Notes under the pieces: generated by a model
The model's input: the letters and a program-made list of their open reading frames with translations, nothing else
Databases searched by the model: none
Told to the model about the DNA's origin: nothing
Made by a program: the position numbers and the translations under genes
Shown here: positions 1 to 64,000 of the stretch, piece by piece
Layout: each line of letters opens with the position of its first letter
Numbering within the stretch: the stretch's first letter is position 1
From: Acidimicrobiales bacterium
GTDB taxonomy: Bacteria > Actinomycetota > Acidimicrobiia > Acidimicrobiales > JAKAVM01
NCBI GenBank assembly: GCA_027452005.1
Contig: DAIDHF010000012.1
Span: 735 to 64,734, forward strand
Direction: 5' to 3'
Length of the DNA stretch: 64,000 nucleotides

Positions 1-3000
1 GTGGTTCCGTTAGTTGTGCCCCCGGAAGTCGGAGACGATGGCGGAGCTATCTGGAAGGTAGGTGCCACTTGGGAGGGGGTGGATGGTGAAGTCGCCATCG
101 TAGTTGACGCCACGGTTGCCTGGGTCGTGCTTGATGCCAGCGTTGACGAGCTGGAAACGGTAGTTGGCGGCAAGCTAGCAAACGTCACCGTGAAAGTTGC
201 TGAATGAACTAGGCCAGCCGAATCGGCAAACGATGCCGAAACCGAGTCTGTTCCGGGATTCCCCGAATTTACAAGCGTCCAGCTAGCAGTTCCAGTGGCA
301 TCAGTGTTCACGGTTCCACTCTTGCCAGAGTCCGGTCCCGACGTGTCATTGAAATTAACAGGCACCCCAACCAATGTCACGGTGCCTGACGTTATATTGG
401 ATACAAGATCACGACCCGGGTCGACCAACATCTTTCCAGAAAGAGACGAAGTACGACTTGAGCTTATCGGCGGCACAACCTCCATCCACCTACTCAGATA
501 CTGTCCGCCCCTAATCTTGACCAGCCCTGACAGCGGGGCAAAACTGTCTACCTCGTTGGGCCGTATCTGTGCTGCTGCAGGACTAGTCAGCATCAGAGAT
601 AAGTTAACCGAACCTCCAGGTGGGGCAGGATTCGAGGGAGTACCAGTGCTCCCATTCGGCACTGACGAAGAAGTGGAAATATTGACCGGTGCAGCCCACT
701 TCAATGTTGCCAACGACGATACTGGAGCCGTCGCGACGGGCCCAGTTATGCCTGGCGGACTAAAGGTAATCGCAATTGAATCAGTCCCTGCTTTGGCCGC
801 CGACACGCTAAATGTCGCATCTCCTTTTGAATCCGTCGTGGCTGTAGTAGATTGCCCTGCGTCGGGACCACTCATTACAGCAAACGCGATCGTTTGATTT
901 GATGACGGGTTACCTGACGGGTCAATTAAATTCGCTGTTATCGAGAGAGTATCAACCGTGGCAATTCCACCCTGTGAGGTCGGAGAGACTGAAAGCGTGT
1001 AGACACCGGCGAAATTCATGGTTGCACTGGCCAGAGCAATAGTCCCGGAAGTGTTGGCCGTTATTGTGTCCTGGCCTGGAACGCCAGAATTTACAACAGT
1101 AAATGTGGCCAATCCATTAGCGTCTGTGGTTACGGTTGCGCTTTGACCTGCGTCAGGTCCCGTCGAAACGTCAAATGAAACCAGTACCCCTGCGTCAGGG
1201 GTGGTAATGGTGGCTCCACTTATCGTAGTGGCAGTAGACACGGTGGCCGTAATGGTTCCTGATGACCCCGGGGCAAAATTAGCTCCGTTAGGAGAGAGAG
1301 TTACGGTAGTCACTACACTTGGCGGAGGTGGAGGTGGCATTATTTGGTTCCCGGAAATTACATCACCGCTTGAATCAACTGCGTCACAATTGTAGGAATT
1401 TGCGCAGGAAATTGCAGTAAAGACCAATGCCCCATTGATGTTGGTTACTGACCACTTCGCCGCCCCACCCGTTGGACTAGTTGAATCGATCAGGTTTCCG
1501 GCGTTATCAACAGCGGCGCAATAGTTCGTTGATGGACACGAAACTGAAATGATATAGTTGGTGCCATCAACATGTGCCGTGGTCCAAGAGCCTGATGTCG
1601 TAGGTGTCTGGGATGAAAGTACATCCCCGGCATTGTCAGTAGTCACACACATGGTCGTCGAAGGACATGATACCGAGTTCAAAACAATCGCCGACGCCGA
1701 ATAGCTGACCCAACTTGACGACCCTCCCGCAGGATTAGTCGAATCCAGAACGCTCCCAGATGAGTTCACGGCAACGCAAAGCGAGGTACTTGGGCACGAT
1801 ATTCCCGTGATTGACATCGCAGGGGTTACCGAACCCGACACCCAAGAAGCAGTTGTCAGGACTGACGGGGTAGAAGAGGTGAGGACATCCCCGTAGTTAT
1901 CGACGGCTACGCACAACATGACTGACGGACAGGCCACCGAGGTAATTGCAAAAGTCCCATCTACGTTGCCCAGTGACCAGGTAGGAATCGCTGCAGTTGG
2001 GTTCGAACTATACAACATGTCCCCAACTCCATCACCGGCCACGCAGAAACTAATGGTAGCCGTGCATCCTATTGCTGTTATAGCTGTAACGCCATCGACA
2101 TTTGCTGCGGTTGTATTAGACGGGACAATTACGGTCGGTGATGAACTGTAGAGGATATTTCCGTGATTGTCGCCGATCTCACATACGCCAGCCGTAGGAC
2201 ACGTGATTGCCGTTTCCCCATTAGCACCGTCAACTTGGAATGCGCTCCAAGGGATCGGTGAGCCTGCAGGGGTGGTAGAGGTAGTTACAAATCCTCGACT
2301 CCCACCGGCAATACACAATGAAGGCGGCATCCCAGTACAAGATATTGAAAATATCGGAAAACCACCGGGTACCGGTACCGGCAAGTCCCAGCCACCCCCG
2401 TCCCAGTTGAAGATTGCGTTGTTAGATGAGGCCACGCAAAACGGCGTCCCCGTGCAGGAAACCGATGAAAAGGGCCCGGGCGAGATCGGGTTACCAATGG
2501 CCCCAGCCCAAGTGGAACCGTTATAGGTAAAGGCGTTACCCGCGTTGTCTACGGCTACGCAGAACGTTGCTGAAGTACAAGAGATTCCAGTAAGTGAATT
2601 TGTTCCGTCGAAATTCACCGCAACCGTCCATGTCGACCCGTTATAGACCAGATAGTTTCCCGCGTTGTCTACGGCCACACAAAAGCTCACAGACCCACAC
2701 GAAACCTGGCCAACCATGTTTGTTGAGTCAGGTACATTCACGGTCCAGGTGCCCGTGAACACAGCCACAGCCCCAGGGCCGCCCCCCGCTGCCACACAAA
2801 ATGAAGTTGACACACAAGATAGTGAAGTAAATGGACCCGAGCCACCTATTGTTGTTGCCCCACCCCACGTCGACCCGTTATATACCGTGTAGAAACCCCG
2901 AACATCAACCGCCATACAGAATGAGGTTGATACGCAACTAAGCGCTTCTATGGGATACTTTCCGTCAACATCTCCAAAGGGGGCCGTATTCGTCCACGTA

Positions 3001-5060
3001 GTCGTAGTCGAGTTATAGGAGACAATATCCCCGATTGAGTCACCGACCACGCAAAGACTAGTGCTTTGACAGTATGTTGACGTGATTGGGTTGTCTACAA
3101 AATCCTTCAGCGACCACCCCGAGCTAAACAAGTAGATACCACCCGCACCCCCACCTGGTACGGCCGCATCGGCTCCCCCTACACAAAACACAGACGAAAT
3201 ACATGATACCGAGCCCAACGAAGCCGAAGGGCTCCCAGATGGTGCCGCCGATGTCCACGTCGAACCATTAAATGAATTATAGGTACCGGCGGAGTCGTTC
3301 ACGGCGACACAGAAGGTCGGCGACACGCAAGATACCGCTGACGAGCTGGTAACTCCAGGTAGCGACGCCGAGGAAGACCAGGATCCGCCAGAGTACTGAA
3401 AGTAGTTCCCACTTCTGTCAACTGCAACACAGTAAGTGCTTGTTGGACAGGACACGCCAGACAAAGCAATCGGTCCGGTTGCATCCACATTAACCTGTGC
3501 CGACCACGTACCAGTATAGGCGTAAGCGTATCCGGATGAAGACACCGCCATACAAAAAATAGCAGACGGACAGGAGATCGAAGTCACTGTTAGGGAAGAC
3601 GAGAGTGCCGTAACCGTCCAGGTGCTGCCGTTGTAAAACACCGAATTTCCCCCTGCGTCGCCAGCCATGCAAAATGAAGTAGACACACACGATACGCTCA
3701 AAATTGGTTGCGTAGAGTCCACAGGATTACTCCACGCCAGAGCAGGAACTGTGCCCGACGTCTCCCAAATTGTCCCGTTGAACTCAAAGGCATTCCCCTG
3801 AGATCCGACTGCAATACAGAAAGATGACGAAACACACGATACCGCATTCAGTGAGACCTGGGCGAACGGAGATGGGGTAGACCAAGACGAACCGTTATAG
3901 GTGATACCTTGGCCGGCCGAAGTAACGGCCGCGCAAAATGAAGTTGAAACGCAAGATATCGAGTTGATCGTAACGGGAGGAACCTGCGGCACAGGTGGAG
4001 AGTATGTTGGGGGTAGTGGCCCCGGATTTGTCAGGATCTGTCCAGCGTTATCACCTGCAATACATCCTCCAAAGCTTCCAGGAACACAAGCCACCGCAAA
4101 GATACCATGGCCTGGATCAATAGTTGCCGGTGCCATCCATGAAGCTGGCGAAGTCGTGGGATGACGTGACCCGAATGATTTTCCCAAGGAGTCCACTGCA
4201 ACACACCCAATGCCACAGTAGATTGCCTCCACCGTGTTGGTGCTATCAAGACCAGCTAACACTGTCCAGGTTGACCCGTTGTAAATCGCAATTCCCCCTC
4301 CACTGTCGCCAGCAGCGCAAAACGTAGTCGATATACACGAAACCGAGGTCAAAGTATTCGACTCACCTGTGGCAGCCGTAGCACTCCACGTCCCCCCGTT
4401 ATCTACGTATGCCGCAGTACTACCAACTGCAACACAAAATGTCGTAGAGATCACACAGGAGACAGAGTTTAACCCAAAAGTCGCGCCAGTCGTTACGGGT
4501 GCTGTCCAACTTGAACCGTTGTAGAAAAGGTAATTTCCTAGCGAGTCGACTGCCACGCACGACAAAGTTGACGCGCATGACACTGAAAAAATTCCGATCG
4601 CTCCGTCAATGTCGGACCTGACCCATGCCGAAGAACCACCAGTTGGATTTGTTGACACAATGGCATTCCCAGCTGTATCTACCGCCACGCAAAAGCTCAA
4701 ACTCGGACATGAAATGGACTTTATTAGGAGATCTGAATCAACGCGCATAAGAGACCAGGTAGGTGTACCTGAGGACGGATTTGTCGATAAGTCGATTTCA
4801 CCATCTGTATTGACCGCTACGCACAAGTTCGGCCCAGGACAAGCTATTGAATTAATCGTATAAGCTGCCGAGAAATATGGTGAAGTACCTGCCGCCTTAG
4901 CGTCTAGTACGACCGGGCTTGACCAAGTAAAGCCAGAGCTGGCACCGGCGCTCCTTGTCTGCAGATTAAAGGCACCCAGACACGATGACAGCCCGACCAA
5001 AACTAACCCGACGAACGTAATGGTCCGCTTCTTGTTGGAGTGCCCAGTACGCGACTTCAT
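1..5060 (-). CDS. Very large secreted or lipoprotein-like repeat protein, N-terminus complete, C-terminus beyond the window (>1,686 aa). About 25-30 Cys-pair, Asp-box-like propeller repeats are followed by bacterial Ig-like (Big/invasin-type) domains.
   Basis: Not in the ORF track. Hand translation of the minus strand from the ATG at 5060 ('cat' at 5058-5060) gives MKSRTGHSNKKRTITFVGLVLVGLSSCLGAF, i.e. a basic N-region, a hydrophobic core and a lipobox-like LSSC. Repeats follow, such as ISCPSLSFCVAVDTAGNAIVSTNP, VSCASTLSCVAVDSLGNYLFYNGSSW, ISCTSATFCVAVDNAGNAFTYNGSTW and VSCGSVSFCVAVDNAGNYLVYNGSTW. Around 1320-1340 there is a PPPPPP linker. Positions 1-1320 encode Ig-like units (GQSATVTTDANGLATFTVVNSGVPGQDTITA; GQSTTATTDSKGDATFSVSAAKAGTDSIAITF). 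The frame is consistent between 5060 and 1338, and I saw no in-frame stop in the stretches I translated (1-1440, 4130-4262, 4380-5060). Confidence 0.8.
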   Translation of the reverse strand, partial: MKSRTGHSNKKRTITFVGLVLVGLSSCLGAFNLQTRSAGASSGFTWSSPVVLDAKAAGTSPYFSAAYTINSIACPGPNLCVAVNTDGEIDLSTNPSSGTPTWSLMRVDSDLLIKSISCPSLSFCVAVDTAGNAIVSTNPTGGSSAWVRSDIDGAIGIFSVSCASTLSCVAVDSLGNYLFYNGSSWTAPVTTGATFGLNSVSCVISTTFCVAVGSTAAYVDNGGTWSATAATGESNTLTSVSCISTTFCAAGDSGGGIAIYNGSTWTVLAGLDSTNTVEAIYCGIGCVAVDSLGKSFGSRHPTTSPASWMAPATIDPGHGIFAVACVPGSFGGCIAGDNAGQILTNPGPLPPTYSPPVPQVPPVTINSISCVSTSFCAAVTSAGQGITYNGSSWSTPSPFAQVSLNAVSCVSSSFCIAVGSQGNAFEFNGTIWETSGTVPALAWSNPVDSTQPILSVSCVSTSFCMAGDAGGNSVFYNGSTWTVTALSSSLTVTSISCPSAIFCMAVSSSGYAYAYTGTWSAQVNVDATGPIALSGVSCPTSTYCVAVDRSGNYFQYSGGSWSSSASLPGVTSSSAVSCVSPTFCVAVNDSAGTYNSFNGSTWTSAAPSGSPSASLGSVSCISSVFCVGGADAAVPGGGAGGIYLFSSGWSLKDFVDNPITSTYCQSTSLCVVGDSIGDIVSYNSTTTTWTNTAPFGDVDGKYPIEALSCVSTSFCMAVDVRGFYTVYNGSTWGGATTIGGSGPFTSLSCVSTSFCVAAGGGPGAVAVFTGTWTVNVPDSTNMVGQVSCGSVSFCVAVDNAGNYLVYNGSTWTVAVNFDGTNSLTGISCTSATFCVAVDNAGNAFTYNGSTWAGAIGNPISPGPFSSVSCTGTPFCVASSNNAIFNWDGGGWDLPVPVPGGFPIFSISCTGMPPSLCIAGGSRGFVTTSTTPAGSPIPWSAFQVDGANGETAITCPTAGVCEIGDNHGNILYSSSPTVIVPSNTTAANVDGVTAITAIGCTATISFCVAGDGVGDMLYSSNPTAAIPTWSLGNVDGTFAITSVACPSVMLCVAVDNYGDVLTSSTPSVLTTASWVSGSVTPAMSITGISCPSTSLCVAVNSSGSVLDSTNPAGGSSSWVSYSASAIVLNSVSCPSTTMCVTTDNAGDVLSSQTPTTSGSWTTAHVDGTNYIISVSCPSTNYCAAVDNAGNLIDSTSPTGGAAKWSVTNINGALVFTAISCANSYNCDAVDSSGDVISGNQIMPPPPPPSVVTTVTLSPNGANFAPGSSGTITATVSTATTISGATITTPDAGVLVSFDVSTGPDAGQSATVTTDANGLATFTVVNSGVPGQDTITANTSGTIALASATMNFAGVYTLSVSPTSQGGIATVDTLSITANLIDPSGNPSSNQTIAFAVMSGPDAGQSTTATTDSKGDATFSVSAAKAGTDSIAITFSPPGITGPVATAPVSSLATLKWAAPVNISTSSSVPNGSTGTPSNPAPPGGSVNLSLMLTSPAAAQIRPNEVDSFAPLSGLVKIRGGQYLSRWMEVVPPISSSRTSSLSGKMLVDPGRDLVSNITSGTVTLVGVPVNFNDTSGPDSGKSGTVNTDATGTASWTLVNSGNPGTDSVSASFADSAGLVHSATFTVTFASLPPTTVSSSSTLASSTTQATVASTTMATSPSTPSQVAPTFQIAPPSSPTSGGTTNGT

Positions 5061-5315
5061 GCCAGCTGTACATGATAGTACGATGCATCTGGAATATCTT
5101 GGGGTATTCCCTAATTTATACATACTACCTGGTCGGAGCTGTCTTTGAATTTACTTAGACCTTAGTATTTGGCACTTTTTCCTTATATTTGTCTGCATTT
5201 GGATATTTTGTCCAACTAGGTGCTCGCATCAAAATTGCTAACGTCCTATCCCCAACCGCATTAATAACTAGTGATTCTCCATTGTTTTCCAGATTTGTCG
5301 CTTAAGAATATCTAT

Positions 5316-5498
5316 TCAAACTGACGAGATTCGCTGAAGGAACCAAATAACGAGTATCGCAATTGCAAACGTCATCAGGATATCCTCTTGTACACGGTAG
5401 GAAAACCACTTGGTCAAAATGGCGATGGCAAAAAGTATAGGGAAACCGTCTCTGACCAGACGTAAACGCCTCCCGGAAGCCTTGGTCGACTTTACCAT
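5316..5498 (-). CDS. Possible small two-TM membrane protein (60 aa)
   Basis: The ORF has a basic N-terminus (KSTKASGRRLRLVR) and two similar hydrophobic segments (FAIAILTKWF, FAIAILVIWF). It lies in an AT-rich intergenic zone. No recognisable family. Confidence 0.25.
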   Translation of the reverse strand: MVKSTKASGRRLRLVRDGFPILFAIAILTKWFSYRVQEDILMTFAIAILVIWFLQRISSV

Positions 5499-5675
5499 GT
5501 CGCCCCGACTGACTGGCTTAGTGTCGTCGCTTTATTCCAGTACGAACAAACGTTCATCATTAAAACCTCACAGACTTCCGAAGTTGTTATCAGGCTAAAG
5601 TTACTTGAAGGGTGCGACACTGTCGATCGTCATCACCTTCAACAAGCCGAATCTTCGACGATTAAACTGGGGGTT

Positions 5676-7163
5676 CTAACGTGCCCTGTCCGACGAGGTG
5701 CCTTTCCGGGAAAATCCAGCCGAAGATGCCACCTGGCCTGCCTTAGAGTGTCGGGACCGACCACTTGGTAGTTCAGACCTGCCAGCTAGAGGGTTCCCCG
5801 ATTGTAGGCTTCCAACCTTAGTCCTTCTCTTCCTGGCATCTGCCCTATCTCGCCCTTCATGCGTAGATACTCCGTCACCCGATAACCTAGAAGAAGACGA
5901 GTATTTGTTTTCCGACCCCCTAAAGGTCTTTCCGGACCGAGATCTGGAATTAAAACCTTTCGGCCTTGGACCTGATTGCAACTGAACCTTATGTGAACTC
6001 GGCGATTCGGCTTGCTTGTGGGCCTTCTCTGGCATGTTGTCAGGTCCGTCCACGGTCGGGCTATCGAGTCCTTCTTTTAGTCCTAGAGACTTTTGAATTA
6101 CTCGCTGAGCCGACCGATGTTCATGAGTAACTAACGATATAACGGTACCTGAGCTTCCAGCTCTCCCGGTTCTGCCAGATCGGTGTACGTAGTCGGTAAC
6201 GTCCATGGCCGGATCAAAGTGGATCACGCAGTCGAGACCTTGGACGTGGATCCCCCGGGCCACCACGTCAGTTGCTACCAGTGCCTCATACTTACCCGAA
6301 GAAAAAGCCGCGAGGGCTCTCTCACGTTGACTTTGAGACCGGTCCCCGTGAATTGCAACCGCCTCTACACCGTTGATCTGGAGCTGGTGAGCAACTCGAT
6401 CAGCTCCGCGCTTGGTTCGACAAAATATAACCGTCTTCCCGTTTCGAGAAACAACCTGGGTAGTTAGGTGTATTTTCTGGGCGCTCTCGGTTTTCCAGAA
6501 CAGGTGCTCAACATCGGCTATTGCCTCAGTGTCGGGAACAATGTTTAGTCTTGTCGGGTTGTTCTGATAGCTCTTGACAATCTGCTCTACCTCTTTACCC
6601 ATGGTCGCCGAAAATAACAGGAGCTGGCGCTTGGATGAGGTCTGCTCAACAATCCTTCTCACGGCAGGAAGAAAACCCATATCTGCCATTCTGTCGGCTT
6701 CATCAATTACGACCTTGTCAATCACGCTCAGGTCGACCTCACGGCGGTCAACTAGGTCTTCTAGGCGTCCAGGGCAGGCAACTATTACATGTACTCCCCG
6801 TCTAAGTTGCTTTAGCTGTCTGTCATATCCAGACCCGCCATATATCGCGACTGCGCTCTGGCGCCACACGGCGCCCACGTCGCCAAGTACTTTGCAAACT
6901 TGAGCGGCCAGCTCACGCGTCGGGACCAATATAAGGGCCTTGGGCCTTACGGGTCGGGCCTTTCCTGAAAACTGCATCAGGGGCAGGCCAAATGCCAGGG
7001 TCTTACCAGACCCAGTCGGGGCACTCACGCACACGTCCTTTCCCTCTAACGCAAAGGGAATAGTGGCCTCTTGGACTGGAAGCGGCCTGGATATACCAAG
7101 CTCGGACAGGCGGGATACTAGTGGCGCGCTAACGCCAAGGTCGGAAAAGTCGGAAATGTCTAT
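5676..7163 (-). CDS. DEAD-box ATP-dependent RNA helicase with a basic R/S/G-rich C-terminal tail
   Basis: Motif I APTGSGKT, DEAD (VIDEADRM), SAT, HRSGRTGRAG. The Q-motif region FSDLGVSAPLVSRLSELGISRPLPVQEATIP is encoded upstream of the ORF-track GTG (7034). An in-frame TAG at 7167-7169 limits the N-terminus. Only ATA (7163) or ATT (7157) are available as starts. Confidence 0.9.
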   Translation of the reverse strand: MDISDFSDLGVSAPLVSRLSELGISRPLPVQEATIPFALEGKDVCVSAPTGSGKTLAFGLPLMQFSGKARPVRPKALILVPTRELAAQVCKVLGDVGAVWRQSAVAIYGGSGYDRQLKQLRRGVHVIVACPGRLEDLVDRREVDLSVIDKVVIDEADRMADMGFLPAVRRIVEQTSSKRQLLLFSATMGKEVEQIVKSYQNNPTRLNIVPDTEAIADVEHLFWKTESAQKIHLTTQVVSRNGKTVIFCRTKRGADRVAHQLQINGVEAVAIHGDRSQSQRERALAAFSSGKYEALVATDVVARGIHVQGLDCVIHFDPAMDVTDYVHRSGRTGRAGSSGTVISLVTHEHRSAQRVIQKSLGLKEGLDSPTVDGPDNMPEKAHKQAESPSSHKVQLQSGPRPKGFNSRSRSGKTFRGSENKYSSSSRLSGDGVSTHEGRDRADARKRRTKVGSLQSGNPLAGRSELPSGRSRHSKAGQVASSAGFSRKGTSSDRAR

Positions 7164-7412
7164 ACTCTATTCAAATTGATTTAAAGCCAACTCGAAGTAA
7201 GTATTCGGACGGCTTCCAGGGCACTTTGCCCTGATTAGCATCACCATTAGTGATTACTCTGTGATAGACAACCTAGCACACCACGCCCACAATGCCAACT
7301 CGGTTATATCATATGTCGACTTACTTGCCGATACCACGAGGTCAAAATATCAGTCGTCACCTGCTAGATGTCTCCAACAAGTCTTTGCGGTAAGAATGCG
7401 ACTTGGGCTGAA

Positions 7413-7805
7413 TTAGCCCTTCCAGGATGCAGACACCCAGGTGTGTTGGCGACACGCCGGACATCTCATAAAACGAGTAAACCCCCTGCCTGGGTGCCAT
7501 ATAAACATGGGCAGGTGCAAAGCCAGGTAATTTACGAGATCAACCTTAGAGACCTTGTGACAGCTGGCACACTCTAGCTCGATTGGAAGCCTCTTTGGAA
7601 CTACGCCATCTCCTGGTAAGTTGGAATTACGTGTCAGCTCGCGAGCTTTCTCGACTCTAACCTTTTGATCGGTGAAAATTGATCGTCGTCCCAGGTCGCT
7701 GTCTGGACCCGGTTCAATTTCACGAGACCCCTTTTGAGTATCCGAGGGATCTGGTGTTTGGCTGAAAAGAGCCCGTCGGCCAAGGGGATCGGGTTTCCTG
7801 GGCAC
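7413..7805 (-). CDS. Hypothetical protein with a C-terminal CxxC...CxxC zinc-ribbon-like motif, immediately downstream of the ParA-like gene
   Basis: 130-aa ORF with a disordered, charged N-terminal half and ECASCHKV...MRCPACRQHTW at the C-terminus. It starts 6 nt after the ParA-like stop. Confidence 0.5.
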   Translation of the reverse strand: MPRKPDPLGRRALFSQTPDPSDTQKGSREIEPGPDSDLGRRSIFTDQKVRVEKARELTRNSNLPGDGVVPKRLPIELECASCHKVSKVDLVNYLALHLPMFIWHPGRGFTRFMRCPACRQHTWVSASWKG

Positions 7806-7811
7806 GGGCGA

Positions 7812-8597
7812 CTAGCCCCCAAACTCAACAGCCGAGCCGTCAACATCGATGGTCTTGGCCAACTGTCGATATGCCTGGGCACCTTGAGAGGATCTGGCGT
7901 GATTCAATATGCTCTTGCCAAGTTGAGGGGCTTCAGCAAAACGAATCGACTTTCGCACGGGCGGGTCTAAAACCTTGAGCCCATATCGGTCTTGGACACT
8001 TTCTAGAATCGACCTGGCATGGCGGGTTCGATCGTCATACATGGTCGCAATTACCCCTCGGACTTCAAGGTTTGGATTAGAGAAAGCTCGCACGTCGCCG
8101 ATCGTTTCGAGCAGTTGGCCAACTCCGCGGTGACTTAGCGCCTCGCATTGGAGCGGGATCAATACCTCAGAGGCCGCTGTGAGCCCGTTGATTGTCAGCA
8201 CCCCCAGCGACGGGGGACAGTCGATTAGCACGTAGTTATATTCGGCTAGTATTTCTGCCAGAGCGCTAGACAGGGCGTGTTCACGGCCGGTTCTCGTAAG
8301 GAGTTGAACCTCAGATCCTGCGAGATCTATGGTCGCGGGAAGTAACTCTAACCGGTCGACACCCGGAACCTTTATACGAACCTCCCCAGCCGAGACTCTC
8401 CTAACAAACATATCGTGAATCGAGATCTCTAGTTCATCTGGATCTACCCCTAAGGAGTAGGTGAGACAGGCCTGAGGGTCTAGGTCTACGAGCAAGACAT
8501 TTCTGCCTAGTTCACTCAGGGCACACCCAAGTGAGTGAACCGTTGTCGTCTTAGCTACCCCGCCCTTTTGATTGGCTACTGCAATCACCCGTGTCAC
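7812..8597 (-). CDS. ParA/Soj/MinD-family P-loop ATPase
   Basis: Deviant Walker A in VIAVANQKGGVAKTTT. LLVDLDPQ and VLIDCPPSLG motifs are also present. Confidence 0.9.
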   Translation of the reverse strand: MTRVIAVANQKGGVAKTTTVHSLGCALSELGRNVLLVDLDPQACLTYSLGVDPDELEISIHDMFVRRVSAGEVRIKVPGVDRLELLPATIDLAGSEVQLLTRTGREHALSSALAEILAEYNYVLIDCPPSLGVLTINGLTAASEVLIPLQCEALSHRGVGQLLETIGDVRAFSNPNLEVRGVIATMYDDRTRHARSILESVQDRYGLKVLDPPVRKSIRFAEAPQLGKSILNHARSSQGAQAYRQLAKTIDVDGSAVEFGG

Positions 8598-8914
8598 GAG
8601 CTAAGTTTACTCCTAATTGGTAACATCCGGGGTTGGATATTGGGATAATTCACTCGACCGACCCAAAGTGTCCCCTCCAACCTTGCGCTAAATCTACCGA
8701 GTATGCTCAATGAGTAGTCGGGTCATGATTGCGAGTGATATTTCCACGGCCATCAGAACGCCCCGAGGGACTGGCGGCTTGAGCCATCACAGGACGTCAC
8801 ATCAAACAAGTTTTCGTCCAGCCAAACCGAGAACTGAAGGCGTGGGGCATATTTTCCGACTCCTATGTCGTACCCTTGAATTAGGATATCTTTCATGTAC
8901 GAAAAAGGACGCAT

Positions 8915-10708
8915 ATGAGTACTGCATACTCCCCGCCCGTGAATGCAAGCCAGCCGAGACTGCTGATAAAACTTTGCATGGCTAGTACGCTTTTGCTGGT
9001 TGTGGGTTTCCTCGTAATGAACGTCAAGGCAAGTTCTCGTGTTGGGGCCACGACTGGATCTCAGGGTACGGGTTACTGGATGTTGGATTCCTCTGGAACG
9101 GTGTACTCCTTAGGAGATGCAACCTCGATGTGCCCGGGATCAACCACGTGCCCGGTGTCGGGGATAACTTCGGCGGTTGCAATGGCCCCGACACCTGATG
9201 GTGGAGGCTACTGGGTGGTGTCTCCCCAGGGAGTTGTCGTGGGTTCAGGAGACGCGAAAGCGTTCTCCCTATCCACCCCTACCTCGGCCCCGGTTGTCGC
9301 AATTGCGTCCACCTCTGATGGGCAAGGATACTGGCTGACTACAAACCTAGGGCAGATTATCACGGCCGGAGACGCGGTTAGCTTTGGAGAGGACCCGGCT
9401 AATTTAGCGTCTCCAATTGTTGACATGGTTGCCACCCCAGATGCAAAGGGTTACTGGATGCTCGGTGGCGACGGTGGGGTTTTTGCATTTGGTGATGCCG
9501 GGTTTTTTGGATCGACAGGGGCAATTCATCTCAATAGACCAGCAGTTGCAATGGCGTCTAGCCCTGACGGTCGCGGTTACTGGTTCGTGGCATCCGACGG
9601 TGGGGTCTTTGCATTTGGTGATGCCGGGTTTTTTGGTTCTATGGCTAGCACTAGCTTGGCAAGACCAGTTTTAGGGATCGTCTCTACAATCAATGGCGAT
9701 GGTTACTGGATGGTGGCCTCTGACGGAGGAGTGTTTGCCTTTGGCGACGCGGGGTTTGTGGGCTCACTAGGGGGCCAAGCGATTGCGTACCCGATTGTCG
9801 CCTTCGCCCCATATGAAGGGGCTCCCTCAAATGTTCCGTCGACCTTGCCCTCTGGGGGAACGACTACTAGTTCTTTGGGTCCGCCAACCTCTATAGTTGT
9901 ATCTGACGGAACCGGGTGGTCGTCAACGGGTTTGGACGGTCCACAACCATCTCCCGGATCATGTCACTACGGGCTAGCATCAGATGGATACGATCTTCCT
10001 GATCTTTCTTGTACGCCGGGGGGCATCAACTCTAACGTTACCCAGTCAAACATTGGCTCTACAATTTGTTCCTCTGGCTACACCACCTCAGTGCGGCCTC
10101 CTGAGTCGATGACCGAGCCAGTCAAGTTTATCTTAATGGACGCTTACAACGATCCCAACTCTGCTAGCACAACTGAGTTGGATCACCTGGTCCCCTTAGA
10201 GTTGGGTGGATCGTCAGCTACACAAAATCTATGGGCTCAACCAGACCAAGGACAGCCTTCCGAGTTCGACCCCGGTGATCCCTATGGGATCAATGCAAAA
10301 GACGGAGTAGAAGACGCGTTGCATGACGCTGTATGCGCAGGAAAGGTGACATTAGCCTCGGCTCAACAGGCCATAGTGGCCAACTGGACCACCGCTCTTG
10401 ACGTACTCGGGTTAAGTTCGCCAACTTCTACCGCGACTAGCTCCCCCGTATCGACGACTACCCAGGCAAGTGTAGCTCCATGGTGTCAAGCGTCAGCCGC
10501 ACCGGCCAACGACGGCTATAGCGGAGACTTTAACGTTACTGTAACATCGAACCAGCCCTACCAAAATGCCACGGCTTCTGACACAGGGGACTCTTGGAGC
10601 CAAGAGACTAATGGTTCAGGTAGTGTGGTAATTCTTCTTTACAACTCTTCGCCTGGAGAACTGATCAACGTGACCGTAGGATCAGCTTCGTGTTCAGCAA
10701 CCGCTTAG
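8915..10708 (+). CDS. Secreted or membrane-anchored protein: six 'GYW..DGGvFaFGDA' repeats, an HNH (beta-beta-alpha-Me) nuclease-like domain, then a Cys-bounded C-terminal domain
   Basis: N-terminal hydrophobic anchor LCMASTLLLVVGFLVMNV. Six repeats, e.g. DAKGYWMLGGDGGVFAFGDAGFFGS, DGRGYWFVASDGGVFAFGDAGFFGS, NGDGYWMVASDGGVFAFGDAGFVGS. From about 10010 the sequence reads CTPGGINSNVTQSNIGSTICSSGYTTSVRPP...ELDHLVPLELGG..NLWAQP...INAKDGVEDALHDAVCAGKVTLASAQQAI. Confidence 0.85.
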   Translation: MSTAYSPPVNASQPRLLIKLCMASTLLLVVGFLVMNVKASSRVGATTGSQGTGYWMLDSSGTVYSLGDATSMCPGSTTCPVSGITSAVAMAPTPDGGGYWVVSPQGVVVGSGDAKAFSLSTPTSAPVVAIASTSDGQGYWLTTNLGQIITAGDAVSFGEDPANLASPIVDMVATPDAKGYWMLGGDGGVFAFGDAGFFGSTGAIHLNRPAVAMASSPDGRGYWFVASDGGVFAFGDAGFFGSMASTSLARPVLGIVSTINGDGYWMVASDGGVFAFGDAGFVGSLGGQAIAYPIVAFAPYEGAPSNVPSTLPSGGTTTSSLGPPTSIVVSDGTGWSSTGLDGPQPSPGSCHYGLASDGYDLPDLSCTPGGINSNVTQSNIGSTICSSGYTTSVRPPESMTEPVKFILMDAYNDPNSASTTELDHLVPLELGGSSATQNLWAQPDQGQPSEFDPGDPYGINAKDGVEDALHDAVCAGKVTLASAQQAIVANWTTALDVLGLSSPTSTATSSPVSTTTQASVAPWCQASAAPANDGYSGDFNVTVTSNQPYQNATASDTGDSWSQETNGSGSVVILLYNSSPGELINVTVGSASCSATA

Positions 10709-10841
10709 CTGGAAGTGTATGTATTTTGTATTGCACTAGCTAAATGACATAGGTGATTGTCGGAGTTTCTACCTTGTTTCCCTCAAAGAAGTGCCTGATT
10801 CCAGGTGATCGATCGTGACCAAAAACAATACCGGGACCAAG

Positions 10842-11057
10842 CTAGTTTTCGGGGACGTAGTGCCTCTGGTTGACCTGGTCGATCCAGACCCTCATGGTTC
10901 TATTGGTAGTTGGATCCTTGAAAACTTCGTTAGTGGGAGTCCAATCTGGATTTGGCACATCTGATTCCCCGTGGCGCTTTACCCAAAAGCTCGCAATAAA
11001 AGCCCCGGCAACCAATACAACCACAGCTGACCAAATCACAATAGGAATCAAGGCCAC
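10842..11057 (-). CDS. Small single-TM membrane protein, function unknown
   Basis: 71-aa ORF with a GTG start and an N-terminal TM helix (LIPIVIWSAVVVLVAGAFIASFWV). Confidence 0.5.
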   Translation of the reverse strand: MALIPIVIWSAVVVLVAGAFIASFWVKRHGESDVPNPDWTPTNEVFKDPTTNRTMRVWIDQVNQRHYVPEN

Positions 11058-11113
11058 CTCTTCAATCTAACTAAATCTACTATTAGCAAGTCTTCTACCG
11101 CGGTAATCCTGGG

Positions 11114-11503
11114 TTATCTCGGCTCGATAACGACGGCAGTTCCGTATGCAACTATCTCGGTCAAGTTGCCCCCGATCTCAGAAGAATCAAATCGCATAGA
11201 AACAATCGCGTTTGCCCCTATCACTCTGGCATTCTCAATTAGCCGGTCTATCGCGTGACGACGAGAGTCTTCTACAAGTCTGGTGTACTGTTTTACCTCT
11301 CCCCCCGCAATCGCTCTAAAGCCAGCCGCAATTCCCTTTGCAGCTCCCATGCTTCTCGCGTTGACCCCAAAAGATAGTCCCACGGTTCTAACAATCTTCC
11401 ACTCGGTAAATTCAAGGGCGGTGGTTATAGGAAAAGTAGATACCCCGATCGAGGTAACGTTGGGCTGGAGATTTTGATCTGGCTGATTCATAGGCTTGGT
11501 CAT
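11114..11503 (-). CDS. YbjQ/UPF0145-family protein
   Basis: The C-terminal ~105 aa match the YbjQ pattern (VRTVGLSFGVNARSMG...GGEVKQYTRLVEDSRRHAIDRLIENARVIGANAIVSMRFDSSEIG). Confidence 0.75.
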   Translation of the reverse strand: MTKPMNQPDQNLQPNVTSIGVSTFPITTALEFTEWKIVRTVGLSFGVNARSMGAAKGIAAGFRAIAGGEVKQYTRLVEDSRRHAIDRLIENARVIGANAIVSMRFDSSEIGGNLTEIVAYGTAVVIEPR

Positions 11504-11524
11504 GAAATTTGATTATAGTAACTC

Positions 11525-11932
11525 ATGCGATACCATGTATCTATGTACGAACTTTCTCAAGACGACCTAGCCCTGATAAGGGAAAAACAACTAGCCCACT
11601 TAGCAACAGTGGACTCGGACGGCTCGCCTCACGTCACCCCTGTTTGGGTGGACACCGACGGCAAGCACGTCATAATTAACACCGCTGAGGGCCGGGTTAA
11701 ACATCGAAATATACTGAAAGATCCACGGGTCTCAGTTTCAATAGTGGACCGGGAGAACGACTATAGAACTCTCTGGATAAAGGGGACGGCGAAATTTGAC
11801 TCAACCGGGGCCGATGAACACATAGACGCAATGGCCATGAAGTATCTCGGACAAGACAAGTATCCTTTTCGCCAACCAGGCGAAGTACGCGTGAAGGTCA
11901 TAATTGAGCCAACAGAGAGGCTTGGACATTAG
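11525..11932 (+). CDS. Pyridoxamine 5'-phosphate oxidase-fold (PPOX-class, probably F420-dependent) protein
   Basis: LAHLATVDSDGSPHVTPVWVDTDGKHVIINTAEGRVKHRNILKDPRVSVSIVD is typical of the PPOX split-barrel family. The start may instead be the internal MYELSQ. Confidence 0.75.
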   Translation: MRYHVSMYELSQDDLALIREKQLAHLATVDSDGSPHVTPVWVDTDGKHVIINTAEGRVKHRNILKDPRVSVSIVDRENDYRTLWIKGTAKFDSTGADEHIDAMAMKYLGQDKYPFRQPGEVRVKVIIEPTERLGH

Positions 11933-11967
11933 GAGGATATCGGGAAAGACCTCTTAGAGGACGCAAG

Positions 11968-12621
11968 ATGTGTGGGCGTTTTGTAGTGGAGACCCCCAGG
12001 GCCGAGTTGGCCAGGATATTTTCGGCAGTCCTTTCTCCAGGACTTCCACTAGAGCGGCAACCCAACTGGAACGTAACCCCGACAAGTCTCGTGGACACTA
12101 TTTACTCAAATAGCCCACAAGAGAGGCTTCTAGACCACTTTACCTGGGGGCTTACCCCTTCGTGGGCAACCCAGCCAATTATCAACGCGAGACATGAGAC
12201 CATTTTGGAAAAGCCAACTTTCAAGGGGGTATTCCGTTGCGTAATTCCAGCAGATGGATTTTACGAGTTCAAGAGAGCTGACAAGAGTTCAAAACCGGTC
12301 CCGTACTATTTCAAAAGCCCCTCAGGTCATATATTGGCATTCGCGGCCATTTATGGCCGAGACCCTACCAGCGAGAAAGACCAGTGTGCGATTATTACCT
12401 CGGCAGCCAACAAGGACATGGTCCCGGTGCACAGTCGAATGCCAATAATCCTCTCCGAAGACTCCCTAGTATCTTGGTTAGATTCGAACGTCCCCAACTC
12501 AGTAGTCTTTGAAGGCCTAGCTCCAAACCCTGATGGGACTCTTGTAAGTTACCCGGTCTCAAATAAAGTAAATTCGCCTGCCAATAACTTCCCAGAACTA
12601 GTTCTGCCTGCCCAGACCTAG
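11968..12621 (+). CDS. SOS-response-associated peptidase (SRAP/YedK, abasic-site processing)
   Basis: The N-terminal MCGRF with catalytic Cys2 is the hallmark. Length of about 217 aa fits. Confidence 0.85.
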   Translation: MCGRFVVETPRAELARIFSAVLSPGLPLERQPNWNVTPTSLVDTIYSNSPQERLLDHFTWGLTPSWATQPIINARHETILEKPTFKGVFRCVIPADGFYEFKRADKSSKPVPYYFKSPSGHILAFAAIYGRDPTSEKDQCAIITSAANKDMVPVHSRMPIILSEDSLVSWLDSNVPNSVVFEGLAPNPDGTLVSYPVSNKVNSPANNFPELVLPAQT

Positions 12622-12927
12622 TGCAACTCTAATCAGACCTTTGATTCTCGGATTTATCGACCAGTAGGTCCAACGCCCCCTCTTCTCTCCGACAAGTATC
12701 CCGACCTCACTCAATATCGTTGTATGATGGGATATAGTCGACTGGCTCTTGTTTGTAGGGCCTTCTAGATCACAGGAGCAAATTTTAGGGTTTGTGAACA
12801 CGAGGTGAACAATCTGTAACCGGACCAAATCGCCCAGTGCCTCAAAGATTTCTGCTAACTCGTCTAGTTGGGCCAAGTCGCCTAACCCTTTTAGCGACCT
12901 CGGGGAGCAATTTTCATTTTTCCTCAT
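12598..12927 (-). CDS. arsR: ArsR/SmtB-family metalloregulator
   Basis: LGDLVRLQIVHLV...CSCDL (CxC metal site)...QSTISHHTTILSEVGILVGEKRGRWTYW winged-helix signature. Divergent from the aquaporin-arsC pair. Confidence 0.85.
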   Translation of the reverse strand: MRKNENCSPRSLKGLGDLAQLDELAEIFEALGDLVRLQIVHLVFTNPKICSCDLEGPTNKSQSTISHHTTILSEVGILVGEKRGRWTYWSINPRIKGLIRVALGLGRQN

Positions 12928-12938
12928 TCGGGTTTTGA

Positions 12939-12960
12939 TAGATTGATGGGCATCGATCTA
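12939..12960. promoter_or_regulatory. Candidate ArsR operator: 10-2-10 imperfect inverted repeat
   Basis: TAGATTGATG-GG-CATCGATCTA (arms match 9/10) lies in the 59-bp divergent arsR/aquaporin intergenic region. ArsR/SmtB repressors classically bind such dyads. Confidence 0.45.
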
Positions 12961-12986
12961 ATATACTAATAGATGCCGGTGGGACA

Positions 12987-13652
12987 ATGCACAAGAAACT
13001 CATAGCCGAATTTTTTGGAACACTATTTTTGGTGACCTGTGTTATAGGTTCGGGGATTGCCGCATCGAAACTCTCACCGGGTAACTTAGGTCTGGAATTA
13101 TTTGAAAACTCCTTCGCAACTGGTGGTGGATTAATATGTTTGATCCTGTGCTTTGGCCCGATCTCCGGGGCACACTTCAATCCACTTGTTTCGCTTTGGG
13201 CACTAGTTACCCGTCGTGTGAGTTTCCGGGAATTTTGTGAATATGTGACTGCCCAATTTCTTGGGGGGTTCCTAGGAGCTCTAGTAGCAAATGCCATGTT
13301 TTCAAGGGCTACTATCGAACTCTCTAACAAAGTTCGATCATCTTTTGGAGTCGGCCTTTCTGAAGCCATTGCGACCTTTGGGCTTGTAATGGTTATAGCC
13401 CTAATTGCAAAGTCCGGGAGGCTTGAGTCGATAGCGATTGCGGTGGGTTGTTATATTGCGAGTGCCTACTTCTTCACGTCGTCAACCAGTTTTGCGAACC
13501 CGGCTGTCACGGTTGCCAGGATGTTTTCCAACAGCTTTGCGGGAATTTCGCCGTCTTCGGTGCCGGAATTTGTGAGCTTTCAAGTAATTGGATCCCTGTG
13601 TGCGATCTTAGTAGTTCGCGTTATAGAAAAGGAGACCTTAGCTGTCCAATAA
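12987..13652 (+). CDS. MIP-family channel (aquaglyceroporin-like, probable arsenite channel)
   Basis: Two NPA-type boxes (HFNPLVS and FANPAVTVAR) and six hydrophobic segments, in an ars context. Confidence 0.85.
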   Translation: MHKKLIAEFFGTLFLVTCVIGSGIAASKLSPGNLGLELFENSFATGGGLICLILCFGPISGAHFNPLVSLWALVTRRVSFREFCEYVTAQFLGGFLGALVANAMFSRATIELSNKVRSSFGVGLSEAIATFGLVMVIALIAKSGRLESIAIAVGCYIASAYFFTSSTSFANPAVTVARMFSNSFAGISPSSVPEFVSFQVIGSLCAILVVRVIEKETLAVQ

Positions 13653-14046
13653 GGCGAAGATACTATTTGTGTGTGTTCACAATGCCGGACGAAGCCAGAT
13701 GGCGGCTGGATTTGCTAGAGAACTCGGTGACGATCGGGTTGAGATTCTGTCCGCTGGCACTCAACCGGCAGATGAGATAAATCCTGCTGTTATCCAGGCA
13801 ATGGCCGAGGTAGGGATTGACCTGGGTCAGGTCATTCCAAGAAAACTAACCCCTCATGATGCTGAGAGTTCCGACTATGTTGTAACCATGGGATGCGGGG
13901 ATAGTTGCCCATTCTTTCCCGGGAAGACCTATCTCGACTGGAAGCTGGACGACCCGGCCGGGAAATCCCTAAATGAGGTCAGGGTGATCCGAGACCAGAT
14001 CAAGGACTTAGTTTCCAAACTTATCTTTGAGATTTCATCCCACTAG
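13642..14046 (+). CDS. arsC: Arsenate reductase, low-molecular-weight phosphatase type
   Basis: The CX5R(S) P-loop CVHNAGRS is preceded by KILFV, which lies upstream of the ORF-track GTG (13669). There is an in-frame TAG at 13639-13641. CTG at 13642 sits 7 nt after GGAG (13631-13634). The exact start is uncertain. Confidence 0.8.
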   Translation: MSNKAKILFVCVHNAGRSQMAAGFARELGDDRVEILSAGTQPADEINPAVIQAMAEVGIDLGQVIPRKLTPHDAESSDYVVTMGCGDSCPFFPGKTYLDWKLDDPAGKSLNEVRVIRDQIKDLVSKLIFEISSH

Positions 14047-14381
14047 ATCTTTTCGTGGAGAGACTCAACGAGTTGTCTGAGGTGTTCAATCTCTTTCTTG
14101 TGTTGCTTGTTATGCTTGATGATATGAATAGTACCTCCGGCTGCGATACATGCCCCTAGGTCACTTGTCACGTTAGTATAATTACCCCCAATCAGCTCCG
14201 AGGACGAGGATACGTGAACGCTGAACAGTGGCAGGATAACGAGATATACTCCCAACAAGGTTAGGAATATTATGTGTGGCTTGGATGCAAGGGCACGTGG
14301 GACAAAACCCAGTATCTTTGCCATTTTGGACTGGGGCTCGTCTGGGGACCCAGAGTTGGTCATGTCATCAATTGTAGGCAT
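14043..14381 (-). CDS. Hypothetical membrane protein
   Basis: 112-aa ORF with one clear TM helix (IIFLTLLGVYLVILPLF) and a K/H/E-rich C-terminal helix. No family recognised. Confidence 0.45.
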   Translation of the reverse strand: MPTIDDMTNSGSPDEPQSKMAKILGFVPRALASKPHIIFLTLLGVYLVILPLFSVHVSSSSELIGGNYTNVTSDLGACIAAGGTIHIIKHNKQHKKEIEHLRQLVESLHEKI

Positions 14382-14435
14382 TTCGCTCCTTTTAGTTGGC
14401 TTTTTCGATTACCTAATCTGGCTAGCGAATTTTAG

Positions 14436-14517
14436 TGGGCCGGGGAGGATTCGAACCTCCGTAGGCGAAGCCGGCAGATTTACAGTCTGCTCCCTTTGGC
14501 CGCTCGGGCACCGACCC
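14436..14517 (-). tRNA. tRNA-Tyr (anticodon GTA), class II with a long variable arm, CCA not encoded
   Basis: The reverse complement reads GGGTCGGTGCCCGAGCGGCCAAAGGGAGCAGACTGTAAATCTGCCGGCTTCGCCTACGGAGGTTCGAATCCTCCCCGGCCCA. It has a 7-bp acceptor stem, an anticodon loop CTGTAAA, a GGTTCGAATCC T-arm, and close resemblance to E. coli tRNA-Tyr. Confidence 0.93.
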
Positions 14518-14629
14518 AGGGATACAAATCTAGTCTTATATCTCGGGCAATATCTAATTGAACGCCCCTTTTGGCCGACCTGACTCAACTTGCTTTCTGA
14601 CTCACCTAAGACAGAAGTTCGGGCAAACC

Positions 14630-15574
14630 CTACTGGTCGTCTCGGCGTCGAACGACCTTTTTTTTGATAGCCCCTTCGGGCCACTGGTAGGTCCTATCGG
14701 GCTTTATCGTCTCGTCAGTGTAGTAGGTCTCTCGGAACGCACAGTCCTCTAGGACCGCCTCAAACATGTTAGCCCCACCCAGATTTGCAGAGTGCAAGTT
14801 CACGTTTCTCAGGTGGGCCTTCCTGAACTGGGCCATTGGAAAGTCGGCCTCTGCAAGAATTGCATCTGTAAGATCGGCCCCTTCAAACCGGGTCATCCTG
14901 CAGTTGGCCCCTGAAAGGTCGGCTCCTCTCAAGATCGCCTTGGACAAGTCGGCCCGCGATAGATCTGCCCCGGTTAGATTGGCATAACTTAGGTCGGCCT
15001 CCTTCAGATTGCATCGCGACAAATCGGCCCCGAATAGGTCGGCTTGGCGAAACACGGCCCTGGAAAGGTTCGCCTTGGAGATCCGAATCTTTCGCATGTT
15101 GGCCCCGGTGAACTCCACCTGAGGCCAGTTGGCGTTGTTCACCGTGACCCAGGCCATGTTGCACTCCCTCAGATCTGTCCCGGGAGTAATCTTTCCAGGA
15201 ACAATCGGGGTTCCTACCTTGTCTACCCCGTAGGGAGAGTCGGGGCTTTGATGTCTAACCTCCCCGCCCTTTGACCCGTGACCTGCTGTGACCTGGTGGT
15301 GGACATGTTGGGCGTGCTTGGCCCGGGCCATCTTCCTCTTCTTCTTTGGGACGAGAGGCTTGTCGGTTACTTTTTTGGGGTCACCCAAGTAGATAACCTC
15401 TGGCTCTGGGACCTTGGCAGAGTCACCGGGTTTTGCAGAGTCACCCGGTTTGCCTGAACTTCCTAGGGGTCTCGGCTGGGCTGCCCGGGCACGCCCCTGG
15501 GCACTTGGTACGCGCCTAGCCCCGGTTGTCGCCGTGCCCCTCTTTGGTGCTGATCGCTTCCCAAAAAGTCTCAT
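14630..15574 (-). CDS. Pentapeptide-repeat protein with a basic, low-complexity N-terminal region
   Basis: The C-terminal half carries A(D/N)LxX repeats (ADLSRCNLKEADLSYANLTGADLSRADLSKAILRGADLSGANC). The N-terminus is K/R/P-rich with tandem KPGDSAKPGDSA. Confidence 0.85.
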   Translation of the reverse strand: MRLFGKRSAPKRGTATTGARRVPSAQGRARAAQPRPLGSSGKPGDSAKPGDSAKVPEPEVIYLGDPKKVTDKPLVPKKKRKMARAKHAQHVHHQVTAGHGSKGGEVRHQSPDSPYGVDKVGTPIVPGKITPGTDLRECNMAWVTVNNANWPQVEFTGANMRKIRISKANLSRAVFRQADLFGADLSRCNLKEADLSYANLTGADLSRADLSKAILRGADLSGANCRMTRFEGADLTDAILAEADFPMAQFRKAHLRNVNLHSANLGGANMFEAVLEDCAFRETYYTDETIKPDRTYQWPEGAIKKKVVRRRDDQ

Positions 15575-15674
15575 ATTCGCGTTCCCCAGATTTCAATCTC
15601 TAGACAGGGTATATTTTATCAAAGCTGGGGCTACTTTTGGCGACATTTACCAAGAAAGAACTAATATCGTAACA

Positions 15675-16163
15675 ATGCCAACCTTTGATGTCGTATCTGA
15701 AATTGATATCCAGGAAGTCCGAAACGCAGTTGACCAGGCGAACCGGGAGGCCACGACCAGGTTTGACTTCAAGGGGACCGACTCGGAGATTGAACTAAAC
15801 CAGATGGAGCTGACCTTGAAGTCGGCTACTGAAGATCGGCTCCGGGCCCTGGTGCAGGTCTTGGAGGAAAAGCTTGTAAAGCGTCAGGTCTCTTTGAAAT
15901 CAATAGAGAAGGGCAAGATTGAGGAGGGGGCCAAGGCGAGCGCCCGGATGAAGATAACCCTGAAAGCCGGGATCGAACCTGACGTGGCCAAGGCCATCAA
16001 CAAGACCATTAAAGAGTCGGCCCCCAAAGGGGTCACCTCATCAACTCAGGGGAACCAGGTTCGAGTTACCGGCAAAAAGCGCGACGACCTCCAAGACACA
16101 ATTTCACTCTTGAAGGAGGCCGACTTCGGGATCCCACTCCAGTTCGAGAACTTTAGGGACTAG
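15675..16163 (+). CDS. yajQ: YajQ-family (UPF0234) nucleotide/c-di-GMP-binding protein
   Basis: MPTFDVVSEIDIQEVRNAVDQANREATTRFDFKGT is the canonical YajQ N-terminus. The ORF-track start at 15414 is an artefactual upstream extension that overlaps the divergent gene. Confidence 0.85.
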   Translation: MPTFDVVSEIDIQEVRNAVDQANREATTRFDFKGTDSEIELNQMELTLKSATEDRLRALVQVLEEKLVKRQVSLKSIEKGKIEEGAKASARMKITLKAGIEPDVAKAINKTIKESAPKGVTSSTQGNQVRVTGKKRDDLQDTISLLKEADFGIPLQFENFRD

Positions 16164-16202
16164 GCAATCCGTCCGGTGGCTCTGGTCGAAAAAGAGGCAA
16201 GA

Positions 16203-18164
16203 CTAGTCGTCACCTGCCGAGGTTAGCGCCTTTACCCGGATCTCCTCTACCACCCCGGGATCGGCCAGGGTGGTCGTGTCACCCAGGGACCTCCCGTTGG
16301 CCACGTCGGCCAGAAGTCGCCGCATGATCTTGCCACTTCGGGTCTTGGGGAGTTCGTCGGTAAAGATGATCGTCTTGGGTCGGGCAATTGCCCCGATAAC
16401 CTTGGCCACGTGCGATCTTAACTCCTCTCCTTTTTCTGTTGATTGGACCTGACCCGCCTTCAAGGTCACAAAGCCAATTATGGCCTGTCCGGTCGTGGGA
16501 TCGTTAGCCCCGACCACGGCGGCCTCGGCCACGGAGGGATGGTCAACCAAGGCAGATTCAACCTCGGTGGTCGAGATCCGGTGCCCGGATACGTTCATGA
16601 CGTCATCAACCCGCCCTAATAGCCACAGGTAACCGTCGTCGTCGACCTTGGCCCCGTCGCCAGCAAAGTACCGCCCGTCAAAGCGGCTCCAGTAGGTCTC
16701 TCGGTAGCGCTCAGGGTCGCCATATATGCCCCTGAGCATTGCCGGCCAGGGTCTTACAATCGTTAGATACCCACCACCTTTTTCTATCTTGGCCCCGTTA
16801 TCGTCAACCACCTCGACTGAAATTCCGGGAAGTGCAAAGGTGGCCGAACCAGGCTTTAGCTTGGTAACACCAGGCAACGCCGAGATCATGATCGCCCCGG
16901 TCTCGGTCTGCCACCAGGTGTCCACGACCGGACAGCGCTCTTGACCTATGTGGGTAAAATACCACACCCAGGCCTCAGGGTTAATGGGTTCGCCCACCGA
17001 GCCCAGGAGACGAAGAGATGACAGATCGTGACCAGCCGGATACTTCTCGCCCCACTTCATAAACGTCCGGATTGCGGTCGGGGCGGTATACAAGATGGTC
17101 ACCTTGTATCGCTCGATAATGTCCCACCAGCGGTCCTTGTCGGGAAAGTCAGGGGTGCCCTCATAGATTACCGACGTGGCCCCGTTGGTTAATGGGCCGT
17201 ACAAGATGTAGCTGTGTCCCGTAACCCACCCGATGTCTGCCGCACACCAATACACGTCCCGGTCAGCCTTCAAGTCAAAGACATACTTATGAGTAAATGC
17301 CACCTGAGTTAGATACCCCCCGGTGGTGTGCATGATCCCCTTGGGCTTAGCGGTGGTTCCCGACGTGTAGAGCAAGTACAACAGGTCCTCGGAGTCCATG
17401 GGTTCGGGATCACAACTAGATGACTGCCTGTCCATTATATCGTGCCACCATATGTCTCGACCGTCAACCATGGTTACCTCGGTGTCGGTGCGACGGGCCA
17501 CGACCACCTTTTCAACACTCGGGCACTCATCTAAGGCCACATCCACGTTGGCCTTCAGGGCAATCTTGGCACCCCTCCTGAAGCCCCCATCTGCGGTGAT
17601 TACAACCTTGGCCTGGGCGTCATTTATCCGCCCGGCCAGGGCCTCCGATGAGAACCCCCCAAAGACCACCGAGTGGGCTGCCCCGATCCTCGTGCACGCC
17701 AACATGGCCACGGGTAACTCGATTATCATGGGCATGTAGATGGCCACTCGGTCACCGCGCGCTACTCCGAGTGACTTGAGAGCGTTCGCGAACCTACATA
17801 CCTCCCCGAGCAGGTCTGAGTAGGTTACCGTCTTCACGTCACCGGGCTCGCCCTCCCAGTAGTAGGCAACCCGGTCCCCGTTTCCGGCCTCCACGTGGCG
17901 GTCCAGGCAGTTGTAGGACACGTTTAGCTTGCCCCCCAAGAACCACCTGGAAAACGGGAGTTCCCACTGACAGACCTCCGAGAACGGCTCAAACCAGGTG
18001 ATCAGTTCATTTGCCTGATTCTTCCAAAACTCGAGGTAGTCGACCTGGGCACGGTCGTACATTGCGTTATCCAACACGAGAGCTTGTCTCTTGAAGGCCT
18101 CACTTGGCTCGAAAAGTCGGTTTTCAGACATGTAGTTTTCTATTGCGGCGGTTTCTGCTTCCAT
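16203..18164 (-). CDS. acs: Acetyl-CoA synthetase (AMP-forming)
   Basis: 653 aa. [18 protein letters not shown] and the C-terminal [14 protein letters not shown] motif match Acs throughout. Confidence 0.95.
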
Positions 18165-18272
18165 GGTGGCTCCAATCTTATTAGAATCCTGAAGGAATAG
18201 CTCAAGTTATTTCAGGTATGATCGACAATACACATATAGTCCAAGGAGGGGCCCTATGAAAATGGATACGAC

Positions 18273-18791
18273 ATGTTAGACGACGAGTCTTGGGACAAGA
18301 CTCGCTTGGAGCGTGAGTTTCGGACCGGGATCAACCCCGATGATGCCCTGCAGGCGATCCGCAAATACTTCAAGTCGCACCACTGGGAGAGTGACGAAGA
18401 TGGCTCGTCGATTCCAAACCTGCAACAGCGAGCCTCTAGACGACGCCCTCCTAACTATCTAGAGGTAACCAAGAGAGTGACCAAAGGAGAGCGCCTTGAA
18501 CCACTCACCCCTGACGCCAGAACCCGGATGGCAGCCTGGGCCCTCAAGGAAGCCTACCCACGCGGGGTTGGTCGAGGAGGATATCTTGAGGTCTACTACC
18601 GCTACTGCTTTCAGGTAACCGTCCAAAAGGATGGCAATCAGTCGCTAGTAATTACTGTGTTTACAGAGGAGATTGACCCGTTAGGTGGAGGCATTCCCGA
18701 CAAACGCGACTACCGGGTAAACTCTTACGCATCTGACCACGACCCTTTTACTGATCTCGAAGACGCACTAACTTCAACCCTACGGGACTAG
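18273..18791 (+). CDS. Hypothetical protein
   Basis: 172-aa ORF with native-looking composition and no motif I recognise. Convergent with nuoN, overlapping it by 12 nt. Confidence 0.4.
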   Translation: MLDDESWDKTRLEREFRTGINPDDALQAIRKYFKSHHWESDEDGSSIPNLQQRASRRRPPNYLEVTKRVTKGERLEPLTPDARTRMAAWALKEAYPRGVGRGGYLEVYYRYCFQVTVQKDGNQSLVITVFTEEIDPLGGGIPDKRDYRVNSYASDHDPFTDLEDALTSTLRD

Positions 18792-20456
18792 CTTGGCTTT
18801 GGTGGCAAGGTCCACTATTGGACTTGCCCATAGGCCGAAGAGGACCGTAAAGCCAACACACAGACTGACCACGAGACCTACTCCAAAGCCGACCGGGATT
18901 CTTTCAGGCACCCCCGAGTCATCTAAGTCGGTGTCGACTTCATCTGAGCGACCCGACTCACTTGGAACTGCCAACGAGTACGTTGGGTCCCCTCCGTATT
19001 CAGGCCCACCGCCAACAAGTCCACCTTCAACTCCACTTGAAGGCACTAGTTGGGCCCCGACCGATACATCTTGTTCTTCGCCGACCGAATCGGAAACCTG
19101 GGCCTTGGTCTTGGCGGTAACCATAAACACGACCACCCGGAGATAAAAGAAGGCCCCGATTACTGCCGAGACCATGGCGATTAGAGCAATGGCATAGGAG
19201 TGAGCGTCGACAGCGGCCGAGACCACCTCAAACTTGGCCCAGAATCCCGTGGTAAAGGGAATCCCAGACTGGGCGAGCAAGAGCACTCCGAGACCAGTTG
19301 CCAAAAAGGGCCTCGTGTAGATCAGACCTCGGTAGTCCTCTAGATCATCAGAACCCCCAATGGCCCCGACAATTGTAAATGACCCCACGACCATGAACAG
19401 GTACGCGAACAGGTAGTACAACGAGCCCGCAATACCCGACGCCGTCGCCGCGACCAGACCAACCAAGATGAACCCGGCGTGACTAATGGATGAGTAGGCC
19501 AGCATGCGCTTGATGTCGCGCTGGACTATGGCCATGATCGAACCGACAACCAGGGTGATCACGGCCAGCACCCAGATGATTGGCTCCCAGTCCAACTTGA
19601 GGGTCCCCATGGTCGAAAATACTACCCGGAGAAACCCGGCAAATCCTCCGGCCTTGGCTACGGCTGCCATGAACGACGTGGCCGGGGTGGGTGATCCCTG
19701 GTAAACGTCAGGGGCCCAGGTGTGGAAGGGAACCAGACCCACCTTGAAGGCAAAACCCACGATCATAAGACCGAGCCCAGCTAGTAACACTCCCTGATGG
19801 ATGATCAGCGTGGTAGCCAAAAACTGGGCGATCCCGGCCAGGTTGGTTGAACCGGTTGAACCATAGACCAGGGCTATCCCATACAAGAAGATCGCCGACG
19901 AAAATCCCCCGAGGATAAAGTACTTGAGCGCCGCCTCTCCGGACTTGTTCTTGCGCAGGTCGGAACCAGCCAACACGTACAGGGCTATCGACATTATCTC
20001 CAGTCCCAAGAACATCACGATAAGGTCGTTGGCCGACCCCATGAGCATGGCCCCGGATGCCGACAACATCATGAGTACCGAGAACTCCGGGGACCTGATG
20101 GACTGGCCGGACAGGTAACCTTCACTTGATGCCCCCACGAAAATGACCGCTATTGAAACCAACATCAAGATAACAGCCGAGAACCCATCGTCGACCACGG
20201 CCCCATCCACGGCCGAAAAGGCCACGTGGTGGGCCCCGGTAACGTTGAACCAGATCTTGAGAGAGGCCAGAAGGGACACTACTCCCACTAGCACCGTAAA
20301 GAGGGTTGAAAATCTCCTAGCTAGGTTCTTGCCCACGAGAGCGGCCACGGTCAACAAGACGAGTGCGCCGACAATCATGACCAGCTCGGGACCTATTGCC
20401 GAATAATCAATATGTGGAACCGCAATTGTCGAGGTCCCAAGCAAAGACAATGTCAT
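18780..20456 (-). CDS. nuoN: NADH-quinone oxidoreductase subunit N, with a ~70-aa acidic insertion before the last TM helix
   Basis: Polytopic antiporter-like protein at the last position of the nuo operon. Overlaps the nuoM stop. Confidence 0.9.
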   Translation of the reverse strand: MTLSLLGTSTIAVPHIDYSAIGPELVMIVGALVLLTVAALVGKNLARRFSTLFTVLVGVVSLLASLKIWFNVTGAHHVAFSAVDGAVVDDGFSAVILMLVSIAVIFVGASSEGYLSGQSIRSPEFSVLMMLSASGAMLMGSANDLIVMFLGLEIMSIALYVLAGSDLRKNKSGEAALKYFILGGFSSAIFLYGIALVYGSTGSTNLAGIAQFLATTLIIHQGVLLAGLGLMIVGFAFKVGLVPFHTWAPDVYQGSPTPATSFMAAVAKAGGFAGFLRVVFSTMGTLKLDWEPIIWVLAVITLVVGSIMAIVQRDIKRMLAYSSISHAGFILVGLVAATASGIAGSLYYLFAYLFMVVGSFTIVGAIGGSDDLEDYRGLIYTRPFLATGLGVLLLAQSGIPFTTGFWAKFEVVSAAVDAHSYAIALIAMVSAVIGAFFYLRVVVFMVTAKTKAQVSDSVGEEQDVSVGAQLVPSSGVEGGLVGGGPEYGGDPTYSLAVPSESGRSDEVDTDLDDSGVPERIPVGFGVGLVVSLCVGFTVLFGLWASPIVDLATKAKLVP

Positions 20457-21997
20457 CGTGACTCCTCACTTGGCTGGTGGCTCGCGGTCCTTACCTGATG
20501 CACCAGGGAGTTTACCGTTGGGGTTACCCTATCAAGAATCGGTTTAGGATATATACCGATAAATACAATAAGAATTATCAGTGGAGCCATGACCAACTTC
20601 TCTTTCAAGGCCATGTCGGACACTTTCGCGTTGTCGCCTTGAGGCTTTGAGTGAAAGGCCTGCTGGTAGGCCCAGAGCATGTAGACCACCGACAAGATTA
20701 CCCCGCCCCCGGCCACCACGGCCCACCATCTATGTGTTATAAAGGTCCCGAGCAAGATCAAGAACTCTCCAATAAACCCGTTCAATCCGGGAAGTCCAAC
20801 CGAGGCCAACATGACCAGGGTGAACACCCCGGCCAGTACCGGAGCCGCCTTCTGAAGCCCAGATAGCTCAGTTAGATTCCAGGTGCCCCGCCTCCTGGCA
20901 ATCATCGCAATCAACAAGAACAGTCCGGCAACTATGATCCCGTGGTTGATCATCTGGAGCACGGCCCCGTCGAGTCCCTGGGGAGACATTGCAAACAGGC
21001 CCATGATGATAAAGCCGATGTGCGACAGAGACGAGTATGCCACCACCTTTTTCAGGTCCTTTTGCACAGCGGCCACAATGGCCCCGTACAAGATCCCCGA
21101 AACCCCCAAGGTCAACAGGAGCGGAGCCAGTACCGAGGCGGCCTGTGGGAATAGAGACAGGTCAAAGCGGATAATCCCATAGGTACCCAGTTTGGCCATG
21201 ACCCCGGCCAGGACGACCGATCCACCTGCCGGGGCACTCGAGTAGGCATCCGGCGACCAGGTATGAAACGGAAATATTGGAGCCTTGACCGCAAAGGCAA
21301 GTGTAAAGGCCAAAAATAGCCACTTAGCTGCCCCGGAACTCAAAAAGTGACCACTGGACAGGGTTATAAGGTCAAAGCTGAGATGGCCCGTGGAGGCCTT
21401 GGCGTCGAAGGCCACGATCAAGATGGCCACGAAGAAGAACACCGACCCAAGGAAGGTATACAAGAAGAACTTGGTCGCCGCAAAGGCCCGCCGCCCGGTT
21501 CCCCAGCGACTTATTAGAAAGTACGCCGGAACCAAGGTGGCCTCAAAGAAGAGGAAGAACACGAAGATATCCAGAGAGAGGAAACACCCCATGCAGGCCC
21601 CCTCTAGGAGCAACATCCAGCTCATGTAGGACTTGAGACCCTCAGGGGTCGATACCCCAGATCCCCCGATAACTATCGGGAAGACCAGCGCGGTGAGGAC
21701 AACTAGAAACAGGGAGATCCCATCCACGCCAAGCTCCCAGGAGATCCCAAAGTTTGCAACCCACAGGTGCTTTGCAAAGAACTGATATCCGGGAGTGTTG
21801 GACTTGAACGACACCAGCATGGCAACGGCCAGACCCAGGGTTCCCAGGGACGTACTCATGGCGATCGACCGCGCTACACTCCCAAAGCGCTTGGGTAATA
21901 CAGCTACCACGGCCCCGGCAATTGCCGGGAGCAAGACCAGTACGGTCAGGATCGGGAACCCGAACGTGGACGAATAAGACGAAATCGGGGTAGACAC
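20453..21997 (-). CDS. nuoM: NADH-quinone oxidoreductase subunit M
   Basis: Antiporter-like 514-aa membrane protein (FAVKAPIFPFHTWSPDAY), in operon order. Confidence 0.93.
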   Translation of the reverse strand: MSTPISSYSSTFGFPILTVLVLLPAIAGAVVAVLPKRFGSVARSIAMSTSLGTLGLAVAMLVSFKSNTPGYQFFAKHLWVANFGISWELGVDGISLFLVVLTALVFPIVIGGSGVSTPEGLKSYMSWMLLLEGACMGCFLSLDIFVFFLFFEATLVPAYFLISRWGTGRRAFAATKFFLYTFLGSVFFFVAILIVAFDAKASTGHLSFDLITLSSGHFLSSGAAKWLFLAFTLAFAVKAPIFPFHTWSPDAYSSAPAGGSVVLAGVMAKLGTYGIIRFDLSLFPQAASVLAPLLLTLGVSGILYGAIVAAVQKDLKKVVAYSSLSHIGFIIMGLFAMSPQGLDGAVLQMINHGIIVAGLFLLIAMIARRRGTWNLTELSGLQKAAPVLAGVFTLVMLASVGLPGLNGFIGEFLILLGTFITHRWWAVVAGGGVILSVVYMLWAYQQAFHSKPQGDNAKVSDMALKEKLVMAPLIILIVFIGIYPKPILDRVTPTVNSLVHQVRTASHQPSEESR

Positions 21998-23958
21998 TAG
22001 CCTGCCCTGACTACCAAATAGATCAACACGCCAGCCATCCCGAGGGCGATTGCCAGGGCGTAGTTTCTCACGTAACCGCTCTGGAGCTTTCTCAACCTAA
22101 GCCCCGTCCAAGCTACCAGACCCCCTGTAGCATTTACCGTCCCGTCGATAATCCGGGTCTCAACTGTAGCCTGGGCAAAGTTAGCAAACGCCTGGGCGGG
22201 CTTGGAGACTAGGTACTCATAGACCTTGTAGAGACCCCACGAAGATCTCAAGAAGTTCGGCTCTAGCTCCGGGCGATCCCAAGCGCGGCGCCAGATACTC
22301 CAAGCAATAGCTACCCCGGCTAAGGCCAAGACCGCGTCAGATCCCGCCAAGAGCCACTTGGCACTCGTCGACAGGGCCAGGTGGGTAGTCCCGAACACGG
22401 GGGTCAGCCAGTGCTCTAGGTACCCCAGACCCGACGTGAACGGGAGGTTGAGCAACCCGGCAACAACCGCTAAAAAGGCCAGGACGACCAGTGGGACCCA
22501 CATGTGCCAGGTGGGCTCGTGGGGCTCGCCCCCGTGACCGTGTCCAGTCGAGGCATCTCCGCCATGGTTCAGCGCGACCTCCTTGAAACGGGGCTCACCA
22601 AAGAAGACCAGGTACACCTCGCGCCCCATGTAGTAAGCGGTGAGAATCGCCGTCACCGCCCCCACGGCCCACAGGATTGGGGACTTGGTGTAGGCCCCGT
22701 CCAGGACGTCACCCTTTGACCAGAATCCCGAGAACGGTGGAACCCCGGCAATAGACAGCCAGCCAATAATAAAGGTGACCGAGGTGATCGGCATGTACCT
22801 TCTCAGGCCCCCCATCTTCTTGATGTCCTGCTCGTCTCCCATGGCGTGTATAACCGACCCAGAACCCAAGAACAGGAGGGCCTTATAGAAGGCGTGGGTA
22901 ACCATTAGAAAGATAGCCGCCACGTAAGCCCCCGATCCCACCCCGAGCATCATGTATCCCAGCTGAGACACAGTAGAGTACGCCAGGACCTTTTTTATGT
23001 CGTCTTGCGAGGTCCCAATCGTGGCGGCCACGAACGCCGTTGTTACCCCGACTATGGCAATTACCCAACTCGCAACCGGGGCCAAGTGGAGAAGGGGCGA
23101 CACCCGGGCCATCAGGTAAACCCCGGCCGTGACCATGGTCGCAGCGTGAATCAGGGCCGACACCGGGGTCGGGCCCTCCATGGCATCGGCCAACCACAGA
23201 GACAGGGGGAGCTGTGCCGACTTTCCCACGGCCCCTAAGAAGAGCAAGAGACACACGGCCTCTAAGGTCCCCGAGGAAAGCTGGGCCACACAATGTCCAA
23301 GAGTCCCCCCGGGCCCCGAAGGACACGAGGGTGGCGCTGTCTTGGAAAACACTCCCTGGTAACTCAGGGTCCTCGTGTGGTCGAACAGTAAGAACATGGC
23401 CATGAGAAACCCGAAATCACCGATCCGGTTGACTATAAAGGCAAACTTTCCCGCCGTAGCCGCGCTCGGTCGCTCAAAGAAGTACGAGATAAGAAAGTAT
23501 GAACATGCCCCCACCCCCTCCCATCCCAAAAAGGTCAGGACAAAGTTGTCCGACAAGACCAACATGAGCATAGAAAACACGAACAGGTTGAAGTACAAGA
23601 AGAACTTCGAGAAGTCTCGGTCTCGCTTCATGTACCCGATCGCGTACAGGTGGATCAAGGTCGACACCCCGGTAACAAACAGGGCCATAGTTATCGACAG
23701 AGGATCGGCCAACAGTGAGACGGTAACGTGTAGGGACCCGACCGGAATCCAAGTGAAGAGGGTCTCAACGTAGCTTCGTCCCGTCGACGTGCGCCCCATG
23801 AGTCCGGAAAAGGTGAGCACGGAACACACAAAGGACCCGGCAATTGCCAACGTGGCAACCCAGCCCGCCTTGGGATCCCCGAGTCTTGAACCAACTAGTA
23901 AGACGATTACAAACCCGGCTAGGGCAAATCCTGGTATATAGGCTAAGGAGTGGAGCAT
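21997..23958 (-). CDS. nuoL: NADH-quinone oxidoreductase subunit L
   Basis: 653-aa antiporter-like subunit (GKSAQLPLSLWLADAMEGPTPVSALIHAATMVTAGVYL). Confidence 0.93.
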   Translation of the reverse strand: MLHSLAYIPGFALAGFVIVLLVGSRLGDPKAGWVATLAIAGSFVCSVLTFSGLMGRTSTGRSYVETLFTWIPVGSLHVTVSLLADPLSITMALFVTGVSTLIHLYAIGYMKRDRDFSKFFLYFNLFVFSMLMLVLSDNFVLTFLGWEGVGACSYFLISYFFERPSAATAGKFAFIVNRIGDFGFLMAMFLLFDHTRTLSYQGVFSKTAPPSCPSGPGGTLGHCVAQLSSGTLEAVCLLLFLGAVGKSAQLPLSLWLADAMEGPTPVSALIHAATMVTAGVYLMARVSPLLHLAPVASWVIAIVGVTTAFVAATIGTSQDDIKKVLAYSTVSQLGYMMLGVGSGAYVAAIFLMVTHAFYKALLFLGSGSVIHAMGDEQDIKKMGGLRRYMPITSVTFIIGWLSIAGVPPFSGFWSKGDVLDGAYTKSPILWAVGAVTAILTAYYMGREVYLVFFGEPRFKEVALNHGGDASTGHGHGGEPHEPTWHMWVPLVVLAFLAVVAGLLNLPFTSGLGYLEHWLTPVFGTTHLALSTSAKWLLAGSDAVLALAGVAIAWSIWRRAWDRPELEPNFLRSSWGLYKVYEYLVSKPAQAFANFAQATVETRIIDGTVNATGGLVAWTGLRLRKLQSGYVRNYALAIALGMAGVLIYLVVRAG

Positions 23959-23959
23959 G

Positions 23960-24265
23960 TTACCCGTGCATTATATGCAGGTCGTCAGCGGTAGTGCCTC
24001 TCCTGCTCCTGTAAATGGAGACGATAATCCCCAGTCCAACAACGACCTCGGCGGCAGCAACCACGAGCACGAAGAACACGACAACCTGGCCAGCTATATC
24101 ATTTAGGGTTCGGGAAAACGTAACAAAGGTCAGGTTTACTGCGTTCAACATGAGTTCCACGCACATAAACATCACGAGAACGCTCCTGCGAATAAGCAAC
24201 CCGATCGCCCCTATCCCAAACAAGATAGCGGCAACGACCAAATACCAACTAGCCGTGATCGTCAT
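23960..24265 (-). CDS. nuoK: NADH-quinone oxidoreductase subunit K
   Basis: 101 aa, three TM helices, conserved [12 protein letters not shown]. Confidence 0.92.
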
Positions 24266-25011
24266 GAGCCGTGACCCCCCGAGGCATGCTCCTCGAAGAT
24301 ACCTTCCGGGACTTGGACCAGGTCGTCTCGATCACCACGATCCCCGTTGTCACCGTCTAGGTCGCCTCGGCTGTCAGGATCTGGATTGGTCTGATCTTGG
24401 TAACCTCCGCCGTGTTCTGGATCATCATCTCGTGGCAACCCGGTTGATGGCCCGTCCAAGTCGATCACGACCGTTCTACGCCTGGCCAACAAGACGGCCC
24501 CGACTACTGCAATAACTAACAGGGCCGAGGTCACCTCAAAGGCCAGTAGGTAGGTCGTAAACAACGACGTTGCCAACAGGTTGATGTTGGGTACCGTCTT
24601 AGACGAGGCCACCCCCGACACGCTCTTTGTCCCGGTTGCCCAGGCAATGTGGGCCAATACCAAGATCGCCCCGACCACTAGACACCCGGCAACGATTCCA
24701 AGAAATCTCTGCCAGGAAAGAGGATCTCGACCAAGTCTCTCTGACTTGTCGACCCCAAGGAGCATGATCACGAACAAGAACAGGACTACAATTGCCCCCC
24801 CGTACACAATTATCTGAACCGCCGCTAAAAAGTCGGCCCGTTGCTCTAAAAACAAAAGGGCTACCCCAAATAGGGTGGCCACCAGACACAGTGCCCCCCT
24901 TACCGGGTTCCGGTTCAATACCACTCCAATAGCCCCCAACAAGACAATAGCTGCGGACACCACGAACATAGTTGCATCCGGGACCGATACTTTAGCAAGC
25001 ATTGGTATCAT
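24262..25011 (-). CDS. nuoJ: NADH-quinone oxidoreductase subunit J, with a ~75-aa acidic C-terminal tail
   Basis: TM core typical of NuoJ in operon order. The tail is rich in D/G/R ([36 protein letters not shown]). Confidence 0.88.
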
Positions 25012-25610
25012 TGGCTGGCTATCTGCCCTTGTTGATCGGACTCAGGAGTCCTCACCCCATAGCCTAGCTCCCCAGACCAGTGCACCCGTCCTTCATTGTC
25101 GGCCGACCCGTTTGGAGACGTGGCCCTCATCCAGCCTGACGTATTGCGATCATCCCCGACCCTCCAGTCCTCCCAGGGCAACTTCTTTGGGGTACCATCA
25201 TCTGATACGACCAATTCTTCTTTGGTGTATATTGCCTGGGCCCGATTGGTAAAGGAGAACTCGAACAACTTTGACTCGGTAATGGCCTCTGTCGGACAGG
25301 CCTCCACGCATAGGTCACAGTGGATGCACCTCAAGTAGTTGATCTCGTACACGTACCCGTAGCGCTCCCCAGGTGACACCGGGGCATCTTCAGGGTTGTC
25401 GGCACCTCGCACATATATGCACTGTGCCGGGCACACCCCGGCACACAGCTCACACCCGATGCACTTTTCCATGCCATCCTCGTACCGGTTGAGAACGTGC
25501 CGCCCGTGAAGACGCTCTGGTTTGGCCTTTTTGACCTTGGGATACTGGACCGTGGCCCGGGGCCTGGCGATCTGGTCAAGGGTTACCTTGAACCCGTTTA
25601 GTAGTCCCAT
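25008..25610 (-). CDS. nuoI: NADH-quinone oxidoreductase subunit I
   Basis: Two 4Fe-4S motifs, CIGCELCAGVCP and CIHCDLCVEACP. Confidence 0.93.
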   Translation of the reverse strand: MGLLNGFKVTLDQIARPRATVQYPKVKKAKPERLHGRHVLNRYEDGMEKCIGCELCAGVCPAQCIYVRGADNPEDAPVSPGERYGYVYEINYLRCIHCDLCVEACPTEAITESKLFEFSFTNRAQAIYTKEELVVSDDGTPKKLPWEDWRVGDDRNTSGWMRATSPNGSADNEGRVHWSGELGYGVRTPESDQQGQIASQ

Positions 25611-25648
25611 CTCTAGTTAGCCCCCCGATCCTTTAGCCGTCCCATACC

Positions 25649-26869
25649 CTACAAGGTCTCTCTTTCTAGTTCTCGGTCTCGGTCACGGTCACCAACAAAC
25701 ACGGTCCTGACCAGGCCGATCACAAACACGATCCCGGCCCCGATCAAGGCCAACTCGTCACCAATTCCAATCTGACGGGCCGCTATGATCAATAACCATA
25801 CCAAAGATATCGGAATTAGATACTTCCAACCCAGGTTCATGAGCTGGTCATAGCGTAGCCTGGGCAAAGATGCCCGGATCCAGACCTGGACAAACAAGAA
25901 CAATATAGTCTTGCCCAAGAACCACAGAATCGGCCAGATCCACCTAGGCCCAATAGGTGGGATGGGCCCGTTGGGACCGCCCAGGAACAAGGTCACGATA
26001 ACCGCCGACATGGTAATCGTGTTCATGAACTCAGCCAAGAAGAAGAGTGCAAAGCGCAGTGAGGTGTACTCGGTGTGAAATCCTCCCACGAGTTCCTGCT
26101 CTCCTTCAACCAGATCAAAGGGTGGTCGGTTCAGCTCGGCCGTTGACGCGATAAAGAAGATCACAAACGGGACCAACAACAAGGTAAAGATGTTCCAGTG
26201 GGGGACGTAGTGCCCGACATCGTGGAGGATCTTACTCACAATGTTCTCGTTCGGGGCCGCCTTGGCCGAGAGCCTCCCTGACTGGTAACCAACAATGTCC
26301 CAGGTCGACAGAGACCCACCAGACAGCAGAACCGTGGCCAACGAGAGCCCCATGGCCGCCTCATAGGAGATCATCTGGGCCGACCCCCTAATCGAGCCCA
26401 ACAGGGGATACTTGGACCCAGATGACCACCCGGCCAACATGGTCCCGTACACGGCCACCGAGGACACGACCAACACGAACAAGATCCCCATGGGCGGGTT
26501 GGCCACCTGGAGCTCGATCACGTGGTGGGCCACGGTTACAGTCCGCCCAAAGGGCACCACCATGAACACGAGCAGGGCCGGGATGAGAGACAGGTACGGG
26601 GCCAACTTGAACACGACCCTGTCAGCGCGATCTGGGATCAGGTCCTCCTTGAAGAACAACTTGATCCCGTCAGCTAAGGTCTGGAGCAGTCCATATGGCC
26701 CGGCCCGATTTGGTCCGATCCGGTTTTGCATGTCCGAGATCACCTTTCTCTCGAACCAGATCATCAACATCACCGAGACCATCAAGAACGCAAACGCCGC
26801 CACGACCTTGACTAAAACAATCAGTAAAATCGCCGGGGTTACGTGACCAGCCAGCATGGGATCGGACAT
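25649..26869 (-). CDS. nuoH: NADH-quinone oxidoreductase subunit H
   Basis: 406-aa polytopic protein with WFERKVISDMQNRIGPNRAGPYGLLQ and the NRPPFDLVEGEQELVGGFHTEY motif. Confidence 0.93.
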   Translation of the reverse strand: MSDPMLAGHVTPAILLIVLVKVVAAFAFLMVSVMLMIWFERKVISDMQNRIGPNRAGPYGLLQTLADGIKLFFKEDLIPDRADRVVFKLAPYLSLIPALLVFMVVPFGRTVTVAHHVIELQVANPPMGILFVLVVSSVAVYGTMLAGWSSGSKYPLLGSIRGSAQMISYEAAMGLSLATVLLSGGSLSTWDIVGYQSGRLSAKAAPNENIVSKILHDVGHYVPHWNIFTLLLVPFVIFFIASTAELNRPPFDLVEGEQELVGGFHTEYTSLRFALFFLAEFMNTITMSAVIVTLFLGGPNGPIPPIGPRWIWPILWFLGKTILFLFVQVWIRASLPRLRYDQLMNLGWKYLIPISLVWLLIIAARQIGIGDELALIGAGIVFVIGLVRTVFVGDRDRDRELERETL

Positions 26870-29506
26870 CTACAGGGCCTCCAACCTGACGTCGGTAACC
26901 AGCTCGCCATAGCCGATCAGATCCCCGGCCAATACTTGTCCCTCAGAGCGGGGAACGTTGAAGGCTACCAGAGCGGTCCCCTTTGAGATGGAGTCGTCCA
27001 CCTCGACCTGGGCCTCGTGGGCCCCGGCAGACGAGACCACCCTGACCCGGTCACCGGACATAGCCCCGATCCGGTCTAGATCGTAGTGGTTTACCCTCAG
27101 GACCGAACCCGGGCGTTCCACCCCCGATAGGGGCTCGGTCAAGACGCCCCGGTCATAGAGGACCTTGGGGGCCATCAGTCTCAAGGAGTACGCGTCCAGC
27201 GTCGGAATCGATAGCTCCCGAGAGACCTCGGAAAACTCCACCCGGGCCGGGACTTGAGGCAGTGACTCACCTCTGACCGGGTCGCTCTCTTTATCTACCC
27301 CCGTACCCGGACGGAGGGGATGATGGACCAGAGAGGCTATCCCCGGAGTCGCAATCGGGTCGAACCACCTCGGGACGACTCGATCACCGTAAAGGGGGAT
27401 TACCACCCCGTCGCTTTGAGCCAGGGAAGTCCAGATGTGTGGCTTGAGATTTGAATACAGCGGGACAACCCGTTCCATCTCCTCGGATATATCTTGTTGC
27501 GAACTAAATCCCAGGTCACCACCGAGTTCCTTGGCCAGCAATACAGCCACGGTCCAGTCATCGAAGGCTTGGCCCGGACCGGTTACCTTTCGGGACAATG
27601 ACGACACCCGACCCTCAAAGTTGGTCGTCGTTCCCCCCTTCTCGCCGAAGGTGGTCGTGGGCAAGATAACCCCGGCCAACTTGGCCGACTCGTCTAGATG
27701 AGACGTCACCGAGACTACCAGGGCTCCAGACTCCAGGGCCTTTTTGGCCAGGGACCGTGACGGAAAGTCACTCACCGGGTCTGCCCCGAGTAAGATCAAC
27801 ACGGCCATTGAGCCAGCTGCCGCCCGGGCCAACATCTCCCCGGTTGACATCCCCGGTCCCTGGGCCACCTGGCCCCAGTGTCCCTCATAGTAACCCCGGG
27901 CGTCATCTATGGTCATCCGGCCTGGCAACAGATTTGGACTCAGCCCACAGTCGAGGGCCCCGTGAGTGTTTGCCCGCCTGACCACGGTTAGAAACCGGGC
28001 CCCGGGAAGATTCTCGCGCACCTTGGACGCACACTGGGTTACAATCTGGGCCGAATCGGCCATGGAGGCCCGACCCAACACGAACACGACCCCGGGGGAA
28101 TCCTCAATGAGGGCCCTCGCCCGGTCGATATCTGCTAGCTCGACTCCACCTACTGGCAACCCGGCCCCGGATCCCGCCTTGGTCGGTCCCGGCGTCACGA
28201 GGGAATTGACCACCAAGTGGGCCTCACCCGGGCGGTGGAACAGACTCATGGCTGAGTACTTGGTCATCGAGGTCGGGTTGGGCGAGATCTCCAAGACCCG
28301 GGTAGTCCCTCGATCTATGGCCCCCTTGAGACGCAAGAACAGGATTGGAGACTCCTCTTTTATGTCGGGTCCTACGAGTACCACGAGAGGACTAGCACAG
28401 GTCTCATCTATCGTGGCCTTGGGGAGCCCCACGATTACCTCTGGGTCTAGCCCGTCTCCGAGTTGGGCATCCACGTTATTGGTCCCAAACACCGACCGGG
28501 CTAGCTTCGACCAGGCGTACGCGTCCTCGTTGGGAAGACGAGAACCCCCGATAATACCTATCGACTCGGGACCCGTTGTGGCAAGTGCCTCCTTGATTGC
28601 CCGGGCCACATGGTCGACGGCAACCTTCCAGGAGACCTCTTGGTGGTCGACTTGGGGAGTCACCACCCGAGATTCGGCGTAGTTGGCCAGATACCCAAAA
28701 CGACCCTTGTCGCACAACCAGGACTGGTTGACCGGGTCACTATCTATCCCGAGATACCGAATCAACTTGTCCTGTGAGGACTGAATAACCATCCGACACC
28801 CCGTGGCGCAACCCACACAGGTCGACTCAGCCTGCTCCAGGTCCCAGGGACGTGACGCGAACCGGTACGGGGTAGCAGTAAGAGCCCCGACCGGACAGAT
28901 CTGAACCGTGTTCCCCGAGAAATACGACGTGAACTTGTTGTCGTCAAAGATGTTTACCTCGGTAGAGTCCCCCCGGGCCATAAAGTCGATCATTGGGTCC
29001 CCGGCTACCTCCTCGGCAAACCGGGTACACCGGGCACACTGGATACAGCGCTCTCGGTCTAGCAAGATCAACTCCGACAGGGCAATCGGCTTAGCCCAGT
29101 GCCTCTTGGCTTCCACGAAACGGCTCTCGCCCGGGCCATAGGTTAGGGTCTGGTCCTGGAGGGGACATTCACCTCCCTTGTCACACACCGGGCAGTCCAA
29201 GGGGTGATTAATCAACAAGAACTCCAAGACCCCGTCTTGGGCTTTCTTGACCTTGTCGGACTCAGTGACTATCTCCATGTCAGGCTGGACGGGCATATAG
29301 CACGACGGCTGCAGGCTCATGCCCCGGGGCCCGGACACCTCGACCAGACACATCCGGCACATCCCCACCGGCTTCATCCTGGGGTGGTAACAGAACCTGG
29401 GTACGTGAACCCCGGCCTTGTCACAGGCCTCTATAATTAGCTCCCCGGGACTTGCCTCATAGTCTGCCCCGTCTATCTTGATCAAGAACTTGTCGTCGTC
29501 TGTCAC
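26870..29506 (-). CDS. nuoG: NADH-quinone oxidoreductase subunit G (long, 878-aa form)
   Basis: An N-terminal 2Fe-2S/4Fe-4S cysteine cluster region (CYHPRMKPVGMCRMCLVEV, HPLDCPVCDKGGECPLQD) followed by a molybdopterin-oxidoreductase-like domain. Confidence 0.93.
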   Translation of the reverse strand: MTDDDKFLIKIDGADYEASPGELIIEACDKAGVHVPRFCYHPRMKPVGMCRMCLVEVSGPRGMSLQPSCYMPVQPDMEIVTESDKVKKAQDGVLEFLLINHPLDCPVCDKGGECPLQDQTLTYGPGESRFVEAKRHWAKPIALSELILLDRERCIQCARCTRFAEEVAGDPMIDFMARGDSTEVNIFDDNKFTSYFSGNTVQICPVGALTATPYRFASRPWDLEQAESTCVGCATGCRMVIQSSQDKLIRYLGIDSDPVNQSWLCDKGRFGYLANYAESRVVTPQVDHQEVSWKVAVDHVARAIKEALATTGPESIGIIGGSRLPNEDAYAWSKLARSVFGTNNVDAQLGDGLDPEVIVGLPKATIDETCASPLVVLVGPDIKEESPILFLRLKGAIDRGTTRVLEISPNPTSMTKYSAMSLFHRPGEAHLVVNSLVTPGPTKAGSGAGLPVGGVELADIDRARALIEDSPGVVFVLGRASMADSAQIVTQCASKVRENLPGARFLTVVRRANTHGALDCGLSPNLLPGRMTIDDARGYYEGHWGQVAQGPGMSTGEMLARAAAGSMAVLILLGADPVSDFPSRSLAKKALESGALVVSVTSHLDESAKLAGVILPTTTFGEKGGTTTNFEGRVSSLSRKVTGPGQAFDDWTVAVLLAKELGGDLGFSSQQDISEEMERVVPLYSNLKPHIWTSLAQSDGVVIPLYGDRVVPRWFDPIATPGIASLVHHPLRPGTGVDKESDPVRGESLPQVPARVEFSEVSRELSIPTLDAYSLRLMAPKVLYDRGVLTEPLSGVERPGSVLRVNHYDLDRIGAMSGDRVRVVSSAGAHEAQVEVDDSISKGTALVAFNVPRSEGQVLAGDLIGYGELVTDVRLEAL

Positions 29507-30798
29507 GAGAAGGGACAGCCTCCCTCTTTGATGTGAATTAAGTACTCATCTCTGAACATCCTGATCGACCAGGCCACCGATGACGGTATTGACGGACCCA
29601 GCACGCAGATCGTGGTCTGCTGCGGTGGCCAGGTAACTCCTGGGGCGATATTATCGCAGGCATCCATAAGTAAATCCAGGTCTTCCTCGCGGCCGTACCC
29701 GTCTTCGATCCGACGCATGATCTTGTCTATCCATCCCGATCCCTCGCGACACGGGGTACACTGCCCGCAGGACTCCCGGTGAAAGAACCTCGCAATCCTC
29801 CAAGCGGCTCGCACCATACAGGTCTCCTCGTCCATGACCACGACTGACCCGGACCCGAGCATCGACCCGGCCTTGGCCACCTCGTCTTGGTCTAGGTGAA
29901 GATCGAGTTGGTCTGGTCCGAACCACGGGGCCGAGGCCCCTCCTGGGATAATGGCTTTCACCTTGTTGTCACGTCTTACCCCCCCACCTAGATCGGGGTT
30001 GTATATGAGGTCACGGAAGGTTGACTTGGCCATCTCGATCTCGTAGTTCCCGGGTTGCTTGACGTGCCCGGACAGGGCAAACAGGCGAGTCCCCGTGGAT
30101 CTCCCGGCCCCCAGGGCCGCAAAAGCGGCTCCCCCGTTAGATATTATCCACGGCATGTTCGACATGGTCTCGACATTGTTTACCACGGTCGGCTCGCCAT
30201 AGAGCCCGATCACAGCCGGGAAGAACGGGGGCTTGATCCTGGGATATCCCCGCTTTCCTTCCAGGCTCTCAAGTAGGGCGGTCTCTTCTCCACAGATATA
30301 GGCCCCGGCCCCGGGGTGCACGACCAGATCGACCGAGAACCCAGACCCGAAGATATCGGGCCCGATCGCCCCGTACTCGTAGGCCTCATTTACGGCCCCC
30401 AAGACTCGCTCTAGTCCCAGGGCGAACTCACCCCGGATAAAGATAAATGCCTGGGTGGCCTGGATGGCATACGCCGAGATCAGGGTCCCCTCCACTAGCT
30501 GATGGGGATCTCTCTCAATTAGCATCCGGTCTTTAAACGTGGCCGGCTCGCTCTCGTCTCCATTTACCACCAGGTACCGGACCGGGTTAGCTCGTAACAT
30601 GGACCACTTGCGTCCGGTCTCAAACCCGGCCCCTCCCCGGCCCAACAAGTTAGAAGTGGTGACCTCGGCGCAGACCTCCTCGGGGGTCATCTTGAGGGCC
30701 TTGCGAAGGGCCTGATACCCCCCGGTCTTTACGTACCGGTCAATCGTGAACGAGTCCTCAAAACCAAGTCGGGACGTGACCATCTTGGGGGTACTCAC
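29503..30798 (-). CDS. nuoF: NADH-quinone oxidoreductase subunit F
   Basis: GLLGRGGAGFETGRKW (FMN/NADH site) and ESCGQCTPCREG (4Fe-4S). Confidence 0.95.
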   Translation of the reverse strand: MSTPKMVTSRLGFEDSFTIDRYVKTGGYQALRKALKMTPEEVCAEVTTSNLLGRGGAGFETGRKWSMLRANPVRYLVVNGDESEPATFKDRMLIERDPHQLVEGTLISAYAIQATQAFIFIRGEFALGLERVLGAVNEAYEYGAIGPDIFGSGFSVDLVVHPGAGAYICGEETALLESLEGKRGYPRIKPPFFPAVIGLYGEPTVVNNVETMSNMPWIISNGGAAFAALGAGRSTGTRLFALSGHVKQPGNYEIEMAKSTFRDLIYNPDLGGGVRRDNKVKAIIPGGASAPWFGPDQLDLHLDQDEVAKAGSMLGSGSVVVMDEETCMVRAAWRIARFFHRESCGQCTPCREGSGWIDKIMRRIEDGYGREEDLDLLMDACDNIAPGVTWPPQQTTICVLGPSIPSSVAWSIRMFRDEYLIHIKEGGCPFS

Positions 30799-31418
30799 TT
30801 GGCCCCCCTCTTGGTCGGAGTGGGCTGGGCAATCTGGCTGGACTTTCCACCAGCCTGGGGTTCTTGGGTTGGGCTGGCTGTAAGGCCGACGTTGCGGGAG
30901 TTCCTGTACACGGTCCCGTGAGGGGGAATCTCGTTGTCTAGCCGACCCGCCTCTAAGTCGTCGACCAACTGGTCGATTCCCTGGTTATCGAGCCCGAGAA
31001 AGTACCGGTAGTTGACCGTTACACACGGGGGGCCGTCGCACCCGGCCATGCACTCGGTCTCTTCCAGGGTGAACTTACCATCCTTGGTGGTCTGCCCGCA
31101 CCTAATACCTAAACGATCCTCACAGTGCTCTAGTAGTTCGTAGGCCCCGCCTAGCATGCACGCAATGTTCGTGCATACCCCGACCAGATAACGGCCAACC
31201 GGCTCGGTGTGGAGCATGTCATAGAAGCTCGCCGTCCCCTTTACCTCCGCTGGGGCAAGGTCCAAGAGGTCGGCAATCTCAACAATGGCCTCCGGGGTTA
31301 GCCAGCCGTCTTGGGACTGGGCCAGGTGACACAGTGGGATCAAAGCTGACCGGGCCTTGGGGTATAGACCTATAATCTCCTTGGCCTTGACCAGGTTGTC
31401 GGGGGTAAATCCTCCCAC
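30795..31418 (-). CDS. nuoE: NADH-quinone oxidoreductase subunit E
   Basis: 2Fe-2S ligand pattern (VCTNIAC...ECMAGCDGPP), thioredoxin-like NuoE. Confidence 0.92.
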   Translation of the reverse strand: MGGFTPDNLVKAKEIIGLYPKARSALIPLCHLAQSQDGWLTPEAIVEIADLLDLAPAEVKGTASFYDMLHTEPVGRYLVGVCTNIACMLGGAYELLEHCEDRLGIRCGQTTKDGKFTLEETECMAGCDGPPCVTVNYRYFLGLDNQGIDQLVDDLEAGRLDNEIPPHGTVYRNSRNVGLTASPTQEPQAGGKSSQIAQPTPTKRGAK

Positions 31419-32743
31419 TACCTATCTACCTCTCCCATGACCGGGTCAACCGAGGACACTATGGCCACGGCGTCAGCGATTAGGGCCCCACGCAACAGGG
31501 TTGGAAGAGCCTGCAGGTTTACAAACGAAGGTGCCCGGGTGTGCATCCGATACGGCCGCGAGGTCCCGTCAGACACCATGTAACACCCCAACTCGCCCCG
31601 GGGGGATTCAACGGCCACGTACACCTCTCCCGGGGGGACCGAGAAACCCTGGGTGTACAGTTTGAAGTGGTGAATCAGGGCCTCCATGGACTCGTCTATT
31701 CGCCCCCTCGGAGGCGGGGTTATCTTCTTGTCCTGAGTCTTATAGTCACCACCAGGCATCTTGTCCATGATCTGGGAAACTATCCTAACCGACTCTCTGA
31801 GTTCACCCATTCTCACGGCATACCGGTCAAACGTATCGCCCTGAGACCCGACCACGACGTCAAAATCTACCTCTGAGTAAGCCAGATAGGGCATTGTACG
31901 TCGCAAGTCCCAGGGAACCCCGGCAGCCCTCAAGATTGGACCGGTGGCCGACAGAGCGATCGCGGTCTTCGCATCAATAATCCCGACCCCCTCGGTTCGC
32001 TCCCTGAATATAGGTTGTCCGGTAAATAGCTGGTCGAAGTCGTCCAAGGTAGACGAGGTGTGAGCCAGGATGTCTTCAACGTCGTCTTGCCAGCCGGAAG
32101 GCAGGTCTGCAGCTACTCCCCCCGGGCGGATAAAGTTGTGGTTCATCCTAACCCCGGTCGTCTTCTCGAAGAACCTCAAGATTCGTTCTCGCTCGCGGAA
32201 TCCGTAGATCATCATGGACGTAGCAGCCAGGTCCATCCCGTTGGTGGCCATCCAGGTCAGATGTGACGAGAGCCGGTTTAGTTCGACCATGAGCATTCGG
32301 ATCCAGGTAGCCCGGTCGGGAATTTCGACCTCGCCCAGGGCCTCAACGGCCAGGGAGAAGGCCAACTCGTTGGCCAGAGGAGACAGGTAGTCCATCCGGG
32401 TCACGTTGGTCCCACCTTGTAGGAAACTCAAGGTCTCGGCCGTCTTTTCCATGCCCGTGTGGAGGTATCCAATGACCGACTTGGTCCTGATCACGGTCTC
32501 CCCGTTGAGCTCGAGCATGAGCCTGAGTACCCCGTGGGTGGAGGGATGCTGAGGCCCCATGTTTATTATCATGGTCTCATCGGACAACTTTTCAATGTTG
32601 ATGTCGTCGGGATCGAGCAGGGCGACCCGGGGGTCGGCCATCTCGCCCAGCTCTCTTTGCATCTCGACCTCTTCGGTGGCCTGCCTGGTAGCCATCTCCT
32701 GTTTGGGCTCAGCTGTCCCCCACGTGTTAGTGGTATCGGTCAT
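31418..32743 (-). CDS. nuoD: NADH-quinone oxidoreductase subunit D
   Basis: NMGPQHPSTHGVLRL near the N-terminus and the C-terminal ...VDPVMGEVDR. Confidence 0.95.
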   Translation of the reverse strand: MTDTTNTWGTAEPKQEMATRQATEEVEMQRELGEMADPRVALLDPDDINIEKLSDETMIINMGPQHPSTHGVLRLMLELNGETVIRTKSVIGYLHTGMEKTAETLSFLQGGTNVTRMDYLSPLANELAFSLAVEALGEVEIPDRATWIRMLMVELNRLSSHLTWMATNGMDLAATSMMIYGFRERERILRFFEKTTGVRMNHNFIRPGGVAADLPSGWQDDVEDILAHTSSTLDDFDQLFTGQPIFRERTEGVGIIDAKTAIALSATGPILRAAGVPWDLRRTMPYLAYSEVDFDVVVGSQGDTFDRYAVRMGELRESVRIVSQIMDKMPGGDYKTQDKKITPPPRGRIDESMEALIHHFKLYTQGFSVPPGEVYVAVESPRGELGCYMVSDGTSRPYRMHTRAPSFVNLQALPTLLRGALIADAVAIVSSVDPVMGEVDR

Positions 32744-33162
32744 TTGAACTGCACCGGAACGGCCCCAATGTCATAGTCCTTGCGGAGAGGAAAGCCCTCC
32801 CATTCATCAGGCATGAGTATTCTCGACAAGTCCGGGTGGCCCCTAAAGATAATCCCGAACATGTCGTAGGCTTCACGCTCCATTGCCTCAACCCCGGGAT
32901 ATATATCGTATATCGAGTCTATCTCGGGATTGGGATAGGGTACCTGCACCCGAACCCTCGCCCGGGCCGGGTCATCTAAGTTCAACACGTTAACCACGAT
33001 CTCAAAGCGCTCGGGACGGATCCCGTCGTCCAAAGTCCTCCCCGGATGGGTCAAATAGTCAACACAGCACAAATCGCAACACATCTGAAACTGTCGGTCA
33101 CGCAGCTCGATCATCTGTTGTCGATAGGACTCCCGGGTGGGGAAATACATCTCGGGATTCAT
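32740..33162 (-). CDS. nuoC: NADH-quinone oxidoreductase subunit C (minimal 140-aa form)
   Basis: [36 protein letters not shown] is the NuoC/Nqo5 signature. ATGA overlaps with both nuoB and nuoD fix the boundaries. Confidence 0.88.
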
Positions 33163-33716
33163 TTGGGGGTAGACACTCCCAGCTCGTAGAGGTCTGAGCC
33201 ACCTCCCAGGCGGGTAAATCTCTTCGGATCGCTCTCTGGTCGAACTCTCCGGGCAAGATCGCCGGTTCTTATCTGCTCATGCAGGGTTAGTATTGCATGC
33301 ATCAAGGTCTCCGGGTTGGGCGGACAGCCAGGCGCGTACACGTCTACCGGGACAACCTGATCAACTCCTTGGACAATCGCGTAGTTGTTGAACATCCCCC
33401 CGCTAGACGCACACACCCCCATTGAGATAACCCACTTGGGCTCGACCATCTGATCGTATACCTGACGCAGGACCGGGGCCATCTTCTGGCTGACCCGTCC
33501 GGCAACAATCATCAGGTCTGCCTGGCGCGGCGAGGCCCTAAAAACCTCCATCCCAAACCTGGACAGGTCAAAATCAGCCGCCCCGGTGGCCATCATCTCA
33601 ATGGCACAACAAGCCAGTCCAAACGTGGCCGGCCACACGCTCATCCGTCTGGCCCACTTGACTAGGTCTTCTAGGCGGCCAATCAAAAAATTGTGTTTCA
33701 GGCTTTCGAGTCCCAC
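33159..33716 (-). CDS. nuoB: NADH-quinone oxidoreductase subunit B
   Basis: [10 protein letters not shown]...CASSGGMF...GCPP cysteine ligands of cluster N2. Confidence 0.95.
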
Positions 33717-34090
33717 GTTCTCCTCAATCTATTTACCGGTCCCCAGCTCAAGGCCCCGTTAGCCATGAGGTAGTAGAACGCCACGACCACGGCAACCCCG
33801 AACACACCCATCTCCACGAGTCCAAACGTGCGAAGCTGGTTGAAGATAATCGCCCACGGGTACAAGAACACAATCTCAATATCAAAGACAATGAAAATCA
33901 TCGCGATTAGATAGAACTTCACCGGAAATCTCTCTGCGGGTTCCACGGTAGGTACAATCCCACACTCATACGGGGCGGACTTGGCCTGGGTCGGTCGACT
34001 GGGCGACAGGAGGTTAGACCCGACAATGGACAGCCCGGCAAAGGCCACTCCGAGAATAATCATGAGAAAAATGGGCAGGTACTCACTCAT
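33698..34090 (-). CDS. nuoA: NADH-quinone oxidoreductase subunit A
   Basis: 130 aa, three TM helices, YECG and [12 protein letters not shown] motifs. First gene of the operon. Confidence 0.93.
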
Positions 34091-34173
34091 ATTGTTACTA
34101 GTGGTCTAGCACGTAACTAATGCCCTAAGCACATCAATGGCGTCACTTGGGACCTTGGACCTAGGCTGGTTGG

Positions 34174-35319
34174 GTGGACTACGACGTGTGTATTGTAGGA
34201 GCCGGTCCGGCCGGGTCAAGTGCCGCCTACTGGCTGGCAAAAGCTGGTCACAAGGTCGTGACGGTTGAGAAGAAGTCCTTCCCCCGGGCAAAGACCTGTG
34301 GTGACGGGCTAACCCCCCGGGCCACGTACTGGCTAGACCAGATGGGCCTCTTGGACGGCCTCCAAGAATTCCACCGCTACCAGGGACTTCGCGCGTTTGG
34401 ATTTGGGAGATCCCTGGAGATGGCCTGGCCAGATCATCCACAATATGGCAATATTGGATATACGGTAACCCGCTTTGACCTCGACCAACTGGTAGCCAAT
34501 CACGCCCAAAAGGCCGGGGCAACCCTGGTAAGCCCCTATGAGGCGACCTCGGTCGACATCTTGGCCGACCAGGTCAAGGTCGAGATCACCTCTAAGACAG
34601 GCGACAAAGACACCCTCGTGGCCAGGTACCTACTCGTGTGTGAAGGAGCCAACTCACGGATCGGGCGCTCACTCGGGGTGTCTAGAAACCGGGCCTGGCC
34701 CCAGGGTATGGCTATCCGGAGCTACTGGGACTCGCCCAGACACGATGAACCCTGGATTGAGTCGCACCTGGACATCTGTGACGCAGATGGAACCCTCCTT
34801 CCAGGATACGGGTGGATCTTTCCCTTAGGCAATGGCCGGGTAAATATCGGGGTAGGACTGTTAGATAACAAGACAAACACCTCCAGACTCCTGGACGCAT
34901 TTTTGCAAAAGATCGCCAAGTCCTGGGAGATCGACATTAATTCGCCAACTACGCCTCCGACCGGGGGAAGATTGCCGATGGGCCTGGCGCTTGGACCGGT
35001 TTGTGGACCTAACTTCTTGGTGGCTGGCGATAGCGCGGGAACAATAAACCCATTCAACGGTGAGGGGATTGCCTATGCCTATGAGACCGGTGCAATGGCC
35101 GCCCGATGTCTTGGTGATGCCCTAAACGGGGGCGGGGCGGCAAGTTTAGCCCGGTACGAGCAGGAACTCGATGACACCTTTGGGCGCTACTATAAGGTCG
35201 GTCGCCTATTTGTCCGCGCTATCGGCAAACCAGTCATTCTCAAGACATGTGTATCTGTCGGGATGCGATCTAAGCCAATTATGACCCAGGTAATGAAGGT
35301 AATGGCCAACCTTCGTTAG
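34174..35319 (+). CDS. Geranylgeranyl reductase-family FAD-dependent oxidoreductase
   Basis: DVCIVGAGPAGSSAAYWLAKAG dinucleotide fold, KTCGDGLTPRA motif, and later LVAGDSAGTINPFNGEGI. Confidence 0.85.
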   Translation: MDYDVCIVGAGPAGSSAAYWLAKAGHKVVTVEKKSFPRAKTCGDGLTPRATYWLDQMGLLDGLQEFHRYQGLRAFGFGRSLEMAWPDHPQYGNIGYTVTRFDLDQLVANHAQKAGATLVSPYEATSVDILADQVKVEITSKTGDKDTLVARYLLVCEGANSRIGRSLGVSRNRAWPQGMAIRSYWDSPRHDEPWIESHLDICDADGTLLPGYGWIFPLGNGRVNIGVGLLDNKTNTSRLLDAFLQKIAKSWEIDINSPTTPPTGGRLPMGLALGPVCGPNFLVAGDSAGTINPFNGEGIAYAYETGAMAARCLGDALNGGGAASLARYEQELDDTFGRYYKVGRLFVRAIGKPVILKTCVSVGMRSKPIMTQVMKVMANLR

Positions 35320-35406
35320 TGCTGAAATGAACCCTTTGGCTATTAGTCATATGAGCCTTTCACCCTCAAACTCGGTCGAGGACGCATCTTTCTTGAGTTA
35401 TTGGCT

Positions 35407-35979
35407 CTAAATATTTCCCGCAGGTGAACTCTGTCCTTGGAACTGACTCGAAGCCATCATGGGCTTACCTTTAACCTCCTCAATGACAAGTTGACAAATT
35501 GCCATTCCTGGTCGCAAAGTAAAAGTTGCAAAACCAAGATTGGTTATTTCTAAAGTAATCGTTCCTTCAAATCCAGCATGGATTACCGGAGCTGTGAAGT
35601 GTACAAGAATCCCACATCGAGCTAAAGAGCTCCTTCCCTCAACTCTTGCGGCAAAAAAAGGCCCGTCATTTGAAAGGGAAAAACTCACCCTCTCCACAGT
35701 ATTTGCAAGAACAAATTCGTGTCTAGATAGTTGATAAGGTTGATGATCAGTTATACTATGTGCATCACTATTATTCGCCAAATACTTGGCTATTCCTCCT
35801 TCGGAAAGGTCAACCGAAACTGGCTGATCGGTCTTGGGAACAATAATCTGATTTGACAGATGAAGATCGATAGCAGAGGTATTGAATGGTGACTTACCTG
35901 GATCAGCGCCGGGTGAGGGGTCGATCTTGAAATGGCCAGCTTCGAGACAATTTAGTATTTCAATGTTACTTAGGATCAT
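35407..35979 (-). CDS. dCTP deaminase (Dcd/dUTPase-fold) family protein in a low-GC islet
   Basis: From the internal Met: MILSNIEILNCLEAGHFKIDP..., RVEGRSSLARCGILVHFTAPVIHAGFEGTITLEITN...LRPGMAICQLV...SQFQGQSSPAG. This matches the Dcd pattern, with the Ser/Arg loop and the catalytic Glu in ITLE present. The ORF-track start at 36048 would overlap the upstream ORF. Confidence 0.75.
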   Translation of the reverse strand: MILSNIEILNCLEAGHFKIDPSPGADPGKSPFNTSAIDLHLSNQIIVPKTDQPVSVDLSEGGIAKYLANNSDAHSITDHQPYQLSRHEFVLANTVERVSFSLSNDGPFFAARVEGRSSLARCGILVHFTAPVIHAGFEGTITLEITNLGFATFTLRPGMAICQLVIEEVKGKPMMASSQFQGQSSPAGNI

Positions 35980-35992
35980 ATCCTTGAGCGAT

Positions 35993-36283
35993 CTACAATG
36001 GTCGAACCTTTTGACTGGCCACGTCGATCCATCGAGAACCAGTTTCAAAGGTTTCGGTAGGAAGAAGTACTCTTACGAGTTGCCCCGATTTAGGATCTTC
36101 GGCACAAGTTGAATATGCTCTAAGAGAATCGATATTCTCGTTTTTGCTTATCAAGCTCAGGTCCGCAAAAAAAGACACGTTACGGTCATTTGCCTCGATC
36201 ATGACTGCAACTTCATTCTCGAACATTCCTTTGGATGTGTTACATTCCACAAGGACTTCTTGCAGGGTTCCAATGTCACTCAT
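35993..36283 (-). CDS. Hypothetical 96-aa protein, 13 nt upstream of the dcd-like gene and co-oriented with it
   Basis: The ORF has the same low GC as the dcd-like gene. No motif recognised (MSDIGTLQEVLVECNTSKGMFENEVAVMIEANDRNVSFFADLSLI...). Confidence 0.45.
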   Translation of the reverse strand: MSDIGTLQEVLVECNTSKGMFENEVAVMIEANDRNVSFFADLSLISKNENIDSLRAYSTCAEDPKSGQLVRVLLPTETFETGSRWIDVASQKVRPL

Positions 36284-36418
36284 ATGTGAATTATATAGTT
36301 AAGGTATGACATGACCGGCGGATGCAGAGTTTCAACTCCTTGACCAGGACTCCGTGGGAAGAGATGAACGTTGTATCGGCTGAATCCAGGCGTGCGAATT
36401 AACACTGGGCCTAGAGTC

Positions 36419-38233
36419 TTAGCCGCTCGCTCTAGCGCGACCTTGGCGGGAGAGGATCACCTTTCTGAGGCGGACATTCTTGGGGGTTACCTCGACACAT
36501 TCGTCTTGTCGAATAAATTCGAGGGCCAACTCTAAGGTCAGGTTTCTGGGAGGGATCAGTCTTACCAACTCCTCGGCCGTAGACGACCGGATATTGGTGA
36601 CCTTCTTCTCCTTGGTCGGATTGATCTGCATATCTTCAGACCTGGGATTCTCGCCAACGATCATGCCCTCGTATACCTCGACCCCGGGTCCCACAAATAG
36701 GGCACCGCGCTCTTGAAGGTTTAGGAGGGCATAGGTTGTGGTTACCCCTTGGCGGTCGGCAACTAACGACCCGGAAGGCCGAGTTCTCAGCTCCCCGAGC
36801 CAGGGCTCGTAGTGGTCGAAGACGTGATGCAAGATCCCGGTTCCCCGGGTCTCGGTGAGAAACTCGGTCCTAAATCCAATCAGGCCTCGGGCCGGGACGT
36901 GGTAGTCAATCCTGGCCCACCCGGTTCCGTGGTTTACCATCTGAAGCATCTGGCCCTTACGCAGAGACAGCATCTGGGTTACCACCCCGAGGTAGTCCTC
37001 GGGGACGTCGATGGACACCGACTCAACTGGCTCATGTACCTTCCCGTCGATGTCTTTGGTGACCACCTCGGGTTTTCCCACGGTGAGCTCAAATCCCTCT
37101 CTACGCAACATCTCGACTAAGACGGCCAGCTGGAGTTCGCCACGACCTTGGACCTCCCAGGTGTCGGGGCGGTCGGTGGGAATGACCTTGATTGACACGT
37201 TTCCAATCAGTTCTTGATCGAGGCGGTTTTTGAGGAGCCGGGCCGTAACCTTGGTGCCCTCCTTGCCAGAGAGGGGCGACGTATTGATCCCGACCGTCAT
37301 CCCGATCGAGGGTTCATCTACACTGAGCACCTCTAGGGCAATCGGGTTGTCCAGGTCGGCCAGGGTCTCGCCGATCATCACGTCGTCGAGTCCCGACAGG
37401 GCCACGATCTCGCCCTGACAGGCCCGATCGGTCGATACACGCTCTAGTCCCTCGGCCACATATAGCTCGGACACCTTGAACCGAGTCACGGCCCCGTCCA
37501 TCCGGATGCATCCCACGGTCTGCCCCTTGGAAATGCACCCATTTACTACCCGACATATCGCAAGACGACCCAGGTAGGCCGAGGCATCCAGGTTGGTCAC
37601 GAGTGCCTGAAGGGGGTAGCCCTCTTGATAGGTCGGAGCTGGGATTGCCCTCTCAATGGTCTCAAAGAGGGGACCCAGGTTGTCTTGAATGTCACCTGGA
37701 CTGGTTCCCGCCCTACCCGCCTTGGCGTTCGCGTAGATTATCGGAAAGTCGATCTGGTCCTCTTGGGCCTCTAGATCCAAGAAGAGCTCGTAGACCTCGT
37801 CGAGGACCTCCTTGGGTCTAGCATCGGCCCGGTCGATCTTGTTTACAACCAAGACCACCGGGAGATTTTTTTCTAGGGCCTTGCGAAGTACAAAGCGGGT
37901 CTGAGGTAACGGGCCCTCTGAGGCGTCCACGAGCAACAAGACCCCGTCTACCATGGCCAGGGCCCGTTCAACTTCCCCACCAAAGTCGGCGTGTCCGGGG
38001 GTGTCTACAATGTTGATCTTCAACCCCGCGTACCTGACCGCGGTGTTCTTGGCCAAGATCGTGATCCCCTTCTCACGCTCTAGGTCCATGGAGTCCATTA
38101 CCCGCTCTGACACGTCCTGGTTGTCTCGGAAAACCCCCGACTGCCAGAGCATTGCATCGACGAGGGTCGTCTTGCCATGGTCCACGTGGGCCACGATGGC
38201 AATGTTGCGAATATCAGACCGGGTCGCTTGCAC
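36419..38233 (-). CDS. typA: Translational GTPase TypA/BipA
   Basis: [38 protein letters not shown]. 604 aa, GTG start overlapping the hemL stop by 1 nt (TAGTG). Confidence 0.95.
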
Positions 38234-39414
38234 TATTGAGCGCCTAACACGTTCAAGGTTGCATCTAGATCGTCATCTGAGTGAGCCAGGCTCGGGAAGG
38301 CGACCTCATAGGGACCAGGGGCAAAAGCAACCCCCCCGGCCAGCATCTCGTGAAAGAACTCCGGGTAGTTGGCCAACTCAAACCCGACAAGGGTTCCGAA
38401 GTTGACCACGGCCTTCTCACCAAGGATCTCCCTGAGCCCGGTGGCTAGGTCCCGGGCCTTTTTGGAGATCTCCTCATACACGGCCTCACTTAGTTCTCCC
38501 AGGACGCTCAGCCCGGCCTGGGTGGCCAGGGGATTGCCCGACAGGGTTCCAGCCTGGTACACGTCACCCAACGGGGCCAGGTAGTCCATGAGGTCCCCCC
38601 GTCCCCCAAAGGCCCCCATTGCAAGGCCCCCTCCAATGATCTTCCCGAACAAATACAAGTCGGCAATTACCCCCCCAACCAGGGGCGAACACGACCCGTT
38701 GCGAAACCTAAACCCGGTGATCACCTCGTCAAAGATCAACACGGCCCCGACCCGGTCGCACTCGGCCCGAAGGCCCTCTAAGAACCCGGCACGGGGGACT
38801 CGCAAGGAGTAGTTGGCCCCGATGGGTTCGACTATCACACAGGCCACGCTCTCGTCGAGATCGGGGACCTCGTTGAAGGGGACCACCAAGGTGTCCCGAA
38901 CCGCCCCGGGCGTAACCCCGGCCGAGGTGGCAATTCCAAGGGAGGCCACCGCGCTACCGGCCCCGGCCAACAAGAAGTCCGCGTGTCCGTGGTAACACCC
39001 GTCGAACTTTACGACCCTAGCTCGCCCGGTAGCTCCGCGGGCCAGTCGGATTGCACTCATGGCCGCCTCGGTCCCAGAGGAGACCAACCGGAGCCAGTCA
39101 CACCCCTCTACTCGCCCACAGACCTCCTCGGCCAGGAGGACCTCTCTAAGGGTGGGTGCCCCAAAGGTGGTCCCAAGCCCTACCACCTGTTTCAGATCGG
39201 ACACGACCTTTGGGTGGGCATGTCCCAAAATCGAGGCCCCGTAAGACTGGACGTAGTCAATGTATCTCGTACCCTCCACGTCCCACACATATGCCCCCTG
39301 GGCCCGGTCGACAAAGTACGGGGTCCCCCCAACCGCCTGAAAGGATCTCACCGGTGAGTTGACCCCACCGGGAATGCGACGCTTGGCTCTCTCGAAAAGT
39401 TCTTGGTTATTCAT
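38233..39414 (-). CDS. hemL: Glutamate-1-semialdehyde 2,1-aminomutase
   Basis: [13 protein letters not shown]-terminus, DEVITGFR, and the PLP lysine context GKIIGGG. Confidence 0.92.
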
Positions 39415-39426
39415 AGTAGGTGGTAC

Positions 39427-40407
39427 CTAATTCAAGACCCTCGCCAGGTCCCCGGCGAAGTAGGTGATAATCATAGACGCACCGGCCCGTTTGATCGACA
39501 ACGCGCTCTCCAGGGCTAGTTGATCGCAATCGACCCAACCCCGCTCGGCGGCGGCCCGGATCATCGAGTACTCCCCGGAGACCTGGTAGGCGCACACCGG
39601 GGCTGACACCGATCGGGCCACAGTTGAGATAACGTCTAAGTAGTAGCCGGCCGGCTTGACCATGACAACATCTGCCCCCTGTTTTAGGTCGCCTAGTACC
39701 TCTCTTATGGCCTCACGGCCGTTACCCGGGTCCATCTGGTAGGTCTTTCGGTCGGTGGGTCCCCCGGTAATGTTAACCCCGAGAGCCTCGCGGAAGGGTC
39801 CATACATCGCCGAGGCAAACTTGGCCGAGTAGGCCATTATCGACACGTCATGGCGCAACTCCCCGTCCAGGGCGTCTCGAATGGCCCGGACCTGTCCGTC
39901 CATCATCCCCGACGGGGCCACCATGTCCACCCCGGCCTGGGCGTGGGAGAGGGCCACCTTTTGATAGATCTCCAAGGTGGCGTCGTTGTCCACGTGGCCC
40001 CGGTCGTCTAACACCCCACAGTGTCCGTGGGAGGTGTACTCGTCAACGCACAGGTCACTTATTACATAGACCGAGTCACCCAACTCATCTTTGATCGCCG
40101 TGACCGATCTCTGGAGGGCACCTGAACTATCCCAGGCCTCACTTCCCTCATCGTCCTTTTTGGAGGCCACCCCGAAGAGGATTACCGCCTGAACCCCTCG
40201 GGCGACCAAAGCTGAGACCTCGGCCACGACCCGCTCGGGGGAGTACTGCAGGACCCCGGGCATGGACTCAATTGGGTACGAACCCCCTTGGTCATCTAGG
40301 TCTCTCACGAAGAACGGGGCGATAAGATCCTGGGTTGTCAGGCGGGTCTCACAGACCAGGTCTCGGATTGCCTGGGTGGTTCTCAGTCTCCTGGGCCGGT
40401 TACGCAC
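39427..40407 (-). CDS. hemB: Porphobilinogen synthase (delta-aminolevulinate dehydratase)
   Basis: RPRRLR N-terminus, active-site regions MVKPA and YQVSGEY. Confidence 0.93.
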   Translation of the reverse strand: MRNRPRRLRTTQAIRDLVCETRLTTQDLIAPFFVRDLDDQGGSYPIESMPGVLQYSPERVVAEVSALVARGVQAVILFGVASKKDDEGSEAWDSSGALQRSVTAIKDELGDSVYVISDLCVDEYTSHGHCGVLDDRGHVDNDATLEIYQKVALSHAQAGVDMVAPSGMMDGQVRAIRDALDGELRHDVSIMAYSAKFASAMYGPFREALGVNITGGPTDRKTYQMDPGNGREAIREVLGDLKQGADVVMVKPAGYYLDVISTVARSVSAPVCAYQVSGEYSMIRAAAERGWVDCDQLALESALSIKRAGASMIITYFAGDLARVLN

Positions 40408-41821
40408 TCAGGACTGCCTCGACAATTGCGTTGAGGGACTGGTGCCGGGCAACCAAGACCTTCTTGGCACCAAGCCGCCTGGCATCCTGGGCACTTTGTT
40501 CACCCATGCACACTAGCGTGCCGGGTATCTCGCTAACAATTTCGCCGAGACTCTCAATATTTGATGACGCGGTAATCGTTATAAAGTCGCAACCCATAAC
40601 CTCGCGTAGCTGTTGTTCGTCTAACTTGAGTGGAACCGTGGTGTAGAGATCACGAGATACAACCTCCCAACCCTTATTTTCAAGTCCCTTGATAATCCTC
40701 TCACGACCTATCTGTGATTTAGGGTAGAAAATTCGATTAGACGAGATTGGTTCCGGGTTTGTTGGTTGGGCGTGAGGAAAGATTGCTACCAAGTCTTGTG
40801 CCGAGAAAGAATCAGGCATGAGATCGGCCGCAATCCCGTGGCTGGCCAGGGCCTGGGCGGTAGCTTGGCCGACCACTGCGTAGTGAGACCCAACTACCGA
40901 GCCCGCCAGGGTCGAATAGAACACCTCGACCGAAGTCGGCGAGCTAAAAACCACCCACTCAAACTCGGACTCCTCTAACGGGGCAACATCTAAAACTTCT
41001 GTCTGGGTGGTTGGAATCTCTAGAACCCTGGCACCTAGGCCACCGAAGAGTCGGGTTAGTTCGCCAGCTCGACCCTTCGTGCGCGTTACCACGACTGACT
41101 TGCCAGCCAGGGGACCTCTCTCCAACCAGGCCAGATTTAGTTGGCTAACCTGGCCGACAACAATAACTGCCGGTGGCCGGGCTGGAATCTGGCCCAACTC
41201 GGCCAGGGTACATCTTTGGGACCTCTGGCGGGTCGTGGTCCCCCACTCGACAATCGCACACGGCGTGTCTTGAGGTACTCCCCCGGCCTGGAGACTTTTA
41301 GATATTGCCTCGCGCTGGGTAGTACCCATGAGGATCACGATGGTCCCCGTGACCTTAGCCACTGCCTCCCAGTCCACGTTGGAGTCCTCATGTCCGGTCA
41401 CGATAGTCAGGGTATCTGAGATACCTCGGTGTGTAACCGGGATTCCGGCGTATGCTAACACCCCAACTGCCGAGGTCACCCCGGGGACGACCTCAAAGTC
41501 AACCCCGGCATGGGCCAAGGCCTGAGCTTCTTCACCTCCCCGCCCAAACACGTAAGGGTCGCCCCCTTTTAACCTGACCACGCTCAGTCCAATCTTGGCC
41601 CGGTCGACCAGGATCTCGTTGATGGCCTCCTGGGTTATCTCACTTGCCTTGGGCCTCTTACCCACGTCAATTAGTTCACACCCGGCTCGGGTCTCGGCCA
41701 ACAGTTCACCGGGGGCCAGGCGATCATATACCACCACGTCACAGGTCCTTAGTAGTTCAAGTCCCTTGACGGTAATAAGTCCCGGGTCTCCCGGGCCAGC
41801 CCCGACGAGATAGACGGTCAC
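40400..41821 (-). CDS. Fused uroporphyrinogen-III C-methyltransferase / uroporphyrinogen-III synthase
   Basis: The N-terminal VYLVGAGPGDPGLITVKGLELLRTCDVVVYDRL is the CobA/SUMT signature. The C-terminal ~220 aa are HemD-like. Located in the hem operon. Confidence 0.85.
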   Translation of the reverse strand: MTVYLVGAGPGDPGLITVKGLELLRTCDVVVYDRLAPGELLAETRAGCELIDVGKRPKASEITQEAINEILVDRAKIGLSVVRLKGGDPYVFGRGGEEAQALAHAGVDFEVVPGVTSAVGVLAYAGIPVTHRGISDTLTIVTGHEDSNVDWEAVAKVTGTIVILMGTTQREAISKSLQAGGVPQDTPCAIVEWGTTTRQRSQRCTLAELGQIPARPPAVIVVGQVSQLNLAWLERGPLAGKSVVVTRTKGRAGELTRLFGGLGARVLEIPTTQTEVLDVAPLEESEFEWVVFSSPTSVEVFYSTLAGSVVGSHYAVVGQATAQALASHGIAADLMPDSFSAQDLVAIFPHAQPTNPEPISSNRIFYPKSQIGRERIIKGLENKGWEVVSRDLYTTVPLKLDEQQLREVMGCDFITITASSNIESLGEIVSEIPGTLVCMGEQSAQDARRLGAKKVLVARHQSLNAIVEAVLSA

Positions 41822-42648
41822 AGAAACTCCCGGGCCAGGGCCCTTCCAAGCTCGGCCCCCACTGGGCCCGCGTTGGACTTTTTGACCAGTATCCCGTTCA
41901 TCTCGACCACGGCTGTGAGGAGGACGTCGTCACCCACGAGTACTGCTATTGCCCCCACTGGAGCACTGCACCCGCCTCCGAGTTCGGCCAGAAAGGCCCG
42001 TTCAGCCTCTAGGCATCTGCGGACCTCCCCGTCGTCGATCCCGGCCAGTCTCTCAAGAGAATCATGGTCATTAGAGCGGCACTCGACCGCCAAGGCCCCC
42101 TGGCCTATCTGGGGGATCATCTCGGTGAGGCTAAATACCTGGCTCGCCCGACTCTCAAGATCCAGGCGCTCCAAGGCCGCAAGGGCAACCACGACCGCCG
42201 TGGACGAGTTCAACCTCGTGGCCATGTTTCCCCGGATATCGCAGAAGACGAGGTCAGGTCGGAGGGCACGCAGCTGGGCCCGGCGCCTGGGGGACCCGGT
42301 TGCTACCCGTGCCCCGGGTTCTAGTTGGTTTAGCGTCGAGCCAACCAGGACGTCCCTGGGATCACGGCGCTCGGGGAATGCCCCGATGGTCAGGCCGGTT
42401 GTGGGCAGTGACTGGAGGTCCTTGGCCGAGTGCACGGCCAGGTCGGCCCGACCATCTAGCACGGCGGTCTGGACCTCTTTGACAAATACCCCCTGGCCGG
42501 ACATCTTAGAGATGGGAACTTCACGTTCACGGTCGCCCCGGGTAGTTACCTCGACTAACTCGAACTTGGTTCCCAGGAGTTCTCCAACCCGGCTGGCCTG
42601 AATCTTCGCCAGGGGACTAGGCCGAGTTGCTATCCTAACGGTCGCCAA
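41818..42648 (-). CDS. hemC: Hydroxymethylbilane synthase (porphobilinogen deaminase)
   Basis: IRIATRPSPLAKIQA, TRGDR, VHSAKDL, RGNMATRL motifs. Confidence 0.92.
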   Translation of the reverse strand: MATVRIATRPSPLAKIQASRVGELLGTKFELVEVTTRGDREREVPISKMSGQGVFVKEVQTAVLDGRADLAVHSAKDLQSLPTTGLTIGAFPERRDPRDVLVGSTLNQLEPGARVATGSPRRRAQLRALRPDLVFCDIRGNMATRLNSSTAVVVALAALERLDLESRASQVFSLTEMIPQIGQGALAVECRSNDHDSLERLAGIDDGEVRRCLEAERAFLAELGGGCSAPVGAIAVLVGDDVLLTAVVEMNGILVKKSNAGPVGAELGRALAREFL

Positions 42649-43807
42649 GATCGAAAAGGTCGCGAAGCGACTCTACAAGTCTCTCGCCCTTTGGTGTCCC
42701 GGCTGCACCTTTTAGCTTGACCGTTGGCCCATGAAGTAACTTCGCCACGATGGCCTTAGTAACTTGGTCAACTTCATCGAGTTGACTCGGTTCTAACTTG
42801 TGGGCCCGCTTGGTAAGTTCTTTAGCCCTGATCTCATCGAAGTGCTCTCTGATCTGGGCGACCACGGGGGACACTAGACGGGCACTTGTCAGCTCTTGAA
42901 GTCGGGCTACCTCGTCTTCAACAATGCGTGCAATCTCGGCGATCTTAGATACCTGTCCGGGCGAAGACTTCGGGGCCACAAATGCTGACAGGTCCTCAAT
43001 GTCAAAGTGTACGGCGTCTACGTCGGGGGAGATATTCCTTGGCACGGCCAGGTCTACCAGAACCATCTGTCGATTTGTAACTTGAGACGGCGAGATGATG
43101 ATCTCGGGAGTTGACGTGGCACAGAAAACCACGTCTGCCCGAGTGAGTTCGAGGTCAAGATCGGTCGTTCGGTCAGCCACCTCTACGTGTACCATGGGCC
43201 AGGTCTTTGTAACCCGACTTGCAATTGAACCACTCATTGCGCCCTTTCCGACTACGAGTACCCGTCGGCCTGCCGGTACTACCCCGTAGTGACCCTCCAC
43301 AATTGCCACGGCCGCGTCCGACAGGGACCCGATATCACCGGGCATCTTGACCTGGGTCCGAGTTTTCTTTCCCACTTCTACGGCGTGGCGAAACAGGGCA
43401 TTGAGGGTTGGGCCACTTGCCCGTTCATCCATCGCGGAAATCCAGGCATCCTTGAGCTGGCCGAGGACCTCCCCCTCGCCGACTACTGCAGAGTCGAGTC
43501 CCGCGGCGACTCTAAAGAGATGGCTCACACAGGCCTGGTCAAAGTAGTTGTAAGCGACCTCACTGATGTCCACCCCACAAAGGTCACCCAGGAACTCCAT
43601 AGCATCGGCCACGGCCCCGTGAAATCGCTCGGCCAGGGCGTAAATCTCGGTTCGCATGCAGGTCGACACCACGACCACCTCTGAGATGTTGTCGCGGGAC
43701 TTTAGGGACGTGAGAGCCTTTGCGAGGTCACCCGGGGCTATTGTGGTCCGCTCTAAGATCTCTAGAGGGGCACTCTTGTTGTTTAGCCCGACGACGATGA
43801 CAGCCAC
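42635..43807 (-). CDS. hemA: Glutamyl-tRNA reductase
   Basis: VVVSTCMRTEIY (catalytic Cys) and a VLVVGKGAMSG NADPH-binding fold. Confidence 0.92.
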   Translation of the reverse strand: MAVIVVGLNNKSAPLEILERTTIAPGDLAKALTSLKSRDNISEVVVVSTCMRTEIYALAERFHGAVADAMEFLGDLCGVDISEVAYNYFDQACVSHLFRVAAGLDSAVVGEGEVLGQLKDAWISAMDERASGPTLNALFRHAVEVGKKTRTQVKMPGDIGSLSDAAVAIVEGHYGVVPAGRRVLVVGKGAMSGSIASRVTKTWPMVHVEVADRTTDLDLELTRADVVFCATSTPEIIISPSQVTNRQMVLVDLAVPRNISPDVDAVHFDIEDLSAFVAPKSSPGQVSKIAEIARIVEDEVARLQELTSARLVSPVVAQIREHFDEIRAKELTKRAHKLEPSQLDEVDQVTKAIVAKLLHGPTVKLKGAAGTPKGERLVESLRDLFDLGDR

Positions 43808-43815
43808 GGGACTTA

Positions 43816-44442
43816 TTATAACATTTCGTGGTAGCTCAACATCAAAAGGTGTAGCCCGACGTCTACGTTGCGGACCAGGTTAGCTGGTCCCAAGTCTATG
43901 TGGACTGGAGCAAAGTTCAGCATTGACCTAACCCCATACGAGGCCAGAAGGCGGGCCACGTCTAGGGCACTTTCGGGTGGGGTTGAGATAATTCCCAGAT
44001 GCGGGCCACCCTCTATCAACCTGGCTCCCATCTGGTCGTTGTGCAGAACACGAATTCCGGCCACTGTGGTGTCTAGCTTTTGTGGGTCTACGTCAAAGAG
44101 GTTGGTCAACATAAATCGGTCCTGGGTACTAGAGAGATACTTCGCAAAGGCCGTGCCCAGATTACCGACTCCGCAAATTGCCACGTTCCAGGTTCGGTCC
44201 GCTCCCAAGATAGACGAGATGGTCTCTCTGAGATGGACAATGTCGTATCCCGATCCACGGGTTCCCAGGTTTCCTAGATAAGCGAGGTCTTTACGTAGAT
44301 TGTGGGCCCCGACCCCGGCCATCTGGGCCAGGGTTTGGGAGTCAACTGCAACCTCTCCGGACTCGTGGAGTCGGTCAAGGCATCGCAGGTACAAGGGTAG
44401 TCTCGTTATGGTCGGCTCTGGAAGTGGCATGGGAGAAATCAA
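43816..44442 (-). CDS. rex: Redox-sensing transcriptional repressor Rex
   Basis: ITRLPLYLRCL N-terminal winged helix. CGVGNLG Rossmann motif. Confidence 0.9.
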   Translation of the reverse strand: MISPMPLPEPTITRLPLYLRCLDRLHESGEVAVDSQTLAQMAGVGAHNLRKDLAYLGNLGTRGSGYDIVHLRETISSILGADRTWNVAICGVGNLGTAFAKYLSSTQDRFMLTNLFDVDPQKLDTTVAGIRVLHNDQMGARLIEGGPHLGIISTPPESALDVARLLASYGVRSMLNFAPVHIDLGPANLVRNVDVGLHLLMLSYHEML

Positions 44443-44511
44443 GACCTAACCGGCTTTTCAAAACGCCCCATGGGGATTGGGGGATTTAGCCATCACCGGA
44501 CGTAGCAGGGG

Positions 44512-45849
44512 CTACCGTGGCGAGGTCAGATAGCGTCGCATTACTTCCCCGGTCGCCGCCCGTGGGAGGTTGTCAACGAACACTATTGACGACGGGCACT
44601 TATAGGCTGCCAGGTGTTCTCGACATGTGTTCGTGATCGCATTAGATGTCACGTTATTCGCGACCACGTACGCGTTTACCCGGTCGTGACCAGCCACAGC
44701 CACCTCTTTTACTCCGGGGACTGATTCAATAATCTTTTCTACCTCTTGCGGGAACACGTTGAATCCTGACACGATAATGAGATCCTTGGCCCTGTCAACC
44801 AGATGTAGCTTGCCATCAAAGCCCACTACACCGATATCGCCCGTGTGTAGCCACCCATCCGCGTCGATAACTCGCTCGGTGGCTTGTGGGTTTTTGTAGT
44901 AGCCCCCGAACAGGTTTGGGCCACGCACTAATACTTCACCTGCATCGCCTTCAAAGACCTCTTGCCCATCGGGGTCGACAATCTTTAGGTCGATGGAATC
45001 TAGGGGTGTGCCGACTGAGCCAAACACGGCCGGTTGGTCGAAATCGGGAAACGTGACAACCGGTGAGGCCTCGGTCAGACCATAACCCTCGTAGAGCGCA
45101 ATCCCAAATCGATCCTGAAACCTATCAAAGGTCTCCCGCGACAGCGGGGCACCGCCGCAGATCGCCAGACGCACGTTAGGAGTTTCAAAACCTTCATCGG
45201 CCGCCCAGGCGTCGTAATGGGCCGGGACCCCGGCCAAGACGGTTACGTCTGGGGCCATTGCGTCCATCCGCAGAGTACCCCCAGATAGAAGTCCGAGGTT
45301 TAGGACCACGTTGAGACCAAACACGTGAAAGAACGGGAGTACGGCCAAGCCGACGTCGTGGGGTGTTGAGTAACCCGCAATCTGATCCAGGTTTGCTCGT
45401 AGGGATCCATGGGTCAATATGGCCGCCTTCGGGAATCCGGCCGTACCGGACGTGAACAAGAGCACGGCACTATCTGTGGGATCCATTTCGACAAAGGTTT
45501 CTAATGGGTCATCTAGAAAGTTCGTGGGCACGCCGAGTTCGTCGCCGTCTATTACGACCTTGGGTTCTACACTGGCAAGCTCGGAGTCTCTTTCTGGTTT
45601 TGGACTAAGTGGATTGACAGGAACGACCACAGCACCCAGACTTAGGGCGCCCAGGTAGGGGGCCACAAATCTTCGGTCGTTTTGGGTGATCAGGGCTACT
45701 CGGTCACCTACCCCGACTGACTTGGACTTGAAGTAGGTAACCCAACTAGTCGCGAGTGACAGGAGACCCCGATAGGTCAACTCCCCGAAACTATCTATAA
45801 GACATACCTTGTCTGGATCGTGGCCAATGGCAACACTGACCAGGTTCAA
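44512..45849 (-). CDS. AMP-dependent synthetase/ligase (acyl-CoA ligase-like), short 445-aa form
   Basis: LLFTSGTAGFPKAAILTHGSL (AMP-binding motif), YGLTE, and TGD motif region. Confidence 0.85.
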   Translation of the reverse strand: MNLVSVAIGHDPDKVCLIDSFGELTYRGLLSLATSWVTYFKSKSVGVGDRVALITQNDRRFVAPYLGALSLGAVVVPVNPLSPKPERDSELASVEPKVVIDGDELGVPTNFLDDPLETFVEMDPTDSAVLLFTSGTAGFPKAAILTHGSLRANLDQIAGYSTPHDVGLAVLPFFHVFGLNVVLNLGLLSGGTLRMDAMAPDVTVLAGVPAHYDAWAADEGFETPNVRLAICGGAPLSRETFDRFQDRFGIALYEGYGLTEASPVVTFPDFDQPAVFGSVGTPLDSIDLKIVDPDGQEVFEGDAGEVLVRGPNLFGGYYKNPQATERVIDADGWLHTGDIGVVGFDGKLHLVDRAKDLIIVSGFNVFPQEVEKIIESVPGVKEVAVAGHDRVNAYVVANNVTSNAITNTCREHLAAYKCPSSIVFVDNLPRAATGEVMRRYLTSPR

Positions 45850-46655
45850 GACTGCTCACCCAACTCTTTGGAGCGCTGCGTGGCACTTATGACGGCTGCT
45901 ATAAAGGACTCTCGGGTTTTTAGCTCGTCTAGCTTGGCAATTCCCGCAGCCGTGGTCCCGGCCGGGGAGGTCACCGCAATTCGCAGGTCCTCGGCGCTTT
46001 CGCCGGTTTCCTCCAGGAGTCGGGCCGCACCTATAAAGGTCTGGCGGGCCAGCACGATTGCGGTCTCCCGGTCAAGGCCCACCCGGATCCCAGCCTCGAC
46101 CAAGGCCTCGACGACCAAGAAAAAGTAGGCCGGTCCCGACCCGGACAACCCAGTCACGGCGTCCATGAGGTCCTCTGGGACCTCCACGGCCTTGCCCACC
46201 GAGTGCAGGACACCCGAGGCCCAGTCCAGGTCCTCTAGGGTTGCCAGGGTCCCCCGGGTAATGCCAGCCGCACTGTGGCCCACTAGGGCCGGAATGTTGG
46301 GCATGGAACGCACCACTATAGTTCCCGGGTCTAGAGTTGACTCCAACGTGGCCGTGGTTACCCCGGCCACCACCGACAGGACCCTCCTTATCGACTTGTC
46401 GGCCAGCCCCAGGCAGGTCATCTCGACATCTTGGGGTTTGACCGCCAAGACCACGTCGTTGCTCATCCCGGTGTCATACTGCCTGAATGTTGCCAGGCCG
46501 TGATGTCCACCTTCAAGTCGGTCACGCTGGGCCTCAGATATCTCGACTACTCCAAGCTCAGAGGGGCTCGCCCAGCCAGAGGAGATCAGGCCCCGGATTA
46601 AGGCACCCCCCATGCGACCTCCCCCGATGACGACAAGTTTCATGGTTGGCTCCAT
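45846..46655 (-). CDS. proC: Pyrroline-5-carboxylate reductase
   Basis: KLVVIGGGRMGGALIRGL NADP fold and the C-terminal TSPAGTTAAGI motif. Confidence 0.92.
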   Translation of the reverse strand: MEPTMKLVVIGGGRMGGALIRGLISSGWASPSELGVVEISEAQRDRLEGGHHGLATFRQYDTGMSNDVVLAVKPQDVEMTCLGLADKSIRRVLSVVAGVTTATLESTLDPGTIVVRSMPNIPALVGHSAAGITRGTLATLEDLDWASGVLHSVGKAVEVPEDLMDAVTGLSGSGPAYFFLVVEALVEAGIRVGLDRETAIVLARQTFIGAARLLEETGESAEDLRIAVTSPAGTTAAGIAKLDELKTRESFIAAVISATQRSKELGEQS

Positions 46656-46783
46656 GTGGACCCGGAAGACCTCCTGGGTGTATTCGCACTTCCCCGAACA
46701 AATACATCCTCTCCGCCCTCCGGGCCACTGGCAGGCGAACTTAGCCCGAAACTACAAGATAAGCAAACGTCCATATCAGCTAG

Positions 46784-46905
46784 GCACATTCAATTAGTTC
46801 TCTCGCTCAACGGTAATGCACATTCAATAGTTTTGTCGGGCAATTACTAGGAACATTCAATAGTTTTGCCCGCGAAATTACTAGGCGCATTCAATTAGTT
46901 CTCTC
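46784..46905. repeat. Four tandem copies of a 33-34-bp unit with core CATTCAAT(T)AGTT. The last copy overlaps the final codons and stop of mshA.
   Basis: The core starts at 46787, 46821, 46854 and 46888. Copies 1 and 4 share GC(A/G)CATTCAATTAGTTCTCTC. Copies 2 and 3 share ACATTCAATAGTTTTG.C.G..AATTACTAGG. Copies 2-4 carry CTAG, which is the stop triplet on the coding strand. Confidence 0.85.
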
Positions 46906-48089
46906 TGTGAGACCCTATGAAAGACATCGATCAGACTCTCGGCGCTTGCCTTCCAGGAATAGCGAAGACCTCGCCGAAACGAGTTTTGTGAGAACTCATA
47001 AGCAGTGTCGGGATTTTCCAACAGGATGGACAGATGCGAGGTGTAGTTGCTGTCTTCGACCAGGTATCCGGTCCTGGCATGGTCGACCAAGGTGAGTAGT
47101 CCGCCAACAGCCGAGGCCACGACCGGGGTCCCACAGGCCTGGGCTTCGAGGGCCACGAGACCAAAGGACTCACTCTTGGAGGGAACTACGCACACGTTAG
47201 CTGCCCGGTAGTAAGACGAGAGGAGTTCGTGGGGCTGGGGTTCTCGCCAGATTACCCGGTCCCCAAGTCCATATCGGTCAACCAGAGCGTTTAGGCGGGC
47301 AAGCTCGCCAGGACCGTCAGGACCGCTCGGTCCACCGACTATGGTCAAAAACCCGGGAAGTTCCCTGATAGCTTCAATTGCATGACGCGCCCCTTTGAGG
47401 GGCTGTATCCGCCCTACAAACAAGGTCATGGGAACATCTCCGGGGAGTCCGAGGGCCCGTCGAGCCTGCTCCCTGTCTCCGGGGGAGAAAAAGGCGTGAT
47501 CGACTCCAGGGGGAACGACCGCAATCCGGTCCGGGTCAACGTCGTATAGGTCGATAATTTGAGTTGCCTCTACATTACAAGATGCCACGATAGCCTCACA
47601 GCACTCCATGATCTCCGACTCAGCCTGGGCCCGGTGGACCTGGGCAATCAGGTCGCCTGAGTCCGCCGCCTTCATGCGCTCTAGGGTATGAAAGGTGGAC
47701 ACGAGGGGTACTTCGAGCTTGTGTTTGAGGACATGGCCCACCTTGCCAGACAACCAGTAGTTGGCGTGAATAACGTCAGGGGTTTGGTCCAGGCAATCGA
47801 GCACCTTTTCAGCAAATTCATCAACGGCCTGGGCAAGATGGTCTTTTTCAGATATCCCAGCCGGGTGAGTACCTCTGAGTGCGATATTGAAGACGCGAAA
47901 TCCTGGCTCCACCTCGACCAAAGCGGGCCCGCCGTTATCCCAGGCCACGGTGAACACGTCACAGTGGGCACCGAGGCGGGCTAGGGAGGCGGCTAGCTCT
48001 CGGACGTACACGTTCATACCCCCGCCGTCTCCAACCCCTGGCTGGGCCAGGGGAGAGGTGTGCATGGAGAGCATGGCAACTCTTATCAT
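46881..48089 (-). CDS. mshA: D-inositol-3-phosphate glycosyltransferase (GT4, mycothiol biosynthesis MshA type)
   Basis: VAMLSMHTSPLAQPGVGDGGGMNVYV, HANYWLSG, FVGRIQPLKG and SESFGLVALEAQACGTPVVASAVGGL closely follow the mycobacterial MshA pattern. Confidence 0.88.
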   Translation of the reverse strand: MIRVAMLSMHTSPLAQPGVGDGGGMNVYVRELAASLARLGAHCDVFTVAWDNGGPALVEVEPGFRVFNIALRGTHPAGISEKDHLAQAVDEFAEKVLDCLDQTPDVIHANYWLSGKVGHVLKHKLEVPLVSTFHTLERMKAADSGDLIAQVHRAQAESEIMECCEAIVASCNVEATQIIDLYDVDPDRIAVVPPGVDHAFFSPGDREQARRALGLPGDVPMTLFVGRIQPLKGARHAIEAIRELPGFLTIVGGPSGPDGPGELARLNALVDRYGLGDRVIWREPQPHELLSSYYRAANVCVVPSKSESFGLVALEAQACGTPVVASAVGGLLTLVDHARTGYLVEDSNYTSHLSILLENPDTAYEFSQNSFRRGLRYSWKASAESLIDVFHRVSQRELIECA

Positions 48090-48445
48090 TGAGCCGCGGC
48101 GTTCTCTTTTCTGAAGGACTGGTAGATCGAGATAATGACCTGCTTTTGCGACTCACTTATAGTCATATCCGAGAGTATTGCCGCGGTTAGGTCCTGATCA
48201 GAGGGGTCCTTTTCTTCTAAGATCCCGGCTCGAATATATAGGGTCTCAGCCGAAATCCTAAGTGCCTTGGCGATCTGTTGAAGGATCTCCGCAGACGGCT
48301 TTCTAAGTCCCCGCTCTATCTGAGACAGGTACGGGTTTGACACGTCAGCCAGCTCGGCCAGGCGCCTGAGTGAAAGCCTCGACATCGATCTCTGCTCGCG
48401 AATGAACTCACCGAGTTCACGCCAGTTGGTTGGAAGTTCTTTCAT
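48086..48445 (-). CDS. XRE-family helix-turn-helix transcriptional regulator
   Basis: LSLRRLAELADVSNPYLSQIERGLRKPSAEILQQIAKAL. ATGA overlaps with both neighbours. Confidence 0.85.
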   Translation of the reverse strand: MKELPTNWRELGEFIREQRSMSRLSLRRLAELADVSNPYLSQIERGLRKPSAEILQQIAKALRISAETLYIRAGILEEKDPSDQDLTAAILSDMTISESQKQVIISIYQSFRKENAAAQ

Positions 48446-48960
48446 GTACTCTCCAGTAGTGAATCTACGGTGGCCTCACCGGTCTTATATCTGCGGATAA
48501 TCTCTTGGTGAAGCTTGTCTATCACGTCGTGCAAGCGCCCTCGTTGATCAGAGATCTTGCCCTCGAACTCAATGAGTCGCTCTCCAATGGCCCGAACCTC
48601 GTCGTCTGAAAGGTCCGGGAGCCTGTAGAGGTTCTCGGCCCCGACTATGGCGTCCAACTCCTCCAGGGAGACCTCGTCGGTGTCGGGAGCCAGAAGGTTA
48701 GACAGCCGACCCGAGTAGTGGGCATGAATTCTCCCTGACAAGATTCCCGATAGGTTGTCAACAATGAGGCCAAAATCTGAACTTCCTCGACCCTCGTTCC
48801 GGCGAGTCAGGTCGTAATAGACCACGTCTAGTCGACCGTGAATCATCCTTCGGATATAAGAGAGTTCAACCTCGTAGTGCTCACATTCCTCCCGCCGTGT
48901 ACGAAGTTCACCTATTGGAAGCCCTGAGAGATTGCTCGCTTCAAGGAGGTCGATATCCAC
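48442..48960 (-). CDS. RsiG-like coiled-coil protein (candidate c-di-GMP-binding anti-sigma-type factor)
   Basis: Two copies of E-x3-S-x2-R-x3-H-x3-D: EVELSYIRRMIHGRLD and EGKISDQRGRLHDVID. The first closely resembles the RsiG helix-1 motif as I recall it (E..LSY.RR..QGR.D). Confidence 0.55.
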   Translation of the reverse strand: MDIDLLEASNLSGLPIGELRTRREECEHYEVELSYIRRMIHGRLDVVYYDLTRRNEGRGSSDFGLIVDNLSGILSGRIHAHYSGRLSNLLAPDTDEVSLEELDAIVGAENLYRLPDLSDDEVRAIGERLIEFEGKISDQRGRLHDVIDKLHQEIIRRYKTGEATVDSLLEST

Positions 48961-49059
48961 GGTTAAGATCGTACTATTGAAACTCTTAGACGGCTAAAAG
49001 ACGGGCTCCTATTCCGTCAGGTGATCTGAGACTACGGGCTGAATTCTAACCTGGTGAAC

Positions 49060-49887
49060 CTAAATCTCAGAGACTCGCGCCCAGCCGTTCTTGACGACAT
49101 CTTGACCAGCACTCGTAGACTCGAACGCGTAGTTTCCCTGGTCATCAACCCGATAAACGGTAGTCTCAATGTCATTTCCTGGAAACACGTTCTTTGAAAA
49201 ACGCACGGCAAGTCTCTTGAGTCGGGTCGGATCACCCCCAGCCACGAGTTTTACTACCGACTGGCCAGTCATGGCCATTGTACACAGACCGTGTGCAATA
49301 ATCCCGGGGAGACCAACGCTCTTGGCCACCGACTCGTCTAGGTGTATAGGCATCATGTCCCCTGAGGCCTTTGAATACCGGAAGGTCTGGTCGCCGTCAA
49401 CGTGCACCACATCGACACCTACCCGGTTGGCCCTGGCAGACTCGGGAAAGGTATGGTCAGGCTTGTCGGGCCCACCGTCTTGTCCGTCGACCATTCCCCG
49501 AACAAACAGGGTGGCATAACTCTCGACCCTGAGCTGGTTGTCGTCGGCTCCTCGGGACTCGACCCTAAAGGCGACCCGAGTTCCAGATGAACCAACTCGT
49601 ACGTTGAAGGCCTCACCCACGGTTACAATCTCTTCACCGATCAAAAGTGGGGCATGAAAGTGCATGTCCTGTTCGCCGTGAACGACCATGAGCATGGATT
49701 CTGGCGGTATGGTCTGGGAGGCGACCTGACCGAGAGCCTCAAAGGCTGGCACAACCGCGAAGACTGGCGGGGCAATCTTCTCGTAGGCCGAATTTGAGTC
49801 GTTGGTGGCCAGAGCATACTCCTGGGCCCGCTGAGCCTCGACAACAAACTTTCTGGGTTCCGACAGTACTCCGAGCTTGTCTAACAT
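49060..49887 (-). CDS. MaoC-like double hot-dog (R)-specific enoyl-CoA hydratase/dehydratase
   Basis: 275 aa, two hot-dog halves. The C-terminal half has DMMPIHLDESVAKSVGLPGIIAHG, the MaoC hydratase motif. Confidence 0.8.
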   Translation of the reverse strand: MLDKLGVLSEPRKFVVEAQRAQEYALATNDSNSAYEKIAPPVFAVVPAFEALGQVASQTIPPESMLMVVHGEQDMHFHAPLLIGEEIVTVGEAFNVRVGSSGTRVAFRVESRGADDNQLRVESYATLFVRGMVDGQDGGPDKPDHTFPESARANRVGVDVVHVDGDQTFRYSKASGDMMPIHLDESVAKSVGLPGIIAHGLCTMAMTGQSVVKLVAGGDPTRLKRLAVRFSKNVFPGNDIETTVYRVDDQGNYAFESTSAGQDVVKNGWARVSEI

Positions 49888-49896
49888 ATAACCCCC

Positions 49897-50430
49897 TTAT
49901 ACGTGGTGTAACAGATGAGCTGATAACTCACTCTTGATATCTACGACATTTGCGTGGATAACGTCCAATCTAGCTTCTATCGTGTCTATCCGGCCACCCA
50001 GACTATCGATTCGCCGATTGAGCCGATCGCCTTGTTCATCTATGCGCTGGTCGAGTCGAGCACCTTGTTCATCGATACGCACAGCAAGAATGTCGATTCT
50101 GGCCCCAAGAGAATCAAATCGCTGGTCGAGTCGGGCACTTTGCTCGTCGATTCTGGCACTTTGCTCGTCGATTCTGGCACTTTGCTCGTCGATTCTGGCA
50201 CCAAGAGAATCAAATCGCTGGTCGAGTCGGCCTGAAATCTCATCTGCCCGACGGCCAAGTTCAACGCGTACACTTTCAATCTTTTGTTCAAGTGAGTCCC
50301 GAAATTTATTGAACTTAGCATCTATTACATCACCTAGAGCGTCGATTCGATTGTTCAGAGTGATGGCATATAAGACCATGATTGGTAATATGGCGACCAC
50401 GACTGTGAGGGTTGCAACTTGCACTATCAT
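49897..50430 (-). CDS. N-terminally membrane-anchored coiled-coil repeat protein
   Basis: TM helix IVQVATLTVVVAILPIMVLYAITL, followed by a repetitive RID/RLD array (RFDSLGARIDEQSARIDEQSARIDEQSARLDQRFDSLGARID...). Confidence 0.6.
   Translation of the reverse strand: MIVQVATLTVVVAILPIMVLYAITLNNRIDALGDVIDAKFNKFRDSLEQKIESVRVELGRRADEISGRLDQRFDSLGARIDEQSARIDEQSARIDEQSARLDQRFDSLGARIDILAVRIDEQGARLDQRIDEQGDRLNRRIDSLGGRIDTIEARLDVIHANVVDIKSELSAHLLHHV
50135..50197. repeat. Perfect 3 x 21-bp tandem repeat inside the coiled-coil gene, flanked by a 34-bp direct repeat
   Basis: GCACTTTGCTCGTCGATTCTG occurs three times. The flanking GGC(C/A)CCAAGAGAATCAAATCGCTGGTCGAGTCGG lies at 50101-50134 and 50198-50231. 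Confidence 0.9.
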
Positions 50431-50502
50431 TCTCTCCTTCTAGTATAGGTTGGAAGAAAAACTAGTGCCTGGGTGCGACAGTTATTTGTTTGAAAGCTAT
50501 GA

Positions 50503-51894
50503 CTAGGCGGACTTTACCGCACTGACCAACTTGGAGAGAGAGTCCTTGGCGTCACCAAAGAGGAGAGTCACCTTAGGATCATAGAATAGCTCGTTATCAA
50601 TCCCAGCAAAGCCCGGACGCATGGATCGCTTTAGGAAGACCACCTGATGTGCTCGATCTACGTCGAGAATTGGCATACCGTAGATTGGACTTCCCTGCAT
50701 GTCTCGGGCGGCCGGATTGACCACGTCGTTGGCCCCTACTACCAGGGCCACATCAGTGGAGGGGAACTCCGGATTGATCTCGTCCATCTCTTTGAGCTGG
50801 TCATAAGGAACATCTGCCTCGGCCAAGAGGACGTTCATGTGTCCTGGCATCCTCCCGGCCACGGGGTGGATTGCGTAGTCTATCTCGACCCCCTTTGACG
50901 TCAACGCGTCGGCGAGCTCCTTGACGGTGTGTTGCGCCTGGGCGACGGCCAGGCCGTAACCGGGTACGATGATTACCTTTTGGGCATAGGCCAGCATGGT
51001 CCCGATATCCTGGGCACTTGCAGATCGAACCGGCCGGTCCTCGCCTCCTCCGGTTCCAGTTCCAGTCGAACTAACTTGTACCTTGCCAAAGGCCCCAAAG
51101 AGGACGTTGGCCAGAGACCTGCCCATTGCCTGGCTCATCATGCGGGTCAAAAGGGTCCCGGAGGCTCCAACAAGGGTTCCGGCCACTATCAAGAGAACGT
51201 TGTTCAAGACAAACCCTGAAGCGGCCACAGCCAGACCTGTAAAAGAGTTGAGAAGGGAGATAACTACCGGCATGTCGGCACCCCCGATAGGGAGTACGAA
51301 GGCAACTCCAAACAAGAGTGCCACACCGGCCATAATTGCCAGATCCGGCGAGGAGGTAGTTGCCAGAACCATGCCCCCGAGGGCCAAAATTGCCACGCCG
51401 ACCAAAGCGTTTACGGCTTGCTGTCCCTTGTAGGTTATTGGAGTTCCAGTCATAACCTCTTGAAGCTTCAAAAAGGCAATTATGGAACCAGAAAAAGAAA
51501 TACAACCAACAATGACTCCAAATACAACAGCAACCTGTACCCACTCAGCGACTCCCACATGGGTGTGCTTTGAAAAGTCGGCAATGTCAACAAGGGCGGC
51601 CGCTCCACCACCAACTCCGTTGAAGGCGGCAACCATCTGGGGCATGGCGGTCATCTTGACCATCCGGGCAGCCGGGATACCCACGACGACTCCGCAAGCG
51701 AGTGCAATCACAATCAGGTCGAGGTTTTCAACGTGGCGATTGACAAAGGTCATCACGACCGCAACAACCATGCCAAAGGCCCCTAGGCCGTTTCCATATC
51801 TGGCCGTCTTGGGAGATGTAAGTCCCTTTAGCGCCAAGATAAAACATACGGCCGCAAACAGGTACGCGACGTTTACGCCGGTCGAGAGACTCAT
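50503..51894 (-). CDS. pntB: NAD(P) transhydrogenase subunit beta
   Basis: 463 aa. An N-terminal TM domain plus a C-terminal NADP(H) domain (IIVPGYGLAVAQAQH, VGANDVVNPAA). Confidence 0.93.
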   Translation of the reverse strand: MSLSTGVNVAYLFAAVCFILALKGLTSPKTARYGNGLGAFGMVVAVVMTFVNRHVENLDLIVIALACGVVVGIPAARMVKMTAMPQMVAAFNGVGGGAAALVDIADFSKHTHVGVAEWVQVAVVFGVIVGCISFSGSIIAFLKLQEVMTGTPITYKGQQAVNALVGVAILALGGMVLATTSSPDLAIMAGVALLFGVAFVLPIGGADMPVVISLLNSFTGLAVAASGFVLNNVLLIVAGTLVGASGTLLTRMMSQAMGRSLANVLFGAFGKVQVSSTGTGTGGGEDRPVRSASAQDIGTMLAYAQKVIIVPGYGLAVAQAQHTVKELADALTSKGVEIDYAIHPVAGRMPGHMNVLLAEADVPYDQLKEMDEINPEFPSTDVALVVGANDVVNPAARDMQGSPIYGMPILDVDRAHQVVFLKRSMRPGFAGIDNELFYDPKVTLLFGDAKDSLSKLVSAVKSA

Positions 51895-52181
51895 TGCTTC
51901 TTCTTGGGCTTGAACATTTCAAGCATCCGATCGGTAACCGCAAACCCACCGATAACGTTGAGAGTGGCCAGAAATACTGCGGCGGTACCAAGGACCTGTT
52001 GGGTCGTCGAGTTCGCACCGGCCAGAATGATAATGGAGCCAACCAAGATAATCCCGTGAACTGCATTTGTTCCCGACATAAGGGGGGTATGTAAAATGCT
52101 CGGAACCTTAGAGATAACCTCAAAACCCACAAATACGGCCAACACAAAAACGGTAACTAGCCCGAGAACACCTCCAGTCAT
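51891..52181 (-). CDS. pntA: NAD(P) transhydrogenase subunit alpha, part 2 (membrane)
   Basis: 96 aa with three TM helices, between the dI and beta genes, with overlapping stops and starts. Confidence 0.88.
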   Translation of the reverse strand: MTGGVLGLVTVFVLAVFVGFEVISKVPSILHTPLMSGTNAVHGIILVGSIIILAGANSTTQQVLGTAAVFLATLNVIGGFAVTDRMLEMFKPKKKQ

Positions 52182-53299
52182 AACCCGAGCAACTCTCTAG
52201 TTGGTTGATGGCGAACCTCGCCATTGGCGACAACGCAAGTAGCACTAACTACCTCATCGTCTAAGTCCATCTCCAACTTGCCATCTTTTATCATGGGAGT
52301 TAGAAAGTTCACCACGTTCTTGGCATATAGCTGACTGGCATGAGTCGATATCATACTAGGTAGTTCAGAGGCACCAATAACGGTTACGCCTCCTAATAGA
52401 ACCTCCTCCCCGTCTTGGGTAATCTCACAGTTTCCACCGGTTGAAGCTGCCAGGTCGACCACGATAGAACCAGGCTTCATGGCCTCCACCATGGCCTTGG
52501 TAATAAGAATTGGTGCCTTTCTGCCTGGGATTGCAGCAGTTGTAATTACAACATCAGAAACTTTAACCGTGTCGGCAATCAAAGATTGCTGTTTAGCCTG
52601 AAATTCCGCACTTTGATCACCGGCATATCCACCTTGACCTTCAACGGCTTCCAGGGGAAGTTCAACAAACTTAGCGCCCAGGCTCTGGACCTCTTCTTTA
52701 ACCGCTAGTCGAACGTCATATGCACTCACCTGGGCACCTAGACGCTTTGCCGTTGCAATTGCCTGAAGCCCTGCTACGCCAGCGCCCATCACTAAGACCT
52801 TGGCCGGTGGAATTGTCCCTGCAGCTGTCATGAGCATTGGGAAAAACTTTGAAAGGCGTGTAGCTGCAAGTAGTACGGCCTTGTAACCAGCAGCTGAGGC
52901 CTGCGATGAAAGCGAGTCCATAGACTGAGCTCTCGAAATACGAGGTAAGAGATCCATTGCAAATACCGAACAGCCCTTTTTGGCAAGTTCGGCAATTGCA
53001 TCTACAAAACCCGCTGGTTGACCGGTACATATGGTAACAGCACCAGGCTTAATGGAAGCAACTTCCTCCACGGATAACGGCAAAACCTTTATGACTACAT
53101 CGGCATCGGAGTAGTTATCATCGACCTTGGCCCCAACAGCCAAATAGTCCGAATCAAAAAATAAAGCTTGGTTTCCACTAGTAGGAACTAAGGAAACCTC
53201 AGCACCTAATTCTAGGAGCTTCTTCGCGGCGTCAGGTGTGAGAGCTACTCTTTTCTCGCCCGCGCCAACTTCTTTGAGAACAGCAACTTTGATGCTCAT
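52178..53299 (-). CDS. pntA: NAD(P) transhydrogenase subunit alpha, part 1 (dI, alanine-dehydrogenase fold)
   Basis: KEVGAGEKRVALTP N-terminus and the VLVMGAGVAGLQAIATAKRLGA NAD fold. Confidence 0.93.
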   Translation of the reverse strand: MSIKVAVLKEVGAGEKRVALTPDAAKKLLELGAEVSLVPTSGNQALFFDSDYLAVGAKVDDNYSDADVVIKVLPLSVEEVASIKPGAVTICTGQPAGFVDAIAELAKKGCSVFAMDLLPRISRAQSMDSLSSQASAAGYKAVLLAATRLSKFFPMLMTAAGTIPPAKVLVMGAGVAGLQAIATAKRLGAQVSAYDVRLAVKEEVQSLGAKFVELPLEAVEGQGGYAGDQSAEFQAKQQSLIADTVKVSDVVITTAAIPGRKAPILITKAMVEAMKPGSIVVDLAASTGGNCEITQDGEEVLLGGVTVIGASELPSMISTHASQLYAKNVVNFLTPMIKDGKLEMDLDDEVVSATCVVANGEVRHQPTRELLGL

Positions 53300-53312
53300 A
53301 GACTAGTTCTTA

Positions 53313-53352
53313 AAACAAAAGAGCCGCAACCTCGAAAGGCTGCGGCTCTTTT
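53313..53352 (-). terminator. Rho-independent terminator downstream of the 1,964-aa gene
   Basis: A perfect 8-bp stem, GAGCCGCA (53321-53328) with TGCGGCTC (53341-53348), and a 12-nt loop. On the minus strand it is followed by TTTTGTTTT. There is also a T-run on the plus strand, so it may act in both directions. Confidence 0.7.
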
Positions 53353-53366
53353 GCTGTACTTCGTTG

Positions 53367-56300
53367 TTATGAAGCTGCTATTGCTTCAATAGCACTTGAC
53401 GATGTCGGTCCAGGCGTAGTCTCAAGCGCCGGAGTCGGACTTCCATCACCGAATGAGTAGATGGATCCGTCCAGACCGGCAACCCAGTAACCCTTACCAT
53501 CCGGGGTCAAAGCAATTCCGGTGACAGAGTTGGAACTAGATAGACTTCCAGCTGGCGAACCGAAGAACGGAGCATCTCCAAAGGAGTACACACCACCATC
53601 GGAACCAACCATTAGATAACCCTTGTCATCAATGCTCGGAATCATTCCTACAATCGGAGCTGCTGGGGTGAAGGAGTTGGCTCCACCTGCAGGCATTCCT
53701 GGGTTGATCTGGCCTGAGGAACCATAAAACCCTGCATCACCGAAGGCAAAGATTCCACCGTCTGAAGCAACCATCCAGTAGCCCTTACCGTCGGCCGTAG
53801 GAACTATCCCAACTATCGGCCTATTAGGCGTAAAAGCGTTCGAACCACCAGCAGGAAGATTCGGGTTGATCTGGCCTGAGGAACCAACAAAGGTAGCATC
53901 ACCGAAGGCAAACACTCCACCGTCTTGTCCAACCATCCAGTAGCCCTTACCGTCGGCGGTGCTAACTATTCCAACAATCTCCTTTACAGGGGTAAATGAA
54001 TTGGAACCACCAGCAGGCCTTGATGGGTTGATCTGACCAGCTGAACCCTCAAAGGAGGCATCTCCGTAGGAGAAGATTCCACCATCGGCGCCTAGCAACC
54101 AGTATCCTTTACCATCTGGGGTAACAGCCATTGCAATAGTAGGTGCATTCAGATTCAGATTTGAAGCATCGCCAAGGCCGGTCATTGCTGAACCATAGGC
54201 ATATACCTTTCCGTATGCACTGAGGGTAAAGAATCCACCAGCCGCTGCAGGTGCTGCATAGGTAAACATGTCGGAGCTAGATGTTGCCGAAGTTCCAGCA
54301 GCATTCATCACAGTTACATTTACGGAACCAGTGCCCGCCGGTGAAGTAACTGTAATTGACGTAGCCGACGATACCGTCATGCTAGTACCAGCAGTCGAAC
54401 CGAAGTCAACGCCAGTCGCAACACATGTAGCGGGGCTACCAGCAACTTCAAATCCGGTACCAGTTACCGTTACTACCGTACCACCGGCTCCAGGGCCGCT
54501 AGTTGGGCTAATACCCGTAACCGTCGGAATTGCACAGCTTGAGTAGGTGAAGGTATCAGCTGAAGACTTCGCAGAGGTTCCACCAGGGGTAACAACCGTT
54601 ACATCAACCGCACCAGCAGTCCCCTTGGGGTCGACAACTGTCAATGATGTCCCGGCGGAGTTCACTGTGACACTAGTTCCAGCAGTCGCACCAAAGTCCA
54701 CAGCAGTGGCCCCAGTTAGATTCGTACCAGTAACCGTAACTGTCTGTCCACCAGCAGTCGTACCCGAATTAGGGGAAACTGCGGTAACGGTGGGTGCAGG
54801 AATTACAGCGTAGGTGAACTGATCAGCAGAACTCTTCGCAGAGGTACCTCCGGCTGTAGTGACTGTCACATCTACCGCACCAGCAGATCCAGCAGGTGAC
54901 GTGGCGACAATTGAAGTGTCACTCTTTACGGTCACACCAGTTGCAGCAACCGTACCAAAATCTACTGCTGTAGCGGCTGTAAGTCCGGTACCTGTAATCG
55001 TTACTGCAGTGCCACCATTTGTTGAACCGGTATTTGGCGAAATAGCAGTTACAGTCGGAACTGGTGCCGTGTAGGTGAACTGGTCAGCGCTAACAGCTGG
55101 TGAAGTTCCACCAATGGTAGAAACCTCAACGTTCACCACGCCAGCAGCTTGAGCTGGTGAAGGAACTGTTATCTGAGTTGACGACACAACAACCACCGAG
55201 CTAGCCGAGATAGCACCAAAGCTAACAGTTGCTGAATTCGTAAAGCCAGTACCTGTTACGGTAACGGACGTTCCTCCAGCAGTGAGACCTGTATTGGGCG
55301 AGATACTCGTAACACTAGGTGCAGGCGGTGCAACGATAGAGAAACCAGCACTTGTAGTCGGAGTCGTATCGGCCGAAGTATTTTCAACCAACGTATATGA
55401 CCCCGTTATTGTATTGGTAACACCGTTGATGGCGAGCGAAACAGATCCGCTTGCTGGTACGGCAACTGCCGTAGTTATCGTTGCCGTAGTCGAGGCTACG
55501 GTAACACTACTAGCACTAACCCCATTGACCACGTAGTTTGCAGCCGAAGTCGGCAACACGGTCGAACTTGGGAACGCCACCGATATCGTCCCTGTATTAG
55601 CAGCCAAAGCTCCCGTAGAGGAAACACTAAAGGTGGTCGTATAGTTCGCAGTTGACTGAGCCACGTTCGTACTTAGCGCGACCGTCGGCGTGGTAATGCC
55701 CGACGAAATCGTATAGCTAGAACTGGTCACCGCGGCACCATCAGCTGAAGTAGCAACTGTAAAGGTGTCAGAAGTACTTGCAGTCGAGGGGTTAGTAACA
55801 CCAGGAAGAGTAACAAGAACCGCTTGGCCAGCTTGTACTGCAGCTGCAGCACTAGTGTTCAACGTAACGGTGACAGTTGCAGTACCCGAACCAGACAGTC
55901 CTGAGGCTGCAAAACCATCTACTGTATAGTCAGTTGCTGTAGCGTCCGCAAAATTGGTACCCGTAGCGGCTGCAATTGTAATGGTTCCGGTTGTATTAGG
56001 AATGGCAGTCGTGGCCGTAAAGCCCACTGTATAGGTCTCGCCAGTCCCAGAGGTAGTTGGAACGTCTGGATATGGTCCAGAGATCTTAGTTACACCTGTA
56101 GCAATTGTATAAGTTCCAGTAGCCACAGGAATTGGATCTGTAGAGGTATAGAGCGCCAACGCATCTGCTGTGCTAGCAGTAGTTGGATTTGTCACCCCAG
56201 CAATACCTACAGTCACTACCGACGAAGCAGCCACCAAGGCGGCAGAGACCGTCCCGGGCACCAAGATAACGACTGTAGATCCAGAGTTCACAACCGTTGG

Positions 56301-59261
56301 AGTGGTTGACTCTGTCGCGCCAGCAATCGTGTAGTCCGAGGCCGTTCCAGGAAATACCGTTCCAGAAGGTGCCGACACCGTAATCGTGCTGGTACCAGGA
56401 GTCATCGAGGTTGTAACGGTGAAGTGGAACGTATAGACCGATGTTGAGCCAGCCGTACCAGGTGCAGCCGCACTTGGAGCAGTAATAGCCTGTGATGCAA
56501 CTGCGCTATTGCCAAGGCTTGTATAGCTACTATAAGCCTGAGAGGTAATAGCTCCACCAGCACCACCACTGTCAGCAAGGGTTGTCAACCCTACATAGTA
56601 GGTCCCTGCTGCAAGTGTGCTAAAGCCTGCCACTCCAATTGTCAGCGGGGTACTGGCTCCAACTGCGACTGGTGAGTCAATGGTAATTGTATATGGAGCC
56701 GCAGAAGTACCTGAGCCACTGCAAGAACCCGCAACGGTCGTTGGAACGATTCCATTGACAACGTAATCAGTTGCCGTTGTCGGGAACGGACAACTTGAAG
56801 CTGTTGTGCTTAGCGTTATGTTTGCAGATGTTGAAACGGCCAAAGCACCGGAACCCGATGTTTGCGACGCTACTGTAAGATCAGAAACAGAGGTCGTAAC
56901 CGGGGTAACTGTTAGTACCGGTTGGTTCGGGGTGCTTGTAGTTGTGCCAATTGTAAATGGTGCAGAGGTCACCGAAGTCGTATCCGCAGACGTTGACACC
57001 GTAGCGGTGAATGTACCTGCTGACGGATTCAAGAAGGCATTAGCTCCAGTCAAAGTTGTCGTGCACGATGTGCCGGAAGCAACACCAATTGCTATTGATA
57101 GCGACCCAGCGGCCGACCCAGCGGCATCAGCGACTACAACCGAGGTGCCCGTAACTGTAATGTTCTCCGGTGTTACTCCGATGCAAGCGTCTGCTGCTCC
57201 GGAGTCAGCTGAAGGTACCGTTACTGTCGAGGGCAGATTTACGGTTATAGATCCTGCTGCGGCAATAGCCAGATTTGTGTTGAAGGCAACGGTGTAATAA
57301 GTAGCACCGCCAGCGGTAGTTGAATTTGGCGTTACCGTAGGACTTTGTACTCCAACAGTTGGCTGAGCAACAAAGTTAAGGGGTGTTGCAGTTGTTGCGG
57401 TTCCCGTATCGGCTGAGGTATTGACTTCAACCGGATAGTTGCCAGTAGTTGTTGGGTTTGTTTGAGCTGCTACCACGATGGTAACTGTCTGTCCTGCTGA
57501 AACCCCTAGACCACCATTCAAAGCTGCTGGAACTGTGATCTTGATTCCTGCGAATCCGGTCGCACAAGTCGAAGCTGACGCTGGAGTTCCGGCATCAATG
57601 GCCGCTCCGCCTGTCCCTGAGGCAATTGAAACGGAATTGGCGGCTCCGGTGTGGATTGGTCCTGACGGGAATGCAGTACTTGAGACACAGATTGATATGG
57701 TCCCTGCCCCGGCAGCTAGTCCCGTCGTGGCGGTGAACTGAATGGTGTAGTTAGCAGTTTCTGTGTAGCTCGGTGCGCTTCCAGAAATGTAGTTATTGGA
57801 CACGGTGGCCGTCAGGTTTGACACGGCAGTAGTTACTGAAACCGTTGCCGGCTGAGGTGCTGTATCTGAAGAGGTAGATACGTATCCAATTGCAGTACCT
57901 AGAGTTGTTGGATCAGTTATTCCGCTGATCGACAGTGTAACTGACGTACTTACAGCTACCGCCACAGGGGCAGTGATCGTTGCGGTGGTTCCAGAGACGT
58001 TCACCGTACTTGCCGCAACGCTCTGCATTACATAGGAGGAAGCAGTGGTAGGTAGAGTTGTCCCGGTGGGTGCAGTGAATGTAACTGTACTTGTTCCACT
58101 GGTAAGTGCCCCGGTAGCACTGGTTGTAAAGGCAACATTCCATTGCTGACCCGAAAGTCCTGCTCCAACTGGAGTAGACCCTCCGTTAATTGACACCGAG
58201 CTAACAATGGTTCCTATAGAAAAGGTTGGCGAAGTTGCCGGAGCTGCATCCGATGAGGTCTGAACCGTGAGCGTGTAGTTGCCCGCTGTGTTTGTGTTGG
58301 TTACATCGTCTATGAGAACTGTTACCGAGCTACTTGCCTTAATGGAGGCAATAGTTGGAACAGTTATCTTTGCGACTTCACCTGAAACCGATACTGATTT
58401 GGCGGAGATGCCATTTACAAAGTATGAGCCGGCGGTTCCCGCTCCAGCGGTTGGAAGCACGAATTGACTTCCACCACCAGTGATCGTTGGGAGCGTTACG
58501 GTTATGGTTCCACTACCACCAACAAGGGATCCGGATGCTGAGGTCGTAAAGGAGAGCGACAGATTCGAAGCTTGGCTTGCACCTGCGTTAGTTAAGGTTG
58601 GTGCTGCTAAACCTGAAATGCTAGATCCTATCGAGAATGACGAGCTGGTCACTGACGACGCATCTGCTGAGGTCGATATGCCAAAGGTGTAGCTACCACT
58701 CGCCGGGTTGGTAACTCCGTTGATTACAACTGCAGCGTTAGTTGAGTTACCAATAGTCGAGGGTGTCGTGATAGTGGCCGTCGTACCGTTATTTGATGTC
58801 GATACGCTGGTTGCCGCTACCGCTCCGGCACCGCCAGATACCGTGCACCCTGTGAAGGTGGCGCCAACGTTGACTGTGTAGTCGGACGCCAGGGTTGGCA
58901 GGGATGTTCCCGTCGGTAACGAGATCGTGATTGTACCTGTTCCCGCCGTCAAGGCACCCGTTGATGAGGTTGTAAATCCTACGGTGTATATAACTCCGGT
59001 TCCTCCTGACGCCGACGAACTGGCGCAGGGACCGACTAGGCCCGTCACACTGGTAGCGGCGCTTGCTGCGCTCACTCCTAATAGGGGCAATAAGCCCGTC
59101 ACGGTCAGGGCCGCTGTGAAAGCCGCCGCGATCGCCCTTCTTAAAGTCAGCCACCTATAAGTGGTCTTGGCTTCCTGGGTGGTCACATTCACTACTGGAT
59201 CTCCTTTGTATTCGGTTATGGCCCGTATAGAGCCTGGCTCCGGAACCTTGTATTTCAACAC
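53367..59261 (-). CDS. 1,964-aa cell-surface protein: signal/anchor, about nine 125-150-aa T/S/A-rich modules, four IPT/TIG domains, and a six-repeat GYW..DGG.F.FGDA module
   Basis: Hydrophobic segment AAAFTAALTVTGLLPLLGVSAASAA. Modules share YT..FT...G.GTITI..P.GT..P....DYTV...ATIT.P....S..V...I.GVTNP...G.Y....TSAD...VTS..F.I. IPT/TIG units look like VTSISPNTGLTAGGTSVTVTGTGFT...FTY (four copies). C-terminal repeats look like DGKGYWMVASDGGIFAFGDAGFYGS. The true start codon is uncertain. Confidence 0.85.
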   Translation of the reverse strand: MLKYKVPEPGSIRAITEYKGDPVVNVTTQEAKTTYRWLTLRRAIAAAFTAALTVTGLLPLLGVSAASAATSVTGLVGPCASSSASGGTGVIYTVGFTTSSTGALTAGTGTITISLPTGTSLPTLASDYTVNVGATFTGCTVSGGAGAVAATSVSTSNNGTTATITTPSTIGNSTNAAVVINGVTNPASGSYTFGISTSADASSVTSSSFSIGSSISGLAAPTLTNAGASQASNLSLSFTTSASGSLVGGSGTITVTLPTITGGGSQFVLPTAGAGTAGSYFVNGISAKSVSVSGEVAKITVPTIASIKASSSVTVLIDDVTNTNTAGNYTLTVQTSSDAAPATSPTFSIGTIVSSVSINGGSTPVGAGLSGQQWNVAFTTSATGALTSGTSTVTFTAPTGTTLPTTASSYVMQSVAASTVNVSGTTATITAPVAVAVSTSVTLSISGITDPTTLGTAIGYVSTSSDTAPQPATVSVTTAVSNLTATVSNNYISGSAPSYTETANYTIQFTATTGLAAGAGTISICVSSTAFPSGPIHTGAANSVSIASGTGGAAIDAGTPASASTCATGFAGIKITVPAALNGGLGVSAGQTVTIVVAAQTNPTTTGNYPVEVNTSADTGTATTATPLNFVAQPTVGVQSPTVTPNSTTAGGATYYTVAFNTNLAIAAAGSITVNLPSTVTVPSADSGAADACIGVTPENITVTGTSVVVADAAGSAAGSLSIAIGVASGTSCTTTLTGANAFLNPSAGTFTATVSTSADTTSVTSAPFTIGTTTSTPNQPVLTVTPVTTSVSDLTVASQTSGSGALAVSTSANITLSTTASSCPFPTTATDYVVNGIVPTTVAGSCSGSGTSAAPYTITIDSPVAVGASTPLTIGVAGFSTLAAGTYYVGLTTLADSGGAGGAITSQAYSSYTSLGNSAVASQAITAPSAAAPGTAGSTSVYTFHFTVTTSMTPGTSTITVSAPSGTVFPGTASDYTIAGATESTTPTVVNSGSTVVILVPGTVSAALVAASSVVTVGIAGVTNPTTASTADALALYTSTDPIPVATGTYTIATGVTKISGPYPDVPTTSGTGETYTVGFTATTAIPNTTGTITIAAATGTNFADATATDYTVDGFAASGLSGSGTATVTVTLNTSAAAAVQAGQAVLVTLPGVTNPSTASTSDTFTVATSADGAAVTSSSYTISSGITTPTVALSTNVAQSTANYTTTFSVSSTGALAANTGTISVAFPSSTVLPTSAANYVVNGVSASSVTVASTTATITTAVAVPASGSVSLAINGVTNTITGSYTLVENTSADTTPTTSAGFSIVAPPAPSVTSISPNTGLTAGGTSVTVTGTGFTNSATVSFGAISASSVVVVSSTQITVPSPAQAAGVVNVEVSTIGGTSPAVSADQFTYTAPVPTVTAISPNTGSTNGGTAVTITGTGLTAATAVDFGTVAATGVTVKSDTSIVATSPAGSAGAVDVTVTTAGGTSAKSSADQFTYAVIPAPTVTAVSPNSGTTAGGQTVTVTGTNLTGATAVDFGATAGTSVTVNSAGTSLTVVDPKGTAGAVDVTVVTPGGTSAKSSADTFTYSSCAIPTVTGISPTSGPGAGGTVVTVTGTGFEVAGSPATCVATGVDFGSTAGTSMTVSSATSITVTSPAGTGSVNVTVMNAAGTSATSSSDMFTYAAPAAAGGFFTLSAYGKVYAYGSAMTGLGDASNLNLNAPTIAMAVTPDGKGYWLLGADGGIFSYGDASFEGSAGQINPSRPAGGSNSFTPVKEIVGIVSTADGKGYWMVGQDGGVFAFGDATFVGSSGQINPNLPAGGSNAFTPNRPIVGIVPTADGKGYWMVASDGGIFAFGDAGFYGSSGQINPGMPAGGANSFTPAAPIVGMIPSIDDKGYLMVGSDGGVYSFGDAPFFGSPAGSLSSSNSVTGIALTPDGKGYWVAGLDGSIYSFGDGSPTPALETTPGPTSSSAIEAIAAS

Positions 59262-59508
59262 GCGCGCGTGACGCGAGTCCCGTCTAAACTACGTGTTTGT
59301 AAGTCTTGTGTCAAACATCCTCCCTGGATTTTTGGATTTACTGCCTGACCAGGGTTTTTCTACTGGCAAAGTCTGTAAATATCCTGGCAGGGTCGTTGTA
59401 ACTTGTTTGTCATGTCTCTAATTTTGTCCAGGATATTTGTATTTGGAACCCGGCTATTTCCTAGTAACCTTATAGTAGAGGCTCAAATACGTAGAGAGGT
59501 AGTTTGTA

Positions 59509-59712
59509 ATGATTGGTGCTCTAGAAGGTACGGACCTGTGGATCGTACTCGGAATTGTGTTGCTCTTGTTCGGGGGAACCCAGCTTCCTAAGCTGGCCAG
59601 GTCCATTGGATCTGCCTCCTCTGAGTTCAAGAAGGGAATCGAGGAAGGTTCAAAAGGGGGAGTCGATTCAGAAACATCGTCCGACGATACTACAGGCACT
59701 ACCAAGACTTAA
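59509..59712 (+). CDS. tatA: Twin-arginine translocase subunit TatA/E
   Basis: WIVLGIVLLLFGGTQLPKLARSIGSASSEFKKG is the canonical TatA TM plus amphipathic helix. An AGAGG Shine-Dalgarno lies upstream. Confidence 0.9.
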   Translation: MIGALEGTDLWIVLGIVLLLFGGTQLPKLARSIGSASSEFKKGIEEGSKGGVDSETSSDDTTGTTKT

Positions 59713-60165
59713 AACTTCAATATTTCCTAGGAAATCCTTAGTGTTTTGAATTAGATGATCGTGTAATGATGCTTATTGTCTTGTGCCTTAGGATTGACGA
59801 GGAAGTCAAGTCATTGGGACTTGGACCACTACTAGGTGGGTCATATTTTCAACTCTATGACCTAATGTAATTTGGGAGCTTTTCATAAGAGTTAGGACGA
59901 GGTAGTCGTTCATAGCCAGGGATCTTGCCCTGAAATACCCAATTCGTGGTCGAAGTCAATTGGACGGTACATGCTCGTCCTAGACGACTTTTTCGAAATC
60001 TCACAAAGTTCCGGGCCAGACTAGATAATTGGAACCCCAAGATACTTAGAATAGTGCCAATAAATGGTAGAATAGTGCTCTTGTGATCCTTTTTAGGCAC
60101 TGATTCGGCCTGGCTATTTGTCTACTCGCAAATATTCTAGATAATAATTTCAACCAGGTAGTTCT

Positions 60166-60171
60166 TAGAAT
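60166..60171 (+). promoter_or_regulatory. Possible -10 hexamer (TAGAAT) placed for a leaderless ctaC transcript
   Basis: TAGAAT ends 5 nt before the GTG start at 60177, and there is no Shine-Dalgarno in between. Two further TAGAATAGTGC copies lie at 60047-60057 and 60068-60078. Confidence 0.3.
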
Positions 60172-60176
60172 ATAAA

Positions 60177-60923
60177 GTGGCCTTCGTGAAATCATTACCT
60201 AAGAAGGCCTTGGGGCTAGGAGTCTTGGCCCTAATATTTTCTAGTTGCAAGCTCCCGACCTTTGGACAGTCTTCTGGGGCAACCTCCCAGGCCCAACACG
60301 AGAACCATCTCTTTCAGGCCTTCGTGGTGGCCGGAATAATTGTGGGGGTCTTGGTATTTATCCTGCTCATCTGGCCGGTCATCTTCCACCGGAGAAAGTC
60401 TGACGAGATTCCTCGCCAGTTCTTCGAGCACATCCCCCTAGAACTCGTGTACACGATAATCCCGTTCATAATTGTGATTGGTCTCTTTATAGCTACCGTG
60501 CTGACTGAAAACAAGGTGGATGCAGTCACTCCAAATCCTGATGCCAGGGTAACCGTGCTTGCATACCAGTGGGGCTGGAGGTTTGAGTATCCGAGTGGAC
60601 CCACCGTCTACTCCCACGACGTTGTTTTGGGTCAACACGATACTTACCCGACAATGGTCCTCCCACTAGGTGAAACCACCCAGATAACCCTGAAATCCCT
60701 TGACGTGGTTCACGGTTTCTATGTTCGAGACTTCAATTTTTCTCGGTACGCTCAACCAGGTGTCACTAACGTGTTCGACCTGACCACGACCCGGGCTGGC
60801 TATTTTATTGGTCAGTGTACCCAGTTTTGTGGTCTCAACCACGACTTGATGCTCTTTAGGGTTCACGTGGTCCCCCCGAGTCAGTTCCAGCAATGGATCC
60901 AAACTAAAGGAGCCTCTCTATGA
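60177..60923 (+). CDS. ctaC: Cytochrome c oxidase subunit II (lipoprotein-type signal)
   Basis: Lipobox FSSC, two TM helices, and the CuA site VVHGFYV...[12 protein letters not shown]. Confidence 0.92.
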
Positions 60924-62602
60924 CAGTCACGTTAGATCCTCCGGTAATCACCGAGCATGGTCACGGTGACGACCACAAGGAGTCCTACGGGCTTCTCAAG
61001 TGGTTTACCTCAACCGACCACAAGGTAATTGGAAAGAGCTACACGATCACCTCGGTCGTGCTTTTCTTGCTGGCCGGTATAATGGCCCTTCTCATCCGGG
61101 CCCAGTTGTCTCATCCGGGTAACACGTTTTTGTCTCAACAACAGTTCAACGAGATGTTTACCATGCACGGGTCACTCATGCTCTACCTGTTTGCTGGGCC
61201 CTTTGCCTTTGGGGGACTTGCCAACATAATCGTTCCACTCCAAATTGGTGCCCCCGACATGGCCTTCCCCAGACTAAACGCCCTGTCTTACTGGCTCTAT
61301 CTGGGGGGATCAATAACAATGCTCTCGGGATTCTTCGTGGCCGGTGGGGCAGCAGATTTTGGCTGGGTAGCCTATGCTCCCCTGTCTAGCGCCGTGAACT
61401 CCCCCGGGGCAGGGCCGGACCTGTGGATATTGTCCTTAGTCCTGACCGGGTTCTCGGCCATCTTCACCGGAGTTAACCTGGTAACGACCATCTTCTGCCT
61501 GAGGGCACCTGGCATGACCATGTTCAGGATGCCCGTGTTTACCTGGAACATGCTAGTAACTGGTATCTTGATCTTGATCGCCTTCCCGGTCCTGTTCTCG
61601 GCTATGGTCATGCTCTATGCCGACCGGCACCTGGGAACTCACGTCTACACGGTCGCCGGTGGTGGGTCTCCGGTTCTGTGGCAAAACCTGTTCTGGTTCT
61701 TTGGGCACCCCGAGGTCTATATACTCGCCCTCCCATATTTTGGGATAGTGACCGAGATTCTTCCAGTCTTCTCCAAAAAGCCCATCTTCGGATATAAGGG
61801 GATGGTGTTCGCGACCATTTCTATCGCGGCCCTGTCCACAAGTGTGTGGGCCCACCACATGTTTACAACCGGCACCGTCTTGCTCCCGTTCTTCTCGGGG
61901 ATGTCCTATTTGATCGCCGTGCCAACCGGGATCAAGTTCTTCAACTGGATTGGGACCATGTGGAGAGGTCAGATCAAGTTCGATACCCCCATGCTATTTT
62001 GTATGGGATTTTTGATTACCTTCCTTATGGGAGGAATTACCGGGATAATTTTGGCCTCGCCCCCACTAGACTTTGCCCTACACGACACGTATTTTGTGGT
62101 CGCCCACTTCCACCAGGTCCTGTTTGGGTCGGCAGTGTTTGCTGGGTTTGCAGGGCTTTACTACTGGTATCCCAAGATTACCGGCCGGATGATGCACGAG
62201 AAGTGGGGCCACATCCAGTTCTGGTTGACCTTTATTGGTGTCAGCCTGACCTTTATCCCCCAGTACATCTTGGGTCTGAATGGAATGCCCAGGCGCATTG
62301 CAGATTACGCGGCCAACACGGGCTGGGGAACCCTCAACGCGATTTCGTCCATTGGGGCTGCGGTACTGGGTCTGTCGATGCTGGTAATGGTCTACAACTT
62401 CTTGATCTCCTGGCTCAAGCCCATCCCGGCCGGGGATAACCCCTGGGATGCCCACACGCTGGAGTGGGCCACCACCTCGCCACCGCCCCACCACAACTAC
62501 GTGTCAATTCCGCCAATTCGTTCGGAGCGTCCGACCTGGGATCTAAACCATCCCGAGTTCCCCAAGGTGGAAAAGACGGACAAGGAGTTAGTGAATGTCT
62601 GA
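60920..62602 (+). CDS. ctaD: Cytochrome c oxidase subunit I
   Basis: 560 aa. [15 protein letters not shown], and [10 protein letters not shown] heme/CuB ligand motifs. Confidence 0.96.
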
Positions 62603-63014
62603 GAAACCCACCCGGGCGTACTTTATGAAAGATGAGGCCTACGTGTTTGCCGTGGTCGGGATCTTCTTTTCAATAATCTGCGTGGCCTACTGGTTCTGGT
62701 CTAAAGAGCAGTCTGGTACGGTCATGCTATTTTTGGCTGGCTGTCTGGGACTTCTCCCCGGGGGCTACCTGTTGTTCTGGTCCCTGAAAGCCAAACCCCG
62801 TCTGGAAGACCAGGACGCCAATATTGAAGAGGGTGCGGGCGTGGTTGACGTGTTCCCGGGTTCGTCAATCTGGCCGGTCGTGACAGGGCTAGGGGCCTCA
62901 TTCCTATGTGTCGGGCTAATCTTTGGGCTATGGGTCACCCTGGTGGGAGGATTCTTGGTGGCAAGTGCCTTTATTGGTTTTATAGCCGAGTCGCGACGCG
63001 GCGGGGTTCACTAG
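62595..63014 (+). CDS. ctaF: Cytochrome c oxidase subunit IV (actinobacterial CtaF)
   Basis: 139-aa four-TM protein immediately after ctaD and overlapping it. Matches the typical actinobacterial ctaD-ctaF arrangement. Confidence 0.8.
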
Positions 63015-63231
63015 CGCTCCACTAAACCGAAGTTCCTCCCTGTAACTGCGTCCTCGTGGCTCCACAAAGCTTCTAGCTGGTAGTTGCGTCCAAGGGGAAG
63101 ATATGTGTAGGGATGTACGTGGCGAGAATTCCGAATTGGGCCTCCCCCCCCTGCGATTTTGCTACGAGAGTCCTACCGTGGGGAAGGTCATGGGCTTCAA
63201 TAGCCCAGTGGGACCCTAGCTCCCCGTTACC

Positions 63232-63492
63232 TCAACCGTAGAGTTCGCTGTGGGTGCCAAGTAAGGCAAAAATAGTTACCTGGTCTCCCCGTATAATAAG
63301 CAATGCCCTGAGATCGCCGTTGATGTTGATACTCCAATACCCGCGGAACTTCCCGATTAAAGGGTGAAGACGAAGCTTTGGATCCGTCCGATCTTCAAAA
63401 AACAGTCGAATTCGCTTATCCACCTGCACCTGAAGGTTGCTTGGCAGTTTCCTATACTGCCTCTTGAAAGAGGGCAGATACTGGATTTGCAC
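63232..63492 (-). CDS. RelE/ParE-superfamily type II toxin
   Basis: 86 aa. FKRQYRKLPSNLQVQVDKRIRLF...LRLHPLIGKFRGYWSININGDLRALLIIRGDQVTIFALLGTHSELY fits the RelE/YafQ-type pattern. Confidence 0.8.
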   Translation of the reverse strand: MQIQYLPSFKRQYRKLPSNLQVQVDKRIRLFFEDRTDPKLRLHPLIGKFRGYWSININGDLRALLIIRGDQVTIFALLGTHSELYG

Positions 63493-63502
63493 GGTCGCCC
63501 GT

Positions 63503-63772
63503 CTAGCGCTTCAGGTCGTCCAAGAACTCTTCCGGGTCCTCAAAGATGGGACTTGCTAAACCCTGGGCAAGCTCACTCTCGACATGGCTAATTAATCCTT
63601 CAAGACCTGGTGTTATTCTCTCGGGTGCGTAAAGTTCAATGCGCCGAGTGGCCACTACCTGTATCAAATACGAGTTGACCATAGCCGACAGGGTGAGCCC
63701 GGCACTTTTCGCAACTTCCTGTGCCGCCTGTTTTATCTCTTGATCAACCTTCACACTGATTACGGTGTTCAT
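63503..63772 (-). CDS. RelB/DinJ-family (ribbon-helix-helix) antitoxin
   Basis: Taking the internal Met (ATG at 63772): MNTVISVKVDQEIKQAAQEVAKSAGLTLSAMVNSYLIQVV. It ends 10 nt upstream of the toxin gene. Confidence 0.8.
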   Translation of the reverse strand: MNTVISVKVDQEIKQAAQEVAKSAGLTLSAMVNSYLIQVVATRRIELYAPERITPGLEGLISHVESELAQGLASPIFEDPEEFLDDLKR

Positions 63773-64000
63773 ACCACAAAGTATATACTTTGTAGATACT
63801 TCAAGGCCAAAAGTCCCACGACCAGAGTCCTGGGAGGTGTTCAACGCTGTAGAATTCATCACGACAAGTCGCGTGCACTTTCACGCAAGTCCGCCCAGGT
63901 GGTCGTGGTTCCGTACATGTAACACGCTCCAAGTACTTCTTCCAGCGGACTTGGTGTAAGTCCCAAAGGGATCTGAGAGGATCTTGCCAGCTAGTTCCTG

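Follow-up and report, generated by a model that had tools for sequence, protein, structure and literature searches.

A predicted giant surface protein of an Acidimicrobiales bacterium with nine BslA/DUF2808-like modules, four IPT/TIG domains and a six-bladed propeller

The gene and its expression signals

The window analysed here, a stretch of 64,000 nucleotides from the genome of an Acidimicrobiales bacterium, contains a stand-alone reverse-strand gene for a very large repetitive protein (Table 1). The frame at 53367..59261 (-) is single and open throughout, as the initial annotation had implied, and comprises 1,964 codons when read mechanically from GTG 59261. The length of 1,964 aa first given for the protein has to be reduced to 1,941 aa. 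The start is placed at GTG 59192 because an AAAGGAG ribosome-binding site lies upstream of this codon, because the called start of a syntenic orthologue (76% identical) is the equivalent codon, and because the orthologue has an in-frame TAG within the stretch matching codons 1-23 of the mechanical frame. The two proteins are collinear, and each gene is flanked by tatA and pntA. The modules keep strictly to one number and order in the two proteins, with 63-81% identity for each module against its counterpart, 79-94% for the TIG domains and 84% for the propeller.

Table 1. Features of the gene and its product in window coordinates. Residue numbers for modules, cysteines and domains follow the mechanical ORF (1-1964). 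HMM, profile built from modules of other proteins.
Feature	Position	Strand	Residues	Details
Promoter-like element, putative	59286..59314	(-)		-35 TTGACA, 17-nt spacer, -10 TAGTTT; conserved in orthologue
Conserved leader, ~87 nt	59193..59279	(-)		Downstream of promoter-like element; conserved in orthologue
Whole gene	53367..59192	(-)		Start GTG 59192, stop 53367-53369; 1,941 aa
Signal peptide, putative	59058..59192	(-)		MNVTTQEAKTTYRWLTLRR, then 21-residue hydrophobic stretch, then ASA/A (slash, cleavage site); read by eye from the sequence
Module 1	58623..59051	(-)	71-213	BslA/DUF2808-like beta-sandwich; Cys79-Cys139 pair; DUF2808 22.8 bits; HMM 108 bits
Module 2	58209..58622	(-)	214-351	DUF2808 15.7 bits; HMM 89 bits
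Module 3	57828..58208	(-)	352-478	HMM 84 bits
Module 4	57354..57827	(-)	479-636	Insertions; Cys525-Cys566 pair; DUF2808 18.8 bits; HMM 42 bits
Module 5	56943..57353	(-)	637-773	Cys693-Cys733 pair; HMM 50 bits
Module 6	56484..56942	(-)	774-926	Most divergent; Cys824-Cys847 pair; HMM 17 bits, i-E 3e-7
Module 7	56088..56483	(-)	927-1058	HMM 80 bits
Module 8	55701..56087	(-)	1059-1187	HMM 77 bits
Module 9	55323..55700	(-)	1188-1313	Copy modelled (pLDDT 98, all-beta, closest BslA 4bhu); HMM 102 bits
Four IPT/TIG domains	54258..55322	(-)	1314-1668	PF01833, 131.3 bits, E 1.3e-38, four stretches
Six-bladed beta-propeller	53370..54257	(-)	1669-1964	Six GKGYWxxxxDGGxFxFGDAxFxGS repeats; model pLDDT 90
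Intrinsic terminator	53313..53352	(-)		Long G+C-rich stem, 4-5-nt loop, U tract; -35.3 kcal/mol, z -6.9

The strong terminator and the AT-rich upstream region reported in the initial annotation were both recovered, the intergenic segment 59193..59508 having 44% G+C against 54% for the window. Within this segment, the TTGACA-17-TAGTTT element may act as the promoter, and a strict sigma-70 scan did not call it. The leader that follows gave no match in an Rfam scan. The assignment to an uncultured actinobacterium also stands: the closest loci come from Acidimicrobiales MAGs, and the sequence is present in mine-drainage metagenomes. The metatranscriptome of the same study yielded only one contig, of 175 nt and about 95% identity, derived from a related strain and lying on the 5' end of the gene.

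The protein is predicted to be exported via its signal peptide, by Sec or Tat, with cleavage after residue 68 according to a reading of the sequence in the mechanical numbering. The mature N-terminus leads straight into module 1. Conservation relative to the orthologue is highest over the N-terminal 47 residues (96% identity). The signal peptide has a long and unusually conserved hydrophobic segment, which counts against the cleaved-signal reading. Pfam and NCBIfam scans of the protein, together with Pfam scans of the modules, found no separate head or adhesive tip domain, and an LPXTG motif and a C-terminal transmembrane segment are both absent from the protein.

The module array and its fold

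Hand delimitation and MAFFT alignment resolve exactly nine copies of a T/S/A-rich module of 126-158 aa at residues 71-1313 (55323..59051), in agreement with the roughly nine tandem copies at 55330-59060 proposed earlier. The copies are 31-47% identical to module 9, and their consensus retains the motif skeleton described in the initial annotation (YTVxFT, GTGTIT...P, DYxV, GVTNP and TSAD). An HMM built from 116 module instances in other proteins, from which the window's own copies had been removed, also finds exactly nine domains (scores in Table 1), while none of 200 residue-shuffled stalks scored at E<=10. At the DNA level no repeats are visible across the array, and the modules are therefore old paralogues and not the product of a recent expansion.

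Threonine, serine, alanine, glycine and valine make up 71% of the 1,243-residue stalk, which holds no arginine, 5 lysines, 7 glutamates, 27 aspartates, 51 leucines (4%) and a single tryptophan. Such a low-charge composition would suit a protein exposed in acid. The cysteine pairs are each confined to one module. Isopeptide or ester cross-links within the modules were considered and dropped on a reading of the sequence and its residue counts, lysine and glutamine being nearly absent.

How novel is the module? The initial annotation called it unrecognised, and this holds only in part. On the whole protein, the Pfam model DUF2808 (PF10989) reaches 37.9 bits against a cutoff of 25.3 (E 2.3e-9, summed over two stretches), and the fold, discussed below, resembles that of BslA and YweA; single modules, however, all stay below the cutoff, and six of the nine give no match. 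The alignment covers about positions 43-134 of 146, reduced to about 66-130 for single modules. Apart from DUF2808, no Pfam model scores on the modules. Precomputed hits list DUF2808 for the orthologue and most homologues, yet among 125 family modules scanned singly with Pfam (E<=0.01) it appears in 16 and is missing from 109. A confident match to a known Pfam domain had been named as the finding that would speak against novelty; what was found goes half of that way, being a weak match to a domain without known function. Since DUF2808 has no assigned function, the match adds none to the modules.

The AlphaFold model of module 9 (pLDDT 98, pTM 0.90) is all-beta, and its best PDB matches in Foldseek, nearly full length, are BslA (4bhu; E 3.3e-5, TM 0.64-0.67) and YweA (5mkd). 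These two entries account for seven of the eight matches at E<=0.001 (E 3.3e-5 to 5e-4, TM 0.61-0.67). As modelled, the module thus has the Ig-type beta-sandwich fold of BslA/YweA, which bears out the beta-sandwich first suspected. Sequence comparisons give a remote signal in the same direction: the family profile matches the BslA (4bhu) sequence with E 0.0024, hhalign aligns module family and BslA over 70 columns with 71% probability (E 3.7e-5), and the BslA Pfam model matches 3 of the 125 family modules scanned singly. PF17735 (cutoff 38.7 bits) matched neither the protein nor its nine modules. In the hhalign alignment, the cap strand LALDLL of BslA faces TAVAVP in module 9 and P..I.a in the family consensus, so that the leucine cap appears to be replaced by small residues.

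The module is not an IPT/TIG, Fn3 or Big domain, as had been noted: Pfam gave no such match on the window's modules, nor any to CARDB or DUF11, and only stray Big_8 matches occurred, in 2 of the 125 family modules. NCBIfam has no model that matches either the module or the propeller, and a viral fold library returned nothing specific. PDB sequence matches to the phage P2 gpV spike (E 1e-4) were rejected as reflecting beta-strand pattern or composition; they span about 65 residues of a beta-helix and have no Foldseek support.

The propeller and the spread of the family

The two elements reported to follow the modules, four IPT/TIG domains and a C-terminal six-repeat region, are both present (Table 1). 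The six repeats are modelled as a six-bladed propeller, for which there is no Pfam model. Its relatives number at least 7,919 below 1e-10. By hand count, peptidoglycan-acting enzyme domains occur in at least 45 of the 120 relatives that match best, the fusion partners being CHAP, NlpC/P60, YkuD, amidase_2 or amidase_3, M23, GH25, PgdA, SpoIID, transglycosylase and 3D. From these fusions we infer that the propeller is a non-covalent cell-wall-binding anchor. The modules lie N-terminal to the propeller in all eight family members that have both. Against an anchor role, roughly half of the propeller's relatives carry it elsewhere than at the C-terminus.

Because the sequence is low in complexity, a word-indexed search with the profile of the nine modules brought up just four small proteins, and an exhaustive search of representatives was used. 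It recovered 1,528 clusters at 50% identity, of which 310 score below 1e-30. Copies per protein range from 2 to 25 (median 7 in 202 proteins); the array covers about 75% of the protein and, in 189 of the 202, begins no more than 120 residues from the N-terminus. Partner domains vary and include T9SS sorting domains, SLH, copper-amine-oxidase-type 'stalk' domains and TIG. Judging from these partners and from source names, the family appears to span several phyla with different anchor domains; the cluster of one homologue (P0019) belongs to candidate division KSB1. Three paralogues (P0005, P0010 and P0015) share one 185,816-bp contig. The family thus resembles stalk domains, with variable copy number and changing partners. 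Related loci were found almost only through the propeller motif, the module being present in 1 of 38 (L013). Homologues are currently annotated only as 'IPT/TIG domain-containing' or 'beta strand repeat-containing'.

A probable wall-anchored fibre and its known relatives

Taken together, the protein is probably a secreted, wall-anchored giant surface fibre of an Acidimicrobiales bacterium from acid mine drainage. After cleavage of the signal peptide, the C-terminal propeller would hold it non-covalently on the cell wall, with the four IPT/TIG domains forming the wall-proximal section of a rod and the nine BslA/DUF2808-fold modules its distal, exposed two thirds. If each Ig-like domain is taken to be about 4 nm long, the chain of 13 beta-sandwiches would extend roughly 50 nm outward from the cell wall. 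The modules could serve as an acid-stable spacer and contact surface, through which cells touch one another, minerals or a matrix, or they could form a protective brush; both the shape of the rod and its part in adhesion or protection are inferred. The term 'stalk', used in the initial annotation, is plausible insofar as the modules are N-terminal and would be wall-distal if C-terminal anchoring holds, but there is no separate head for such a stalk to carry. The label of adhesin is not earned, because no distinct adhesive head domain exists.

Could the modules instead pack laterally into a two-dimensional coat anchored by the propeller, as in an S-layer or sheath protein? BslA itself assembles into a lattice through lateral contacts (PMC7615278), and S-layer proteins typically show such a low-charge, T/S/A-rich composition. 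It would also suit this arrangement that the gene stands by itself between a consensus -35 box with conserved leader and a very strong terminator, as would the strict conservation of module number and order in the orthologue. Nevertheless, a coat is unlikely: the range of copy numbers across the family and the paralogues on one contig fit fibres better than a lattice unit, SLH and CWB2 domains are absent from the protein, and, at about 190 kDa and with 13 successive beads, the chain would make a large S-layer monomer. It is quite improbable that the N-terminus acts as an uncleaved signal anchor and that the propeller forms the distal, ligand-binding head of a membrane-tethered protein. The length of the hydrophobic stretch and the near-identity of the N-terminus in the orthologue would favour such an anchor, but the stretch is followed by a canonical A-S-A/A cleavage site, the conservation is partly at the nucleotide level and extends into the untranslated leader, and the enzymes that accompany the propeller act on the wall, so that its ligand is more likely to be the wall of the cell itself.

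The kinship with BslA also raises the possibility of a hydrophobin-type array, in which hydrophobic caps exposed by the modules would give rise to a water-repellent interfacial film. BslA/YweA is the closest fold and the BslA profile matches are weak but real. The modules would nonetheless not act as a hydrophobin, because the leucine cap is missing in the alignment; leucine is scarce in a stalk dominated by threonine, serine, alanine and glycine, and BslA is a free single domain, whereas the modules form a tethered tandem array without the C-terminal CxC, which makes this reading very improbable. Equally remote is an array of carbohydrate-binding, CBM2-like modules with an extracellular polysaccharide as ligand, which draws on the sixth-ranked Foldseek match, the CBM2 cellulose-binding domain 6qfs (E 5e-4, TM 0.61/0.72). 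CBM2 domains bind through a row of exposed aromatic residues, and the stalk has only its one tryptophan. Pfam scans of the window's modules found no CBM family, and the 125 family modules gave one stray CBM_25 match.

Two envelope building blocks not described so far may be at hand in this one protein, although we propose this only tentatively: a branch of the BslA fold that lacks the cap and serves in tandem as a module of stalks or coats, and a six-bladed propeller used as a general non-covalent wall-targeting domain of Acidimicrobiia. If so, the cap-less branch would take in at least 1,500 clusters from several phyla, its copies reaching 25 in a single protein, and the propeller would occur in thousands of proteins, including many peptidoglycan hydrolases, in a role like that of LysM, SH3b, SLH or sortase anchoring elsewhere. 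The literature searched presents BslA as a single-domain 'bacterial hydrophobin' specific to Bacillus and mentions DUF2808 only in passing, as a domain without known function. The present protein, as modelled, shows the BslA fold as a widely used repeat of giant surface proteins, which occur in Acidimicrobiia and, to judge from the names and partner domains of homologues, in further phyla. With a profile of its own, the module could be annotated in well over a thousand protein clusters, and searches for fibrillar adhesins would gain a stalk domain. The propeller, with its peptidoglycan enzymes, offers a testable handle on wall attachment in the poorly studied class Acidimicrobiia. Giant surface proteins with Ig-like repeats are common and current ideas are not overturned; the protein is a real, widespread and fairly ordinary kind of giant surface fibre.

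Among known systems, BslA (YuaB) and YweA of Bacillus subtilis (4bhu, 5mkd; PF17735) are like the module in their Ig-type beta-sandwich and in size. BslA shares with it a sequence pattern in the hhalign alignment (...TLPSGF... with ...FPSGT.LP..., and ...AAGTYTFRAE... with ...GSYTLVEN...) and is likewise secreted, which for the present protein is predicted from the sequence. It differs in consisting of one free domain of about 180 aa, in having a cap rich in leucine and a CxC at its C-terminus, and in forming a hydrophobic film, against nine tandem, tethered and cap-less copies here. PF10989 (DUF2808) is described for small cyanobacterial proteins without known function. One example, All7597 of Anabaena, was detected in an exoproteome study (PMC10957091). 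The family is again a single domain, in contrast to the tandem array. SbsB of Geobacillus is an S-layer protein with a wall-binding module and a string of Ig-like domains. S-layer proteins of this type resemble the present protein in combining a wall-binding module, putative in the present case, with a chain of beta-sandwiches, in low charge and T/S/A-rich composition, and in a stand-alone gene with a strong terminator; here, however, the putative anchor is a C-terminal propeller and not SLH or CWB2, and the 13 beads are near-uniform. The main text of a survey of fibrillar adhesins mentions neither DUF2808 nor BslA (PMC8286594). The fibrillar adhesins of Gram-positive bacteria differ from the protein, which has no recognisable adhesive head and no LPXTG sortase signal, but they share with it a signal peptide, a long repeated Ig-like stalk, a likely C-terminal anchor with a distal N-terminus and a copy number that varies across the family (PMC8286594).

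Nine tandem modules and their spread

The module repeated along the giant protein is real and widespread and its fold is already known; what is new is a variant of the BslA/DUF2808 β-sandwich serving as a tandem surface module. The copies span 126-158 aa and share 31-47% identity with module 9, and the conserved skeleton listed in the initial annotation is common to all nine (motif anchors, MAFFT). An independent profile, for which 116 instances of the module in other proteins were used and the window's own copies left out, confirms the tandem T/S/A-rich array by finding exactly nine domains, at 17 to 108 bits (module 6 lowest); none of 200 shuffled stalks scored with the module profile. No tandem repeat was found at the DNA level in the module region, so the copies must be old. 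The orthologue (P0156, at locus L039) is 76% identical overall with no frameshifts, and each module has its own counterpart there (63-81% identity), the nine positions thus being individually conserved without homogenisation. The corresponding identities are 79-94% for the TIG domains, 84% for the C-terminal domain and 66-93% for the neighbouring housekeeping genes.

Searched exhaustively, 1.84 billion cluster representatives yielded 1,528 proteins at E<=0.001, 310 of them below 1e-30. Among 202 family members, the copies number 2-25 per protein (median 7) and the array, which covers about 75% of the protein, starts no more than 120 residues from the N-terminus in 189. Their source annotations read 'IPT/TIG domain-containing' or 'beta strand repeat-containing', and the organisms named are Acidimicrobiales, Mycobacteriales and Actinoplanes cyaneus. 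Some members carry T9SS sorting domains (one from candidate division KSB1), others SLH domains and others copper-amine-oxidase-type 'stalk' domains (Candidatus Cryosericum); one module type has therefore been joined to different anchoring systems. Three giant paralogues (P0005, P0010, P0015) share one 185,816-bp contig and two (P0007, P0163) an 80,270-bp contig, an arrangement that points to local families of genes for surface proteins of this kind.

The gene and its surroundings

The gene is a single uninterrupted frame. Translation almost certainly begins at GTG 59192, giving a protein of 1,941 aa, since AAAGGAG precedes this codon, gene calling places the start of the syntenic orthologue at the equivalent codon (VNVTTQEAK...), and the orthologue has an in-frame TAG within the stretch forming codons 1-23 of the mechanical ORF. 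The RR pair of the signal peptide (TLRRAIA) matches the Tat motif only loosely.

Features of the giant gene and its neighbourhood (residue numbers refer to the mechanical ORF)
Feature	Residues	Window position	Strand	Basis
Giant gene, mechanical ORF	1,964 codons	59261 to 53367	-	
Signal peptide	N-terminus		-	RWLTLRR + 21-residue hydrophobic stretch + ASA|A, read from sequence
Modules 1-9	71-1313	55323..59051	-	motif anchors + MAFFT
Four TIG domains	1314-1668		-	Pfam, E 1.3e-38
Propeller, six GKGYWxxxxDGGxFxFGDAxFxGS repeats	1669-1964	53370-54257	-	repeats + AlphaFold
Terminator		53313..53352		-35.3 kcal/mol, z -6.9
Promoter-like TTGACA-17 nt-TAGTTT		59314..59286	-	conserved with orthologue
87-nt leader after promoter-like element		within 59193-59314	-	conserved in comparison with orthologue
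tatA-type gene, 67 aa, MIGALEGTDLWIVLGIVLLLFGG...		59509-59712	+	divergent from giant gene; same arrangement at L039
177-aa ORF downstream of pntB		49897-50430	-	
Second propeller protein, 597 aa	propeller about 49-309	8915-10708	+	otherwise unannotated

The terminator proposed for the gene is borne out, as is the AT-rich upstream region, the 316-bp stretch up to tatA having 44% G+C. The promoter-like element and the leader are more conserved with the orthologue than the remaining intergenic region. A strict sigma-70 scan did not call the element; the leader contains a G+C-rich hairpin and has no Rfam match. Only one 175-nt RNA contig, from a related strain, falls on the 5' end of the gene.

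On the upstream side are the divergent tatA and genes for cytochrome oxidase (ctaC, ctaD and that for subunit IV); pntA and pntB and, further on, RsiG and a GT4 glycosyltransferase lie downstream. Gene order around the orthologue is the same and, given these housekeeping neighbours, the giant gene is a stable chromosomal resident and not part of an island. At L039 an extra 254-aa gene without Pfam matches (14041-14805) lies between the giant gene and pntA; its site in the window comprises only about 67 bases, containing the terminator. The 177-aa ORF has weak coiled-coil-type Pfam matches (Apolipoprotein, DUF16, others), all sub-cutoff, and a 168-aa gene without Pfam matches occupies the same place at the orthologous locus.

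The best loci among GTDB genomes belong to Acidimicrobiales MAGs, one of these loci being a C-terminal fragment (85% identity) in 'Actinomycetes bacterium YP3.bin99', and the window's DNA is found in mine-drainage metagenomes. The 1,243-residue stalk contains 0 Arg, 5 Lys and 7 Glu, and its cysteines are paired within modules; both features fit an extracellular protein in acid.

TIG domains and propeller

As initially described, the modules are followed by four TIG domains and a six-repeat region. The middle repeats of the latter are 78% alike in DNA with a 162-bp period, and AlphaFold predicts a six-bladed β-propeller (pLDDT 90) in which, going by the strand order, the last strand seems to close back onto the first blade. 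Its structure matches are generic WD40 and RCC1 propellers only (TM 0.5-0.58), and neither Pfam nor NCBIfam has a model for it. Relatives number at least 7,919 proteins (7,919 of 8,000 scored candidates below 1e-10). In a hand count of the best 120 of these, peptidoglycan-acting domains occur in 45: CHAP in 23, YkuD L,D-transpeptidase and peptidase M23 in five each, amidase_2 or amidase_3 in four, a PgdA-type deacetylase and a transglycosylase-like domain in two each, and NlpC/P60, GH25, SpoIID and 3D in one each. Because the domain is common to proteins working on the wall, the propeller probably targets it too, and it is a candidate for a general wall-targeting domain in Acidimicrobiia. The giant protein has neither an LPXTG motif nor a C-terminal membrane segment, and all eight family members that combine modules and propeller have the modules on the N-terminal side. 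The window encodes a second propeller protein.

Fold of the module and a proposed fibre model

Pfam matches DUF2808 (PF10989) to the whole protein at 37.9 bits (cutoff 25.3) and to single modules at 22.8 (module 1), 18.8 (module 4) and 15.7 bits (module 2), aligning at about positions 66-130 of the 146-position profile; the remaining six, scanned singly, give no DUF2808 match, and no NCBIfam model for the module was found. Across the family, DUF2808 is matched by 16 of 125 single modules (best E 4e-7) and the BslA model PF17735 by three (best E 1e-5). The AlphaFold model of module 9 (125-sequence alignment; pLDDT 98, pTM 0.90) has about ten strands and finds as its best PDB match BslA (4bhu; E 3.3e-5, TM 0.64-0.67, nearly full length), with the BslA paralogue YweA (5mkd) also among the best; a CBM2 domain and then generic Ig-like adhesin domains follow. 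The module, initially called unrecognised, is thus effectively unannotated, but its fold is known.

The best-supported model, which we consider reasonably probable, is a wall-anchored fibre. The propeller would sit on the wall, with the TIG domains wall-proximal and the nine BslA-fold beads distal, and the fibre would act as a spacer and as a contact or protective surface. An S-layer role is rather unlikely, and an N-terminal membrane tether less likely still. As for the modules themselves, a hydrophobin function of the BslA type is unlikely because the BslA cap is absent, and a CBM-like role because aromatic residues are lacking. The initial observation is thus confirmed and its interpretation partly supported; the label 'adhesin' is unjustified, there being no head domain.

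DUF2808 and BslA are both absent from the main text of a fibrillar-adhesin survey (PMC8286594). In the searchable literature DUF2808 receives passing mentions only, and 'BslA-like' is applied only to Bacillus proteins and engineered variants; the DUF2808 protein All7597 was detected in an Anabaena exoproteome study (PMC10957091). The module-family profile, run against 177,635 PDB sequences, reaches BslA at E 0.0024 and YweA at E 0.032, and hhalign aligns the family with the BslA sequence of the 4bhu chain over 70 columns (71% probability, E 3.7e-5). Our reading, from convergent weak sequence signals and a clear fold match with no single strong score, is that the module is a divergent, cap-less branch of a single BslA/DUF2808 superfamily. 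In the BslA alignment, FPSSTVLP of the module stands opposite TLPSGFTA and GSYTLVEN opposite AGTYTFRAE; the cap strand LALDLL of BslA faces TAVAVP.
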